DNA of 64,000 bases from Thermoplasmata archaeon. Lineage in GTDB: Archaea > Thermoplasmatota > Thermoplasmata > GCA-020350865. Below the pieces are notes generated by a model. That model saw only the letters and a list, made by a program, of their open reading frames with translations, had not been told where the DNA came from and ran no database searches. The first letter of the stretch is position 1. Every line of letters starts with the position of its first letter. Of the stretch, positions 1 to 64,000 are shown piece by piece. The translations under genes were made by a program, and so were the position numbers. The stretch lies in contig CP070751.1 of NCBI GenBank assembly GCA_020348445.1, forward strand, positions 4,876,506 through 4,940,505. Reading direction: 5' to 3'.

Positions 1-430
1 TTGATCTTTTTTGTATTGTTTTATAATATACAAGAGTTAAGCAAAGGGCCAGCACCATCATCAAGAGAACAAATACTATGTACATTGAACTTGCATTGGA
101 TTTTTCCTCACCCGTTGTTTGGCTCCGAGTCTCTTTTGGTTGTGCAATCACATCGGAATTTTCCTCATCAGTTGTTTGGCTCTGGGTCTCTATTTGAGGA
201 AGAATAGTAAATGCATAGGCCGTACCATCTATTTGTCTAGGGTCTCTTACCAGTATGATTTTGGATGAGGAGTCTACTCCTTTGTCATCTTCCTCAACAA
301 CATCATCTAATGCATTAGCTTCCCTATCATCTTGGATAGCTACATTCCTCAACCCAACTACGGCAATCGCAACCACACACAAAACTACAATGAGCATTAA
401 GCTCAAGATTTTTACACTTTTCTTTTTCAT
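1..430 (-). CDS. Hypothetical membrane protein, partial (runs off the window start)
   Basis: Read manually from ATG at 430: MKKKSVKILSLMLIVVLCVVAIAVVGLRN...SSMYIVFVLLMMVLALCLTLVYYKTIQKRS. Open for 143 codons to the window edge, with a G-rich RBS upstream, an N-terminal signal/anchor and a second hydrophobic helix. Not in the ORF track. Confidence 0.75.
   Translation of the reverse strand, partial: MKKKSVKILSLMLIVVLCVVAIAVVGLRNVAIQDDREANALDDVVEEDDKGVDSSSKIILVRDPRQIDGTAYAFTILPQIETQSQTTDEENSDVIAQPKETRSQTTGEEKSNASSMYIVFVLLMMVLALCLTLVYYKTIQKRS
101..190 (-). repeat. Imperfect direct repeat of about 33 nt with 60-nt period inside the CDS
   Basis: ttttcctcacccgttgtttggctccgagtctc versus ttttcctcatcagttgtttggctctgggtctc; encodes ETQSQTTDEENS and ETRSQTTGEEKS. 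Confidence 0.7.
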
Positions 431-821
431 TTTATTGCCCCCCTATATTTCTCTCTGAGGTTCAGCCAAATGAATTGTCTAAAAGAAGAGAATAAGATAG
501 TCTATCTTAATCAATTAGTTCTATAGAATGATTATCTTAGCTCACCTTTTTTCGCCAATTCGAAAGGTTCCCCTGGTTAACCAGATTGGTTTGTGGCTAT
601 AAAAGCCTTGTTACAAGCAAAAAAACACCCTTTGGTGCCAAATTTAAGAAATCCGGGAATTTGATCAATACCATGTCAATATAAAATTCTCGACGATGAA
701 ACCGAAATAAATTTCCTGAATAATAGTTTGAAAAGAATTAAAAAAGTTAAACCAAAACAATAAAATATAAATCAAGAAATAAGGGGGAGAATATAACACT
801 GTGAAGTTTGGAGGTGAGGTA

Positions 822-1508
822 ATGTCAAGTATCATTTCGGCAAAGAATGTGCACAAGACATATGATACCGGTAAAATACAGGTTAAGGCCTTAAAAGGCG
901 TGGATGTAGATGTTGGAAAAGGAGAGATGGTAGCAGTTATGGGACCATCAGGATGCGGCAAGACCACATTGCTCAACTGCCTTTCAGGATTGGATGAGCT
1001 GACAGAAGGGCAGGTCTTAATCGAAGGGCAGGATGTTCATGCAATGAAGGACAATGCGAGGACAGAGTACAGAGCCAAAAAAATGGGATTCATATTCCAG
1101 ACATTCAATCTTCTCCCTGTACTCACGGCAGCCGAGAATGTGGAGCTGCCACTGCTTGTAAGTGGAATGAAATTAAAGGAAGCCAGACAGAAAGCAGAAT
1201 CAGCTCTTGAACTTGTGGATCTTAAAGAATGGAAGAACCATAAACCCTCGGAACTTTCGGGAGGGCAAAGACAGCGGGTCACCATTGCCAGGAGCCTTGT
1301 GAACGAACCCACTATAGTTTGGGGCGACGAGCCCACGGGGAATCTGGATACCGAGAATTCCAACGATGTCCTGGATCTTCTGATCCGATTGAACAAGGAG
1401 AACAAGCAGACATTCGTGTTGATTACACATGATCCCTCCATTGGAAATAAGTGTCAGCGAATAATTGAGATGAGAAGCGGATTGATAACCAAGGGGAATC
1501 AAAAGTGA
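822..1508 (+). CDS. ABC transporter ATP-binding protein (LolD/MacB-ATPase-like)
   Basis: Walker A GPSGCGKT, signature LSGGQRQR, Walker B variant VWGDEPTGNLD, H-loop ITHD. Start moved from GTG 801 to ATG 822 because GGAGGTGAGG (810-819) is an RBS. Confidence 0.95.
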   Translation: MSSIISAKNVHKTYDTGKIQVKALKGVDVDVGKGEMVAVMGPSGCGKTTLLNCLSGLDELTEGQVLIEGQDVHAMKDNARTEYRAKKMGFIFQTFNLLPVLTAAENVELPLLVSGMKLKEARQKAESALELVDLKEWKNHKPSELSGGQRQRVTIARSLVNEPTIVWGDEPTGNLDTENSNDVLDLLIRLNKENKQTFVLITHDPSIGNKCQRIIEMRSGLITKGNQK

Positions 1509-1524
1509 AAATGGAGGGAACCAA

Positions 1525-4500
1525 ATGGACCCCATCGTGAGTCTTCTTATGTTTTTGGTCTTGATCCTCATAATTGTAATTGCAATTATGGCTCTGGCAA
1601 ACCGTATAATCTTTAAAATGGCGGCAAGAAACTTTATTAGAAGAAAAGCACAGAGCGTCATAGTAATTGCCGGTCTGATGATAGGAACTGCAATCATTTC
1701 CAGCGCCCTTGTTGTTAGTGATACAATGACCAATACCATGGAGGTGGATGTATACAGATCACTTGGCGAGGTTGATGAAGAGATATGGGGTACAGACACT
1801 TGGTCAACTGTTACATTCTATAAATATTTCAACGAATCTGTTTACGATTCCATGTCACAGGAGCTTTCCGATATTCCGGAAATTGAAGCAATGGCACCAG
1901 TAATAATGGACTTCGGCGCGGTTTTGGATAATAACACTTTATTGGGAGAACCTTCTGTTGCAATACTTGGTCTGGATTCGCAGATTCTTCGCAATTCAGC
2001 TTTCGGTGATCTGGATGGCAACGGATATTACCCAGATAGCCTTGGAGTGGACGAAATCGCCATCAACACAAGACTTGCTGATGAAATAGAAGCTTTAGTT
2101 GGGCATAGAGTTTACCTTTCATATGGTGCCAAGGATCCAAACAGTCCTTTTGGAACCTCCTTCAAAAAAGAGAATTTCACTATAGCAAAAATAATCAATG
2201 AAAAGGACCTGTACGGGAAGGCAAACTATCTTCAGCAGAAGACCATATTTTTCGAACTTGATACACTTCAGGAGCTACTTAACCGCCCCAACGAGATAAA
2301 TAAAATCTGGATATCCAATAAGGGAGATTATCGGAGTGGTGAATCTTACACAAGTAAAGTGAACAAAACAATTGAAGAGGAACTTGATTCGGCTGTGGGT
2401 ATGGAAGACGCAGGATTCTCTCTTGAGATCATCAATGGTGCTCTTGTTCTAAGCAATGATCAAGGCTTTTATCCATTATCACAAGCTGATACATTATTGG
2501 AAAAGGCTGAACCCTACAACGGCAACATATCCAAGGGTTTGATGGTTCCAGCCCTGGTTGTGAACGGAGTTCCCACAAATGGTCTTGCGATAGTAGGGGG
2601 TGAATCTGATGAAGAGGATTTCCAAAATATGGACATTGAGCCAGGTACCATCTATTTCTTGGACATGCATGCAGCAACCTTAAACATAGTAAATAACACG
2701 GATATTTCTGTTTCCACCCTGAGTTTGGACGGAAATATGCTTACTTCACAGTTCAGAGCAATAATTTTACCCTCAGATTTTGACGACCCAATGCCTGATG
2801 AGATGAGTTCCTATATAATGGGTTTTGTTGATTTTGAAACAAGCCAGAATATGCTCCACGGGGGTGTATATGACGATATAGTATCATTTGTCATTGTTTC
2901 AGGTCTGGATGACTCAACCTTGGATATTATTCGCGATTCTGCAATTGATCAGATGAACACCGATTTCGGAGCAGAAGAGCTGAACCTTCAGGTGAACAAT
3001 GTAAAAGCAGATAATCTAGAGAGTGCCAGAGAGGGAGGCGAGTCCCTAGGAACCCTCTTTATGATTTTTGGGATGTTCTCCATTATCGCTGGAATCGTTT
3101 TGATCATCAACATATTCGTTATGTTGGGAGAGGAAAGGAAAAGCGAGATGGGCATGGCACGAGCTGTTGGTATGAAGGGAAAGCATCTTGTGAGGATGTA
3201 TATCTTTGAAGGCAGTCTTTACGCATTCGTTGCCGCTATAGTCGGCGCATTCTTGGGTCTTTTCTTTGGATGGTTGTTGATTCAGGCCTTTGAATTCATA
3301 TTCAGTTCAGTTGAAGAATTTTCAGAAGGATCGTTTAACATTCCCTTTTATTTTACATGGGCAAGTGTATTTGTTGCATTCTGTTTGGGATTGTTCATTA
3401 CATTTGTGACCATCATCTTTGCAAGTACCCGGATAAGCAAGCTAAATATCATAAGGGCAATTCGCCGAATACCCGAGCCAAAACCTGAAAGGGCCCAAAG
3501 AAGGGTCATCGTAGGTGGGGTGGTATTGATTGTCCTAGGATTTCTCCTTGTCAGTTTCTCATTTTCCACCCAACTTGGCGGCTATTATCTAGCAGGTGTT
3601 CCTTCGATCTTTTTGGGGCTGGCTCTGATTATTCATAAATGGACCAGTATCAGGGCAGCAATGACTTCTGCAGGAATTGCGATACTTGTGTTTATGTACC
3701 TGCCATATGAATTTTCCTTTACGTCTGATTGGGATTTCACAGGATTGGATTCATTTGTTTTCAGCGGGGTCTTTAGCGTTCTTGCCGCGGTAATTGTTGT
3801 TATGTTCAATTCTCATATACTGCTTGGTTTCCTTCAAAAGGTGTTTGGTAGGGGCAAGTCCACCCGGGCTGTTTTGAAAACTGCAATCTCTTATCCCATG
3901 GACAGCAAGTTCAAAACAGGTATGACCCTGGGAATGTTCGCACTCATTATTTTTACAGTAACAGTTATTGCAATGATTGCGGCCATGCAGGCCTCCCAAA
4001 GCGACATCATGCTGGAGCAACAGAGCGGCGATTATGATATAATAGGCACTACAAATCCGAGAACACCCTTTGAGAATCTCACTGTGGATACCCTACACCC
4101 TGATCTTAAAAAGAAGGTGGATGAGCTTGAGATCATATCCCAGACCATTGTTGCTCTTGTGGGCTATGATGAAAAAGAATCACAGCCTACTGCATACGGA
4201 CCTCCAACAGATACAGGAAAGCTGGAGCAATATTCTCTGTTGGGTGCAAGCGATAGTTTTCTTTCGAACAACGGTTTTACTTTACTAGATCGCGACGATA
4301 AATACGATTCTGACACTGAATGCTGGGAGGCTTTGGCCCAAAATAGTACATACTGTATTGTAGATGGGACAAGACTTGCATTTTCCGGAATAATAGTAGG
4401 TGGTCCCCCCCAGGATATGGGGGGTGTTTATGTAGGTGGCACCATTACCATCACCGATAAGACCGGGCAAAACAGAACCCGCGAATTGACTGTTATTGGA

Positions 4501-5121
4501 ATAATGGATCAGATGTTTTTCTTCAACGGTATTATCATGAATAAGGATGTCGTTGATAATGAATATAATGGCGTTGATAGCATTATCGTTGTCAAGCTCA
4601 ACTCTGGTTATGATGCCGATTCAGTTGCCAAGGAATTTGAAAAGAATTATCTTGAGCTCGGTCTTCAAACCTTTGATATGAAGGGAATTATCAACATCAT
4701 ACTCACTCTAACAAATAATATCATGTACCTCATGGAAGGCTTCCTGGGTATAGGCCTTCTTGTGGGTATTGCCGGAATAGGAATCATTTCCTACAGAAAT
4801 GTAATTGAGCGCCGTCAGCAAATCGGTATGCTTAGGGCAATTGGTTTTAAAAAGAGTATGGTCACAAAATCGTTTTTAATTGAAACCTCATTTATCACTA
4901 TTTTAGCAATATTCATCGGTATCATACTTGGAATAGGAATCGGTTGGCAGATTTATTCTGACACCGGATTTCAAGAGTCGGGCATCGGCTTTGTAATTCC
5001 CTGGGGAAACCTCCTTGCGATTTCGGTTATCGCGTATATAGCCACCCTAATATTCACATTCTACCCATCAATAAAAGCTGCAAAGGTTCCCCCTGCCGAA
5101 GCGTTGAGATATATCGAATGA
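1525..5121 (+). CDS. ABC transporter permease with two FtsX/MacB-type halves and large extracytoplasmic domains
   Basis: Two FtsX motifs (ERKSEMGMARAVG, ERRQQIGMLRAIG), multiple TM segments, C-terminal PAEALRY; directly follows the ATPase. Confidence 0.9.
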   Translation: MDPIVSLLMFLVLILIIVIAIMALANRIIFKMAARNFIRRKAQSVIVIAGLMIGTAIISSALVVSDTMTNTMEVDVYRSLGEVDEEIWGTDTWSTVTFYKYFNESVYDSMSQELSDIPEIEAMAPVIMDFGAVLDNNTLLGEPSVAILGLDSQILRNSAFGDLDGNGYYPDSLGVDEIAINTRLADEIEALVGHRVYLSYGAKDPNSPFGTSFKKENFTIAKIINEKDLYGKANYLQQKTIFFELDTLQELLNRPNEINKIWISNKGDYRSGESYTSKVNKTIEEELDSAVGMEDAGFSLEIINGALVLSNDQGFYPLSQADTLLEKAEPYNGNISKGLMVPALVVNGVPTNGLAIVGGESDEEDFQNMDIEPGTIYFLDMHAATLNIVNNTDISVSTLSLDGNMLTSQFRAIILPSDFDDPMPDEMSSYIMGFVDFETSQNMLHGGVYDDIVSFVIVSGLDDSTLDIIRDSAIDQMNTDFGAEELNLQVNNVKADNLESAREGGESLGTLFMIFGMFSIIAGIVLIINIFVMLGEERKSEMGMARAVGMKGKHLVRMYIFEGSLYAFVAAIVGAFLGLFFGWLLIQAFEFIFSSVEEFSEGSFNIPFYFTWASVFVAFCLGLFITFVTIIFASTRISKLNIIRAIRRIPEPKPERAQRRVIVGGVVLIVLGFLLVSFSFSTQLGGYYLAGVPSIFLGLALIIHKWTSIRAAMTSAGIAILVFMYLPYEFSFTSDWDFTGLDSFVFSGVFSVLAAVIVVMFNSHILLGFLQKVFGRGKSTRAVLKTAISYPMDSKFKTGMTLGMFALIIFTVTVIAMIAAMQASQSDIMLEQQSGDYDIIGTTNPRTPFENLTVDTLHPDLKKKVDELEIISQTIVALVGYDEKESQPTAYGPPTDTGKLEQYSLLGASDSFLSNNGFTLLDRDDKYDSDTECWEALAQNSTYCIVDGTRLAFSGIIVGGPPQDMGGVYVGGTITITDKTGQNRTRELTVIGIMDQMFFFNGIIMNKDVVDNEYNGVDSIIVVKLNSGYDADSVAKEFEKNYLELGLQTFDMKGIINIILTLTNNIMYLMEGFLGIGLLVGIAGIGIISYRNVIERRQQIGMLRAIGFKKSMVTKSFLIETSFITILAIFIGIILGIGIGWQIYSDTGFQESGIGFVIPWGNLLAISVIAYIATLIFTFYPSIKAAKVPPAEALRYIE

Positions 5122-5245
5122 ATCGATTTACTGGGATATTTCGAAAAAACCCACAATTACACCAGTTTTACAGTGGCTGGCTAAAGAAATCAACCTTATA
5201 TCAGCATCAATACATATAAAAACTATAACCTCGATTTCCTTTGGA

Positions 5246-6547
5246 ATGAGACAGATTAATATAGTTTTGCCTGACCAGGATGTCAGCAGGGTAATGGATA
5301 TAGCAGAGGACAGCGATTTGAAAGCTGCTCATGTGAGGAGCGCAGGGGAAATAGATCTAGTGATAATAACAGTTCCCGATGATATTGTTGATGATTTTAT
5401 ATCTAGGCTGAAAGATTCTGGAATAGATAAAATAGGCACCATTTCTATTCTTCCCATTCATGCAGCCATTTCTGATAAGGAGCAGGAGAGAGAGCCCACA
5501 ATAGCTCCTAAAGAAGAGATCATCGAGAGTGCAAGGCGCGCCTGCTATCTTACAAAAGGATACATGTTCATGATAGTGATTTCAGCTTTTGTTGCCACAT
5601 TGGGTCTTTTGATGAACAGCACCGCTGTGGTTATTGGTGCCATGGTCATTGCTCCGCTTCTGGGTCCCAGCATCGCAGCCAGTGTTGGAACTGTAATGGG
5701 AGATACTGCACTTTTTAGAAAAGGCATCATGAGCACCACACTGGGATTACTTATCGTTATCATAACTGCTGCATTCACTGCTGCACTGGTAAATAGCCTA
5801 CAGCTCCTCCCACCTCTTGTTGACATCACCATCGAGGAATTACCCAGCGAAATGGCTGAGAGAACCACATTGAACATACTTATCGTTGGTTTAGCCCTGG
5901 CCTCTGGAGCCGCTGGAGCGTACTCATTTGCTGAAAAAAAAGGTGAGATACTGGTGGGTGTAATGATCGCGGTGGCCCTTGTACCTCCTGCCGCCATTGT
6001 GGGTATTGGCATAGCTCTTCTAGATGCGGAATTCATCATAAGCTCGGGTTTAATTTTGGCAGTGAACGTGTTCTGCATAAACATCGCCGGGACACTGGTA
6101 TTTTGGAAGCTTGGGATCAAGCCGGGTGGTTTTCTTGAAATGATGTTCTCAAAAAAGGACGTGAAAAAGAAGTTATTTATCACCATGATAATCCTTATTA
6201 TACTAGGAGCAATATTTTCATGGACGACATTTGTATCCTACCAAAATGCACAACTTGAGAAGGAGATAAATGATGAGGCAAAAAGAACAATAAGAGATGG
6301 TAATTATCTGTATATAATAGATTATGAGGTGGAGGAAATCAGGCTCGGGAGAAATATCTTTGGCATCGAATCAGACGGGTCAGTCTACGTCAGAATAACC
6401 ATATTTTCAAACAATACAGCCGAATGCGCAAAACTCAATAACATAGCCTCTGATATCCAACAGACTCTCAACTCAAAATTCAAAGACGAAATAGAAAAGG
6501 ACTTTGAAGTGGAGATAATATTTCAAGCAGTGCAGATTTCTCCTTGA
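5246..6547 (+). CDS. TIGR00341/DUF389 family membrane protein
   Basis: VVIGAMVIAPLLGP and GVMIAVALVPPA motifs; 7-8 TM helices; soluble N-terminal domain. Confidence 0.9.
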   Translation: MRQINIVLPDQDVSRVMDIAEDSDLKAAHVRSAGEIDLVIITVPDDIVDDFISRLKDSGIDKIGTISILPIHAAISDKEQEREPTIAPKEEIIESARRACYLTKGYMFMIVISAFVATLGLLMNSTAVVIGAMVIAPLLGPSIAASVGTVMGDTALFRKGIMSTTLGLLIVIITAAFTAALVNSLQLLPPLVDITIEELPSEMAERTTLNILIVGLALASGAAGAYSFAEKKGEILVGVMIAVALVPPAAIVGIGIALLDAEFIISSGLILAVNVFCINIAGTLVFWKLGIKPGGFLEMMFSKKDVKKKLFITMIILIILGAIFSWTTFVSYQNAQLEKEINDEAKRTIRDGNYLYIIDYEVEEIRLGRNIFGIESDGSVYVRITIFSNNTAECAKLNNIASDIQQTLNSKFKDEIEKDFEVEIIFQAVQISP

Positions 6548-6628
6548 AGGAAGATTTTTAGGGTTCTACAATCCCGTTATCATTTTTTATAAATAATCTT
6601 CCCGATAATCAGGATTCAGGTAAAAAAT

Positions 6629-8341
6629 TCACTCATCCGATACAAGTGCATACCTTTCGCATGTATAACAGTACCAGCGACCGTACTGCTCTATATACGA
6701 TGTTGGCCTACCGCAGTCAGGGCATAAAGGAGCTCTCTCCTCAGCTTCAGATGGAGCCGCCTCTCCCACACCACCCCCTTCTATTAGAGTTATCAACCTC
6801 TCTCGGAGATGTTTTGGCCTGCCTGATGAATCCAGTTGGTATTTTTTACACAACACAATTAACTGGTCTTCATCCATGGTGTAAAGTTCATCTTTTGTGG
6901 GCATTCTTGCCTCTTCACCTACCTCCTTCTTTTCCATCTCCAAAAACGCGGATTCCACAGGACTATCTGCTGCCCCCTCTGAAGTTGCCTCTGTTTTTTG
7001 CTTCATTTCATCCAGTGTAAACTCTTTGCCACATGCATAACATGTCGTAGTCCCCTTGCGCACCACAGTGGCGCATCTTGGACACATCATCTCTTCATAA
7101 GCTTCTTTCTTCTCAACCACTGCGGTTTCTGGTTCCGCTTCTGTGGTCTTGGGCTCCTCTGCCTCAAGACTTTCTGTTTCTGTAGCCTCCTCTGTTGTGG
7201 GCATGACAGCTTCCTCAGAAGGTTTTTCCATGGAAGTATCCACCGCCGCTACCGCAGGCGCCTCTTCCTTGGGCTCAACAGCCTCCTCTGAGGATTCCTC
7301 AGCTGTGATATCCTCAGCCAACTCCCCTGGCTCCTCTTCTTTGGGCTCAGCAGCTTCTTCAGTGGGTTCTTCAGTTGCGGTACCCACCTCGGGCTCAGCT
7401 GGCTCCTCTGCTGTAGAATCTGGTTCTTTTTCCTCGGTGGTTACCTCCGGCTCAGCTTCTGTGGGAACCGATTCTGTAAGTCCTATTTCCTCCACAATTT
7501 CCTCTATATCCTCTCCTTCGAGTTCAGTTGAAACCGGCTCAATTGATCCTAATTTCTCACCACCCTCCAAAGCCTTCTCACTTTCCAATAATCCACTTTC
7601 CCTTTCTGTAAGTTTCATTCTCATAATGGCCAATTTTTCATATTCCTCTAAAATCGCCTTCTCCCTCTCAAGCAACCTTGTCTCACGATCTGTTACTTCC
7701 TTTTCCTTGCTAACTCTTGTTTTCTCATCTTTAACAAGGGACATCTCCTTCCAGTTCAGCTTCTCCTCCCTTTTTTGAAACTCAGCCTCCTTATCAAGGA
7801 CAGATTTATTTTTCTCACTCAGTTCTTTCTCCATTTTTACGATTTCGTTCTCTTTTTTGATGAGCTCGGCCTTCTTTTTAGCTATATCCTCGGTGACTTT
7901 CGAAATAGCCTTTTCTTGCTTTTCAAGGTGTATACGCCTCTTTTCCACCTCTTCCACCTTGCGATTCACATCTTCTGCCTGAGCCTTCAAATTGGAGCCT
8001 TTTTCATCCAATCTTGCCATAACTTCGGTGATCTTTTGTTTTTGCCCGGCCAATTTATCCTTTTCTTGGGAAATCTTTTCCTTTTCCTTTATGGCCTCTT
8101 CCCTTTTTGCAATTGCCTCATCCTTGATCTTGGCCAGTTCGTCTTTCTCTTTAAATAGATCCTCCCTCGTTTTTTCGAGTTCTGCTTTCTCTTCGTTTAT
8201 CCTTTTTTTCTCTATACGGATCTTTTCTTCGCTCTTTCTTAGAACTTCCCAAATCGAGGCCTCGTGCTCTAATACACCTGGCTCCTGTTCTCCAACTTGT
8301 TTTGGTTTTTTATCCTCATCAGCCAATTTTTCACCCCCCAT
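6629..8341 (-). CDS. Coiled-coil / acidic linker / zinc ribbon / SAP-like / zinc ribbon protein
   Basis: About 230 aa of K/E coiled coil, a Glu/Pro/Ala-rich linker, CPRC..CYAC, the SAP-like LIVLCKKYQLDSSGRPKHLRERL, and CPDC..WYCYTC. The true start may be TTG 8326, after the RBS GGGGGTGA. Confidence 0.8.
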   Translation of the reverse strand: MGGEKLADEDKKPKQVGEQEPGVLEHEASIWEVLRKSEEKIRIEKKRINEEKAELEKTREDLFKEKDELAKIKDEAIAKREEAIKEKEKISQEKDKLAGQKQKITEVMARLDEKGSNLKAQAEDVNRKVEEVEKRRIHLEKQEKAISKVTEDIAKKKAELIKKENEIVKMEKELSEKNKSVLDKEAEFQKREEKLNWKEMSLVKDEKTRVSKEKEVTDRETRLLEREKAILEEYEKLAIMRMKLTERESGLLESEKALEGGEKLGSIEPVSTELEGEDIEEIVEEIGLTESVPTEAEPEVTTEEKEPDSTAEEPAEPEVGTATEEPTEEAAEPKEEEPGELAEDITAEESSEEAVEPKEEAPAVAAVDTSMEKPSEEAVMPTTEEATETESLEAEEPKTTEAEPETAVVEKKEAYEEMMCPRCATVVRKGTTTCYACGKEFTLDEMKQKTEATSEGAADSPVESAFLEMEKKEVGEEARMPTKDELYTMDEDQLIVLCKKYQLDSSGRPKHLRERLITLIEGGGVGEAAPSEAEERAPLCPDCGRPTSYIEQYGRWYCYTCERYALVSDE

Positions 8342-8448
8342 ATTCTGCTATTTTGGGTTTTGGGGTAGTTTAATAATAAATGAAGAACCCTCTTAGAATG
8401 ATTCTTACATCGGCATAACGTTAATACTTTAAATATTTTTCAGCCTTA

Positions 8449-8850
8449 TTATTCATTAACAATCTGGCTTTTTAGCCTACGAACACAGCCTGTTAAGCCC
8501 TCAACATCCTTCGTATCCTTTTTACAGTATCCAGCGAGCTTGGCCCTTATCTTGATATTGAATTTCACATCATTGGCCTTCAGATCCTCGGATAGCAACC
8601 TGCAAAGATGTCCTCCTTTTCTGTCCCAATCCGTTAAAATAACGACCTCTTTATGATTTCTGGCTATTTCCTCACAGAAATTGAATAGGGATTGACCCCT
8701 GTTGATTTGTATGATTTTTCCCTGTACACCCAGTTCCCGCAGGGCCGAAACATCTGACTCACCCTCTACTATAATGGGGATATCAGGAGAAAGTGCCTTC
8801 AATTCATCAAGGACTTCTTCGATCTTCTCCAACCGCTCTTCAGTTTGCAA
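8449..8850 (-). CDS. Small TOPRIM domain protein (COG1658-like)
   Basis: IIVEGESD and ILTDWDRKG TOPRIM acidic motifs. Confidence 0.85.
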   Translation of the reverse strand: MQTEERLEKIEEVLDELKALSPDIPIIVEGESDVSALRELGVQGKIIQINRGQSLFNFCEEIARNHKEVVILTDWDRKGGHLCRLLSEDLKANDVKFNIKIRAKLAGYCKKDTKDVEGLTGCVRRLKSQIVNE

Positions 8851-8883
8851 AGGAATGCCTCATTTACCTTATTCCAGTCATCG

Positions 8884-9213
8884 TTATTGAATTATCGACA
8901 TAAGTTTCTTTTCCAACTCATCTTTCGAGAGTCCCATAACCTTGACTATCTTTTGACGGGATTTATTACCTTTTTCGATATTGATATTTGAAGGGGAGAT
9001 GCTAAGGACGGAAGAAAGCAGGCTAATCAGCTCATAATTAGCCTTTCCTTTTTCCGCCCTTGCCTTTACCCTGATTATCAAGGAGCCTCTCCATTCGTCC
9101 ATACCCTCTATTCCTTGGGTTTTGGCATTGGATTTAACCTCGATATTTATCAGGATACCATCATTTTGTTCTCTTATACATTTTGATAGAAGGTTTTGGT
9201 CCATTTCCTTCAT
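8884..9213 (-). CDS. DUF167 (YggU-like) protein
   Basis: IRVKARAEKGKANYELISLLSSVLSISPSNINIEKGNKSRQK matches the DUF167 pattern. Confidence 0.85.
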   Translation of the reverse strand: MKEMDQNLLSKCIREQNDGILINIEVKSNAKTQGIEGMDEWRGSLIIRVKARAEKGKANYELISLLSSVLSISPSNINIEKGNKSRQKIVKVMGLSKDELEKKLMSIIQ

Positions 9214-9350
9214 CGTTCATCATGATTGCACATTCGAGTTTTAAAGGTTTTTATTTCCAAAGAGTGTAGATATTACTGCAAAACCAATAATACATCGATT
9301 TACAACCTAAGGACAAACGTTAATATAGTATCCATGATAATCTCTCTATA

Positions 9351-9497
9351 ATGCCCAAATGTCCTATCTGCAACGAAGAACTTGTTCTGCATGATGAGAA
9401 TAATATGCTGTGCAAAGGCTGCGGGGAGACAATTCCAAAAGATTTTGTCAAGGAATCGAAGGTACCTTGCTGTAATCCACTTTACAAGTGCAAGTAA
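9351..9497 (+). CDS. 48-aa Cys-rich zinc-finger microprotein
   Basis: MPKCPICNEELVLHDENNMLCKGCGETIPKDFVKESKVPCCNPLYKCK*. CPxC and CxxCG pairs; TATA-like TTAATATAG about 25 nt upstream, which fits a leaderless start. Too short for the ORF track. Confidence 0.7.
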   Translation: MPKCPICNEELVLHDENNMLCKGCGETIPKDFVKESKVPCCNPLYKCK

Positions 9498-9580
9498 GTG
9501 TAATTATATATATAATAATACTTCAAATTGAAATATTTATTATTATTAATATGATTCAGGGCTAAGAGTAGTAAAGGAAA

Positions 9581-9949
9581 TTATAAAAGAGTCTGCACCT
9601 TCTCAACCACTGCATCAAGAGTCTCTGAGAGCAAAACTTGATCCATCCCCTCATTTACGAGGCACATCACCATTGCCTTGGTATCTGCACCTGTTATTAT
9701 GACATCCCCGTCATTTGTCTCAATAATTATCCTTGAGGGCAGGCCCATATCACTTTTTAAGGTTATGTTCTTTGCTGCTCCTAGGATCGTGGCGCCCATC
9801 ATGGCAAATATCTCTTGCGGCATCGTATACTTATCAAAATTCGAGGCCAAAAGAGCCCCATCTTTTCTGATAATGGCGGCTGCATCCACAGCTTTCTTTT
9901 CCTTCAGATCGTCAACGATATCCTTCATCTGTTCTCTGGTAGTTACCAT
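9581..9949 (-). CDS. Roadblock/LC7 (MglB-like) domain protein
   Basis: AAAIIRKDGALLASN...FAMMGATILGAA...IIIETNDGDVIITG. Start set at ATG 9949, after a GGGGTTG RBS. Confidence 0.85.
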   Translation of the reverse strand: MVTTREQMKDIVDDLKEKKAVDAAAIIRKDGALLASNFDKYTMPQEIFAMMGATILGAAKNITLKSDMGLPSRIIIETNDGDVIITGADTKAMVMCLVNEGMDQVLLSETLDAVVEKVQTLL

Positions 9950-10134
9950 ATTTTCAACCCCTGATTGTGGATTTTCCCCCTTTTTCCCTGAAACTACATC
10001 ATAAATAATAACTTTTTCTGTATAAATTTCGTGCAAGAGAATGATGTTTACATTTTGTTCGTCTACTCGATCTTATATATGAAACGAGGTAGCGAAAAAT
10101 AAATGCCAATTAGAATGCATTATAGTGCGAGAAA

Positions 10135-10725
10135 ATGGATGTACCCCACGCCCTTTACATCGAATGTCCTTCATGCAAAGAAGAAACCCTTCACAGGGTT
10201 ATCAAGGGTAGTTTAAGTGAAAAAAAGGAAATTGTTCTGGATGCCCTTGTGAAGTGTTCCAAATGCGGCCATAGGCACCCAAGTATCATACGGACCGAGA
10301 GACCTGTGGTGGTACCAGTTATCGTAAGTGAACAAGAAAAATCGCAAAAAAACGAACTTGAGCTTCCAAGTCAAGAAAATGTAAATATTGGAAATGAGTT
10401 TCAATTGGGCAGAGGTATGATTAAAATAACGGCAATAGAGACCAAATTCGGGAGAGTGGATAGTGCCATTGGAAAGGATGTGACAACCCTATGGGCAAAA
10501 AAGTTCGATAGATTAAAGCTGAAGATATCCATAAACAAAGGGGGAAAAACATTAACCAGAACAATCTGGGCTGTTCCTGATGAGGAGTTCTTCATCGGTG
10601 ATGTGATGAGAATAAAGGGTCTGAACTTCACAATTCATCGAATCAAAACCCAGGATAAGATCATAAAGAAGGGAAGCGTCCCTGCAAGGAACATAGTAAG
10701 GCTCTATGGGAAACCCATCAGATAA
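10135..10725 (+). CDS. HVO_0476-family archaeal zinc finger protein (COG1326-like)
   Basis: ECPSCKEETLHRVIKG...VKCSKCGHRH, VPVIVSEQEKS, VTTLWAK, and the duplicated C-terminal half typical of the family. Confidence 0.85.
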   Translation: MDVPHALYIECPSCKEETLHRVIKGSLSEKKEIVLDALVKCSKCGHRHPSIIRTERPVVVPVIVSEQEKSQKNELELPSQENVNIGNEFQLGRGMIKITAIETKFGRVDSAIGKDVTTLWAKKFDRLKLKISINKGGKTLTRTIWAVPDEEFFIGDVMRIKGLNFTIHRIKTQDKIIKKGSVPARNIVRLYGKPIR

Positions 10726-10734
10726 GGTGATCTA

Positions 10735-11391
10735 TTGGAATATGAATTAGAAAGAAAAAAACTCATAGATAGTCTTGTTCGTCGGGGATACATTTCCAAA
10801 CCCGAGATCATCAAGGCCATGATGAAAGTACCCAGACATCTTTTTGTACCAAAGGAGATCGAGCCCTATGCATATCACGATTGCCCGCAACAGATTGGCT
10901 GTGGGCAAACCATCTCTGCACCGCATATGGTGGGCATCATGGTGGAGAAACTGGATCTTGCACCTGGGCAGAAGGTACTGGAGGTTGGGGGCGGAAGTGG
11001 ATACCATGCCGCTGTTGTGGCACAGATTGTGGGTCTAAAAGGACATGTTTATTCTGTGGAATTTGTTAAAGAGTTGACAAAAATTGGGAAGGAGAACATA
11101 AAAAAGTGCGGTCTTGGAGAAATCGTAACCATGATAAATGGCGACGGTTCATTGGGTCTTCCTGAGTACGCCCCGTACGATAGGATATATGTTACATGTG
11201 CTTCACCTGACTTACCTGCTCCACTGATTGAGCAGCTCAAGGACAAGGGAAAGCTCTTGATACCCTCAGGAGGGAGACATTATCAGACCCTGGTTTATCT
11301 TGAAAAGAAGGGCAAGAAGATCGTAAAAAAGGATTACGGTGGTTGTGTTTTCGTGCCACTGAGAGGTGAGTACGGATTCAAATTATATTAA
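10735..11391 (+). CDS. pcm: Protein-L-isoaspartate O-methyltransferase
   Basis: QTISAPHMV, VLEVGGGSGYHAA, GDGSLG..APYDRIYVT motifs; TTG start after the RBS AGGTGA. Confidence 0.95.
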   Translation: MEYELERKKLIDSLVRRGYISKPEIIKAMMKVPRHLFVPKEIEPYAYHDCPQQIGCGQTISAPHMVGIMVEKLDLAPGQKVLEVGGGSGYHAAVVAQIVGLKGHVYSVEFVKELTKIGKENIKKCGLGEIVTMINGDGSLGLPEYAPYDRIYVTCASPDLPAPLIEQLKDKGKLLIPSGGRHYQTLVYLEKKGKKIVKKDYGGCVFVPLRGEYGFKLY

Positions 11392-11695
11392 ATGTCAGCA
11401 TAGTATTTTAAAAGTTAAGCATGTGGGATTGCCTTTTTATGCAAGTTAAAATTGTTAGAATTCTTCAAGGAGGATTCGTTAAATTATTTTAATTTTTTCA
11501 GATTGATAGTAATATTTTTATAGCCATAATGTGTTTAAGGTCACACTGGGGAGGAGTCTAAGGCAATGCGTAAAAAAAGAGGGGCGAGGATAGAAATTCT
11601 ACAAAAGTAACGGACTGATGTTGAGACCTTTTCTCTTCTTTTTGGCGCTCCCTTTTGGCTGAGCCCTAGGAAAAATTGATAGGAGGAAGATGTAA

Positions 11696-14600
11696 ATGAA
11701 ACCAAAGATAATACTTGCGTTTTTGTGTGTGTTTGTGGTGGCTACTGTTATTGCGGTAGCGGTGAACGTTGGTGTGCAAATAGGGGACACGACACCAAAT
11801 GACTTGGATGGCGGGGGAATGGTAACAAAAGAACAACCTGAGCCTGGTGAAGAACTTCCCGAAATGATGCCCGAAGATGTATCCTCCACCGAAACAGTCG
11901 ATGAAGAAAACCTTCCCGTAAATCCACCTGAAGAAGAACCTAAAAATGAGTTATATTACGATGATTGGATCGTCTCTGAGGAGATAATCATAGAAAACAG
12001 TCGGATAACAGTGGACGGTAACATCGTAGTGACTTCCACTGGCTCTCTGATTCTGAAAAACGTAGAGCTAACATGTCATGACGTCAATATAGAGGCAGGG
12101 GGAAATTTTTGGATTGACCCGAGCGTGGTGATAAGCCATGATGTCTATGTGGGTTCGGGTTCAACACTGACACTGATTGCCACCACATGGATGATGGATT
12201 GCACCTACGATGGACAGTATGGAATACAGGTGAATAGCTCGGCCACCATGATCATAAAAAGTGGAAGCATAATCACAGCTGTGAATCCAGATTATGAATA
12301 CTGGTTTAAGGTGAATAATGGAGCAGTATTCGAAATGCGGGATAGTGAATTGCATGAGTGCGGGTGGCAGTGGCCCCCGGGTGGATTAGAGATAAATACA
12401 CCAAATGTGATTATCGATAATAACTTGATCTCCAACAACTATTATGGTTTCCTTTTGACTTCCGACAATAATTACATCGCAAACAATACAATTACCGATA
12501 ACCAAAGGGGTATGTATGTTTATGGTTCGAATAACAATCTGATTGTGAACAACATAGTTACAAACAACGTTGGCAGAGGTATCAATTTAGGATATTACAG
12601 TGATAACAACCTTATTACTGACAACTGGTGCTCAGGCAATACCATCGGAATTCGCGTGGGTCACTATAATGATAACAACCTCATTACAGATAACACATGC
12701 TTTTCGAATAGCCAGTGGGGTATAAATCTCTATTTATCGGATTCGAATATAATCACGAACAATAATGTATCGAACAATGCAGGGGGCATTGGTCTGGAGT
12801 CCTCGAATAATAACCTAGTATATCATAACAATATCATAGGAAACTCCGTTCAGGCAAATGATGACGCACCAGCAAATAACGATTGGCATGATACCGGTCT
12901 ACTCGAAGGTAACTACTGGTCCGACTATACAGGTGTGGACGATGGCTCAGGAATGGGAAAACATGCAGACCAAGGAGACGGCATCGGTGATACCCTAATT
13001 CCTCATCCTACCACAGATTACGATTTCTATCCCTTGGTCCATTCCTGGGGATCTGTCATAAATATAAATACAGGAGAGATATTTCCTGCTATCCAACCCG
13101 CGATTGATGATTCGAATACCCTTAATGGACACATGATAAAGGTGTATGGTGGAACATACCACGAAAATGTGAAGGTGTATAAAGAGGTATATGTAATTGG
13201 AGAGGGTTGGGATGTAACCACTGTTGAGGCATTTGACCCAAATGACCATGGATTTTATGTCACCGCTGATTTCACTAGAATTGCTGGATTCAAAGTAACT
13301 GGGGCAACTGGAGGATCACCATATTTTGCCTCTGGAATATATTTCGATGATATTGATTTATTCGACTGTATTTATAACAATCTAACAGGAAACCACTATG
13401 GCATTTATGCCGAGGATTGCTACAAAGGCCTGATAGGACACAATAGTGTTTCTCAAAATCACTTTGGGATTTACCCAGCATATAATAATGATCAGAATCT
13501 CATATCACAAAACGTGGCAAATTTCAACACATATTATGGAATAGTATTATGGTCTGGTTCTGATTATAATACCATTAGTCATAACAGTGTTAGATATAAT
13601 GGAGCAGGTGGCATCACTTTAGGATTCAGCGATTGGAACGCTATCTATTCCAATGAAGCTAAGAATAATAAATATGGTATAGAATTCCAGCAGCCAAGTG
13701 ATAATAACACAATAAAGCTTAACACTATTATGTATAATGAACATGGAATTAATTTAAAAGGATCGAGTTCAAATACCATTGAAAAAAATACCATAACGAA
13801 CAACGACTACGGAATCTATCTTAGATTATCGAGTTTATATAACGAGGTTCATTACAACAATATCAATGGTGATGATAACAAATATTATGGCATTTATGCA
13901 AATCCTGATTCACCTGTTAATGCGACCTTAAACTGGTGGGGACATCCCAGCGGTCCATACGACCCCTCAGATGATACAGGATCCGGTGGCTGGTATAATC
14001 CTTTTGGGCTTGGTGACAATGTCTCTGATTATGTTGAATACGATCCTTGGTTGGGTGCACCATTTAATACACTTTATGTCGACGATGACGCTACCGGCTT
14101 TGAGGATGGATCACTTGCGCATCCGTACAACACCATTACCGAGGCAGTGAACAATGCGATGCCAGGGTATAATGTTTTTATTTTTGATGGAACATATTAT
14201 GAGAATGTGGTGATAAATAAGATACTAACATTCTACAGTAACACTGCAGGTATACATTTAAATGGCCATCTGACAATAGTAAGTGGTGGAAGTCTAACAC
14301 TAAAATGCTTTAAACTGATGATGAACTCCACAGTTATGGGTGAGTTCGGGATCTACGTTAACCACGGTGGCAAGTTATTTATTATGGGCTCTCCAGGTAC
14401 ACCTTCGATTATTACCAATGGAGTCAATGCATCAGCATATTATGAGTTCCAGGTAAGAAATGGATCAAAATTCGAGATGTTCGACAGTGAGGTGGAATAT
14501 GCGGGACATGCTTGGAACCTTCCTGAGTACAACGAGGCAGGGCTTTGGATTAATACAGACAATGTTCTTATCCATAATAGCGAGATACACCACAACAATT

Positions 14601-17600
14601 ACCATGGGCTCATACTTTACAACTCCAGTGGCCATCACATTATCAATTGCACCATCCACCACAACTCCTGGAGCGGTATCTGGGGAAGGAATTCACAAAA
14701 TAATCTAATAGATGAAAACACCATTTATAATAATGGATGGGACGGAATTCGCCTTTCAAATGCAGCAGGTTCCGTAATCAATCAAAATACCATTAATTCA
14801 AATGGTGATGATGGTATCGACGTATCATCTGGCACGGTAATAATTGGCAATGTTGTAAATAACGCAGCTGATAATGGAATCGAAGTGAGTAATTCACCAT
14901 TTTCCTTAATCATTGCTAACATCGTGACAAATAGTGGGGATGATGGAATATTAATAAAGAATTCACCGAATAGTATAATATTCGATAATATGGCCAAGTT
15001 CAACGATGTCCCAGTGGATGACGGAACAGGCCTTGTTGTGTTGGATTCTGATAACTGCCAAATAACATATAATATATTGGAAGAGAATTGGCGCGGAATG
15101 TACCTCCAGGACTCGGATTACTGCACAATAAGTAACAATGCTGTAAATTATAATTCCGGGGACCATGGAATCGAACTGTACCAAGCCTACCATAGTACCA
15201 TAACAAATAATACCGCAAACAACAATGGTTACACAGGAATCACCGCACCCACTGTCGATATCATCTATAATAACACGGCAAATGACAACGGCAATGACGG
15301 GATTTCTATAACATCATCCCCCAATATAGAACTACATCATAATACGGTGATAGATAACGGGGATGATGGTATCGCAGTATCATCTTCACATGATATTATA
15401 ATACACAACAATTCAGCATATGACAATGGAGACGATGGGATCGTTGTTTCATCTTCTGAATATGCGATAATTAAGGACAACATGGCCAGTGATAATCATG
15501 GAGATGGCGTGTCAGTATCCTCTTCACAAGGGACTGTTATATATAATGTTATAGCGACTGGTAACGGTCATGTGGGAATCAGAGTAACTCATTCCAAAGA
15601 TAGCAAAATTACAGATAATACGGCAAGCTTTAGCGGACACGGTATATACGTGGGTTCATCATCTGACTGCTTGATAGACAACAACTATGCAAACAACTGT
15701 GGAGACGATGGAATCATCGTAAGTGGTTCTCCAAGGTGTGTAATAAGCAACAACTTTGCCAATCTAAATAACGTAGCATCAGATATCGGAACCGGTTTTG
15801 TGGTTCTATCTTCTGCCGAAACAGAAATAAAATATAATGAAGCGATTCTCAACTATCGTGGGATGTATGTCGAAAACTCCTTAAGTTGTGACATTCACGA
15901 TAATGAGGTGAATGAAAACACCTGGTACGGCGTCCATCTCTATTATTCTGATAACAGCACTATAACCGGTAACAACGTGAGTTTCAATTCAGGGGAATGG
16001 GATTCAGTGGGAGTCTATCTTTCGTATTCTGATGATCCTGTAATTACATCCAACTTAATCTCTTCAAATTGGCATGGATTAAAATTGTGGCACTCCCATG
16101 ATAGTACAATTACACATAATGAAGTGAACATGAACTCGAGATCTGGTATATCTCTGGAGTACAGCGGAAAAGTCAGCACCAATCCACTTATATACGATAA
16201 TACCGCGAATTCAAACGGTGGAAGCGGCATTTCTCTGACACATTCAGATTATGTAGATATTGACTTCAACGTCGCAATGTTCAACTCCCGTGGCATTTCA
16301 CTTACTTCATCAGATCATGTTACAATAACTGACAATACAGCAAACAGCAACGGCTATGGCATATATTTGGGTGGATCAAACCATAACGTGATCTACAATA
16401 ACTATGCTGAAAGGATTGGAGGAGCGGGCACATACGGTATTTATCTGAGATCTTCTAGCAATAACAACATATCACATAATTACGCAAAATACAACTATTT
16501 TGGCATCTCACTTGTATGGTCCAGCAATCATAACACTGTATTACTTAACGATGTGAGATTCTGCATAGATTACGGTGCATATTTGTACAGAGCCCATCAC
16601 AATACATTGGATCAAAATGATTTCGAAACCTCAAACGGAATTGGTGTCTATCTGGAGCAGTCCGACAATAATGACATAACCTACAATAATGTGATGTTTG
16701 CCTCAAATTATGGCATTAGCCTCTTTGAATCAGATTTGAACACGATGTTCAAAAATACAGCAGAATATTGTGATATCGGGATCTCATTAAGATGGTCACA
16801 TTATAATGATATAATAAGTAATTGGGTGGATAATAACAACAACATAGGAGTCGATTTGTGGCTTTCAGACAACAACACGGTAACCGACAACTCAGTTGAT
16901 AATAATCCCAACTATGGGATACATCTATACTCCTCAGACAATAACCTCATCATCGATAACGATGCTAATTCTAACGGAATAGGCATTTATCTGGACTGGT
17001 CAAAGAACAACATCATAGATTCAAATACCGCTACCTTAAATAACCTGATAGGTATAGCAGTGTTCTGGGAAAGTGACGGAAATATAATCATCGATAACAA
17101 CGCGAACTTTAACGTGAACGAAAGCATCCGTATTTCCTATTCGGATAACAATCTTGTAGAGGACAACCAGGCATCCGGAAGCATCATCGGAATACATCTA
17201 GACTGGTCGGATAATAATATTGTCCAGTACAACAACGCAGATAATAATGTCGTGGGCATCCGTTGCGAATGGTTCAGCGACAATAATGTGATAGAGGACA
17301 ATTCGGCCACTGGTGGTGTTATTGGAATTTCTCTGGAATGGTCCTCTTTAAATGATGTCATTGGCAATGATGCTAGCTACAACAATGTAAGTATAATGCT
17401 GGAATGGTACAGTGACATCAATACTATCCTCGATAATATCGCTTGCTACAGTGATTTCGGTATCTATCTTGATTGGTACTGTGATAATAACTCGATCTTG
17501 TACAACAATGCCAGTTATAATGTCCTAAACGGGATCACTTTGGAAAAATCCGAATATAATTTCGTGGATAACAATACGATCATTAGCAATGATATCGGAT

Positions 17601-20440
17601 TAAAGTTGACTTCCGGCCATAATAATATTATCGGTTTCAATTTTTTCATGCTAAACAACATAGCCATCTTCCTAGACCCATCAAATTACAATATTCTCTA
17701 TGACAATATGGTTGTAAACAATCTAGTGGGCATAAATGTAGAGGAATCTGTGGGTAATTTGATATATCGCAACAATTTCAAAGACAATGTTGACCAAGCA
17801 TGTTGCGAGCCCGACTGCGGTTGTGCTGATAATGATAACTTCTGGCATCACCCCGATCTGCTGGAAGGCAATTACTGGTCTGATTATCCAGGTGCTGACG
17901 ACGGAAGCGGTACAGGGAAACATGCAATTGCAGGTGACGCAATAGGCGACACCGATTTACCGTGGGGATGCTATGACGACTATCCATTCGTGATAGAAAA
18001 CGCATGGATAGGAGGAATAGAGCATGCGCCTTTTGCCAGTGCAAATGGTCCATATTCCGTGGACGAAGGTTCGCCTGTTAATTTCGATGCATCAGATTCT
18101 TACGACCTCGACGGCGATCCACTAGAATACAGATGGGATATGGATGGTGATGGCATATGGGATACCCCATGGAGTACCAGTCCCTACGCAACGTACACTT
18201 GGTACGACGATTATACTGGGATTGCTATAGTTGAGGTAACCGATGGTACATATTCAGATACTCACTCTACCAATGTCATCGTGAACAATGTCGCACCTAC
18301 AGCAGATTTTGGGAATAATGGGCCAAAGGATGAGGGGAGCACGGTGACAGTATCGTTCACCAACCAGTACGATCCCGGTCTTTTCGATACGGTCTTCACG
18401 TACTCATTCGACTGGGAAAATGATGGCACATATGATATTGTAGACCAGACAGGTTCCTCAGCCACGCATACCTGGAACGACAACGGGATCTTCACCGTGA
18501 AAGGAAAAATCATGGACAAGGACGGTGGATATACCGAATACACCACCGATGTCACCGTGAACAATGTTGCACCAACCGTAGATGCGGGTTCTGATCAAGC
18601 TGCAGACGAAGGAGACACTGTTTCATTCTCAGGCACATTCACAGATCCCGGCTCTGAGGATACACATACCATAGAATGGGATTACAACTATGACGGAATA
18701 ACATTTACAGTGGATGATTCCGGTTCCTTAACAACAAGTACCGTGTTTGCTGATAACGGTGTTTTCATTGTGGCATTGAGGGTAACAGACGATGATGGTG
18801 ATGAAGGATTGGACACCCTCACAGTCACGGTGAGCAATGTTCCACCTATTGCAATTGCTGAGGTTTCGCAATACGTTGTTGATGAAGGCACTCCTTTGAA
18901 TTTCTATGGAAGCCAAATTGATCCCGGAGCTGACACGTTCACATATCTTTGGGAGTTTGGTGATGGCGGCAGTAGCACCGATCAAAATCCAACGTATGTG
19001 TATATGGATAACGGTGTGTATACTGTCGATTTCACAGTAACAGACGATGATGGTGATTCAGGCACCACGACATTAACGATATACGTAATTGACCAAGCAC
19101 CAATAGCTGATGCAGGTCCAGACAGAACAGTAACCATAGTTGATGTAGTGACCTTCGATGCCTCTGGATCTTCGAGCTATCCAGATCCTTTGACATTATA
19201 TGCGTGGGACTACGACGGCGATGGGGAGTTTGATGCCACTGGACTTGTGGTGACGCATACCTTTGATAAAGTAGGTATATATACCGTGATTCTAACTGTC
19301 ACCGATGATGACGGAAGCATGGATACAGATACCGCGATAATCACGGTGCTTGCCCCAGGAGTGGACCTACTTCCAAGCGAGGTCACATTTTCACCAGAAA
19401 GTCCGGTAGATATAGGAGTTTCAGTGACAATTTCTGCAGATATCACGAATTTCGGTGCAACCGATGCTGCCAGTGTAATCGTAAGATTCTACGACGGAAA
19501 TCCTGATGAGAATGGGGACGGCAGCCCTGATACCGGAGCTGTTCAAATAGGAAGCGATATCGTATTTTCCAGCATCGCATCAGAAGAGACTGTTTTCGCT
19601 TCTGTAACATGGACTTCGACGCTAGGTTATCATGATATCTATGTTTGGGCAGATCCCGACAATTATGTTCCTGAATACGATGATACAAACAACCAGGCAT
19701 TTGATATGATCCTTGTAGGGCCAGATCTTGTTCCCAGCAACCTGGTATTTTCACCGGAAAGTCCAGTAGGTGAGGGAGATACAGTCACAATTTCCGTGGA
19801 TATCACAAATGAAGGAGGTACCACAGTCACCAATGTTCTCGTTCGATTCTACGAAGAATATCCGGATGCAAACGACGACGGTTTCGAGGATCCAAGTGCC
19901 GATCAGATAGGTGATGTAATAATACCAAGCCTTGGCCCAGGAGCCACGACCACAGTTACAATGACATGGATTCCATCTAGCATAGGCACATATGAAATCT
20001 CAGTATGGGTGGACCCAGCAATCCAGCCAGATCATAATGGAGCGATATTGGAAGCAATAGAAACGAACAACATCGCATCGGAAGTAATGAACGTCGGACC
20101 CGATCTCTCAATCGTATTCACAGACATTTCATTCTCAGATAATCCAGCTTCAGAAGGGACCATTGTCACGATAACGGCAGTAATCCACAACGATGGTGGA
20201 CAGGATGCAAATGATGTTGTGGTCAACATTTATGACAATGAGAAAAAGAAGAAGAACCTGATTGGCAGCATCACCATATCCACTATACCTGCAGGTGATT
20301 CATATACAGTGACCATCACGTTCGATACTACCGGGGAAGCTGGATATCACAATATTTGGGTGGTAATAGATCCCAAGGACGATATCGAAGAGTACGACGA
20401 AACCAATAACGAAGCTTACAATGTGTTGAACGTTGTATAA
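11696..20440 (+). CDS. Giant exported right-handed beta-helix (NosD/PbH1 repeat) protein with PKD and three CARDB domains
   Basis: N-terminal hydrophobic segment; dozens of GIxLxxSxNNxIxxN repeats; PKD motifs (YxWDFGDG, TLTVTDDDG); three DLxxxxxxFSxxxP..G..VTIxxxIxNxG CARDB units. RBS AGGAGG at 11681. Confidence 0.9.
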   Translation: MKPKIILAFLCVFVVATVIAVAVNVGVQIGDTTPNDLDGGGMVTKEQPEPGEELPEMMPEDVSSTETVDEENLPVNPPEEEPKNELYYDDWIVSEEIIIENSRITVDGNIVVTSTGSLILKNVELTCHDVNIEAGGNFWIDPSVVISHDVYVGSGSTLTLIATTWMMDCTYDGQYGIQVNSSATMIIKSGSIITAVNPDYEYWFKVNNGAVFEMRDSELHECGWQWPPGGLEINTPNVIIDNNLISNNYYGFLLTSDNNYIANNTITDNQRGMYVYGSNNNLIVNNIVTNNVGRGINLGYYSDNNLITDNWCSGNTIGIRVGHYNDNNLITDNTCFSNSQWGINLYLSDSNIITNNNVSNNAGGIGLESSNNNLVYHNNIIGNSVQANDDAPANNDWHDTGLLEGNYWSDYTGVDDGSGMGKHADQGDGIGDTLIPHPTTDYDFYPLVHSWGSVININTGEIFPAIQPAIDDSNTLNGHMIKVYGGTYHENVKVYKEVYVIGEGWDVTTVEAFDPNDHGFYVTADFTRIAGFKVTGATGGSPYFASGIYFDDIDLFDCIYNNLTGNHYGIYAEDCYKGLIGHNSVSQNHFGIYPAYNNDQNLISQNVANFNTYYGIVLWSGSDYNTISHNSVRYNGAGGITLGFSDWNAIYSNEAKNNKYGIEFQQPSDNNTIKLNTIMYNEHGINLKGSSSNTIEKNTITNNDYGIYLRLSSLYNEVHYNNINGDDNKYYGIYANPDSPVNATLNWWGHPSGPYDPSDDTGSGGWYNPFGLGDNVSDYVEYDPWLGAPFNTLYVDDDATGFEDGSLAHPYNTITEAVNNAMPGYNVFIFDGTYYENVVINKILTFYSNTAGIHLNGHLTIVSGGSLTLKCFKLMMNSTVMGEFGIYVNHGGKLFIMGSPGTPSIITNGVNASAYYEFQVRNGSKFEMFDSEVEYAGHAWNLPEYNEAGLWINTDNVLIHNSEIHHNNYHGLILYNSSGHHIINCTIHHNSWSGIWGRNSQNNLIDENTIYNNGWDGIRLSNAAGSVINQNTINSNGDDGIDVSSGTVIIGNVVNNAADNGIEVSNSPFSLIIANIVTNSGDDGILIKNSPNSIIFDNMAKFNDVPVDDGTGLVVLDSDNCQITYNILEENWRGMYLQDSDYCTISNNAVNYNSGDHGIELYQAYHSTITNNTANNNGYTGITAPTVDIIYNNTANDNGNDGISITSSPNIELHHNTVIDNGDDGIAVSSSHDIIIHNNSAYDNGDDGIVVSSSEYAIIKDNMASDNHGDGVSVSSSQGTVIYNVIATGNGHVGIRVTHSKDSKITDNTASFSGHGIYVGSSSDCLIDNNYANNCGDDGIIVSGSPRCVISNNFANLNNVASDIGTGFVVLSSAETEIKYNEAILNYRGMYVENSLSCDIHDNEVNENTWYGVHLYYSDNSTITGNNVSFNSGEWDSVGVYLSYSDDPVITSNLISSNWHGLKLWHSHDSTITHNEVNMNSRSGISLEYSGKVSTNPLIYDNTANSNGGSGISLTHSDYVDIDFNVAMFNSRGISLTSSDHVTITDNTANSNGYGIYLGGSNHNVIYNNYAERIGGAGTYGIYLRSSSNNNISHNYAKYNYFGISLVWSSNHNTVLLNDVRFCIDYGAYLYRAHHNTLDQNDFETSNGIGVYLEQSDNNDITYNNVMFASNYGISLFESDLNTMFKNTAEYCDIGISLRWSHYNDIISNWVDNNNNIGVDLWLSDNNTVTDNSVDNNPNYGIHLYSSDNNLIIDNDANSNGIGIYLDWSKNNIIDSNTATLNNLIGIAVFWESDGNIIIDNNANFNVNESIRISYSDNNLVEDNQASGSIIGIHLDWSDNNIVQYNNADNNVVGIRCEWFSDNNVIEDNSATGGVIGISLEWSSLNDVIGNDASYNNVSIMLEWYSDINTILDNIACYSDFGIYLDWYCDNNSILYNNASYNVLNGITLEKSEYNFVDNNTIISNDIGLKLTSGHNNIIGFNFFMLNNIAIFLDPSNYNILYDNMVVNNLVGINVEESVGNLIYRNNFKDNVDQACCEPDCGCADNDNFWHHPDLLEGNYWSDYPGADDGSGTGKHAIAGDAIGDTDLPWGCYDDYPFVIENAWIGGIEHAPFASANGPYSVDEGSPVNFDASDSYDLDGDPLEYRWDMDGDGIWDTPWSTSPYATYTWYDDYTGIAIVEVTDGTYSDTHSTNVIVNNVAPTADFGNNGPKDEGSTVTVSFTNQYDPGLFDTVFTYSFDWENDGTYDIVDQTGSSATHTWNDNGIFTVKGKIMDKDGGYTEYTTDVTVNNVAPTVDAGSDQAADEGDTVSFSGTFTDPGSEDTHTIEWDYNYDGITFTVDDSGSLTTSTVFADNGVFIVALRVTDDDGDEGLDTLTVTVSNVPPIAIAEVSQYVVDEGTPLNFYGSQIDPGADTFTYLWEFGDGGSSTDQNPTYVYMDNGVYTVDFTVTDDDGDSGTTTLTIYVIDQAPIADAGPDRTVTIVDVVTFDASGSSSYPDPLTLYAWDYDGDGEFDATGLVVTHTFDKVGIYTVILTVTDDDGSMDTDTAIITVLAPGVDLLPSEVTFSPESPVDIGVSVTISADITNFGATDAASVIVRFYDGNPDENGDGSPDTGAVQIGSDIVFSSIASEETVFASVTWTSTLGYHDIYVWADPDNYVPEYDDTNNQAFDMILVGPDLVPSNLVFSPESPVGEGDTVTISVDITNEGGTTVTNVLVRFYEEYPDANDDGFEDPSADQIGDVIIPSLGPGATTTVTMTWIPSSIGTYEISVWVDPAIQPDHNGAILEAIETNNIASEVMNVGPDLSIVFTDISFSDNPASEGTIVTITAVIHNDGGQDANDVVVNIYDNEKKKKNLIGSITISTIPAGDSYTVTITFDTTGEAGYHNIWVVIDPKDDIEEYDETNNEAYNVLNVV

Positions 20441-20548
20441 TATAACTGAGAAACAGTTGATAGGAATAACCGAAGACTGGTGTAGCATCTGCTTTATCGA
20501 CAAAAATTTAATATGCACCCACCACCTTTGGGAACCCTGGGATGAACC

Positions 20549-21202
20549 ATGGTGAAAATCGCTCCTTCAATTTTATCTGCAGATTTCGGGAATCTAGCCT
20601 CCGCTTTGAAAGAAGCTGAGCAGGGAGGTGCAGACATGATCCACATCGACGTTATGGACGGCAATTTTGTTTCCAATATAACCATTGGACCAGTTGTAAT
20701 CGCGGGTGTTAGGAATGTGACAAAACTGCCTTTTGATGTACATCTTATGATCAACAATCCAGAAAAATACATTTCTGACTATGTAAAAGCTGGAAGTGAC
20801 ATTCTAACTGTTCATGCCGAGGCTTCAGACCACCTCCATGGCGTGATCCAGAAAATAAAGAAACAGGATATCAAAGCAGGAGTGGCATTGAATCCCTCCA
20901 CACCTATTAGCGTATTAGAGAATGTTATGGGGGACATCGACATGGTGGTCATAATGACCGTGAACCCAGGTTTCGGTGGTCAGAAATTCATTGAATCCAT
21001 TGTTCCCAAGATAAGGGATACAAAGGAAGCAATAAAAAAGAGCGGATTTAATATCGAATTACAAGTGGATGGCGGAATCTCCCCGAAAAATGCCAAGATA
21101 GCAGCAGATGCCGGAGCAGATATTCTCGTGGCTGGCAGTGCTATATTCAAGGGGGAAGGGACCATAAAGGAGAATATAGCCGCGATTAAGGGTGCATTAT
21201 AA
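20549..21202 (+). CDS. rpe: Ribulose-phosphate 3-epimerase
   Basis: APSILSAD, HIDVMDG, DVHLM, MTVNPGFGGQ and VDGG motifs. Confidence 0.97.
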   Translation: MVKIAPSILSADFGNLASALKEAEQGGADMIHIDVMDGNFVSNITIGPVVIAGVRNVTKLPFDVHLMINNPEKYISDYVKAGSDILTVHAEASDHLHGVIQKIKKQDIKAGVALNPSTPISVLENVMGDIDMVVIMTVNPGFGGQKFIESIVPKIRDTKEAIKKSGFNIELQVDGGISPKNAKIAADAGADILVAGSAIFKGEGTIKENIAAIKGAL

Positions 21203-21229
21203 GGATATCATGTTTTTGGATAAATTCTC

Positions 21230-22255
21230 CTAAATGATCTCGTCGAACTTATAGTCCTCCCATTTTGCCTCCCCTAAGACAATTCTCAACTCCTGCGGTG
21301 TTAGCATTGGAGCCTCGTACATCAAATAATCATCAATTGCGATCCTAGGGCATGCAGTTGACACGTAGGCATCGATTTTAAAAGGTTTCAAGTGTATGGG
21401 TGAGAATTGGTTCAAAATCAGAATATACCCCTTCTTTTGGTGTTTTTCCAATAACTTTTTCAGTTCATATGCCATTTCTAATCGGGTTTGACCAGGTTTT
21501 GTACCAACAAGGATTCCATAACTACTTGCATCCTTTGCCCTGGCAATTGCTCCATGTCTCTGTCTTAAAAATCTCTCAATTAAGGACCCGGTTTCCCTCA
21601 CCTCGTTTTGATATGGATCAGCTATGAAAACAGGTTTTTTAGTGACTATTGCCACTCCCAAAGCATGAAAATTCCCGCTACCGATAAATAGATAACAATC
21701 AATCAGAGAAGAAATCGTGGTTGCACTTGAAATATCGCATCCCAAAACCTGACCATTGTTTTCGGATCTAAAGGAGCCCTTACCGATTCTTGTAGAAAAA
21801 CCGTTTTTGGTAAGAAAATTCTTGACCTCTTGGAGCTTGTGAATATGTTGAACTGTGCTTATTATGCCAACCGTACCATTAAGATGTTTCATAGCCTTTT
21901 TAACGATTGGTATAACATCCAAGTCTGATTGGGCCTCTATGAACATTGTGGGAACAGAACATGTTATATTCGGAATGTTAGAATGACCGAACTGCACAAG
22001 AAGATCAATTTTAAGATCACTTAGTGATAAAGGGATATCGCATGCTCCAAAGCAAGGATCAGCAGATATAATAACGGTGGCATCTGTTCTTTCCTCAATT
22101 ATATCCCTGACATCTGTTGCAATTTTTTTCAGTCCCTCAGGAAACTGGATGAGGATGATTTTATACCGATTCTCCATTACAGTATCGAAAATTTCTTGGA
22201 GTCTGAGATCGTAATCAAACTTCTTTGTATCATGCGATTTTGAGTTGCCTATCAT
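21230..22255 (-). CDS. dph2: Diphthamide biosynthesis protein Dph2 (2-(3-amino-3-carboxypropyl)histidine synthase)
   Basis: QFPEGLK; three Fe-S cysteines in CFGACD, VLGC and TACPRIAIDD; GSGNFH. Confidence 0.95.
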   Translation of the reverse strand: MIGNSKSHDTKKFDYDLRLQEIFDTVMENRYKIILIQFPEGLKKIATDVRDIIEERTDATVIISADPCFGACDIPLSLSDLKIDLLVQFGHSNIPNITCSVPTMFIEAQSDLDVIPIVKKAMKHLNGTVGIISTVQHIHKLQEVKNFLTKNGFSTRIGKGSFRSENNGQVLGCDISSATTISSLIDCYLFIGSGNFHALGVAIVTKKPVFIADPYQNEVRETGSLIERFLRQRHGAIARAKDASSYGILVGTKPGQTRLEMAYELKKLLEKHQKKGYILILNQFSPIHLKPFKIDAYVSTACPRIAIDDYLMYEAPMLTPQELRIVLGEAKWEDYKFDEII

Positions 22256-22258
22256 ATA

Positions 22259-23743
22259 TCACACAACCTGCGTCTTAAGCACCACAGTATTTGCCACCAT
22301 ATCCCCTATCCTCTGACTTTTAGGATATCTGCTCATTAAAAGCAAACTCACGGCATAAATAAACATCGTCATATCAAGAAGCCGAACCACATTTCTTGTG
22401 AAAGCATCCATAAACCCACATTTTCCCCGCTCGTCCGTTGCGACCTTAATGCCTACCAGCCTCTTGCCTGGGGTATGTCCAAATGCACCCTCGAAAATTG
22501 TAAAGTACACGACCTGAGCCACCCACAACCACATAATGAAGGCAATAAACCAGATGGACATAAGAAGCACACGAAGGTCTGTTAGATCGTAAAGACCCGC
22601 AACACCCCCAACATATAAAAATGGTATCATTATCCCGATGATGATCGATATATCAATTAAGAAGGCCACTATCCTCTGAGAAGACGTGGCATAAAGTCTC
22701 CTCTCCACTCTGTTTAACTCGCGAATAATATGTCTTGCAGTCATTTGAGCACGAAGGGCATCATCCTCTGTTATATTACCTAATCTTGCCGAATTTACAA
22801 GCAGCCAGTAATCGTTTCTTATATAGGGGTGCACGGAAAGTACATCCAGTATTACATATGGACTTTGAGCTATTTTGAATTTGCTCCCTAAATCCGTAAT
22901 CTTCATATCAACGGCCCTTAAAGAGGTTTTGAAAGCACCTTCAAAATCACCGCTTTCTGCCTTTTTCCCCGCCATAGATAGGGTATTTTTCAGGTTTTTA
23001 TCAAAGGCTCTCGAAGGTGAGAGCTCAGGCTTCGAATGTCTCAGTATACGGGGTGCTAGGAAAAATAAGGGAGCAATTGCAATAAGTCCTGCCAAAAACA
23101 CCAAGTCAAGCCCTCCTGCACCGCCAATGGAGCCTGCGGCAAAGGGTAAACCCATCTCCTCCCTTATCTCCTCGAGTCCTACCATAACCTGTGGTATGCG
23201 GACGATATCTGCTCCGATGAGCACCCCAAATGTTGTTGTTGCGTACGCAAATGGAATTCCCATGGTGATCTTCTTTCTGTAGACCAACAAAGCCAAGGCA
23301 ATGGCAGAAAAAGATGGGAACAGGAAATAAGGAAATTCCGAAACTATCCCCAGAGGGGGCCGAAATTCCGTGGTCATATATGTTATCAATCCGATTATCG
23401 CAACCGCACCTATTACAGCAGGCATGTTCAGTTTCTTGATTTTTATAAGATACAATGAAAGTACAATAGGTATTATGGCTCCCCCCAAATCAATGGCCAA
23501 TAAAGAGCCTTGGTATATTAACAATGGTACACCGTACAATCCGAGAGGGCCCAATACTATCCCAACCAATCCACCTACCAAAAGGAGTCCCACCTCCCTT
23601 CTACCCAATCCGCATTTTTCTAATAAGCCAGCATAATCCATATGACCGATGTACAGCTCCACAAATAGCAAAACTGGTATTGCTATGAATACGACAACTG
23701 CAATCACATCTATCCATTGCGCATATTCCATTGTGACACCCAA
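22259..23743 (-). CDS. DUF1614-like membrane domain fused to a soluble helical domain and an RDD domain
   Basis: IDLGGAIIPI, GVLIGADI and GSIGGAGGLDLVFL (DUF1614-like); C-terminal QRIVAFLID, TPGKRLVGIKV and QRIGDMVANTVV (RDD). Confidence 0.8.
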   Translation of the reverse strand: MGVTMEYAQWIDVIAVVVFIAIPVLLFVELYIGHMDYAGLLEKCGLGRREVGLLLVGGLVGIVLGPLGLYGVPLLIYQGSLLAIDLGGAIIPIVLSLYLIKIKKLNMPAVIGAVAIIGLITYMTTEFRPPLGIVSEFPYFLFPSFSAIALALLVYRKKITMGIPFAYATTTFGVLIGADIVRIPQVMVGLEEIREEMGLPFAAGSIGGAGGLDLVFLAGLIAIAPLFFLAPRILRHSKPELSPSRAFDKNLKNTLSMAGKKAESGDFEGAFKTSLRAVDMKITDLGSKFKIAQSPYVILDVLSVHPYIRNDYWLLVNSARLGNITEDDALRAQMTARHIIRELNRVERRLYATSSQRIVAFLIDISIIIGIMIPFLYVGGVAGLYDLTDLRVLLMSIWFIAFIMWLWVAQVVYFTIFEGAFGHTPGKRLVGIKVATDERGKCGFMDAFTRNVVRLLDMTMFIYAVSLLLMSRYPKSQRIGDMVANTVVLKTQVV

Positions 23744-23823
23744 AAGCAGTAATTATTGATATCATTTGCCCAAAGTCATGGAAAAAAGATAAATTCTTCT
23801 ATTATGCTGAAATAAGTTACTAC

Positions 23824-24207
23824 TCATTCCTCTTCTTTATGTCTGCTCCATACATCATCGGAAATTTCATCATAAATTGCATAATCTTCATTTGTTGGGA
23901 CCTCATCAACGAGGTTTGCGAGCCGCAGAATCTCCCTCTTCTTTAATACCCAGTAATGTATACGCCAGATCTTGCCTTTTTTGATGGTTATCTGATCCTG
24001 GAATGTGGTTAGTATTCCCACATCCTGGAGCGTGTAAAAAACGTCTCTATCTTTAGCTTTGAGAAGGTTGTCTGAGATGGTGTCTTCAAAACCAAAGAAG
24101 TTCATCACATATTCAGCCAGCTTTTTAACCTCTTCCTTCTCCATGCCCTTTTTGCCCAATGTGTTCATCAGGGCACGTTCCACATCCTGGACAGTGATGG
24201 TGGTCAT
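23824..24207 (-). CDS. DUF6015-like protein (Thermoplasmata conserved hypothetical)
   Basis: AEYVMNFFGFEDTISDNLLKAKDRDVFYTLQDVGIL...GKIWRIHYW pattern. Confidence 0.75.
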   Translation of the reverse strand: MTTITVQDVERALMNTLGKKGMEKEEVKKLAEYVMNFFGFEDTISDNLLKAKDRDVFYTLQDVGILTTFQDQITIKKGKIWRIHYWVLKKREILRLANLVDEVPTNEDYAIYDEISDDVWSRHKEEE

Positions 24208-24368
24208 TTAAACATCCTCTGCAGGATCGCGATTTCATCCAAATATCGCATTGATACCAAATTCTGCGCAACCACCTAATCGATTATTCATTAATGTAAC
24301 TTTCGATTGGAATATCAGGGTGGATTTTTTAGAAATTCTGTGTTTTTAACGAAAAAACCGGGATACTC

Positions 24369-24674
24369 TCATCCATAAGCGAAGCCATCGTACTCCTTCG
24401 TACTTTTCTTTCCACCGCTTCGTTTTATTGATTTGCGCTGAGAGGCCTTCCTGCCTATAAAATGAAAATCCCTTCTAAGAAGCCTGATGAAAACCTTATC
24501 AGGCAGTGACTCGAGAGCGATTATACCCCGTGTTTGAAGGCGGGCAAGGCCCCTTTCCAACATCTTCTCAGAGATAGCAAGCTCCTTTCTAAGCTCCTCG
24601 GTGGTAATTGGGTAAACCTCCAAAAGGACCTCTATGATCCTCGCCTCCAAACTGCCTCGTTCTATTTCGATCAT
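24369..24674 (-). CDS. Winged-HTH protein with a basic tail
   Basis: EARIIEVLLEVYPITTEELRKELAISEKMLERGLARLQTRGII; Lys/Arg-rich C-terminus ending YDGFAYG. Confidence 0.75.
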   Translation of the reverse strand: MIEIERGSLEARIIEVLLEVYPITTEELRKELAISEKMLERGLARLQTRGIIALESLPDKVFIRLLRRDFHFIGRKASQRKSIKRSGGKKSTKEYDGFAYG

Positions 24675-24751
24675 TATAACATAATCGAATTTAAGGTTAA
24701 ATAATCTATCTGACGCTTGATATAATAACAGGAACGAAAAGTCTCACTTGC

Positions 24752-25054
24752 CTAGTAGTATTCAGCCCTTTCAGATACCAACTTCCTCAGTTTTCTGACT
24801 TTTTGCTTGCCGCCTGTGTTCACAAAGCTGGGAAAATATTTCAAAAGGACCATATCACCAACAGAATCTATCCAACGAAAGGGAATCAGTACGCTCCCAG
24901 ATTCCTCAACGAGCAGCGGGTTCGTGTTTCTAACATATATGCCGTATATATTCCTGGTATCTACATCGACTACAATATTATCTACATTGCCCAGATATAG
25001 GGCCTCGTTCGTGTAAACTTCTAACCCTAGGATTTCCATAAGTTCCGTCATCAT
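24752..25054 (-). CDS. PRC-barrel domain protein (CdpB-like)
   Basis: ILGLEVYTNEALYLGNVDNIVVD...LIPFRWIDSVGDMVLL is the standalone archaeal PRC-barrel pattern. Confidence 0.85.
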   Translation of the reverse strand: MMTELMEILGLEVYTNEALYLGNVDNIVVDVDTRNIYGIYVRNTNPLLVEESGSVLIPFRWIDSVGDMVLLKYFPSFVNTGGKQKVRKLRKLVSERAEYY

Positions 25055-25182
25055 GGTTATCAGGTTCGGTATGGTATTTGTATTATATCAAAATTACGCA
25101 GGTTTGAAAGGGTATGTACCAATCAAAGAATTAATAACAATGTAGAGCATTTCCGTATCAGAATTTCAGTGGGGATATTGAT

Positions 25183-26733
25183 ATGGATGCAATTATAAAC
25201 TCTGTGGGAAGGAAAATTCCAGAAGAAATAGATGGGAGAAAGCTTAAGCCATATCAAGGGGCCTTTTCTACAGCACCTGAACCCTGGAAGGCGCCTATGA
25301 AAGCAGGTTTTATAAAACCGGGAGAGAGTAAGATACTGGCATCTTTGGAGGAGTCCATAAAGAAAACTGGCCTTACAGATGGGATGACGGTATCCTTTCA
25401 CCACCATCTAAGAAATGGAGATGGTGTTATTAACATGGTGATGGACGCCATTGCCCAGATGGGGATAAAGAACATCAGAATATTCCCCACAGCTCTCTTT
25501 CCTGTTCATGAACATTTAATACCCCACATAGAAAGCGGAGTCATAACCTCAATCGAGGGCAGCATGAACGGCCCTGTTGGAGCTGCTGCGACATATGGCA
25601 TTCTTCCCAAGTGCGCAGTTCTGAGATCCCACGGCGGAAGGATAAGGGCTATACATTCTGGGGATGTGAAGGTTGATGTGGCCTTTTTGGCAGCTTCATC
25701 AGCTGATCCTTACGGGAATTGTAACGGTGTCTTTGGACCCAACTTCTTTGGACCAGTGGGATTGGCCAGGGCCGATGCCATGTTCGGTGAGCATGTGGTT
25801 ATTGTGACAGATAACCTAGTGGAATACCCCTGCTATCCAATCAGTATATCACAGAAATACGTGGATTATGTAGTTGAGGTTCCTTCTATCGGGGATCATG
25901 CGGGCATAGTATCTGGAACAACTGAGGTCACAAAGGATCCAAAACAGCTTGCAATGGCTGAGCAGATTGTAAAACTAATTGAGCAGTCTGGCCTTCTTAA
26001 GGAGGGTATGTCCTTTCAGGCAGGAGCTGGAGGGGTTTCCCTTGCTTCCATGAAAGTACTTCACGATTACATGAGGGAAAAAGGGATTCACGGTAACTTT
26101 GCAATTGGGGGCACAACCAAGTACCTGGTTGATATGCTAAGGGATGGTACTATTCGGGTTCTTTTAACTGGTCAATCTTTTGATCTAGAATCCATAGAAT
26201 CCATTGCCAAGGATTACGGCCACCAGGAGATTACAACCGATTTTTATGCCAACATCCACAATAAGGGCTGTGCAGTCAACTGGCTGGATGTCGTTATTCT
26301 CGGGGCCACAGAAGTTGATGTGGATTTTAACGTTAATGTGAACACACACTCTGATGGTAAGTTGCTACATGGAATAGGGGGTCATCAGGATACTGCTGCA
26401 GGAGCCAAACTGACAATTATCGTATGTCCGCTTTTCAGGAAGAAAATACCCATTGTCAGGGAGTCTGTGACCACTGTAACCACACCTGGTGAGACAGTGG
26501 ATGCAATTGTCACAAATGAGGGAATAGCAATAAATCCAAGAAGGCAGGACCTTGTGAAAAAATTACAGGAAAGTGACTTACCCATAAGAAAGATTGAGGA
26601 TCTGCAAAAACAGGCATATGAGATAACTGGCGGTCCTCCAGAATTGGTAACAACTGATAGGATCATCGCTTTAATCGAATACCGTGACGGATCAATAATA
26701 GACGTTGTCAGGGGATTGAAAAAGGATTCTTAG
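25183..26733 (+). CDS. citF: Citrate lyase alpha subunit family (citrate CoA-transferase)
   Basis: GMTVSFHHHLRNGD, LRSHGGR, FQAGAGG, GIGGHQDTAAGA, and C-terminal IEYRDGSIIDVV; 516 aa, typical CitF length. Confidence 0.92.
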   Translation: MDAIINSVGRKIPEEIDGRKLKPYQGAFSTAPEPWKAPMKAGFIKPGESKILASLEESIKKTGLTDGMTVSFHHHLRNGDGVINMVMDAIAQMGIKNIRIFPTALFPVHEHLIPHIESGVITSIEGSMNGPVGAAATYGILPKCAVLRSHGGRIRAIHSGDVKVDVAFLAASSADPYGNCNGVFGPNFFGPVGLARADAMFGEHVVIVTDNLVEYPCYPISISQKYVDYVVEVPSIGDHAGIVSGTTEVTKDPKQLAMAEQIVKLIEQSGLLKEGMSFQAGAGGVSLASMKVLHDYMREKGIHGNFAIGGTTKYLVDMLRDGTIRVLLTGQSFDLESIESIAKDYGHQEITTDFYANIHNKGCAVNWLDVVILGATEVDVDFNVNVNTHSDGKLLHGIGGHQDTAAGAKLTIIVCPLFRKKIPIVRESVTTVTTPGETVDAIVTNEGIAINPRRQDLVKKLQESDLPIRKIEDLQKQAYEITGGPPELVTTDRIIALIEYRDGSIIDVVRGLKKDS

Positions 26734-26745
26734 GAAGCTGGTATT

Positions 26746-27507
26746 ATGGATGCTGTAAAATGGAAAACAGGAATCACGAAGGTGGAGCCAAACAAGATAG
26801 TAACAAGAGGTTATCCTCAGGATGAACTCATTGGGAACGTCCCTTTTTCTCACGTTGTGTTTCTTCTCATGAAAGGGGAAATGCCCTCAGAGAGCGAGGG
26901 AAAAATGATGGATGCAATACTCACAGCCTGTGTAGATCACGGTGTGACACCTCCTTCCTCCCAGGCCTCGAGGGTGGTGGCCTCAGGGGGTGTTCCAATG
27001 CCAACTGCCATAGCCGCGGGGCTTATGTCAATAGGTGATTTTCACGGAGGGGCCATCGAAAAAGGTGCCTTGTTTTTACAGGATGGGGTAAAGCGTATGA
27101 AAGATGAGGGAAAAAGTGCTGAGAAGATGGCTTCTATATTGGTTAAGGAGTCAAAGGAAAAGGGCAAGAGGATTCTGGGCTTTGGACACAGGATTCATAC
27201 AGACGACCCAAGGACAAAGAAGCTGCTTTTACTGGCGGAGGAACTTGGAATCGCAAAGGAACATGTGGCACTTTCAAGGGCAATTGCAGTTGAGCTTGAA
27301 AAGACCCTAGGTAAGAAATTGCCCATAAATGTTGATGGTTGTGTGGCTGCATTGATTTCTGACATGGGATTTGACTGGAGGTTGGGTAAGGCTTTTTTTG
27401 TAATAGGGAGGACTGCAGGCTTGACCGCGCAGGTTTACGAGGAGATATCCAGGGAGAAGCCTATGAGGAGGATGTGGAGCGCGGATGTTGAGTACGATGG
27501 GCCATAG
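26746..27507 (+). CDS. ccl: Citryl-CoA lyase (small citrate-synthase-fold family)
   Basis: WKTGIT...RGY, DHG, HGGA, GFGHR and NVDG motifs with the citrate-synthase His/His/Asp residues; 253 aa, lacking the large CS N-terminus. Confidence 0.88.
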   Translation: MDAVKWKTGITKVEPNKIVTRGYPQDELIGNVPFSHVVFLLMKGEMPSESEGKMMDAILTACVDHGVTPPSSQASRVVASGGVPMPTAIAAGLMSIGDFHGGAIEKGALFLQDGVKRMKDEGKSAEKMASILVKESKEKGKRILGFGHRIHTDDPRTKKLLLLAEELGIAKEHVALSRAIAVELEKTLGKKLPINVDGCVAALISDMGFDWRLGKAFFVIGRTAGLTAQVYEEISREKPMRRMWSADVEYDGP

Positions 27508-27595
27508 GAAGGGAAGGTTTGAGTGAGATAGAAGTTTTTATTTGAATAGACAAGTGAAAAAGGATTTTTAAGCGTCCCCCTCACCCTTGACACAC

Positions 27596-27608
27596 AAACC
27601 CTTATATA
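27596..27608 (+). promoter_or_regulatory. BRE/TATA box of the thioredoxin-domain gene
   Basis: AAACCCTTATATA about 24 nt before ATG 27632, consistent with a leaderless transcript. Confidence 0.55.
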
Positions 27609-27631
27609 CAATCTTTCTTCATGCCAGCTCA

Positions 27632-29731
27632 ATGAAATCCCCTTCTAAATCCAATCGCTTGATCAATGAAAAGAGTCCTTATCTTTTGCAGCATGCCCAC
27701 AATCCAGTTGACTGGTACCCCTGGGGTGAGGTAGCTTTTGAGAAGGCAAAATCCCAGGACAGGCCTATATTCCTTTCCATTGGCTACTCCACTTGTCACT
27801 GGTGCCATGTCATGGAAAAGGAGTCCTTTGAAGATGAAAAGGTTGCGAGGCTTCTTAATGAAAACTTCGTGTGCATAAAAGTGGACAGGGAAGAGCGGCC
27901 AGATATAGACAACATCTACATGACAGTCTGTCAGATGTTGACAGGAAGCGGAGGATGGCCTCTTACAATTATAATGACTTCTGATAAAAAGCCCTTTTTT
28001 GCAGCAACATACATACCAAAAGAAAGTAGATTTGGAATGGCTGGTCTTTTGGATCTTATACCGAAAATATCACAAATTTGGGCAAACCAAAGAGGGGAAA
28101 TTCTAAATTCAGCAGAACAGGTTATAACAACCCTAAAATGGTACCCTCAGACATCCAAAGGTGAAGAGCTGGATGCATCTATTCTCGACTCCGCATATGG
28201 AGACCTTCTAAATTCATTTGATGAAAATTACGGGGGATTTGGGAGTGCACCCAAATTTCCCAGCCCCCATAATCTTATCTTTTTGCTTTGGTATTGGAAA
28301 AGGGCAGATCATCAAAAAGCCCTTCATATGGTTGAGGATACATTAAAGAAGATGAGACAAGGAGGAATCTGGGATCATGTGGGATTTGGATTCCATAGAT
28401 ATTCAACTGACAGATTCTGGCTCGTTCCCCATTTTGAAAAGATGCTTTACGATCAGGCAATGCTGGCTCTGGCCTACACCGAGGCATTTTACGCAACTGG
28501 TAAATCTGAATATAAAGAAACTGTAGAGGAATTATTGCAGTATGTTCTAAGGGACATGACCTCCTCTGAGGGGGGGTTTTACTCTGCTGAGGACGCGGAT
28601 AGTGAAGGGGAGGAGGGTAAGTTCTATTTGTGGACTGAAGAGGAAATTAGAGGGAACTTGGGTGATGAAACAGAGAATTTTAAAAAAGTATTCAATATAT
28701 CAAAAGATGGCAACTATATCGACGAAATCAAGGGTAAAAAAACGAAAAAAAATATTCTCCATCTTAAGAAATCCTACTCAGACCTAGCAAAGGATATGGA
28801 TGTTCCCCTCGAAGAACTCAAAATAAACATTGAAAAAGCTAGACAGATATTTTATGCAAACAGGGAAAAAAGAGTTCATCCTCACAAGGACGATAAAATA
28901 CTAACAGACTGGAATGGACTTATGATAGCAGCCTTTGCAAAGGCTGGATTTGTTTTTGGTAATGCTGATTACATTGGGGTGGCAAAGAATGCTGCTGATT
29001 TCATTTTAACAAATATGGATGATAAAGATAATGGTCTTTTACATAGGTTTAGAGAAGGAGAAGCCGCGATACCTGGATTTCTCGATGACTATGCATTCTT
29101 TGTTTGGGGTTTGATTGAACTTTATGAATCTACCTTTGAATTGAAATATCTGAGCCATGCAATTGAATATACAAAATACTCAATCGAGCATTTCTGGGAT
29201 GAGGAGGGTGGTGGTTTTTTTTTAACTTCTGATCACGCAGAAAATCTTCTCGTTCGCCATAAAACAGGTTATGATGGTGCCATCCCATCTGGGAACTCCA
29301 TAGCAATGCTGAATTTAATAAGGCTGGCAAGAATCAGCGGGAATTCTGGAATGGAAGAAAAAGCTCAAAATGTCAAACTCGCATTTTCCAGCGATATCAA
29401 TAATCATCCTCTATCTCATACCCAATTCCTGACGGCTTATGATTTTCTTGTAGGGCCCTCATTTGAGGTTGTTATTGTAGGAGATCTTGATTCAGAAGAT
29501 ACAAAAGATATAATGAATCTATTTCGTGAATATTATTTTCCAAATATGGTTCTTTTGCACAAACCCATTGATAGATCAACAAATATAGAATCCATCTCAC
29601 CTTTTACAAAAGATATGTCAACCATAAACGGAAAAACCACCGTATATGTTTGTCGTAACTTCAGTTGTGAGCTCCCAACAAACGATAAAGAAAAAATACT
29701 GAAGCTGCTTAATGTAAAGAATATTTTATGA
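27632..29731 (+). CDS. Thioredoxin domain-containing protein, YyaL/SPATA20 (DUF255) family
   Basis: [62 protein letters not shown]. Start set to ATG 27632. Confidence 0.95.
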
Positions 29732-29813
29732 ATCAATAGAAATAGATGAATATTAGGACTAAGAAGAACCTACATGGACTACCCCAGGGAACCGTGTGCA
29801 AAAGGCTCTGACA

Positions 29814-30560
29814 TCACTTAGATCCATGCTCAAGGAAGTACTCAGCGTAATTTAATCCACGCTTTGCTATCATTGAAGTTGGTTTCAGCTCCAAGGCCTT
29901 TTCAAAGAATTTTTTGGCACCTTCGTAGTCACCAAGGCTTTCCATGGCAGTTCCACGTCTTGCATAGGCGTCAGGATTTATAGGATCTAGTTCTATCACT
30001 TTATCAAAATACTCTATGGATTTCTCCACTTTCCCAAGGTTCAGATGCGCCATACCGTATTTGAACCACATTTTTGAATCATTCTCATATGCAGCTATTC
30101 TTTTTTCAATTTTATTGGTATCATTGCGTGCCTTCTCTATACTCTTTAAGGCCTTGGTATGGGCTGGGCCCGCAAGTTCATGAACTGGTATCAGTTCCAA
30201 GGCCTCGGCATAATATTCAACAGCCTTCACCTTGTTTCCATAGAAATCCTGCACTCTTCCCTTAAACTCCAAGTCATTGGCTCTCATGAGTTTGATTTGA
30301 TACTGGTAATGTGAAGATTTTTCTTTGTCGCCAAGTTCCTTAGCATGAAAAGTCAGCTTTTCGTAAACATCCCTTGAATCAACTGGCCTCCAGAAGTACT
30401 CCTCGATTTCCTCAACCTTTCTATGGATATTATCCAGCTTTTCTTTTGCTTCACTTGGATTTGCGGAATCAATTGTATCCATAGCCAGAAAAAGTGCCTC
30501 GATATTCCTTTTCATGCTATCTGTTACGTCCAATTCTATTAGTTCCTGCATTTTATTCAT
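29814..30560 (-). CDS. TPR repeat protein
   Basis: WFKYGMAHLNLGKVEKSIEYFDKVIELDP and AYARRGTAMESLGDYEGAKKFFEKALELKP TPR units. Confidence 0.85.
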   Translation of the reverse strand: MNKMQELIELDVTDSMKRNIEALFLAMDTIDSANPSEAKEKLDNIHRKVEEIEEYFWRPVDSRDVYEKLTFHAKELGDKEKSSHYQYQIKLMRANDLEFKGRVQDFYGNKVKAVEYYAEALELIPVHELAGPAHTKALKSIEKARNDTNKIEKRIAAYENDSKMWFKYGMAHLNLGKVEKSIEYFDKVIELDPINPDAYARRGTAMESLGDYEGAKKFFEKALELKPTSMIAKRGLNYAEYFLEHGSK

Positions 30561-30771
30561 GGGCTGCGAAATGCTGTTTTAGGATTAATAGTTAGCTGTA
30601 TAATTGTCATTGCAATAAATATCTTTTAAAACGCTCTAATCTATCTTAGGAAAGGGGGCCCAAGGGTGGATATCAGTATTTACGATAAATTGCATAATGA
30701 ATCCCCCACCAAACATTTAATAACAATCATGATATATGCTCCTTCCAATCTCAAGATAGGGGGGAAGATGT

Positions 30772-31545
30772 ATGGTAAACCAGTACAAAAACATTCAATT
30801 TGAGAAGGATGAGCATGTAGCAAAGATAACTCTTAACAGACCGCCTCTTAATGTTCTCAATATCGAGATGATGAGGGAAATCAATTCTGTTTTAGAAGGA
30901 TTGGAGGACGATAAGAAATTGAAAGCCGTTATTTTTCAGGCTGAAGGTAAAGCCTTCTCAGCTGGCGTGGATGTTTCTGATCATACCAATGATAAGGTAG
31001 AGGAGATGATTCACGTCTTTCACATGATATTCTTTCATATGACAAAAATAAAGGCTCCCACCGTAGCACTGGTAAATGGTCCCGCGTTGGGTGGGGGGTG
31101 TGAACTTGCAGTATTCTGTGATATGGTCCTGGCTTCGGATAGCTCAAAATTCGGGCAGCCAGAGATCAAAGTGGGTGTGTTTCCACCCATCGCGGCTGTG
31201 ATGTTTCCCTGGTACACGAACTTAAAAAAGGCCATGGAACTGCTTATGACTGGTGAGACCATATCTGCTTCCGAGGCAAAGGAAATTGGTCTGGTCAATG
31301 CCGTATACCCCATGGAGACTTTCGAAGAGGATGCCAAGGGTTTTATAGAAAAGCTGACAAGCCAAAGTTCTGTTGTTCTCCAATTGACAAAAGAAGCCAT
31401 CGATGAGGCCTATGGTGAGAATTATCATATCGCCGTAGCAAAGGTGGAGAATGTCTATATGAACAAACTCATGAATACCCACGATGCTAACGAAGGCTTG
31501 AAAGCATTTTTGGAGAAGAGAAAGCCAGAATGGAAGAACGAATAA
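30772..31545 (+). CDS. Enoyl-CoA hydratase/isomerase (crotonase family, Dch-like)
   Basis: ITLNRPPLN, FSAGVDV, ALGGGCE and FGQPE (both catalytic Glu residues), GVFPPIAA. Confidence 0.9.
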   Translation: MVNQYKNIQFEKDEHVAKITLNRPPLNVLNIEMMREINSVLEGLEDDKKLKAVIFQAEGKAFSAGVDVSDHTNDKVEEMIHVFHMIFFHMTKIKAPTVALVNGPALGGGCELAVFCDMVLASDSSKFGQPEIKVGVFPPIAAVMFPWYTNLKKAMELLMTGETISASEAKEIGLVNAVYPMETFEEDAKGFIEKLTSQSSVVLQLTKEAIDEAYGENYHIAVAKVENVYMNKLMNTHDANEGLKAFLEKRKPEWKNE

Positions 31546-31559
31546 TAGGGGAGATTACA

Positions 31560-32303
31560 ATGGAGTTGGAAGGTCAAGTTGGAATAGTCACAGGTGGAAG
31601 CCTGGGTATAGGTTCTTCAATTGCTATTGCATTGGCAAAAAATGGTGCTGATGTTGCCTTAAATTACAGGAAACATGATGCTGAGGCAAAGGCCATAGCA
31701 GAGAAAATTAACGGCATGGGCAGACGTGGTATGGTGGTTAAAGCGGACGTTTCAAAAACAGAAGATGCGCAGAATATGGTCAAGAAAGTTGTAGAGGATT
31801 TTGGAAGACTGGATATACTCGTCTGCAATGCAGGAATTAACATGGACAGCGTGATTTGGAAGATGACAGAAGAGCAGTGGGACACAGTGATGTCAGTTAA
31901 TCTTAAGGGTTATTTTAACTACGCAAAGGCAGCGGCCCCCATATTCAAGGAGCAAAAGCATGGTAAGATAGTGAACATAACATCAATAAACGGTCTTAGA
32001 GGCAAGTTTGGGCAGTCCAATTACTCTGCAAGCAAAGGTGGAATAATTGCATTGACAAAAACCCTGGCCAAAGAGCTTGGAAGGTATAACGTGAACGCCA
32101 ATGCAGTGGCGCCTGGAATGATAGGTACTGAGATGATGTTAAAACTGCCTGAGGAATGGAAGCAAAAGGCAGTGGATGAAACAGTGCTTGGAAGAATAGG
32201 CACACCAGAGGATGTGGCAAACGTTGTTGTTTTCCTATGCAGTGAAAATGCCAGGCATATCACAGGTGAGGTAATCAAAGTTGACGGCGGGCAGTACATT
32301 TGA
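31560..32303 (+). CDS. Short-chain dehydrogenase, FabG/3-oxoacyl-CoA reductase-like
   Basis: TGGSLGIG, CNAG, YSASK, NAVAPG. Start set to ATG 31560, after the RBS GGGGAG. Confidence 0.92.
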   Translation: MELEGQVGIVTGGSLGIGSSIAIALAKNGADVALNYRKHDAEAKAIAEKINGMGRRGMVVKADVSKTEDAQNMVKKVVEDFGRLDILVCNAGINMDSVIWKMTEEQWDTVMSVNLKGYFNYAKAAAPIFKEQKHGKIVNITSINGLRGKFGQSNYSASKGGIIALTKTLAKELGRYNVNANAVAPGMIGTEMMLKLPEEWKQKAVDETVLGRIGTPEDVANVVVFLCSENARHITGEVIKVDGGQYI

Positions 32304-32314
32304 ATTGCTGAGGG

Positions 32315-33469
32315 ATGAATATGAAAATCGGAGTTGCGGGTATTGGTCACGGTGTCTTTGGAAAAAGAAATGATGCAACAGCCCAGGAGCTTGCCTTTGA
32401 GCCTTTTTCTGAGGCCATGGAGGACTGCGGAATCACGCAGCAGGATATCGATGCCACGATAATTGGTTCTTCTCCAGAATATCACAAGCAGCGCTCACTT
32501 CCAGGCGTGGTTACCGAATATATTGGCATGAATCCCAAGCCCGCTTTTTTAACTGAAGCTGCATGTGCCTCAGGATCGGCTGCCCTTCTCAGTGCCTATG
32601 GATTCATCAGGGCTGGAATGTTCGATGTCGTGGCAGTTATTGGTGTTCAGAAGATGATGGAGCTTTCCACCCCAGAGATTTTGGCTTTAATGGGTAGGGT
32701 AGGGGACGTGCAGTGGGAGTCCAACTTTGGTACCACATTTCCTGGTTACTATGCCCTGTATGCTCGAAGGCACATGCATGAGTTCGGTACAACAGAGGAG
32801 CAGATGGCCCAGGTGGCGATAAAGAACCATTTTTATGGTACAAAGAATCCAAAAGCTAGGTTTCAGAAAGAGGTGAGCATGGAGAAGATAATGTCCTCTA
32901 AAATCGTGGCTTCTCCCTTGAAGATGTTCGACTGCTGTGCAAATGCTGACGGTGCAGCATGTCTTATCATAGCAAATGAGGATAAGGCCAGGAAGATATC
33001 GGATACACCGATCTGGCTTGAGGGTGTGGGTAGTGCAACTGCTCCCTTCTCAGTTTTAAATAGAGCCTCTATCTCCACAATACCAAGTGCAGTTGAGGCA
33101 GGAAAGCAGGCCTTTAAAATGGCAGATTGTGAACCAAAAAACATCCATGTTGCCGATGTTCATGACTGTTTCACAATTGCCGAGCTTATGGCCTATGAAG
33201 ATCTGGGATTCTGCAAAAGAGGCGAGGGAGGTAAGTTCATAGAGGAGAAGCAGTCCTACATTGGAGGAAAGATCCCTGTAAATGTGGATGGAGGTCTTAA
33301 ATCCAAGGGACATCCTGTGGGTGCAACTGGCACTTCAATGGCCTATGAGGCTGTAAAACAATTGCGGGGTGAGGCAGGGGAAAGACAGGTTGATGGTGCC
33401 GAGATAGCCCTGACCCACAATGTCGGAGGTATAGGACAGTACTGCTTTGTAAATATCTACAAGAGGTGA
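32315..33469 (+). CDS. Archaeal-type thiolase (acetyl-CoA acyltransferase)
   Basis: EAACASG catalytic Cys, HDCF, KSKGHPVGATG, HNVGG. Confidence 0.93.
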   Translation: MNMKIGVAGIGHGVFGKRNDATAQELAFEPFSEAMEDCGITQQDIDATIIGSSPEYHKQRSLPGVVTEYIGMNPKPAFLTEAACASGSAALLSAYGFIRAGMFDVVAVIGVQKMMELSTPEILALMGRVGDVQWESNFGTTFPGYYALYARRHMHEFGTTEEQMAQVAIKNHFYGTKNPKARFQKEVSMEKIMSSKIVASPLKMFDCCANADGAACLIIANEDKARKISDTPIWLEGVGSATAPFSVLNRASISTIPSAVEAGKQAFKMADCEPKNIHVADVHDCFTIAELMAYEDLGFCKRGEGGKFIEEKQSYIGGKIPVNVDGGLKSKGHPVGATGTSMAYEAVKQLRGEAGERQVDGAEIALTHNVGGIGQYCFVNIYKR

Positions 33470-33475
33470 TGAGAA

Positions 33476-33886
33476 ATGGGATTTGAGAGGTTCGGAAAGG
33501 TTTCCTTTGCTCCATTTACAAAGGTCTCGAAGTTCGTGGATTTTTTGGATGAAGGGAAGATCAAAGGAACAGTTTGCAAGAAATGTAGCACTTTCCATTT
33601 TCCTCCCCGGGGAGATTGTGTTTCCTGTCCTTCCTCAGAAATAGACTGGAAGGAGATCTCAGGGAATTGCAAGCTCGTCACCTATACAACTATTCATTCG
33701 GCTCCACAGGGTTTCGAGGACGACAAACCTTATACCCTGGCAATGGTTGATCTGGAGGAAGGGGGCAGAGCTTTAGGCTGGACAGAAGGTCTTTCTGAGG
33801 AGGATTTGAAAATCGGGATGGCCTTGAAATTGGAGATAAAAAAGCTACCTGATGAGAGGTTGACCTTTGTTTTGAAGGGCCAGTGA
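33476..33886 (+). CDS. DUF35 zinc-ribbon/OB-fold thiolase partner
   Basis: CKKC...FPPRGDCVSC, LVTYTTIH, PYTLAMVDLEEG; adjacent to the thiolase. Confidence 0.92.
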   Translation: MGFERFGKVSFAPFTKVSKFVDFLDEGKIKGTVCKKCSTFHFPPRGDCVSCPSSEIDWKEISGNCKLVTYTTIHSAPQGFEDDKPYTLAMVDLEEGGRALGWTEGLSEEDLKIGMALKLEIKKLPDERLTFVLKGQ

Positions 33887-33892
33887 TTTGAG

Positions 33893-36800
33893 TTATTCCA
33901 ACGTTCCCTTAATGCCGCAACTTGGGCATTGAACATCTATAGGACCTTCGGTTTTTGTAACATTAAACATATAACCGCAATCTGGGCAGGAAATATTAAT
34001 TGCGTTTTGCTGAGCGAAACCCTCAGACTGGATCATGCCATGACCATTATCCTTTTTTCTTGTGGTAAGTACACCAACTACAATTATGATTATCGCCACT
34101 ATAACTATCAATAATAGCAATATGAAGGGGTTTATTATCGTAGATGTTTCTTCCCCCTCATCCTTCTCCTCGGGCTTTTGTTTTGTTGTGAACTCAAATA
34201 CATATTTATTCTCCAATCGATGGCCTGCCAAATCCTTTGCCTTGGTGCTGATAGAGATTTGGTAAAGAGTGCCATCAGCAAATGGCTCAGTAGCATTTAG
34301 AGTTAAGGTTTTATCGTCGTTACTCCATGAATAGGTATATTCTGTATAAGGTATGATAGAAATTGCAGGTTCCACTGATTCAATGTCCATAGGTTCACTA
34401 AATTCTATAATAACTTCTGTATTAACTAAAACATCGATTGCCGCATTATCTGGTTGAGTGGATATAACCGAAGGAGATGTAAAATCAATACTAATTACAA
34501 AATATTTTTCGTTCACATTACCCGCGACATCAAGAGCCCTAATAGTTATCGTATATGTTCCATCTTCCCAACCAGTAGTATCAAGATCATACGGTGCCTC
34601 CAAAGTCTGTAATTTCCCCTGATTGATAAAATAGCTCACAGAATCCAAATTATTATCTGAGACTTCAAAGTCCAAGATTTTTACATCAGTTAACAAAGAG
34701 TTGTTTTCTGGTGAATTTAATGAAATCTCTGGTAAAGTGAAATCTTTTGGAATCCCTTTTTTGAACTTGAACCATTTCTCGTTGATGTTACCTGCCAAAT
34801 CGTCTGCATAGATACTTATGGTATATTCTCCATCAGGCCATTCATTTGTGTCTATTATATAAGGTTGTGTAAGGAGCCTTGGCGCGTCACCATTTTTGGA
34901 ATAAGTAACATGGTTCAGATTTGCGTCCGAAATTGTGAATCTTATTTCAACACCTTCTCCAATATTGGAGTTGTTCGAAGGTGAGTTTAGTGTTATAATA
35001 GGAAGTTTACTATCCTTGATAAAGATAAACCAATTCTCGTTGGAATTACCCGCCAAATCTTCGACATGTATTGTTAAAGTATGTTCTTTATCCTGCCAAT
35101 CGTTTGTTTCGATGATGTAAGGCGGCGTAAGGAGTTCAAAAGGACCCTCGTTTTTAGAATATGTGACTGTATTGAGGTTTGCATCTGAGATTAATAGGTT
35201 AATCTCTACATTTGATTTAATATATGTGTTGTTGGGTGGCGAGTTCAGCTCAATTGCGGGAGGAGAAGAATCAATTGTGAAATTGTACCAGGTTACTTTA
35301 AAGTTGTTTGCGAGGTCACTTGCATTTAAGGTAACAATATAATTATCATCAATCCAAGTATCGGTAATTATATCATAAGGCTGATTAAGTTCCTCCCACG
35401 CACCATCATCAATAGAATAAAAAACACTATCTAAATTTGTATCTGATACTGAAACGTCAATTACGGTTGCAGCTGGTATTATTGAATTGTTCTCAGGCGA
35501 ATTCAACATAATTTCCGGGGGAGTTGAATCGATAGTAAAACTGAACCATAAAGCGGCAACATTGTCGTGGGTATCTTTTGCAGTAATGTCTATGACATGA
35601 CTTTCATCCTCCCATTCAGTTGTAAGTATATCATAAGGAGCAACTAGGGATTGAGTTGGCCCATCATTTACAGTATAAGTTACTTCATACAGATTAGGAT
35701 CAGAAATAGAAAAATCGATTGTAGTGCCAGACCTGATTATCGAGTTATTAGAAGGTGAAATCAGTTCTATTATTGGAGGGGAATTGTCAAACTTCACTGG
35801 TCTGATTAACGGATAATTGTCTTGATCGTATTCGGATATAATATAAGGATTCTTCCCTCCTCCCTGAGCTGATCCATTATCTACTATACCATCGCTTCCC
35901 ACCATATCTTGATTTTCTCCTTGAAAATCGTCATATGCATCTTCACCCGGTTCATCCAAATCAGACCAATAATTTCCACCTGAGGGGTAAGTATTATTCC
36001 AAGTGTTGTTTCCATTGTCGTACGCTTGAGGAAACGCGATATTGTTGATGAAATTATTGTGAAGGATATTGTTTTGTTCTGAAGATTCCATATAAATTCC
36101 ATACTCTGTGTTACAGGTGATGTTGTTGTAGATAACTGTATTGTTACTGCACCAGCGGATAAAAACGCCATACCCGTCATTTGAGTGGATAGTATTGTTG
36201 TCTATGGTATTGTATTTACAACTCTCCCGAAGCCAAATACCCCCATTATTGTTTGAAACGTTGTTGTTGGATATAATATTACCATCTGAAGTAGAGCGTA
36301 AGACAATGCCATCCCTGTTGTTAGAATGTATGCTATTGTACGCTATCGAATTGCCAGTGCTCCATTCGAGATATATTCCATACCAATTGTTAGAATAAAT
36401 ACTATTGGCTGTCATTACGTTGCCTGGACTTGACCATACGATTATACCGTATTCATTGTTCAAAACATCGTTGTCAGATAAGGTATTACCAGAGCTCTTT
36501 TGAAGGTATATACCATAATAATTGTTTGAAAAACTGCTGTTTGTAATTCTAATGGAATTTGAATATCCCAATTCGATACCAACATCAGTATAAGCCATAC
36601 CAACGTTATTTATGGTAATCAATGAGCAGTTGACAAGTATTATTCCCCCCACCGTAATACCATCAATAGTGATACCTTCACGGTTCTTATAGTAGATTAG
36701 GGGTTCACCATTTATCAAGTTTCCTGGAGGTATTTCATGAATAAAATGAGAAATCCTATCTGCCTCTCCATCTATAAAAAGACCATCATTTGTGAAGATG

Positions 36801-37717
36801 TTATCAATGATATAATTGTTAGAACTTGCCCAAAGATGGATGCCATGATAATTATTTGAATAGATTCTATTTTTGGATATCGTGTTATTAGAGCTTTCCC
36901 AGAGGTAAATGCCGTGCCACTCATTTGAATGGATGCTGTTGTTAGATATGATATTTCTTGAACTGTAGTATAGATTTATACCATAGTAATCATTTGATGA
37001 GGCGTTGTTATTGGATACAGTATTGCCAGGACTGAAACCCACATATATGCCATTATAATCGTTTAAATAGACTGTGTTGTTTGTTATGGTATTGTTTGAG
37101 TCTATCAGGGGTTCATACTCGTTATTGAGCACTATACCATAATGATTATTTAAAACGCTGTTGTTTGATATGGTGTTGCTATTGCAATTCGAGTAGAGAT
37201 ATATACCATACATATCGTTTGAATAGACGCTGTTATTGTGTATGATATTGCTGTTGCAACTCGATTCAAAATATATTCCCTCTCTAATGTTATTGTGAAT
37301 TTCATTATCAGATATTCTGTTATTCCTTGATAAGTAGAAGTTAATTCCATCATGATTATTATAAATCTCGCTTTTTTCTATGGCTCCATTCTCTACATTT
37401 CTAAAGTATATTCCATTGAAATTGCTGCCGCCTTCATGAATATTGCTGTTTCTAATCACAAAATAGACATCTGTGTTTCTTATGTCGATGCCATTTGCAA
37501 AATATGCATAGATAATATAATCCTCGATAATATATGGATTGCTTTCTGTCCCTTCTCCTGGCCATCCCTCCTGCGCTGCCTTTGCGGCAAAATCTGCATT
37601 TCCATCTATAAATATTGGCTGGTCGGCAGATACTGTGAAGGATATTAATGTTATTACATGGATGAGACCGCCCATAAGGATCATCAAAACGATAATTGAG
37701 CTACCCACTTTTTTCAT
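33893..37717 (-). CDS. Membrane-anchored NosD beta-helix protein with five Ig-like repeats, a Big_5-like domain, a TM helix and a C-terminal zinc ribbon
   Basis: Signal segment; GIYLxxSxNNxI repeats; five PxIxLxSPxNNS..DLAGN units; EFSEPMD; TM helix; CPDC..CPSC. Confidence 0.88.
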   Translation of the reverse strand: MKKVGSSIIVLMILMGGLIHVITLISFTVSADQPIFIDGNADFAAKAAQEGWPGEGTESNPYIIEDYIIYAYFANGIDIRNTDVYFVIRNSNIHEGGSNFNGIYFRNVENGAIEKSEIYNNHDGINFYLSRNNRISDNEIHNNIREGIYFESSCNSNIIHNNSVYSNDMYGIYLYSNCNSNTISNNSVLNNHYGIVLNNEYEPLIDSNNTITNNTVYLNDYNGIYVGFSPGNTVSNNNASSNDYYGINLYYSSRNIISNNSIHSNEWHGIYLWESSNNTISKNRIYSNNYHGIHLWASSNNYIIDNIFTNDGLFIDGEADRISHFIHEIPPGNLINGEPLIYYKNREGITIDGITVGGIILVNCSLITINNVGMAYTDVGIELGYSNSIRITNSSFSNNYYGIYLQKSSGNTLSDNDVLNNEYGIIVWSSPGNVMTANSIYSNNWYGIYLEWSTGNSIAYNSIHSNNRDGIVLRSTSDGNIISNNNVSNNNGGIWLRESCKYNTIDNNTIHSNDGYGVFIRWCSNNTVIYNNITCNTEYGIYMESSEQNNILHNNFINNIAFPQAYDNGNNTWNNTYPSGGNYWSDLDEPGEDAYDDFQGENQDMVGSDGIVDNGSAQGGGKNPYIISEYDQDNYPLIRPVKFDNSPPIIELISPSNNSIIRSGTTIDFSISDPNLYEVTYTVNDGPTQSLVAPYDILTTEWEDESHVIDITAKDTHDNVAALWFSFTIDSTPPEIMLNSPENNSIIPAATVIDVSVSDTNLDSVFYSIDDGAWEELNQPYDIITDTWIDDNYIVTLNASDLANNFKVTWYNFTIDSSPPAIELNSPPNNTYIKSNVEINLLISDANLNTVTYSKNEGPFELLTPPYIIETNDWQDKEHTLTIHVEDLAGNSNENWFIFIKDSKLPIITLNSPSNNSNIGEGVEIRFTISDANLNHVTYSKNGDAPRLLTQPYIIDTNEWPDGEYTISIYADDLAGNINEKWFKFKKGIPKDFTLPEISLNSPENNSLLTDVKILDFEVSDNNLDSVSYFINQGKLQTLEAPYDLDTTGWEDGTYTITIRALDVAGNVNEKYFVISIDFTSPSVISTQPDNAAIDVLVNTEVIIEFSEPMDIESVEPAISIIPYTEYTYSWSNDDKTLTLNATEPFADGTLYQISISTKAKDLAGHRLENKYVFEFTTKQKPEEKDEGEETSTIINPFILLLLIVIVAIIIIVVGVLTTRKKDNGHGMIQSEGFAQQNAINISCPDCGYMFNVTKTEGPIDVQCPSCGIKGTLE

Positions 37718-37938
37718 CTTTTTGACTCCTTTATGGTTTAGAAGGAGATTTGCTCCTAAATAGAGGTATCACCACAACCTCACATTCATTACCTTCCACA
37801 TTTTACCAGTATATAAGGACTGTTTATACAAGGCAAATATTGGTGTTGAACATATATATAATTTAAGGAGTCATATTGAAATAGTGACGAGGAAAATCGA
37901 AATAATCATCTATAAATGCGAAAAAAAGGTGAAAAGAG

Positions 37939-40900
37939 CTATTCCAAGGTTCCCTTAATGCCACAGCTTGGGCATTGAACCTGCATAGGTCCTTTTGTTT
38001 TGATTACCGAAAATCCATGTCTGCACTGGGGACAGGCGATTTGCATTGTGGGCAGCTGAGGCTGTGGTTGTTCTTCAAGAGATTTTTGTGATTCTACTTT
38101 CATGACCATCGAGCAGAATGGGCATTTGATGTTCATTGTTGTGCCGAGATCATCAAACTGGAGAATGTTATTGCACCCAGGGCATTTAATTTGGATGGCA
38201 GCTGGGATTTCAATCCCTGGTTCGGCTTTTTCTTTGGATGGTTTCTTTTTAGCAATAACCAGAACTACTATGATCACGACCACGATGATGGCAATTAGTA
38301 ATGTTAGAAAGAAATACATTATCGGGACTCCTTCTTCCTCCTTTTCTTTTGGCTTTTTCTGGGTTGTGAAACCAAACTCGAATTTATCATCCAGCCTTCG
38401 ATCTGCCATATCTTTTGCTCCTGTGCCTATGGAAATTTTGTATTGGGTTTCATATTCAAGAGGTTCAGAGAAGTTCAGAATCAATGTCTTGTTGTCCTCA
38501 GTCCACGAGCAGGTGTAATCAACATAAGGATCCATGGAAATCGCAGATTCCACAGATTTTGTATCCATGGGTTCGCTGAACTCTATGACAATTTCGGTTT
38601 TTATAGAGACATCTGTTGCACCTTCATCGATGGATGCTGATGCGATAGAAGGCGGGGATATATCGAATTTGAAGAAAAACCATCTTTCAATGGTCCAACC
38701 AGCAGCATCCCCAGCTCTTATTTCTATAATATATTCGCCATCTTCCCAATCTGAGGCATCCAGGTCATAAGGTGCTTCAAAGATCCTCAATGCACCCTGA
38801 TTTATAGAGTAGTATACTGACTCTAAATTTTCATCATAAACATCAAAATCTATGGTTTGGACCTCAAACAGAAGCGATTCATTATCAGGATTGTTTAAAA
38901 CAATGGATGGCAAGGTGGTGTCCTTGGTAAATATAAACCATTTCTCATTGAAATTACCTGCTAAGTCATCGGCATATATTTTTATGTTGTACTCCCCGTC
39001 TTGCCAATCGCTTGTATCGATGATATATGGCTCGGAAAAAGTGTATGCTGGACCGCTGTTTTTGGTGTACGATACCTTTTTAAGGTTTGCGTCCGAGATT
39101 GTGAAGTCAATTTCTGCTTCTATGGCGATAAACGAGTTATTATCAGGTGAATTCAGTGTGATTTTTGGAGATGTTGAATCGATAACGAAATTGAACCACA
39201 AAAAGTTATAATTGCCAGCATGATCGCTTGCATTTATTGAAATAACATAGCTTCTATCATCCCACGAATTTGTGTTAAGGTCATAAGGTGAAGAGATTAT
39301 TTCATTAACGCCGTTGATAGAACAAATAACTTGCTTTAAATGGATGTCTTGGATCGAGAACTCAATGGGAATTCCAGCCTTGATTATTGAACCATCATCG
39401 GGTGAGTTTAGGACTACAGTAGGGGATATCGAGTCTATAGTGAAGTTGTACCATTTTGTGTTGACATTGTTGTGGGTATCAATTGCATAGACCTCAACAA
39501 TGTAATTATCATCCTCCCATTCCATTGTTTCGATTTCGAACGGTGAGGTTATTCTCTGATGCGAACCACCATTTAATGAATAGGTTACTTTATACAAATG
39601 TGGGTCCAAAATAGAAAGGTCTATGATTATCCCTGGCTTGATAATGGAATTGTTAGAAGGAGAATCGAGCTGTAATATCGGTGGGGTATTGTCAGGTGCC
39701 CAAGGTTCCATAAGTGGATAATTATCCTGGGTATCTGAATCAATTATATAAGGCGAGTCACCTATGCCGTCCCCTCCCTCTTCATTCTGGCCTGGGCCAG
39801 AAAAATCATCTGCGCCGGTGTAATCGCTCCAGTAATTACCTCCCGAGGGATAGCCGTTGTCCCAGTAATTATCACTACGATTATCGAATGCTTGATGATT
39901 ATTACTTATAATGTTATTGTGATAAATTCGGTTATTTGAGCAATCTTCGAGGAGAATTCCATAAATACTATTTGATGAAATATTGTTTCTAAAAATCATG
40001 TTATTATTGGATAAAAACCAGATATAGATGCCATAATTGTTATCTGCGAGGTTGTTGGTGGTAATATCGTTATTGTCGGATCCCAGACAGAGATAGATAC
40101 CGTAATAGTTATCCGTGGCGATATTATTAGAGACATTGTTTCCGTCGGACTCTTGGAGACGGATACCAAATAGATTATTAAAGGCATTATTATCAAAGAT
40201 GAAGTTATCATCTGAAGAATAAACAGAGATACCATACAAATTGTTTTCGAAAGCGATATTGTCTGTAACATTATTCAAGTCCGATTCCCATAGACGGATG
40301 CCATATAATCCGTTAGAGTAAACCGTATTAGCAGCGATATTATTTCCATTTGAATAATAAAGATGTATGCCATTCCCGTTGTTCAAGGATACGATATTGC
40401 CTGTTATGTTGTTGTAATTAGAATACTCGAGATAGATGCCATAATGATTATTCGATGAGGCATCGTTATCTATAATAGTATTATGCGAGGAGAATCCCAG
40501 CTCAATACCGACAGCACCATACGTTAGTTCTTGGTTCTCTACTATGATGTTGAAGCAGTTGGCAAGTATTACTTGACCTGCCCCAGAAGGGATTATACCA
40601 CCTGTTTGATTCTTCCAGTAGTACACAGGTTTTCCACTGACGGTATTGAATGTGTCAATAATGTGTGTATTCCAGTACTCTAGTAAATCACCAGTGATAA
40701 GAATCCCATTCTCTATCATCTGGTTGCTAGTAAGGCGGTTACTGCTGGAATCATAGAGGTATATGCCATAGCGATCGTTTGAGATGAAGATGTTACCATT
40801 TAAGCTGTTTTGGTTGGATCGAAAGAGTATGATACCATTATCGTTGTGCGAAATATTGTTACCAGTTATGTTGTTGTTTGATGACAAACAGAGATCGAAG

Positions 40901-43900
40901 GCATATCCGTTGTTTGGGAAGAGGATGTTGTTAGTGATGGTGTTACCACTGGAAGATTCGAGAGATATTCCCTCATCATTGTTTGAGACATTGTTACCTT
41001 TGATGTTGTTATTTAATGATGAGTCAAGATAGATACCCCAATGGTTGCTTGAAGCTATGTTATCAGTGATCTTATTCCTACTTGAAGAATATAGAACGAT
41101 ACCATGACCATCATTCAATGAGATGTTATTGTTGAATATCCAACAGTTCTGAACATTATCAAGTTTTATCCCTGCATACGGCCACCAACCACCTCCGGTG
41201 ATCGTAAAATCCGTGATATTTACCCAATCAGCAGTAATTTCAATAACATCGCTAATCCCTCTACCATCTAAAATCGTAGTGTTCTTATCCTCACCCATTA
41301 GGGTGACTGTAACATCCACAACAACACTTTCGTAGTAAGTCCCATTTCTCACGAAAATCGTATTCCCTGAGTCGGCATCGTCAATAGCCTCTTGGATCGT
41401 ATCATAGTAGGTCCCTTTATCAATATTATGAACCGGCTTGAGAGGAGGTATAATAATATAAGGGCTCATAAGTGGATAGTAATCAATTGTGTCGGAATCG
41501 ATTCCGTACTCAGTATCACCGATTCCGTCGCTGCCTGGCTCGTCTTGATTCGGTCCCGAGCGCTCGTCTGAGCCAGTGTAATCACTCCAAAAGTTGCCGC
41601 CAGAAGGATACCCGTTATCCCAAAAATTAACATCATTATCAAAACCTTGAAGTGTATTGTCGATTAGGTTGTTGTGGAAAATGTAGTTGTTCGAGGAAGA
41701 GATAAAATAGATACCATAAATATTATTGGAAGCATTGTTTACAGTTATATTATTTTCAAAAGAATTATCGATATAAATTCCCCATCTGCCACCTGAGATG
41801 TTGTTGCCTGTTATGTTAATATTCGAACAAAAGCCAACTGCGATACCAACAGTTCCGTTATGCAATTCTTGGTTCTCTACGCTAACGTTGGTGCAATTCG
41901 CAAGTATCACCTCCCCCGCTCCATCTGGGACTACCCCCTCGGTTTGATTCTTCCAGTAGTAAATTGATTTTCCATTTACCGTGTTCGTTGTATCTATATA
42001 ATGGGTATTCCAAAATTCTATATAATCCCCGCAAATATGTATCCCGTTATGGATCAATGTATTGGAAGCGAGTGTATTATGGAGCGAGGATCCGAAGTAG
42101 ATGCCAAAATCTGAGTTATACAGGATGGAATTATCAATCATGTTGTTGTTGTTGCCACCCCAACATCCAAATCCAAATCGATTATGGCAAACGTAATTGT
42201 CAATAAAAGTATTGTTTTCACAATCTAGACAAAGATGGATACCTTCAATGCTATTTAAGATCGTATTTTCCATTATAATATTCCAGCAGGAATTTTCTAA
42301 ATGCATACCCCAATCATCGTTAGAAAAGAAGTTGTTATCAGAAATGTTGTTCCAGCTGGAATGGGGCATAAAGATGCCCCCACCATTTGCCGAGATGTTA
42401 TTTCCTATGATGCTGTTATTAAAAGATGTGTCGAGCAATATTCCAAGCCCATAGTTCGAAGATATGTTATTAATAAGAATAGTGTTCCAATTAGTATCCT
42501 GATCTAGATAGATGCCGCATGTATTGTCCTGGAGATTGTTTTCGGAAATTGAGGTGTAATTGGATTCTATCTTTACTCCGGCATTATTTCCAGATGTTCC
42601 GCTATTGTTAATTGTAAAACCAGTGATGTTCGCCCAATCTGCGGTAATTCTAACAACATCTCCATTTCCCCCACCGTCGATTATGGTGGTGTTCATATCT
42701 TCCCCCATCAAGTTTATGGTCTTGTTTACGATCACGTTCTCAAGATATATTCCACTACTTACCAAAATCGTATTTCCAGGATCAGCGTCATCGATTGCTT
42801 CTTGGATTGTATCGTAGTAGGTATCCTTTTCGATATTGTAGACAGGTCCGAAAAGAGTTCCATTCCCAAAAGGTTCCATAAGTGGATAATTATCCTGGGA
42901 ATCTACATCGATGACATAAGGTGTATCACCAATACCATCGCTGCCTAGTTGATCTTGGTTGGGACCAGATAGATTATCATAACCTGTGTAGTCACTCCAG
43001 TAATTGCCACCCAAGGGATATCCATTATCCCAATAATTGATATTTCCATCAATGGCTTGATCTGAATTATTTTTAATATTGTTGTGATATATTCGAGCGC
43101 CAGTGCTATCTGCTTCTATATTTATACCGCTACCAGTGTTTGAGAAAATCTCGTTTCCTATGATATTTACTTCATCTAAATAATCAAGGTAGATCCCATG
43201 AAGATTATTATAAACCATGTTAAATGTAATGTTATTTAAACCAGGTCCATAAAGGAAGATACCATATCTATTATTATAGGCTGTATTACCCGTTACGTTG
43301 TTGTCTTCAGAATTACTAATATAGATACCACTTTCGGAATTTGAAGTTGTGGTATTGGAAATCCTGTTATGATTAGCTGAATATAAAGCAATGGCATTTC
43401 TATATCGACATGAAGCTGAACCACCGCTGATAGTATTCCAATCAGAATATTCCATGCGGATTGCACTGGAATCCACTGAAGTGACTGCGTTTTCAGCCAA
43501 GTAATTATTTGAAGAGAAACCAAGTAAAATGCCATGAGGGCAATCATGGATTTGCTGGTTCTCTACCCTAATATTATCACAGTTGGCGAGAATAACTTGT
43601 CCTGCATCTGAGGGGATAGATCCTCCTGATTGATTTTTCCAATAATATACAGGTTTGTCATTTACTTTATTTGAGGTATCTATTATGTGTGTATTCCAGT
43701 GTTCTAATGATCCACCGGCGATAGATATTCCTTCCCCTGTCATGGAATTACCAAAAAGGTAGTTCGAAGTTGATTCTGCAAGAACAATAGTATTTTCATT
43801 ATTTATACCGGTGTTGTTGGTGATGTTATTCCAACTGGATGAAATCAGATAGATACCGTCCCACAGGTTCGAAGTGACGGTATTTCCTGTGATATTATTT

Positions 43901-44709
43901 CCATTAGAAGATTCAAGAGCAATACCAAGCATACTACTCGAAACCGAATTTACAGAAATGTTATTTCCATTGGAAGACTCAAGATTGATACCGATAAAGA
44001 GGTTCGAATCCAAAGTGTTATCATCAACAGTGTTTCCTTCTGATGAAATAAGCATAATACCATTTGAACCGCCGAAAATGCTATTACCTGAGATAAGATT
44101 CCTAATTGAAGAATCCAAAATAATTCCATCCCCCCCATTTAAAATGACCACATTATTTAATAAATGATTATCATTTGAAGAATCTAGATAAATACCATTA
44201 CTATTATCATCTATAGTGTTGTGTGAAATGTTATTATATGATGCCGACCATAAATAGATACCACTTTCGCTATTTGAGGTAATATTATTGTGGGTAATCA
44301 AACAGTTCTGAACATTGTTTAGTTCCATCCCTGCATCTGTGGAAACTGTTCCGCTCCCAGTAACTGTAAATCCGGTGATATTCGACCAACTTGCACTTAC
44401 AAAAACAACATCTCCAACCCCACCTCCATCTATAATCGTTGTATCCCTACATTCTCCGGTAATGTTCAAGGTTTTGTATACTAATAAATTCTCATAGTAG
44501 GTTCCATTATAAACATAGATCGTATCTCCATCTTCAGCTACATTAATAGCTACCTGAATACTCGTATACGCCCCACCGCTGCCAGTTTCATTTACATAAT
44601 GTGTGGTCCCAGTTACACTAGATGTAATATCAATAACAATATCCAATACATAGACCAAGCTGAATATCATTATCATGCTCAACCAGAATGCAATTACCTT
44701 CCTGCCCAT
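37939..44709 (-). CDS. Membrane-anchored protein with three NosD beta-helix modules, four Ig-like repeats, a Big_5-like domain, a TM helix and two zinc ribbons
   Basis: Three IQxAIxxAxxGxTI..GNYWSDYTG..DxYPLM modules; Ig-like units; FSEPMD; TM helix; CPGC..CPFC and CPQC..CPSC. Confidence 0.88.
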   Translation of the reverse strand: MGRKVIAFWLSMIMIFSLVYVLDIVIDITSSVTGTTHYVNETGSGGAYTSIQVAINVAEDGDTIYVYNGTYYENLLVYKTLNITGECRDTTIIDGGGVGDVVFVSASWSNITGFTVTGSGTVSTDAGMELNNVQNCLITHNNITSNSESGIYLWSASYNNISHNTIDDNSNGIYLDSSNDNHLLNNVVILNGGDGIILDSSIRNLISGNSIFGGSNGIMLISSEGNTVDDNTLDSNLFIGINLESSNGNNISVNSVSSSMLGIALESSNGNNITGNTVTSNLWDGIYLISSSWNNITNNTGINNENTIVLAESTSNYLFGNSMTGEGISIAGGSLEHWNTHIIDTSNKVNDKPVYYWKNQSGGSIPSDAGQVILANCDNIRVENQQIHDCPHGILLGFSSNNYLAENAVTSVDSSAIRMEYSDWNTISGGSASCRYRNAIALYSANHNRISNTTTSNSESGIYISNSEDNNVTGNTAYNNRYGIFLYGPGLNNITFNMVYNNLHGIYLDYLDEVNIIGNEIFSNTGSGINIEADSTGARIYHNNIKNNSDQAIDGNINYWDNGYPLGGNYWSDYTGYDNLSGPNQDQLGSDGIGDTPYVIDVDSQDNYPLMEPFGNGTLFGPVYNIEKDTYYDTIQEAIDDADPGNTILVSSGIYLENVIVNKTINLMGEDMNTTIIDGGGNGDVVRITADWANITGFTINNSGTSGNNAGVKIESNYTSISENNLQDNTCGIYLDQDTNWNTILINNISSNYGLGILLDTSFNNSIIGNNISANGGGIFMPHSSWNNISDNNFFSNDDWGMHLENSCWNIIMENTILNSIEGIHLCLDCENNTFIDNYVCHNRFGFGCWGGNNNNMIDNSILYNSDFGIYFGSSLHNTLASNTLIHNGIHICGDYIEFWNTHYIDTTNTVNGKSIYYWKNQTEGVVPDGAGEVILANCTNVSVENQELHNGTVGIAVGFCSNINITGNNISGGRWGIYIDNSFENNITVNNASNNIYGIYFISSSNNYIFHNNLIDNTLQGFDNDVNFWDNGYPSGGNFWSDYTGSDERSGPNQDEPGSDGIGDTEYGIDSDTIDYYPLMSPYIIIPPLKPVHNIDKGTYYDTIQEAIDDADSGNTIFVRNGTYYESVVVDVTVTLMGEDKNTTILDGRGISDVIEITADWVNITDFTITGGGWWPYAGIKLDNVQNCWIFNNNISLNDGHGIVLYSSSRNKITDNIASSNHWGIYLDSSLNNNIKGNNVSNNDEGISLESSSGNTITNNILFPNNGYAFDLCLSSNNNITGNNISHNDNGIILFRSNQNSLNGNIFISNDRYGIYLYDSSSNRLTSNQMIENGILITGDLLEYWNTHIIDTFNTVSGKPVYYWKNQTGGIIPSGAGQVILANCFNIIVENQELTYGAVGIELGFSSHNTIIDNDASSNNHYGIYLEYSNYNNITGNIVSLNNGNGIHLYYSNGNNIAANTVYSNGLYGIRLWESDLNNVTDNIAFENNLYGISVYSSDDNFIFDNNAFNNLFGIRLQESDGNNVSNNIATDNYYGIYLCLGSDNNDITTNNLADNNYGIYIWFLSNNNMIFRNNISSNSIYGILLEDCSNNRIYHNNIISNNHQAFDNRSDNYWDNGYPSGGNYWSDYTGADDFSGPGQNEEGGDGIGDSPYIIDSDTQDNYPLMEPWAPDNTPPILQLDSPSNNSIIKPGIIIDLSILDPHLYKVTYSLNGGSHQRITSPFEIETMEWEDDNYIVEVYAIDTHNNVNTKWYNFTIDSISPTVVLNSPDDGSIIKAGIPIEFSIQDIHLKQVICSINGVNEIISSPYDLNTNSWDDRSYVISINASDHAGNYNFLWFNFVIDSTSPKITLNSPDNNSFIAIEAEIDFTISDANLKKVSYTKNSGPAYTFSEPYIIDTSDWQDGEYNIKIYADDLAGNFNEKWFIFTKDTTLPSIVLNNPDNESLLFEVQTIDFDVYDENLESVYYSINQGALRIFEAPYDLDASDWEDGEYIIEIRAGDAAGWTIERWFFFKFDISPPSIASASIDEGATDVSIKTEIVIEFSEPMDTKSVESAISMDPYVDYTCSWTEDNKTLILNFSEPLEYETQYKISIGTGAKDMADRRLDDKFEFGFTTQKKPKEKEEEGVPIMYFFLTLLIAIIVVVIIVVLVIAKKKPSKEKAEPGIEIPAAIQIKCPGCNNILQFDDLGTTMNIKCPFCSMVMKVESQKSLEEQPQPQLPTMQIACPQCRHGFSVIKTKGPMQVQCPSCGIKGTLE

Positions 44710-44764
44710 GAATGTAAGTTATTGAGATAACCAGATAAATACCTTGTGATTTACTATTAGACTT

Positions 44765-45478
44765 TTAGTCTAGTATCTCCATCAACAGCTCAGGCATATC
44801 CAGCACCCTAATCTTCGAGTCATTCCTCCCAGCAGCCTCCCTCAAGGCAAAAGTACAAAATGGACAGGCAGAAGTTAATACATCGGCACCTGTCTCCTCG
44901 GCTTCTTTTAGTCTTGTATCAGCCATCTGATCAGATAACTCGGGAAATCCCGCCCTAACTCCCCCACCTGCACCGCAGCATCTTGCATTCTGTCTGCTTC
45001 TGGCCATCTCCACGAGTGCAAGGCCAGGAATACTCTTTAAAATGTCTCTTGGGACATCGTACAAACCTGAATGCCTGCCCAAATGACATGGGTCGTGGTA
45101 TGTGACCTTCAACTTTGTTTCTGGGAATTTCAAAGAGCCTTTGTCAATGAGATCAACAAGGAGCTCCAAAACATGCTTTACCTCAAAATCCAATGAGCCA
45201 GTCATCGTTTCATAATCTTGTTTTAGAGTACGGAAACACCCGGAGCACGAGGTCACAACAACGTCAGCACCGCTTTTATTTATGGCATCCACATTATGTT
45301 CCATCATATCCTTTCCAACTTCCATGTTGCCTGTTCTTAGCATGACTGAGCCGCAGCACCATTCGTCCTCACCCAACAAGATGAACTCAACATCTGCCTT
45401 CTTTAAAAGTTCAATCGTGCTTTTAGCGATATCCTTTGCACGATACGTTGCCATGCAGCCAGGGAAGTAGAGTATCAT
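44765..45478 (-). CDS. CCG-domain Fe-S protein (GlcF/HdrB-like)
   Basis: YFPGC, EWCCGS, TSCSGC, YHDPCHLGR, RCCGAGGG, SACPFC; ATGA overlap with the upstream gene. Confidence 0.9.
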   Translation of the reverse strand: MILYFPGCMATYRAKDIAKSTIELLKKADVEFILLGEDEWCCGSVMLRTGNMEVGKDMMEHNVDAINKSGADVVVTSCSGCFRTLKQDYETMTGSLDFEVKHVLELLVDLIDKGSLKFPETKLKVTYHDPCHLGRHSGLYDVPRDILKSIPGLALVEMARSRQNARCCGAGGGVRAGFPELSDQMADTRLKEAEETGADVLTSACPFCTFALREAAGRNDSKIRVLDMPELLMEILD

Positions 45479-47319
45479 TTACTCCCCTCCTTGGCCAGAT
45501 CAGCAAGTTCTTTTCTTGCCTTGTCATCCTCTCCAAATGGATTATGATATTCCTTTATGTTATCTGCTATCTTCTTGTGACTTTCAAGCTCAAAGCCCTG
45601 CTCAACAAGATATGCCCTTATACTCTCCACAATATCAGGAACCTTGATCTGAGAGGGACAGGTAATTGTGCAGTTCATGCAGGTGGTACACTGATAGAGC
45701 TTGTCGGCAAGTTCTTTTGAGGGCTCTAACTTACCTATCATGAGATTGTAGGCAAGGATGACCTTTCCCCTGGCATTGGTAGATTCTAAGGATGTTTGAC
45801 CGAACACTGGGCAACCGATTCTGCAGAAGCCGCACTTTACGCAAACCAATATTTCATTGTCAGCGTGCTTTCCAAAACTTTTTATGATCTCTGGCTTTTC
45901 TATTAGATCCTTGTATGCAAAGAAGTCGAATATGTCGGTTTCTTTACCGTCAAGGGAAAGCTTGCCTGGATTTAGTATGTTGTTTGGATCCAAGGCCTCC
46001 TTTATTTTCCTCATTATAGAAACGGCATAACCGTGCTCCTTTTCCAAAAATGGGGCTCTTGCCCTTCCCACGCCATGTTCTGCTGTTACCGTACCATTGT
46101 ACTTCATTGGGATAGAAATCAGTTCATCGGCTACCTTCTTTACCTTACCCCATCCTTCCTCATTTCTAACATCCAAGATGAAGGTTGTGTGAAGATTTCC
46201 GTCTCCGATATGTCCAAAGGATGCGATTATAATATCGTTTTCTTTTGAAATCCTCTGGGCTTCTTTTATGGCCTCTGGAATCTTGGAAATTGGAATGCCA
46301 AAGTCCTCGGCAATGGGTATAAGTCTGAAACCTTCCATGTACCTTGAGAGGGCGGAAACAAGACCTGATCTCACCTTCCATATCTCTTGTCTTTCGTTCG
46401 GTTCATCAGACCATCTTAGATCCTTGCCATTGTGCCTCTTACAAATTTCCAGGATCTTGTGAATGTGGCGCTCCACAGCCTCCTTGTTTCCATCCACCTC
46501 CATCATGAGCATGCCTTCGATTCCCTCCAAATCAAGGTTCATGGACTCGCTTACGACCTTGATGCTGATATTATCCAGAATCTCGCATGCTGAAAGGGGT
46601 ATCCCCGAGGAAAAAATCTCGGCTATGGCAGATCCTGCATCGTCCATATTTACGAAGGAAGCCACAGAAAATGCAATGTACTCGGGCATTGGGACGATCC
46701 TGAACGTTATTTCAGTTATTATGCCCAAGGTGCCCTCGGCACTCACGAAAAGTCTTGTGAGATCGTAACCTGAGGATGTCTTTGGAGCCTTTGTTCCTGT
46801 CCTTATTGTCTTACCATCTGCAAGGACCACCTCCAGGCCGAGGACATAATCCTTTGTGGTTCCATATTTTATGGCCCTGACACCACTTGCGTTTGTTGAT
46901 ACCATACCACCGACGGTACATATTGCCGAACTCCCGGGATCAGGTGGGAAGAAATAATCTGGTGCTAGTGCTTTGTTCAAATCCTGACAAATCACACCTG
47001 GCTCCACAATAATGTATCTGTCCTCGACTCTGATCTCCTTTATGCTGTTCATTTTGCCCATATCAAGGATTATTCCGCCGAAAACAGGCAAAACAGCCCC
47101 TGTTACGCTGGTTCCGGAGCCCCTGGCTGTAACGGGAATTTTCTGTTCATGCGCCAGAGCCAGTATCTTCGACACTTCCTCAGATGAGCCGGGAAATACG
47201 ATGGCATTGGGCTTTCCCACATGAACAGACATGTCCCTTGAGTAGCATATCAGCTCTATTTCGTCGACAACGACGTTCTGCTCCCCCACTATGTCCTCAA
47301 GTTGCCTTTTATAATCCAC
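45475..47319 (-). CDS. FAD-linked 2-hydroxyacid oxidoreductase (GlcD/D-lactate dehydrogenase-like) fused to a 2x[4Fe-4S] domain
   Basis: ARGSGTS, FPPDPGS, SAEGTLGII, FGHIGDGNLH, AEHGVGR, LNPGK; then CVKCGFCRIGC and CTTCMNCTITC. Confidence 0.9.
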   Translation of the reverse strand: MDYKRQLEDIVGEQNVVVDEIELICYSRDMSVHVGKPNAIVFPGSSEEVSKILALAHEQKIPVTARGSGTSVTGAVLPVFGGIILDMGKMNSIKEIRVEDRYIIVEPGVICQDLNKALAPDYFFPPDPGSSAICTVGGMVSTNASGVRAIKYGTTKDYVLGLEVVLADGKTIRTGTKAPKTSSGYDLTRLFVSAEGTLGIITEITFRIVPMPEYIAFSVASFVNMDDAGSAIAEIFSSGIPLSACEILDNISIKVVSESMNLDLEGIEGMLMMEVDGNKEAVERHIHKILEICKRHNGKDLRWSDEPNERQEIWKVRSGLVSALSRYMEGFRLIPIAEDFGIPISKIPEAIKEAQRISKENDIIIASFGHIGDGNLHTTFILDVRNEEGWGKVKKVADELISIPMKYNGTVTAEHGVGRARAPFLEKEHGYAVSIMRKIKEALDPNNILNPGKLSLDGKETDIFDFFAYKDLIEKPEIIKSFGKHADNEILVCVKCGFCRIGCPVFGQTSLESTNARGKVILAYNLMIGKLEPSKELADKLYQCTTCMNCTITCPSQIKVPDIVESIRAYLVEQGFELESHKKIADNIKEYHNPFGEDDKARKELADLAKEGSK

Positions 47320-47544
47320 GAAATTACCCCCCTTTTTAAGGCAGAGTGTATAAGATATTCTCAGTATTTATTGTTTGGGGAATGGAAATATTCAGGCCCG
47401 GGGATAGTATATTAGGGATGGTTGGATGAACTGTGTCTATTTTATGGGTAAACACATCCAATCAATGATATGTCCCAAAATCCCCGAGATAACAGTGAGA
47501 TAAAATATATATCCTTTAAAGAATTATCATCACGCGGTGAAAAT

Positions 47545-48054
47545 ATGGAATCCCAACTTATCGGCGAAAATAAAGGCGATAATGCCCAAATTCCCCCAGA
47601 TTCAATGGAAAAGGAAAGTTATCCTAATTACCCACAACCACCAGGCCGTCCCCCCGGGGCTGTGGCTGACCTCACAAAGAGATTCAAACAAACAGACAAG
47701 GTAATGAAGCTCATTGTATTCGGTATAATCTTCATGTTCATTGGAACTATTTTCATATCCATCGTATCAATGGGTGGAGGCCCAAATCAATGGGATGAGA
47801 AGTACGATAAGAATGATGACGGAGTAATTGATGAGGACAAGAGGAACAATTACTATAAGGATTTGAGATTGTACGACACAGTCCGTGATATCGGTGTTTT
47901 AATTGGTAAAATCATCATCAATATCGGAATCCTGATTCTGGTGCTCGCCCTTTTTGGAGGGGGCCTAGTAAACGATGATCTGGATAAATATGTGCGCATT
48001 GGCATGATCATAGCAGCAGGCCTCATCATCGGTTGGTCAGGTATGATGATCTGA
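47545..48054 (+). CDS. Hypothetical membrane protein with three TM helices
   Basis: Three hydrophobic helices, a Pro-rich N-terminus and an acidic loop. Start set to ATG 47545, after the RBS GGTGA. Confidence 0.75.
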   Translation: MESQLIGENKGDNAQIPPDSMEKESYPNYPQPPGRPPGAVADLTKRFKQTDKVMKLIVFGIIFMFIGTIFISIVSMGGGPNQWDEKYDKNDDGVIDEDKRNNYYKDLRLYDTVRDIGVLIGKIIINIGILILVLALFGGGLVNDDLDKYVRIGMIIAAGLIIGWSGMMI

Positions 48055-48084
48055 TCATCTTCCCCTTATAATTCCAAGATTATT

Positions 48085-48936
48085 TCAATAACCAAGCGCC
48101 TTTGCCAATTCTTTGGCCACAGAAACAACGCTGGTTTCGTTCTCGATTGTATCTGTTGATATTACCTTGTCGCAAACCGATTTTAACCTAGGAAGTGCGT
48201 TTTTGGCAAAAAGTCCATGAGTACAGGCAGCGTAGACCTCATCTGCACCTTGGGACTTAAGCTGCTCAGTTGCTTTTACAATTGTGCCGCCAGTTGCGAT
48301 GATGTCGTCCACTATGGCCACCTTTTTTCCTGAGACCGAAACGTTCTTTGCCTTCATTTCTACAGTCTCACCGTCTATTCGGATTTTCTCGAGGTAATCC
48401 CATTTGCAGCCAGTGAACTCTGCCGCTATCTTAGCAAGTTCCAGTGCCCCCTCATCAGGGGCGATTATAATGTCAGGGGCCAAGTTTTTAAGATATGCTC
48501 CTATTTGCGGCATGCTAGAGATGTTTTTTGTTGGTTTTTCAGAGATCTCCAATACACTCTCTTCATGGATATCCACCGTAATCAAGGAGTCAGAGGAGAG
48601 CTGAATATGCTTAACCAGTGTTTTGGCGGAAATGGGCTCCCCCAAATTGAATTTCTTGTCCTGTCTTGCATACCCGAAGTAAGGAACCACTGTAATGAGG
48701 TTTTTAATATCGAATTCCCTTATCGCATCTTGAAGCAGAAACAGCTCAATTATCTTCTCATCAGGATACGATGTTTGAACAAGAACAACCTCCTCCCCAT
48801 CCAGATTTTCATGGATTCTCACATAGCATTCAAAATCAGGAAAGCGCCTTGATTCCACATTGGCCAAAGCACAGCCCGTTTCCTCGGCAAGTGTATTTGA
48901 CAAGGATTTCGAAGCAGAACCTGAAACAACTATCAT
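48085..48936 (-). CDS. prs: Ribose-phosphate diphosphokinase (archaeal type)
   Basis: RFPDFECYVRI, PYFGYARQDK, VDIH, and the PRPP-binding VDDIIATGGT. Confidence 0.96.
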   Translation of the reverse strand: MIVVSGSASKSLSNTLAEETGCALANVESRRFPDFECYVRIHENLDGEEVVLVQTSYPDEKIIELFLLQDAIREFDIKNLITVVPYFGYARQDKKFNLGEPISAKTLVKHIQLSSDSLITVDIHEESVLEISEKPTKNISSMPQIGAYLKNLAPDIIIAPDEGALELAKIAAEFTGCKWDYLEKIRIDGETVEMKAKNVSVSGKKVAIVDDIIATGGTIVKATEQLKSQGADEVYAACTHGLFAKNALPRLKSVCDKVISTDTIENETSVVSVAKELAKALGY

Positions 48937-48992
48937 CCTTACACCCACAGGGTGAATGGCGATATAGAATTTTTATACTTTCGATTGAATGT

Positions 48993-49045
48993 CAAAAACA
49001 AAAAAAAGAAAAGAAGAATGATAGAATCCGAAGGAGTCCTCATTC
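48993..49045 (-). terminator. Hairpin plus U-rich tract after the CxxC-x17-CxxC gene
   Basis: On the minus strand, GAATGA-GGAC-TCC-ttc-GGA-TTCTA-TCATTC is followed by TTCTTTTCTTTTTTTGTTTTT. Confidence 0.6.
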
Positions 49046-49053
49046 ATTCCTTA

Positions 49054-49227
49054 TTAGAACCTTCGTGGCGGCCTGCGCTTCCTATAACACTCCTGGCAAT
49101 AAACAGGTCTGGTGCCATCGGGCTTAAACGGTACCTGGGCCTCTTTTCCACAATCAGCACATGTTACCGTATGCATTTCTCTGGGAGGACGGTTATATCC
49201 GCCTCCTCCTCTTCTCTCTCTATACAT
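49054..49227 (-). CDS. CxxC-x17-CxxC zinc-ribbon microprotein (57 aa)
   Basis: MYRERRGGGGYNRPPREMHTVTCADCGKEAQVPFKPDGTRPVYCQECYRKRRPPRRF*. Exact CxxC-x17-CxxC spacing with the VPFKP...RPVYC motif. Missing from the ORF track. Confidence 0.92.
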   Translation of the reverse strand: MYRERRGGGGYNRPPREMHTVTCADCGKEAQVPFKPDGTRPVYCQECYRKRRPPRRF

Positions 49228-49424
49228 TTATATACTACCTATCTTTTCGCAAGTTCCATTTTGGAAACTTGTTGAGTAACTGAATAATCCTATACTATTT
49301 AATACTATTTGGTGAAAACTTTGAGGGCTTGTGAATTGCCATATGCTTCAAAATATACCCTGAACCACCAATACCATTATCTTAATAAACTAAAACCCTT
49401 ATTACTGCAATATCCGGTGAAGAA

Positions 49425-51032
49425 ATGGACGAATGGATTATTTACACGCTATTATTGATACTTATTAATATCATTATATTGGTCATATTAAAATCAATTG
49501 GTGCCTTCAAGGAGAAGAAGGTCTCTTTGTGGGGCCCTTTTCTTATGTGGCGCACTGAAAAGGGTAAGAAGCTCATTGAAAAGCTGGCGCGTCCTAAAAG
49601 AATTTGGCGATGGTACGGTAACGTTTCTGTTGCCATATGTCTTGTTACAATGATTCTTATGATGGTCTTCCTGATCTGGACAACCACTTTGGTTTCCAGA
49701 ATACCAAGAGAAAGCGCACCCTCCCCGCAGCTTCTTCTTGGCATACCTGGTGTGAATCCCATCATACCATTGTGGTACGGGATTTTGGCCCTTGCGGTGG
49801 CCATCATAATACATGAATTCGCACATGGCATCCTATCCAGGGTAGGGAAATTAAAATTAAAATCTCTCGGAATCATATATTTTCTATTCCCCTGGGGGGC
49901 CTTTGTTGAGCCTGATGAGGAGGAGCTTAGAACCACCACCAAGAAAAAGCGGATGAGAATATTTGCTGCAGGACCTTCTACGAACATCATATTCGCCATA
50001 ATATGCGCACTCATTTTCTCCTGGGGTTTTATAGGCTCTATCTCGCCTGTAACCGAGGGTGTTTTCATAAGTGGGGCATTGGCAGACAGCCCAGCTCACG
50101 AGGCTGGTTTGAGCAAGATGTGGATGGAGATAGTTGAAATAAATGACACACCAATTAAGGATATCGAGGACTTTGAAAACGTGCCTGCTCCCAAGCCCCT
50201 TGAGAACACCACAGTGAAATATTTTTACGAGGGTAATTTTCGCACTGTAAATGTAACGTCTGGGGTTGTGATACTGCACGTATCTGAGGATTACCCCGCA
50301 GATGATGCCGGAGTGGAAAGTGGGATGATCCTATTGGAGATCAACGGCACCGAGATTCGCAACGATGGGGATTTTCAGGATGCCATGAAATTGACAAGAC
50401 CCAATCAGAATGTGAATATAACCCTTTATGAATACAACGAGACCACAGATTCCTATACGTTGTTCAACACCACCGTGACCTTGGAGGACAAATACGAGTA
50501 CTACGAGGAGCACTATCCACAGGTCAACAAAGAGTCCTTTCGGAATGTGGGATTTCTGGGTGTCAGCCATGGGTATCTTGGTCTAAAACCGGGTGGAAAT
50601 CCAAAAGCCTTAGCAGACATGCTCTCACACCCTTTTTCCAATGTGGACTCAATGGACGAGGCAACGTACAACATGCTCATCTACATTCTGCTGCCATTTC
50701 AGGGATTGTCTCCTTTTCCTGAGCCCATGACAGAACTATACGAGGTAACTGGTCCTCTTGCGGTCTTACCCTCGGGAGTATTCTGGACCCTAGCCAATAT
50801 TTTTTATTGGCTCTTTTGGCTGAACCTCATGGTAGGGTGGACTAACACCCTACCTGCCGTTCCCCTGGACGGAGGTCATCTGTTCAAGGACTCCTTGGAT
50901 GGCATCATATCAAAAATTAAAAGGCAGCTTGACAAGGAAACCCGTGAGAGGTATGTTGCAGCCATCACATACTCACTGGCCCTTCTTGTGCTTGTCATGA
51001 TTTTATATCCCCTTATAGGCCCGAGGCTTTGA
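49425..51032 (+). CDS. Site-2 protease (M50) with two PDZ-like domains
   Basis: HEFAH zinc motif, FAAGP, NTLPAVPLDGGH; two PDZ-like segments (GVFISGALADSPAHEAGL and GVVILHVSEDYPADDAGV). Confidence 0.92.
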   Translation: MDEWIIYTLLLILINIIILVILKSIGAFKEKKVSLWGPFLMWRTEKGKKLIEKLARPKRIWRWYGNVSVAICLVTMILMMVFLIWTTTLVSRIPRESAPSPQLLLGIPGVNPIIPLWYGILALAVAIIIHEFAHGILSRVGKLKLKSLGIIYFLFPWGAFVEPDEEELRTTTKKKRMRIFAAGPSTNIIFAIICALIFSWGFIGSISPVTEGVFISGALADSPAHEAGLSKMWMEIVEINDTPIKDIEDFENVPAPKPLENTTVKYFYEGNFRTVNVTSGVVILHVSEDYPADDAGVESGMILLEINGTEIRNDGDFQDAMKLTRPNQNVNITLYEYNETTDSYTLFNTTVTLEDKYEYYEEHYPQVNKESFRNVGFLGVSHGYLGLKPGGNPKALADMLSHPFSNVDSMDEATYNMLIYILLPFQGLSPFPEPMTELYEVTGPLAVLPSGVFWTLANIFYWLFWLNLMVGWTNTLPAVPLDGGHLFKDSLDGIISKIKRQLDKETRERYVAAITYSLALLVLVMILYPLIGPRL

Positions 51033-51254
51033 AAGGTTAATTCCTTATTTTTTTGTGTGTACTTATGACAATCCTAGCAAATTTAATAGGGAGGCTCTTC
51101 TAAAATATCTAAGGTAGGGAGGGCGGCGGGGGTAAGGTGGAGGGGGGAAATAGGGAAGGGCAAAATTCATAAAAAGCCAGTAAAAAGGTATAAATACCCA
51201 ATAATCATATGATTAACCCAGTTATTGATTTGTTTAACCTCTGGGGGATATCAG

Positions 51255-54200
51255 ATGAAAAAGGGACCTGCAAAAGGTCTATTTTGCATGATTATCGTTT
51301 TGGTTTTTCTCCTTTCCTCGTTTAATATCGCGGCTTTTAGTGGTATTACCATTAAAAAACATCCTGAAGATAACCTGCATTTTGACACCGAGATTCCCCA
51401 GGATAAGGTTGTTCCGGAGCCCGAACCGAATTTTGATACCACTGGAATACAAGAGGATGCAACAGGTAATTCAGATTTCAAACCTTCCCCTTCTGGTCAG
51501 GTGAGCACGAACGCGGATTTTAAAGGAAATGGTTTACCTTTCTGGAAGATCGAAACTACTCTCTTGGCACAATTAAAGGACACGGATTCCGTCAAGGTGA
51601 TCATCACCTCAACTGACATGGGCCAGGTAAGGGAATTATTAGGCCAAGGAAACCAAGATTTCACATCCAGACATAAAAAAAATAATGCAAGACTCGAAAC
51701 ATCAATACTTGAAGTTCAAAGCCATATGGTTCTGAAAATCGCATCCTTGGAGAGAGTGATTAGCATACAGAGTTACAGACTTCCACAGCCTCCAAAATTC
51801 CCTGAAGGAATCGAAGGTACAGGGGATTTCGATTCTGAATACGAACCCACCATGTGGAACGCAGTAAAATACCACGGAGCTGATACTGCCTGGGATCTTG
51901 GGTACAACGGCTCAGGAGTAAATGTTGCAGTCATAGATACCGGGGCGGATTTCGGTCATCCAGATTTGAACGGGACCCAAGCCAGGGATGAGAATCCCGC
52001 TTCCCCATATTACGGATGGCCTTTGGCTTTTGATTCAAGGTCCATGCTAAGCTATCTTTCCTCGGGAGGGCAGGGTTTTACAGGTTCAGGTGGAGAGGAC
52101 AACTGGTTTTCAGATACCAATACTACAGACACTGACAGCAATGGAAACGGAACCCTGGATACGTCAGGTTACAATGTCACTGGTATTATAAGCCAAAGCG
52201 GGATTTACCGCCTTGGCAAGCATCCAGATACTAGATTGAGGAACATATATGGGGATTATCCTGGTGTGCTTGTTGTGGATGAGAATTCCCCTGATGTTTA
52301 CGATACAGTCTATGTTGATCTGGACAGCGACATGAACTTCACAGATGAGAAACCGTGCAGAAAATGGGACGAGGTTCCCTCACATGATCTGGGAAGTGAT
52401 GGCATTCCCGACAGATCCGGGGGAATGATTTATTTTATTGCAGATGGAACAAATCCTGTACCATACTCTGATGTCATAGCAGATGAGAACGGATATACCC
52501 TTCCCATACCAGCTAACGGCAGTCTTGTGGTTTTCATGCTCAACGATCCCACAGAATCGGGGGGAAATCACGGTACCTTGTGTGCCTCAGCAGTTGCAGG
52601 ACAAGGGGTAATTGCCTCAGGAAGGGTGATTGGCACTGCACCTGAAGCAAAGATAATATCCATAGGGAATGTCTACGGTGGCGGGAACTTTATCGATTCC
52701 TACTATTTTGCAGTTGAAGGTTACGATGGCATACCTGGAACAGGTGATGAGGCCCAGATTGTGAGCTGCAGCTTTGGAGATTCCCATGTCGTTCATGGAG
52801 GTTGGGATTATACTTCTAGGCTCGTGGATAATCTGACAACCTATTATGCGCCAAACGTTACCTTCTGTGTTGCCAGTGGAAACGGGGGATACGGATACGG
52901 CACAGTAGCTTCGCCTGGCTCATCCATGGGTGTGATTACATGTGGGGCGGCCCTAAATAAAAAGGTAACTGAGGTGGTATACTGGTCCAATCGTGGTCCA
53001 AATGCCGTGGGTCAGGTTGATCCTGATATCGTATCTGTGGGTGTTTCTGCATTTGGGGATATGGCATTGAACCAAAGGAACAATGGCAACAATGCATATA
53101 GATCATGGAGCGGAACGAGCCTGTCAACTCCAGTTACAGCAGGTATAGTCGCTCTGATTTATGACGCATATTTCCAGTCAAATAGTGATTTCCCCACATC
53201 CAAACTGTCGAGAGAGATTCTCATGTCCACCGCTGATAACATTAACTATGATCCACTTGTTCAGGGTGCAGGTTTTTCCAATGCCACAAGGGCCACAAAG
53301 GTCGCAAATAACATCTCTGGTCTTTTATTATCACCAACTTTTTGGACTGCAGGGGATTATCGGGGTGTAGATTATGATGCCTTTGCCCACATCATGTTTC
53401 CTGGAGAGTCGGACAACATTACAATATCTGTTTCGAATGCTGATTACAACAATTCAGTTGATGTAAAAGTTTCAGATTACGTTCTCTCTCTTTCAGAAAC
53501 ATACACAACTGAAATAGAAGCCAACAAATCCAGAGAGGACGCTTCCACTGCTCGTCCTGATTTTTTGATTGCCCTAAACGATTCAAAGAACAATATCTCT
53601 CGGATTCCAATAGATACGGCTCTGCTCAAGGTCTCGGGATACATGCCCTATGATGAGTTCGATTCAGATCTCAATTACTTCCAGGAGAACAAGTTCTGGA
53701 TCACGATTTACAACTGGAAAGACAACAATGGAAATGGAAGCTACTGGAACGATTCAAACGGCGATGACACAGCCCAGCAGTCGGAAATTGAATGGTCGGA
53801 ACTTACGAGCATTTGCTCATCCTCCATTACTGCAACAACCCAAGAGGCTAGAATGCACGATCCTTTATCAAGAATCGATGATGGCCTTATCGTGGGCATG
53901 TTCCATCAGCCAGGAGGGGCTGCTCCCAATATCACTCATCTGTACATTCGATCCCAGTGTTACAATAGAACAGATTGGGATTGGCTTTCAACGAACACTA
54001 CAAATCTAACCATTGGTGCATCTGGTACATCCACGTTCCATGCTTCTATTACTGTGCCGCCTTCAACACCAATTGGGATTTACCAGGGTATCATCCTAAT
54101 AAACGATACAAGAAACGAAACTGCAATGCCAGTGATTGTAAATGTTGCTTCAAACTCTCCCCTGTTCACCTTCGGTGGAAACACTCTATCAGAAGAACTA

Positions 54201-57200
54201 TACGCCAATGATCAGGTTTTCGGTGCATTCAGATGGGGTTGGAGGTACGAAGGCGGCGATTGGAGGTTCTATTTCATCGACATCCCAGATTCATATGATG
54301 TCAATCCAGGAACAAAAATAGTGGCTGACGTGAAATGGAATGAATATCCCACTGATATCGATGTTTTCATACTTGGTGAATCATCTGATACTTTTTCTTA
54401 TGAAACACCGGAGAGATTCGGGCCCCATACAATGGAGATAAAGGGCAGAAGTGCAGATTCATACATGTGGGGCGGGAAGTTCAGGTTCAATACCACGACG
54501 GGGGGCCCACAGGAGATTATCTCAGCTGACTTGAGTCCTGGGTTGAACGAGATAATTTTACACAATGTTCTTTTTGGGGGCCAGTCTTTTACTGAAAATG
54601 TAACAGGCCAACTCGGAACTGTCAATGTCACACCCTATCCCTGGGATTTAGGATACATCGATAAAGTTCCCAATTTAACAGGCACACAGGAATTTACTGT
54701 GCTATCGAGCTTTAATTTATCTGGAATCAATACCAAAGCATATGGTGTATTCCCCCCCATGGAATATCCAAACCAGCAGGTCTATCAAAATGATCCCAGT
54801 GATAAGACTACCTCCAACTGGTCAAGGGAGTTCAACGTAAGTGGAGCAGAATACATCAGGGTCAACGTCTCAAGTCCAATAAGCATGGATATCGATCTAT
54901 TCCTTTTGAGGGACATAAACACCAATGGCATTCCAAACTGGGGCTCGGAACAGGTGGCATCCTCGACTTCGCCGAACGAGGAAGAGGAAATCCTCCTAAA
55001 TCTACCTGCAGATGGAAGGTACTGGGTTTTTGTCCACGGATGGAGCGTGCCTTCAAATCCATCACCATTTGACTGCTTTATCGAGGTGGTCTACGGGGAT
55101 GATATCGTCACAACGGACGTTCCCTCTGGTCCTTTTAATGCAAATGAAGCTGTAAATTTCAATGCTTCCTATAACCTACCGCCAAATGCTGGGGAGTTTC
55201 GAGGTGTTGTTCTTGTTGGTGTTACAAATATGTCTGCTTCAATTGAGGTTCCTTTCATAGTAAGATTGGAGAGTGAGATACCTTTAATATCGGGCTTTGT
55301 TCCAGAGCCCGACTCTTGGGTAAATTCTACACAGCCTACAATAGGAGCGCAGTATTATGACTCTGGCTCAGGAGTCGATACTTCCAGGGTGTACATCTTT
55401 TTGGACGGAATAAATCAAACTGTTAATGCCACGAAAAATCCAGATTCCATAACACTTGTTCCTTCATATTCATTGTCTGAGGGCTTTCACACAGTTTATT
55501 TGATAGTGACGGACATGTTCGGAAATGAAAATTACACCGCATGGATATTTTATGTGGACAGCATTGATCCCATTGCCGTTGCCGGAGATGATAAGTCGTC
55601 CTTTGAGGACGAGATAGTATATTTTGATGGCTCTGCAAGCTCTGATGAAAAAGAACTCCGCAACCTTACCTGGGATTTTGGAGACGGTTTCCTCGGCTAT
55701 GGAACATATCCAGATCATGTATTTACTGAGGCTGGGACATACACTGTAACTTTGATAGCAAGGGATATCGCAAATAATACAGGAACCGATACCTTATTCG
55801 TTTTTGTGGACAATGTGGCGCCTGTGGCAAATGCAGGAATCGATCAAATCGTGGATGAAGGAGAAATGACTTATTTCAACGGCAGCGACTCGTACGATAC
55901 TCCCTCTGATATGTCCACCTTGATTTACACCTGGTATTTTGAAGATAGCACAGTTTTATTAGGAATCAATGTAAGCCATTCGTTTTCGGACAACGGTAAT
56001 TACGCTGTTACACTGGTTGTGGAGGATAACAACGGTTTTACAGATTCAGATACAATTTTTGTTACTGTGAACAATGTGGCTCCAATTGCTGATGCCAATG
56101 GACCCTATTCAGGAACCGAGGGCGTGGGTGTTATCTTCACTGGCTCGGCAACTGATCCTGGTGAGGATACATTTACCTATGATTGGGACTTCGATGATTC
56201 AGATGGGATTACCTATTTGGATGCAACTAGTCCAAACCCTACTTGGACTTGGTCCGATGAGTTTTCGGGAATGATATATCTTCGAGTGACTGATGATGAC
56301 GGTGACATTGGATTTGATTCGGCCTCTGTTACAATTACCAATACCGCACCTGTCGCTGATTGCGGCGGACCTTACTCTGGATACGAAGGCACGGCAATTG
56401 CACTCTCGGGCTCAGCTTCCGACCCTGGTGCAGATTCATTAACCTATGAATGGGACCTTGACAACGATGGCCTATTCGATGATGCAACAGGTCAAAATCC
56501 TGAATGGACATGGTACGACAACGGTGTGTTTACAATAAGCCTGAGAGTAAGTGATTCTGACGGTGGAGAAGATTCAGACAAGGAGATTGTGACAATCAAC
56601 AATGTGGCTCCAACAGCTGATGCTGGGGGACCGTATTCTGAGGATGAAGGTTCCGTCGTTTCGTTTACAGGGGTGGCATCCGATCCTGGATCTTTGGATA
56701 CATTTACCTACTATTGGGACTTTGGTGATGGAGAAAGTTCAAGCCAGCAGAATCCAACACATGTATATTCAGATGACGGGATTTATATTGCCACATTAAC
56801 TGTTACTGATGACGACGGTGGAACTAATTCAAATAATACTTTTGTAATGATAAACAATGTTGCGCCTACTGCCTACGCACAAGGTCCGTACTCTGGGGAC
56901 GAAGGTGCACCTGTGAGCTTTTTCAGCTCAGCAACAGACCCTGGCACTGACACCTTTACCTATGAATGGGACTTTGATGACTCTGATGGAGTGACGTATT
57001 CAGATGCAACCGGGCCCAATCCCACTTGGACCTGGCCAGACGATTTTTCAGGGACAATTTACCTGAGGGTTATAGATGATGATGGGGGAATTGATATCGA
57101 TAATACAACTGTTACCATTAATAACATCGCACCTATCCCTGATCCAGGCGGTCCTTACTCAGGATACGAAGGTACATCCTTGGATTTCTCGGCCTCTGCT

Positions 57201-58808
57201 TTGGATCCTGGATCCGATACATTCACGTACAAATGGGATATGGACAACGACGGTCAATATGATGATGCAGATGGCCAAAGTCCATCATGGACATGGTACG
57301 ACAATGGAGCTTTTTTGGTGAGCTTAAAAATAACAGATGATGATGGGGATTTTGGTATTGATACTACCCTAGTGACCATTATTAATGTTGCTCCTTCTGC
57401 TGATGCAGGTGTGATTTACTATGAGGGGGAAGGGACTGCCATTTTCTTCAAAGGTAATTATTCTGATCCTGGTATTTCAGATTCACACACATTCTTGTGG
57501 GATTTTGGAGATGGAACGATTAGCACAGAACAGAATCCAACCCATGTTTATGCTGACGATGATGTATACACTGTCGTACTTTCTGTCACAGATGATGATG
57601 GTGGGATGGGAACTGATTCTGTTTTTGCGATCATCTTCAATTCCGCACCCATCCCCGAAAAATCGAATATTGACGCGACCGCCAAAGAGGGGCACCTTTT
57701 TACCTTGAAGATCAATGCCACGGATGCAGTAGGGGACAAGATAACTTTCACAGATAATACTGATATGTTCGATATCGATCCCACATCCGGTGTAATCCAA
57801 TTCATACCAACAAATGAGGATGTTGGCTTAAATGCAGTTACCGTCGAAATAAACGATGATGATAAAGGGACATCCACTGTTATTCTTTTGTTGCGCATAA
57901 CAAACGAAAATGATCCACCAACTCTCGAGCAAATCGGCTCTCTTATCGCCTATGAAGATTCAGAATTCAGTTATACTGTATTAGCAAGTGATGTGGATTC
58001 TGATGACACACTGACCTTTTCTGAAGATACAGAGCTTTTTGAAATCGATTCAGAAACTGGCATAATTACCTTTACACCCACGAATGACCAGGTTGGGATA
58101 GAAGTCATCACCATCACAGTAACTGATTCTCAAGGTGCAATAGATTCTGAGACTTTGACATTCACGGTTCTCAATACGAACGATCCACCTGTATTAAGCA
58201 GCATCCCCAATCAATTTGCAGAAGTAGGAAAGCAGTTTACTTATACAGTATCAGCAACTGACGATGATGATGCTGTCCTTATCTTCTCTGACAATTCTGA
58301 TCTGTTTGTAATAGATACTGTAACAGGGACCATTTCATTTACTCCAAGAAAAGGAGATGAGGGTGTTCATAGGATAACAATTACAGTCATCGATGGTCAA
58401 GGTGAACAAGATTCACAGGTTGTGACATTTGAGATCGAGGGTGGACCTGAACCTGATGACGAGATAGAATGGCTGTCTATAATTCTGCTTATCCTCGTGA
58501 TAGTCCTTTTCATTTTTCTTCTTTTACATACTTTCTGGCAAAGGGAAGAAGAAAAGAAGGAAGGTGAAGAGAAAGGGATTCCAGTGCAGACAACTGAGGA
58601 CAAGAAAATTAAAATGTCCAAAGAGCCTAAAAAATTACCAAAATCCAAGCCCCGTAAAAAACGTCCTAAACCAAAAATCATTGAAAAAGAATTACCGCCT
58701 CCAGAGCCAATAGAGCCTCCGCCACCACCCCCTGAGCCAAAAGAGGCTCCACCACCACCTCCGGAGCCAAAGGAGGTTCCTCCACCTCCCCCTGATACTT
58801 CAGATTAG
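51255..58808 (+). CDS. Membrane-anchored S8 subtilase (pyrolysin-like) with PPC, about eight PKD and three cadherin/Ig-like domains, a TM helix and a Pro-rich tail
   Basis: Catalytic triad VAVIDTG, HGTLCAS, SGTSLSTP; oxyanion ASGNGG; DIDLFL PPC domain; WDFGDG PKD units; TM helix near the C-terminus. Start set to ATG 51255. Confidence 0.92.
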   Translation: MKKGPAKGLFCMIIVLVFLLSSFNIAAFSGITIKKHPEDNLHFDTEIPQDKVVPEPEPNFDTTGIQEDATGNSDFKPSPSGQVSTNADFKGNGLPFWKIETTLLAQLKDTDSVKVIITSTDMGQVRELLGQGNQDFTSRHKKNNARLETSILEVQSHMVLKIASLERVISIQSYRLPQPPKFPEGIEGTGDFDSEYEPTMWNAVKYHGADTAWDLGYNGSGVNVAVIDTGADFGHPDLNGTQARDENPASPYYGWPLAFDSRSMLSYLSSGGQGFTGSGGEDNWFSDTNTTDTDSNGNGTLDTSGYNVTGIISQSGIYRLGKHPDTRLRNIYGDYPGVLVVDENSPDVYDTVYVDLDSDMNFTDEKPCRKWDEVPSHDLGSDGIPDRSGGMIYFIADGTNPVPYSDVIADENGYTLPIPANGSLVVFMLNDPTESGGNHGTLCASAVAGQGVIASGRVIGTAPEAKIISIGNVYGGGNFIDSYYFAVEGYDGIPGTGDEAQIVSCSFGDSHVVHGGWDYTSRLVDNLTTYYAPNVTFCVASGNGGYGYGTVASPGSSMGVITCGAALNKKVTEVVYWSNRGPNAVGQVDPDIVSVGVSAFGDMALNQRNNGNNAYRSWSGTSLSTPVTAGIVALIYDAYFQSNSDFPTSKLSREILMSTADNINYDPLVQGAGFSNATRATKVANNISGLLLSPTFWTAGDYRGVDYDAFAHIMFPGESDNITISVSNADYNNSVDVKVSDYVLSLSETYTTEIEANKSREDASTARPDFLIALNDSKNNISRIPIDTALLKVSGYMPYDEFDSDLNYFQENKFWITIYNWKDNNGNGSYWNDSNGDDTAQQSEIEWSELTSICSSSITATTQEARMHDPLSRIDDGLIVGMFHQPGGAAPNITHLYIRSQCYNRTDWDWLSTNTTNLTIGASGTSTFHASITVPPSTPIGIYQGIILINDTRNETAMPVIVNVASNSPLFTFGGNTLSEELYANDQVFGAFRWGWRYEGGDWRFYFIDIPDSYDVNPGTKIVADVKWNEYPTDIDVFILGESSDTFSYETPERFGPHTMEIKGRSADSYMWGGKFRFNTTTGGPQEIISADLSPGLNEIILHNVLFGGQSFTENVTGQLGTVNVTPYPWDLGYIDKVPNLTGTQEFTVLSSFNLSGINTKAYGVFPPMEYPNQQVYQNDPSDKTTSNWSREFNVSGAEYIRVNVSSPISMDIDLFLLRDINTNGIPNWGSEQVASSTSPNEEEEILLNLPADGRYWVFVHGWSVPSNPSPFDCFIEVVYGDDIVTTDVPSGPFNANEAVNFNASYNLPPNAGEFRGVVLVGVTNMSASIEVPFIVRLESEIPLISGFVPEPDSWVNSTQPTIGAQYYDSGSGVDTSRVYIFLDGINQTVNATKNPDSITLVPSYSLSEGFHTVYLIVTDMFGNENYTAWIFYVDSIDPIAVAGDDKSSFEDEIVYFDGSASSDEKELRNLTWDFGDGFLGYGTYPDHVFTEAGTYTVTLIARDIANNTGTDTLFVFVDNVAPVANAGIDQIVDEGEMTYFNGSDSYDTPSDMSTLIYTWYFEDSTVLLGINVSHSFSDNGNYAVTLVVEDNNGFTDSDTIFVTVNNVAPIADANGPYSGTEGVGVIFTGSATDPGEDTFTYDWDFDDSDGITYLDATSPNPTWTWSDEFSGMIYLRVTDDDGDIGFDSASVTITNTAPVADCGGPYSGYEGTAIALSGSASDPGADSLTYEWDLDNDGLFDDATGQNPEWTWYDNGVFTISLRVSDSDGGEDSDKEIVTINNVAPTADAGGPYSEDEGSVVSFTGVASDPGSLDTFTYYWDFGDGESSSQQNPTHVYSDDGIYIATLTVTDDDGGTNSNNTFVMINNVAPTAYAQGPYSGDEGAPVSFFSSATDPGTDTFTYEWDFDDSDGVTYSDATGPNPTWTWPDDFSGTIYLRVIDDDGGIDIDNTTVTINNIAPIPDPGGPYSGYEGTSLDFSASALDPGSDTFTYKWDMDNDGQYDDADGQSPSWTWYDNGAFLVSLKITDDDGDFGIDTTLVTIINVAPSADAGVIYYEGEGTAIFFKGNYSDPGISDSHTFLWDFGDGTISTEQNPTHVYADDDVYTVVLSVTDDDGGMGTDSVFAIIFNSAPIPEKSNIDATAKEGHLFTLKINATDAVGDKITFTDNTDMFDIDPTSGVIQFIPTNEDVGLNAVTVEINDDDKGTSTVILLLRITNENDPPTLEQIGSLIAYEDSEFSYTVLASDVDSDDTLTFSEDTELFEIDSETGIITFTPTNDQVGIEVITITVTDSQGAIDSETLTFTVLNTNDPPVLSSIPNQFAEVGKQFTYTVSATDDDDAVLIFSDNSDLFVIDTVTGTISFTPRKGDEGVHRITITVIDGQGEQDSQVVTFEIEGGPEPDDEIEWLSIILLILVIVLFIFLLLHTFWQREEEKKEGEEKGIPVQTTEDKKIKMSKEPKKLPKSKPRKKRPKPKIIEKELPPPEPIEPPPPPPEPKEAPPPPPEPKEVPPPPPDTSD
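56070..57635 (+). repeat. Diverged tandem duplication of a 783-bp (three-PKD) block inside the S8 gene
   Basis: aacaatgt starts at 56070 and 56853; tttacctatga(t/a)tgggactt(c/t)gatga.tc.gatgg recurs 783 nt apart. Confidence 0.75.
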
Positions 58809-58881
58809 TTCTATGCAATGATGAATATGAACCTAGATTAGAGGGAAGTTTTAATAAAGCTCAAGAATATCAAAGGTCGGT

Positions 58882-59595
58882 GTGAAAATGACTGAGCTTC
58901 TTTACATGAAGGACATAGAGGGAAATTATATAAAAGAATTTGATGCAAAGGTTGTAAAGAAAAAAGACAATTACGTTGTATTGGACAAGAGCGCTTTCTA
59001 TCCACTTGGTGGAGGACAACCATCTGACACAGGTGTTCTGAGATGGCCTGGGGGGGAGAGCAGGGTCGCCGAGGTCCAAAAGAAGGGAATAATAAAGCAC
59101 ATAATAACCGGCGATTTACCTGAGGGGGATGTGCATGGAACCCTTGACTGGGAGAAAAGATATGGACATATGAAGATGCACACTGCACAGCATGTGATAT
59201 CAGGTGTTGTGTACGATCTATTCAATGCAAGGACAGTGGGGAACCAGATTCATGCTGATTACTCGAGGGTGGATTTCTATCCAATCAGCTTATCAGATGA
59301 TGATCTTAAGAAAATAGAGGATGCATCCAACGAAGTTATCCAAAGAAACTCCCCTGTTAAAATCTATGCGGAGGAGAGGGAAAGCCTTGAAAAAAGAACA
59401 GATCCTCTGCGATCCAATCTCGATCTCATACCCTCCTCCATCAAAACCCTACGCATAGTTGAAATCGAAGGTTTCGATGTCTGCCCCTGTGCAGGAACAC
59501 ATGTCAAATCCACCCAGGAACTTGGGACACTACAAATCACAAAGAAGGAAAACAAGGGAAAGGACAAGGAAAGAATCGTCTACACATTAAAGTAA
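58882..59595 (+). CDS. alaX: Alanyl-tRNA editing protein AlaX (AlaX-M type)
   Basis: LDKSAFYPLGGGQPSDTG, HTAQH and CAGTH zinc-editing motifs. Confidence 0.93.
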   Translation: MKMTELLYMKDIEGNYIKEFDAKVVKKKDNYVVLDKSAFYPLGGGQPSDTGVLRWPGGESRVAEVQKKGIIKHIITGDLPEGDVHGTLDWEKRYGHMKMHTAQHVISGVVYDLFNARTVGNQIHADYSRVDFYPISLSDDDLKKIEDASNEVIQRNSPVKIYAEERESLEKRTDPLRSNLDLIPSSIKTLRIVEIEGFDVCPCAGTHVKSTQELGTLQITKKENKGKDKERIVYTLK

Positions 59596-59622
59596 ACAAT
59601 CTTAGTAATTCTAAGTGATTTT

Positions 59623-61533
59623 ATGGGCGTTGTGAGATTAGGAAAATTAGCATTAAGATGGTGTTTTGAGTGCAACCTTCCGATTCTTGAGTCAAAAGAA
59701 TGCGGAACATGCAACAGCGAAACGAACGAAGTTAGACTCACACCACCTGGAGATGTAAGACCTGCTTTTGATGAAGAACTGAGATTAATAAGGGCGCAAA
59801 TCGACGGTCAGTTTGGATCTGGATGCGGAAAAGAGCTTGTCCCAGAAGACAAAATAGTTGTTCTTAATAGGGCTCCGGCCTTGGATCGGATGGATGAGAT
59901 AATAATGGACGGCCGCGTTTTGGGTGCATTGCGCTACGATCCAGGGGAGAGATACAAGGTGATCCTTAGAATGCACGCGGCTCAGGCCATAGAAAAAAAC
60001 CTAACCAAGAACTGGGTGATCGTGGATCCTGGGGCCGTGAATCCAATAATGAAGGGGGCTAACGCCCTTTGTGTGGGCATAACAGATGCCCATCCAGATA
60101 TTGCATTTGGGGATGAGGCCGTGGTCCTTGATCCTGATAAGAATGTCATTGCATTGGGAAAAGCCATGTTGCCTGGAAAAGAGATGGTGGGAAACAAGGG
60201 TGTTGGAGTAAAAACCAGATGGCACGGCAGAGAGGAAGTATCCTTACTTCCCTCCGGTCGTACTTGGGAGGATGCTATTTCAGCTAATTCGTGGTTCTTC
60301 GAAAAAAAGGTTCCAAAGGCCATACAATTCATAAAGAGGGTTGTCGAAAGAGAGGATAAGGAAGTTGCCTGCTCCTTTTCAGGGGGAAAGGACAGCCTTG
60401 CCACTTTGCTGCTTGCACTGGATGCAGGACTTTCTCCTAAAATACTGTTTGTGGATACAGGATTGGAATTTGAGGAAACAAAATCCCATGTAGATGAAAT
60501 AGCCAAGATGTTCGACTTGGAGGTCGTAAAAGAAAACGCCCATGATGCCTTCTGGGAGAATGTCCCAAATTTCGGTCCTCCAGGCAAAGATTTTCGATGG
60601 TGCTGTAAAAGCTGTAAACTTGGTCCCACTGTAAGGCTCATATCAAAGCATTTTCCAGATGGTGTGGTATCTCTCATAGGCCAGAGAGCCTATGAATCTG
60701 AACAGAGGGCTAAAAAGGGCAGGATCTGGGAGAATCCCTGGGTCCCTGGTCAGCTAGGTGTGTCTCCAATTCAGGACTGGACTGCGCTGCATATCTGGCT
60801 CTATATCTTTTCCAAGAAGGTCCCTTATAATATATGGTACGAAAGAGGTCTTGAGAGGATAGGGTGCTTTATGTGCCCTGCATCAGACATGGCAGATTTG
60901 GAGATCGTAAAAAGCTATTCTTCTTCCTATGAAAAGTGGGGAAGATTTTTATCGGATTTCGCGGACGATAAAGGTTATCCAAAAGAATGGTTGGAATTTG
61001 GACTTTGGAGGTGGCGAAAACTTCCTGCGGGTATGCTGGATCTTGTAGAGAGGAAGGGTATCGATTTGAAGGGTAGAGAAAAAAAGCCCCCACCAGAGGG
61101 ACAAGGAAGAATCGAATTCTTATCAGCTGAGGGTTACCAGCCCTGTGAGGGAGGAGTGAGTATCGAAGGTGTTTTCACAAGAAACCTTGACATGGTCAGG
61201 ATCTCGAACCTCATGAATATTCTCGGTGATGTTAGCTATGATGATAAAACAAATTCATGCTCAATTGCGAATGTAGATGTTTTTGGAGAGGGAGGAATGG
61301 TGGTAAGGGGAAAGGATGAAAAAGATACAAAGAAGCTCATGAATGATGTCAGGGACACGATAGTAAGAGCGCATCTTTGTATAGGGTGCGGAATATGCAC
61401 TGGAAGATGTGATGAAGGTGCATTGAAATTGGATGAACAGGTTTATTTGGATGAAGAGAAGTGCATTCACTGTGGGGAGTGTTTGGGACCGTGTCCTGTT
61501 ATTGGTTATGGAGATAGGGAATTTGAGTTTTAA
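59623..61533 (+). CDS. PAPS-reductase-family protein with N-terminal zinc ribbon and PUA domain and C-terminal 2x[4Fe-4S] domain
   Basis: CFEC..CGTC; PUA (VDPGAVNPIMKGANALCVGI); PP-loop SFSGGKDS; WCCKSCK; RIGCFMCP; CIGCGICTGRC and CIHCGECLGPC. Confidence 0.9.
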   Translation: MGVVRLGKLALRWCFECNLPILESKECGTCNSETNEVRLTPPGDVRPAFDEELRLIRAQIDGQFGSGCGKELVPEDKIVVLNRAPALDRMDEIIMDGRVLGALRYDPGERYKVILRMHAAQAIEKNLTKNWVIVDPGAVNPIMKGANALCVGITDAHPDIAFGDEAVVLDPDKNVIALGKAMLPGKEMVGNKGVGVKTRWHGREEVSLLPSGRTWEDAISANSWFFEKKVPKAIQFIKRVVEREDKEVACSFSGGKDSLATLLLALDAGLSPKILFVDTGLEFEETKSHVDEIAKMFDLEVVKENAHDAFWENVPNFGPPGKDFRWCCKSCKLGPTVRLISKHFPDGVVSLIGQRAYESEQRAKKGRIWENPWVPGQLGVSPIQDWTALHIWLYIFSKKVPYNIWYERGLERIGCFMCPASDMADLEIVKSYSSSYEKWGRFLSDFADDKGYPKEWLEFGLWRWRKLPAGMLDLVERKGIDLKGREKKPPPEGQGRIEFLSAEGYQPCEGGVSIEGVFTRNLDMVRISNLMNILGDVSYDDKTNSCSIANVDVFGEGGMVVRGKDEKDTKKLMNDVRDTIVRAHLCIGCGICTGRCDEGALKLDEQVYLDEEKCIHCGECLGPCPVIGYGDREFEF

Positions 61534-61740
61534 GGATAGCTTCATGAAATTATGCTTTGATAATTCAATTTCTTTTTAAAATGAAAAAGTGTTAAACCGA
61601 ATCTATGATTATTAAAATCGTCAAAAAAGTTATATATCATGACTCGGCCAGCAATGATTAAAATTACCGTTAAAATTCTTTTATACCTTTATGAACTATC
61701 TATTTATTAAGCACATAAATTTCAAATAAAGGTGATAAAG

Positions 61741-63600
61741 ATGGACGACAAAAAATTATATGAAAATTGGATGACGATCATTATTGCCATATTATGTATA
61801 GTAATAATCTCTAACCCAGCGAGCTTAACTCATTACGAAATCAAAACAAATAATATGGACATGGAAACGGATGTGGATCCATCAACAGATTACGAGATAA
61901 ACGATTATGTGGGTATAGAGGCAAGAAATACTAGAGGGGGTGATAATAACTGGTTAGGGATTTGGACAACGAGGGCGCCGATGTCGATACACCGCCACGG
62001 AATTGGAGCTGCAGTTGTCAATGATAAGATTTATGTTCTTGGGGGTTACAATTTAGACATTAACGAGGAATATGATCCAGTAACCGATACTTGGACTACG
62101 AAATCTCCTATGCCTCATCCACATGCCTATCCTGGAGTAGCTGTGGTGAAAAATAAGATTTATGTGATGGGGGGTGATGAAGGTGGGGGTAGTGGTACCG
62201 CAATAGATGTTTATGATCCAATTACAGATAATTGGACTACAAAAGCACCCATGCCATCAAAACGTAGGTATTTTGGAGTTGGGGTTGTAGCCGATAAAAT
62301 ATACCTTATAGGTGGCGATGCATCTTCTTTAGAAGAAAATGAATCTGTTATGGAGTACGATCCGATTACAGAATTATGGACTAAAAAAACATCTATGCCA
62401 ATTATACGAGGAAAGTTGGGAGTGACAGTCCTAGATAATAAAATATATGCAATTGGCGGACAAGATGGTGATGGCTGGCAAGATGAGAACGAAACCCAGG
62501 TATATGATCCTGTAACTGATAACTGGACAATCAAAACTTCGATGTTAAGAGAAAATTCGTGGTTTGGGATTGGTGTCCTAGATAACAAAATACATATTGT
62601 AGGCGGAAGAGCAAGTGCTGGTGAAACACATTATGTATATGATCCTGTAACAGACACCTGGGCAGAGTCCCTTCCTATGCCAACTGGCCGTGATACTCTG
62701 GCTGTTGGGATTGTAAACAATGCATTATTCGCAATAGGCGGAAGAGGAGGAGGAGGGATTACTAAACAAAATGTAAACGAAGCATTCTACCCCAGTGGAG
62801 CAAATGATGACTTTGATAATGATGGATTGACAAACATTCAAGAGAATATGAACGGCACCTACCCAGATAATAAAGACACAGATGGCGATAATCTCGGTGA
62901 TGGATTTGAAGTAATTTTTTCAAAAACAAACGCATCCTTATGGGATACAAACGGAAATGGTATTGGTGACGGTCTGGAATTTATTCAAAACAAGGGTTAT
63001 TTGGGGTGGATCGAGAGTTTACCAGATGACTGGATTGGCATTACGATTACTTGGGACAATTATACTATACTGGCAAAAACAAACTCGTCTTTATTGGAAG
63101 GTGAATTTGATAAAGAAGAACACAAACTTAAGATCAAGGTATCAGGGCCCAATGGAACACAGGGAGTAACAGAAATCGAGGTACCAAAGAGTTTATGCGA
63201 ACCTGATGACATCGAAATCATGTTGGATGGGGAGCTGATAAATTACACAATTACCGAGAACGATACATATTACTATATTCACATCGAATATAACCACAGT
63301 ATTCATGATCTATCAGCGGATTTCAGTAAAATTGTTGAGGAACCAAGTGAATCTGAAGATGATGAAAAAGATCTATTCGCTAACATTTACTTGATAGCCT
63401 TGATTATTGCTCTCGTTATTATTATCCTATTATCAGTCGTTGTTATTAGAAACAGGGGTAAAAGTGAGGATATCGGGGTACAAGAGTTACCACCTGACCA
63501 ACTATCAATCCTGTTAGATAAAAAACACTCTGAAGGAAAATTATCGGATGAGACCTATAATGATGCTAAGTCATTATTAGAGAAATACCGCAGTGATTGA
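61741..63600 (+). CDS. Membrane-anchored Kelch-repeat protein with DxDxDG Ca-binding repeats and a SHOCT-like tail
   Basis: Six WTxxxPMxxxR...KIYxxGG blades; DFDNDGL, DTDGDNL, DTNGNGI; TM helix; LLDKKHSEGKLSDETYNDAK. Start set to ATG 61741, after the RBS GGTGA. Confidence 0.88.
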   Translation: MDDKKLYENWMTIIIAILCIVIISNPASLTHYEIKTNNMDMETDVDPSTDYEINDYVGIEARNTRGGDNNWLGIWTTRAPMSIHRHGIGAAVVNDKIYVLGGYNLDINEEYDPVTDTWTTKSPMPHPHAYPGVAVVKNKIYVMGGDEGGGSGTAIDVYDPITDNWTTKAPMPSKRRYFGVGVVADKIYLIGGDASSLEENESVMEYDPITELWTKKTSMPIIRGKLGVTVLDNKIYAIGGQDGDGWQDENETQVYDPVTDNWTIKTSMLRENSWFGIGVLDNKIHIVGGRASAGETHYVYDPVTDTWAESLPMPTGRDTLAVGIVNNALFAIGGRGGGGITKQNVNEAFYPSGANDDFDNDGLTNIQENMNGTYPDNKDTDGDNLGDGFEVIFSKTNASLWDTNGNGIGDGLEFIQNKGYLGWIESLPDDWIGITITWDNYTILAKTNSSLLEGEFDKEEHKLKIKVSGPNGTQGVTEIEVPKSLCEPDDIEIMLDGELINYTITENDTYYYIHIEYNHSIHDLSADFSKIVEEPSESEDDEKDLFANIYLIALIIALVIIILLSVVVIRNRGKSEDIGVQELPPDQLSILLDKKHSEGKLSDETYNDAKSLLEKYRSD

Positions 63601-63660
63601 AGGAAAATAGACAAATCCAAGAAAAATATTAAGGTAGTATAAAACCTTTCAATGTTACCT

Positions 63661-64000
63661 ATGAATTTGAAATCTAAATCTGAGAAATTAAATAATGATC
63701 TTAGACCTAAAATTGTCAACTACATTCAGATACATCCAGGTTCACCCTTTAGTGACATCCAAACTATTTTTGATCTTCCAGAAAGTACTCTCAGATATCA
63801 TCTAAGATATTTGGAAAAGAACGGCGAAATATATTCGGATTCTAAGAAGAGGATATATTATCCCACTGAACATAAGGAGAAAAATAGGATTAGCAATACT
63901 CAAATGTCATTGATTAATTCCATTAAAAAACATCCCGGCATAACGCAGAAGGAGCTTGCAGCCAAAACCAAGATAAATCGTTTAACTATTAGGAAGAATA
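63661..64000 (+). CDS. Double winged-HTH transcriptional regulator (COG3398-like), partial
   Basis: Manual translation: MNLKSK..RPKIVNYIQIHPGSPFSDIQTIFDLPESTLRYHLRYLEKNGEI..SIKKHPGITQKELAAKTKINRLTIRKN; open to the window end. Confidence 0.85.
   Translation, partial: MNLKSKSEKLNNDLRPKIVNYIQIHPGSPFSDIQTIFDLPESTLRYHLRYLEKNGEIYSDSKKRIYYPTEHKEKNRISNTQMSLINSIKKHPGITQKELAAKTKINRLTIRKN

Follow-up and report, generated by a model that had tools for sequence, protein, structure and literature searches.

What do a citrate lyase transferase subunit and a citryl-CoA lyase accomplish when they are encoded side by side, without the partners that normally accompany either one? The step that cleaves or forms citrate defines the variants of the TCA cycle and its reverse. 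Known solutions to this step comprise citrate synthase (operating forward or reversed), ATP-citrate lyase (ACL), the citryl-CoA synthetase/citryl-CoA lyase couple (CCS/CCL), and the ACP-dependent CitDEF complex. The last of these, citrate (pro-3S)-lyase (EC 4.1.3.6), works with CitC, CitX, and CitG and is exemplified by E. coli citCDEFXG and by Klebsiella. The locus analyzed here lies in a 64,000-nucleotide stretch of DNA from a Thermoplasmata archaeon (hereafter, the window) and contains a citF homologue followed directly by a gene for a citryl-CoA lyase (Ccl). Our literature search found no paper describing a CitF and Ccl pair. Judging from sequence, we consider it fairly probable that the two proteins constitute a two-enzyme citrate lyase that would dispense with both carrier protein and ATP and would proceed through free citryl-CoA. 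The sections below present the evidence for this reading together with four alternatives.

Gene organization and source of the locus

The gene citF1 (25183..26733, forward strand) starts with ATG and encodes a 516-residue homologue of the citrate lyase alpha-subunit. The downstream gene, ccl (26746..27507, forward strand), also starts with ATG and encodes a 253-residue, short citryl-CoA lyase of the citrate-synthase fold. The original prediction placed the two genes 12 bp apart; direct reading of the sequence confirmed both open reading frames and the 12-nt spacer (GAAGCTGGTATT, 26734..26745, forward strand). Upstream of citF1, a divergent intergenic region (25055..25182, not assigned to a strand) is a putative site for the promoter and ribosome-binding site. 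It contains A/T-rich, TATA-like boxes near 25082 (TATTATAT) and near 25130 (AATTAATAA), and a putative ribosome-binding site, GGGGAT, lies 7 nt ahead of the citF1 ATG. Two oligo-T runs (TTTTT) located 3' of ccl (27533..27572, forward strand) may represent an archaeal terminator, in which case citF1–ccl would be a two-gene transcript. The two genes are probably co-transcribed, as their arrangement suggests.

The host is an uncultured sediment archaeon. The sequencing runs that contain the stretch consist of sediment DNA only, one of them probably being the source sample, and no RNA run is among them. The source assembly is a metagenome-assembled genome (MAG) in which approximately 353 contigs were joined by 100-N spacers into a "single contig," and it is 81.7% complete. 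Gene absences in this assembly thus fall short of proof, but the same absences repeat in 14 further genomes, as described below.

Assignment of CitF1 and Ccl

CitF1 scored 598.9 bits against the citF equivalog TIGR01584 (cut-off, 501.45), with residues 47-513 aligned to model positions 23-491, and 538 bits against PF04223. Full-length matches in the PDB included 2HJ0 (E = 1e-140) and 1XR4 (E = 1e-131), and the identity between E. coli CitF and the window protein is 44%. The CoA donor and the tricarboxylate substrate of the pair are assigned by homology only; on this basis, we infer that CitF1 is an acetyl-CoA:citrate CoA-transferase that would use free CoA esters. Free acetyl-CoA and citryl-CoA are listed as substrates of EC 2.8.3.10 (PMC8085960). 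The same architecture could, however, employ a different donor, with succinyl-CoA or another acyl-CoA supplying the CoA that CitF moves to citrate. Ccl would then give net acetyl-CoA, a result resembling that of ACL at the expense of the succinyl-CoA thioester, and the reverse direction would form citrate while conserving the thioester as succinyl-CoA. Profile searches revealed a weak similarity of CitF to succinyl-CoA:acetate CoA-transferases, and the related citramalate CoA-transferase entry includes succinate/succinyl-CoA among its substrate pairs (PMC8085960), both of which fit such a donor. EC 2.8.3.10 itself is documented with acetyl donors only (PMC8085960), and we regard the succinyl-CoA variant as unlikely in light of this and the genomic evidence considered below. 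Modeling of a CitF–Ccl complex returned a score of 0.00 in both of two runs, which provides no answer either way on binding.

Ccl exceeded the cut-offs of both NF004866/PRK06224 (citryl-CoA lyase; 292.4 bits, cut-off 245) and NF004869 (278.5 bits, cut-off 212). Its 253 residues agree with the ~250-270 of Hydrogenobacter-type citryl-CoA lyases, compared with ~370-430 for full-length citrate synthase. All citrate synthase equivalogs scored far below their cut-offs; the match to PF00285 is confined to the C-terminal part of the model (positions 162-355 of 357), and the N-terminal part of the citrate synthase fold is missing. The closest solved structure is 6HXP, the Hydrogenobacter "Citryl-CoA lyase" (E = 2e-66; residues 6-252 versus 5-246). 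By alignment, Ccl residues H65, H100, H148, R156, D197, F218, and R222 correspond to H229, H264, H305, R314, D362, F383, and R387 of E. coli citrate synthase. Seven of the eight active-site residues listed for citrate synthase (PMC13147460) are therefore retained, and the eighth, R407, falls beyond the local alignment. Among 12 Ccl homologues, H65, H100, H148, R156, D197, and R222 are invariant and F218 is nearly so.

The oxaloacetate-site residues are the same in 2-methylcitrate synthases, which leaves room for a substrate that is an analogue of citrate. Candidates are 2-methylcitrate, homocitrate, and citramalate, with a methylcitrate-type route, a 2-oxoacid-elongation-type route, or cleavage of citramalate as examples. 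We find an analogue quite unlikely: CitF1 exceeds the citF equivalog cut-off, Ccl surpasses the citryl-CoA lyase cut-offs and matches 6HXP over its full length, and every mapped oxaloacetate/citrate-binding residue of Ccl is retained. This retention argues specifically against citramalyl-CoA, a pyruvate-derived substrate. The original prediction had offered citramalate or a related acid from glutamate fermentation as an alternative, and that proposal is further weakened by the failure to find a glutamate mutase E subunit. Two weak, partial matches to MAAL_C (PF07476; 28.7 and 24 bits) were rejected as non-specific because this model also hits 11 of 14 control genomes.

Search for canonical partners

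Carrier, lyase, and maturation proteins of the CitDEF system were sought in the source genome by several routes. PF06857 (CitD) had no match there or in four further genomes (G001-G004), and for CitE, which has the HpcH/HpaI fold, the sole PF03328 match in the source genome is pyruvate kinase. HMMs that we built for CitC, CitD, CitE, CitG, and CitX from Clostridium-type loci, with identities checked by Pfam, detected none of these proteins in a six-frame translation of the source genome; the best E-values for citC, citX, and citG were 0.03-0.07. Both CitF copies of the source genome were recovered at 772-803 bits in the same search. With respect to CcsAB, the sole full ATP-grasp_2 match in the source genome is a canonical SucC that scores above the succinate-CoA ligase cut-off and has SucD beside it, outside the window; the other ATP-grasp_2 match is an ADP-forming acyl-CoA synthetase. 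No ACL-alpha or other citrate-synthase-family gene besides ccl was found in the source genome at its 81.7% completeness. Citrate_bind (PF16114) likewise had no match in the source genome, a result that is uninformative given that the controls were silent as well. The earlier statement that the window holds no citD, citE, citC/G/X, or ccsAB is thus correct, and the searches with PF06857, PF03328, ATP-grasp_2, and the HMMs extend it to the whole assembly.

An ordinary CitDEF enzyme would produce the same picture if citD and citE (plus citC/G/X) had been missed in an incomplete MAG, or if a non-homologous carrier replaced CitD. Although 81.7% completeness and some 353 contigs allow for missed genes, we deem this explanation highly improbable: CitD and CitE were detected in none of 14 other citF–ccl genomes (TIGR01588 was used for CitE), whereas both CitDEF control genomes matched. 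One of these 14, from the same genus, is a single contig of 3.2 Mb, and six others are 91-94% complete. CitD and CitE were also absent from all 80 metagenome Ccl loci. The proposal of an ACP-free and synthetase-free CitF–Ccl route is supported by these absences and by the conservation of the pair.

Other pathways were assessed from the same genomes. Fumarate reductase was not found in the source genome; SdhA/FrdA is missing in seven of eight citF–ccl archaeal genomes, and McrA is missing in all eight. With neither fumarate reductase nor McrA found, we consider a complete reverse TCA cycle unlikely and rejected autotrophy by such a cycle as the main reading. Methanogen metabolism was also rejected based on McrA, although NCBI labels a close relative "Methanomassiliicoccales archaeon." For the succinyl-CoA variant, the canonical SucCD of the source genome counts in its favor, but no fumarate reductase was found that would supply the succinate pool.

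Conservation and genomic context of the pair

Synteny bears out the association of the two genes. They are adjacent in five of five genomes of the genus as well as in other families of the class, and CitF occurs in 55 of 80 metagenome Ccl loci, nearly always directly upstream of Ccl. The reading frames of these metagenome relatives are ~4 nt apart or overlapping. In the dominant operon, of which L186:3980-8543 is an example, an HD protein precedes CitF and Ccl, and a fused aconitase follows them. The window contains a split half of this widespread operon, while the other half is located elsewhere in the source genome. The description of citF1–ccl as a two-gene unit accordingly stands with regard to adjacency but not as a stand-alone unit. 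In this genus, the pair and that second half make up a divided tricarboxylate-branch gene set. Besides a second CitF and an HD-domain protein, the second half encodes a fused aconitase-like dehydratase, a LeuCD-like pair, and an isocitrate/isopropylmalate-type dehydrogenase. The dehydratases and dehydrogenases that accompany the pair belong to the LeuCD/HacAB and LeuB/homoisocitrate types, with scores under every specific cut-off. In the fused aconitase-like protein, the LeuD/HacB specificity loop reads Y-L-T-I and matches neither YLRT nor YLVM, which we take to be the types of this loop. Dehydratases and dehydrogenases of these types would suit a citrate analogue, as would the occurrence of PrpD in Calditrichota and Theionarchaea clusters; methylisocitrate lyase, in contrast, is encoded in none of the clusters. 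A simple citrate lyase would not account for two CitF paralogues per genome.

Gene order varies among relatives. Two genomes (G024 and G035) have the order citF–ccl–citF; in three (G012, G044, and G020), what follows citF is a Ccl-like gene that is longer and more distant, and another (G053) has ccl, a 175-residue open reading frame, and then citF. The citF–ccl–citF order and the paired CitF paralogues could reflect two donor specificities, one of them for succinyl-CoA. The neighboring genes point instead to acetate activation with no link to succinate: an AMP-forming acyl-CoA synthetase adjoins citF–ccl in G044, and an ADP-forming ACS and an acetyl-CoA hydrolase/transferase do so in G012. The latter genome also carries an aclB–aclA pair directly upstream of citF and the Ccl-like gene. 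In Calditrichota, the genes form a divergent cluster with CitF on one strand and, on the opposite strand, TrmB, Ccl, the HD protein, IsoDH, and PrpD. One Acidobacteriota MAG and one Delongbacteria MAG contain both genes and lack CitD.

Co-occurrence was evaluated in 61 class-level genomes picked by relatedness. CitF is present in 23 of these genomes, of which 12 contain Ccl without CitD, 7 contain CitD without Ccl, 4 (57-82% complete) contain neither, and none contains both. Normal-length citrate synthase is missing in 14 of the 17 Ccl-bearing genomes of this sample, and Ccl alone could substitute for it. The genes might then be neighbors without a shared pathway, with Ccl a minimal citrate synthase that carries out condensation and hydrolysis, or supplied with citryl-CoA from elsewhere, and CitF acting on another acid. 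In one family (f15), Ccl occurs without any CitF and adjoins a CitMHS transporter, so CitF is not the sole possible supplier of citryl-CoA for Ccl; in G001, Ccl adjoins a family III CoA-transferase. We nonetheless consider separate functions very unlikely, given that adjacency with a spacing of 4-12 nt persists in lineages with CitF identities of 45-90% and that no CitF genome of the sample combines Ccl with CitD. The loss of an arginine from CitF in step with the loss of CitD, presented next, also speaks against separate functions.

A CitF residue that tracks with the carrier protein

Arg421 (window CitF numbering), an empirical feature of the present analysis rather than a published criterion, at a position chosen post hoc from ~520 alignment columns, is present in 52 of 52 CitFs with CitD in the locus and in 0 of 22 tree-set CitFs without it (two of the 22 being the source genome's own copies). 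The out-of-sample set, 45 further Ccl-linked metagenome CitFs, contains no instance of Arg421, and five of five independent contrasts between Arg421 and CitD agree. The CitD-linked motif is P-L-x-R-G-R-I-P, and the equivalent of position 421 in E. coli CitF is Arg; the window CitF has Lys at this position (PLFRKKIP). Alignment columns 368 and 445 also separate CitE from Ccl contexts, although less cleanly than 421. Arg421 thus offers a simple, testable sequence rule for distinguishing carrier-dependent from carrier-independent CitFs.

The rule also covers loci from Syntrophomonadaceae and Eubacteriales Family XIII MAGs (L081, L088, and L058) that combine CitF with CitE. Like the window pair, these have no CitD in the locus or genome and no Arg421, and they are apparently another carrier-free form. 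They differ in that the lyase is CitE, whereas the window encodes a citrate-synthase-fold Ccl.

Proposed reaction and direction of flux

In the favored two-enzyme route, CitF would transfer CoA from acetyl-CoA to citrate, yielding (3S)-citryl-CoA and acetate (EC 2.8.3.10), and Ccl would cleave citryl-CoA to oxaloacetate and acetyl-CoA (EC 4.1.3.34). Ccl would substitute for CitE, as would free CoA for the CitD arm. Since the acetyl-CoA consumed by CitF is returned by Ccl, acetyl-CoA would serve only as a catalytic carrier, for a net interconversion of citrate with acetate and oxaloacetate. Together, both halves of the gene set would connect oxaloacetate and acetate/acetyl-CoA with isocitrate and 2-oxoglutarate. 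The sequences establish the gene identities, the conservation of residues and synteny, and the lack of canonical partners, whereas the substrates, the in vivo use of free CoA esters, and the flux direction are proposals.

Comparison with established systems places the pair between them. With CitDEF it shares the transferase subunit, the proposed half-reactions, in which CoA or ACP is transferred onto citrate and the C–C bond of the citryl thioester is then cleaved, and the net reaction that turns citrate into acetate plus oxaloacetate, but it lacks CitD, CitE (an HpcH/TIM-barrel protein), and CitC/X/G; its lyase has the citrate-synthase fold, and its CitF is without the Arg421 of CitD-linked CitFs. 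With CcsAB and Ccl from the reverse TCA cycle of Hydrogenobacter thermophilus and Leptospirillum, it has in common the lyase (6HXP), in which the catalytic His/His/Asp are retained, and the proposed free citryl-CoA intermediate. There, citryl-CoA arises from an ATP-dependent, SucCD-like synthetase, whereas the window pair would generate it by CoA transfer without ATP. Ccl also shows homology to the CCL domain at the C-terminus of the ACL alpha-subunit (matches to 6QCL and 6HXJ), but the pair has no counterpart to the ATP-grasp/CoA-ligase part of AclAB.

The Gibbs energy of the CCL reaction is -2.1 +/- 3.9 kJ/mol at 1 mM (PMC13147460), and the CitF–Ccl pair should therefore be reversible. As to the prevailing direction, we lean roughly and only slightly toward cleavage, with synthesis almost as probable. 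In the synthetic mode, Ccl would condense acetyl-CoA and oxaloacetate to citryl-CoA and CitF would return the CoA to acetate, such that citrate would be made from acetate and oxaloacetate with no thioester spent. Taking the above value for CCL and assuming CoA transfer to be near 0 kJ/mol, we roughly estimate that citrate at equilibrium would reach ~40 uM when acetate is at 10 mM and oxaloacetate at 10 uM. By this rough estimate, which supports feasibility, citrate would suffice for pull by aconitase and a decarboxylating dehydrogenase. A stronger version of this idea, that CitF–Ccl is the only link between oxaloacetate and citrate in the organism and runs at least partly toward synthesis, is a tentative possibility that we rate as rather doubtful.

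Implications

A CitF–Ccl citrate lyase, joining halves taken from two known systems, would constitute a further solution to citrate metabolism. ATP would be dispensable, as would the carrier protein and the three genes for its maturation. Conservation in several sediment families of the Thermoplasmatota type and in Calditrichota indicates that the pair is not a one-off. Annotation pipelines in current use would report its parts separately, as an incomplete citrate lyase and a reverse TCA marker CCL, thereby misleading metabolic reconstructions and carbon-fixation surveys that use CCL as a marker of the reverse TCA cycle. If the proposed reaction is correct, the pair operating in the cleavage direction would add an ATP-free citrate cleavage to those by ACL, CCS/CCL, reversed citrate synthase, and CitDEF. 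If the synthetic mode is correct, it would give sediment archaea that are starved of energy and have no citrate synthase an energy-saving replacement for that enzyme.

Identity of the citF–ccl pair

The window encodes a co-directional two-gene unit, citF (25183-26733) and ccl (26746-27507), with a spacer of 12 nt. The 516-aa CitF is a full-length citrate lyase alpha-subunit homologue, scoring 598.9 bits against TIGR01584 (cut-off 501.45) and 538 bits against PF04223; its solved relatives are 2HJ0 and 1XR4, and its identity to E. coli CitF is 44%. The 253-aa Ccl, a citryl-CoA lyase, matches the C-terminal half alone of the citrate synthase Pfam model and scores above the cut-off for each of two citryl-CoA lyase subfamilies in NCBIfam (NF004866, 292 vs 245; NF004869, 278 vs 212). 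Its best solved relative is 6HXP, titled "Citryl-CoA lyase" (E 2e-66, approximately the whole length). Using a published list of citrate synthase residues (PMC13147460), Ccl residues H65, H100, H148, R156, D197, F218, and R222 align with H229, H264, H305, R314, D362, F383, and R387 of E. coli citrate synthase. Among 12 Ccl homologues, these active-site residues are invariant, except for the nearly invariant F218. Given the model scores, solved relatives, and retained residues, both gene calls of the original prediction are right.

The next gene after ccl (27587-29731) encodes a 714-aa DUF255/thioredoxin-domain protein. As it also lies 3' of ccl in one genome of the same genus (G001) but not in another (G002), it probably has no part in the citrate module. 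Farther along, four co-directional genes (30772-33886) encode an enoyl-CoA hydratase (257 aa), an SDR/3-oxoacyl reductase (257 aa), a 384-aa thiolase-domain protein, and a 136-aa OB-fold zinc-ribbon protein of the DUF35/ChsH2 type. This cluster resembles a set of beta-oxidation genes, with no HMG-CoA synthase among them.

Canonical partners not detected

The source genome (G000) is a MAG, deposited as one 5.16-Mb record of ~353 contigs joined by 100-N spacers (81.7% complete, 3.8% contaminated). Its genus relatives are far smaller, at 2.3-3.7 Mb. The first 2.0 Mb comprises contigs in falling size order (190 kb to 1.1 kb) and the remaining 3.2 Mb consists of larger, unsorted pieces, a layout suggestive of two contig sets placed end to end.

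Neither CitD nor CitE was found in this 81.7%-complete MAG, where the single PF03328 match is a pyruvate kinase. HMMs built from Clostridium-type citCDEFXG loci, the members of which were checked by Pfam, detected none of CitC, D, E, G, or X at a significant score in the genome; both CitF copies served as the internal control (~800 bits). Because a MAG can miss genes, key searches were repeated in 14 further genomes carrying citF with ccl, 10 archaeal (one, from the same genus, a single contig of 3.2 Mb) and four from Calditrichota. CitD and CitE were found in 0 of the 14, while positive-control searches matched both proteins in two CitDEF-bearing archaeal genomes. The lack of citD, citE, and citC/G/X that the original prediction had reported for the window thus extends to the whole genome, and that of CitD and CitE to the relatives. 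A genome-wide check for a synthetase retrieved, as remaining CoA-ligase candidates, canonical SucCD and one ADP-forming acyl-CoA synthetase, with no others. Ccl is the sole citrate-synthase-family gene of the genome, in which neither a citrate synthase nor an ACL-alpha-like gene was found.

A proposed carrier-free mechanism

The reaction of CitF (EC 2.8.3.10) is given with free acetyl-CoA and citryl-CoA alongside the ACP-bound forms (PMC8085960), and Hydrogenobacter CCL is described as cleaving free citryl-CoA (Aoshima et al. 2004, as cited in PMC13147460 and PMC1403158). We infer a mechanism in which CitF would load citrate with CoA taken from acetyl-CoA and Ccl would release oxaloacetate, regenerating acetyl-CoA. 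The net outcome would be the citrate lyase reaction, with acetyl-CoA as a catalytic carrier. With a Gibbs energy of -2.1 +/- 3.9 kJ/mol for CCL (1 mM reference; PMC13147460) and one assumed to be near zero for thioester exchange, the pair should be freely reversible. Such a module would work like citrate lyase but falls outside CitDEF, being without CitD, CitE, and CitC/X/G; with CCS/CCL it has the lyase in common, whereas the synthetase is missing.

Ccl and CitD across the class

CitF occurred in 23 genomes of an unselected class sample of 61, chosen by relatedness. Twelve of the 23 carried Ccl without CitD, seven carried CitD without Ccl, four carried neither (57-82% complete), and none carried both, with the relatives in these counts not being independent. 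The Ccl type spans six GTDB families of the class, and the CitF tree requires at least four separate switches.

A column search comparing CitFs with CitE next door to CitFs with Ccl yielded one outstanding column, window position 421, which is Arg in E. coli CitF and Lys in the window CitF. When loci were scored with a CitD HMM, 52 CitFs combined Arg421 with CitD in the locus, 20 CitFs plus the two copies of the source genome had neither, and no CitF combined a non-Arg residue with CitD. Seven had Arg421 without CitD; in five, the locus is truncated at the end of its contig, and the genomes of the other two encode CitD at another site. All five phylogenetically independent contrasts agreed (sign test p = 0.06, the best attainable with five pairs). 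Because this selection was post hoc, the column was retested on CitFs outside the selection set, where Arg421 occurred in 0 of 45 CitFs from Ccl-linked metagenome loci. Position 421, albeit a post hoc column, is a candidate sequence mark of carrier independence.

Two further groups bear on this pattern. Three loci had stood out as exceptions among CitFs with CitE next door. In these, from two Syntrophomonadaceae MAGs (L081, L088) and a Eubacteriales Family XIII MAG (L058), CitE lies beside a CitF without Arg421, and CitD is absent from both locus and genome; these look like a putative second, CitE-based form of carrier-free citrate lyase. In the DHVE2 CitDs of our set, Lys replaces the prosthetic-group Ser (AGTLEKGD or AGTVEKGD in archaeal CitDs of DHVE2/Thermoplasmata, L018:8904-9149 and L019:8883-9149, vs AGTLESGD in E. 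coli CitD). Their partner CitFs keep Arg421, which suggests that the residue goes with the presence of the CitD protein and need not go with its prosthetic arm.

Gene neighborhoods

Our synteny survey found citF and ccl adjacent in all five genomes of the genus (CitF identity 81-93%). In other families of the class, the order is citF-ccl-citF (G024, G035), ccl, a 175-aa ORF, and citF (G053), or an AMP-forming acyl-CoA synthetase gene, citF, and a Ccl-like gene (G044). In G012 (L129:5793-15983), co-directional genes encode aclB-like (428 aa), aclA-like (712 aa), CitF (520 aa), and Ccl-like (353 aa) proteins, followed by a 629-aa acetyl-CoA hydrolase/transferase with a fused GNAT domain and a 708-aa ADP-forming acetyl-CoA synthetase; ATP-dependent and putative ATP-free citrate-cleaving systems adjoin here. 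The gene 3' of citF in G012, G044, and G020 encodes a longer, more distant Ccl-like protein (353-392 aa) that shares 38-42% identity with the window Ccl and does not reach the family cut-off.

In most of 80 CitF loci from species-representative genomes, CitF directly follows citD-citE or a citE long enough for a citE-citD fusion; DHVE2, Theionarchaea, and some Thermoplasmata belong here. Four Calditrichota loci instead form a divergent cluster, with CitF on one strand and TrmB, Ccl, an HD protein, IsoDH, and PrpD on the other. Scanning metagenome contigs with a Ccl alignment gave 80 loci (51-89% identity). CitF was present in 55, nearly always co-directional with Ccl and just 5' of it, a small HD-domain protein in 48, and CitD or CitE in none. 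The commonest architecture, complete in 32 cases and truncated in others, was HD protein, CitF, Ccl, and a fused LeuC+LeuD-type aconitase-family protein. The HD-domain protein beside CitF is 173-193 aa long (PF01966, 25-45 bits; L186:3980-4501, L023:12542-13096, L049:7559-8098, L009:3210-3767) and recurs in clusters of both types, CitDEF (Synergistales, Bipolaricaulota, Theionarchaea) and Ccl.

Two other contexts were observed. In G001 (L134:9577-11753), a family III CoA-transferase gene (393 aa; PF02515, 342 bits) is directly followed by a second, more divergent Ccl-like gene (301 aa), a predicted pairing of a citrate-synthase-fold lyase with a different transferase family. In three genomes of family f15, G029 (L130:9713-12167), G018 (L131), and G039 (L138), which have neither CitF nor CitD, a transporter gene lies directly 5' of Ccl. 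The L130 transporter is of the CitMHS/Na-sulfate-symporter type (541 aa); the L131 and L138 ORFs (559 and 528 aa) were matched by size and position alone.

A split operon and its possible directions

A second CitF (CitF2), 58% identical to the window CitF, lies outside the window on a 7.4-kb contig (G000 1473802-1479706; L008:1483-3288, L009:1426-3767, L015:1354-3112). A fused aconitase-family gene (601 aa) comes first, followed by LeuC/HacA-like (422 aa), LeuD-like (161 aa), and HD-domain (185 aa) genes and then by CitF2 and the 5' part of an Iso_dh-family gene; in G001, the Iso_dh-family gene 3' of CitF2 is complete (373 aa). The genome has no aconitase-family genes beyond those on this contig. 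Two CitF copies are a genus trait, also seen in G001, G002, and G003. Judged by gene content, the genome appears to carry the operon in two pieces, and the aconitase-family, HD, and Iso_dh-family genes beside CitF2 suggest reading the window unit as half of a gene set for the tricarboxylate branch.

Methanogen identity was rejected, despite the NCBI label on a relative, because McrA was not found in 8/8 citF-ccl archaeal genomes. SdhA/FrdA was not found in 7/8, which makes a full TCA cycle, forward or reverse, unlikely in these archaea. A search for the glutamate mutase E subunit found none. The source genome has pyruvate carboxylase, SucCD, and ADP-forming ACS.

The module may run in the cleavage direction, converting citrate or 2-oxoglutarate-derived carbon to oxaloacetate and acetate. 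Consistent with this, canonical CitDEF in Synergistales, Bipolaricaulota, and Theionarchaea has the same HD/aconitase/IsoDH neighbors; moreover, a citrate-transporter gene adjoins Ccl in f15, and ACL is a neighbor in G012. The module may instead synthesize citrate as a precursor of 2-oxoglutarate and glutamate where citrate synthase is lacking: the operon resembles a biosynthetic cluster of citrate synthase, aconitase, and IDH. Normal-length citrate synthase is missing in 14/17 Ccl-bearing genomes of the class sample.

A full-text literature search found no paper pairing CitF with CCL, and a 2026 survey gives ACL, CCS/CCL, and reversed citrate synthase alone for the citrate step (PMC13147460). 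Comparative genomics upholds, with refinements, the original reading of CitF plus Ccl acting without ACP or synthetase, and the putative module, assembled from known enzyme families, is well supported on these grounds. Newly described are, for this genus, an operon split in two pieces with two CitFs and, more broadly, the class-wide exclusion between Ccl and CitD, bacteria with CitE and CitF without CitD, and the position-421 rule.
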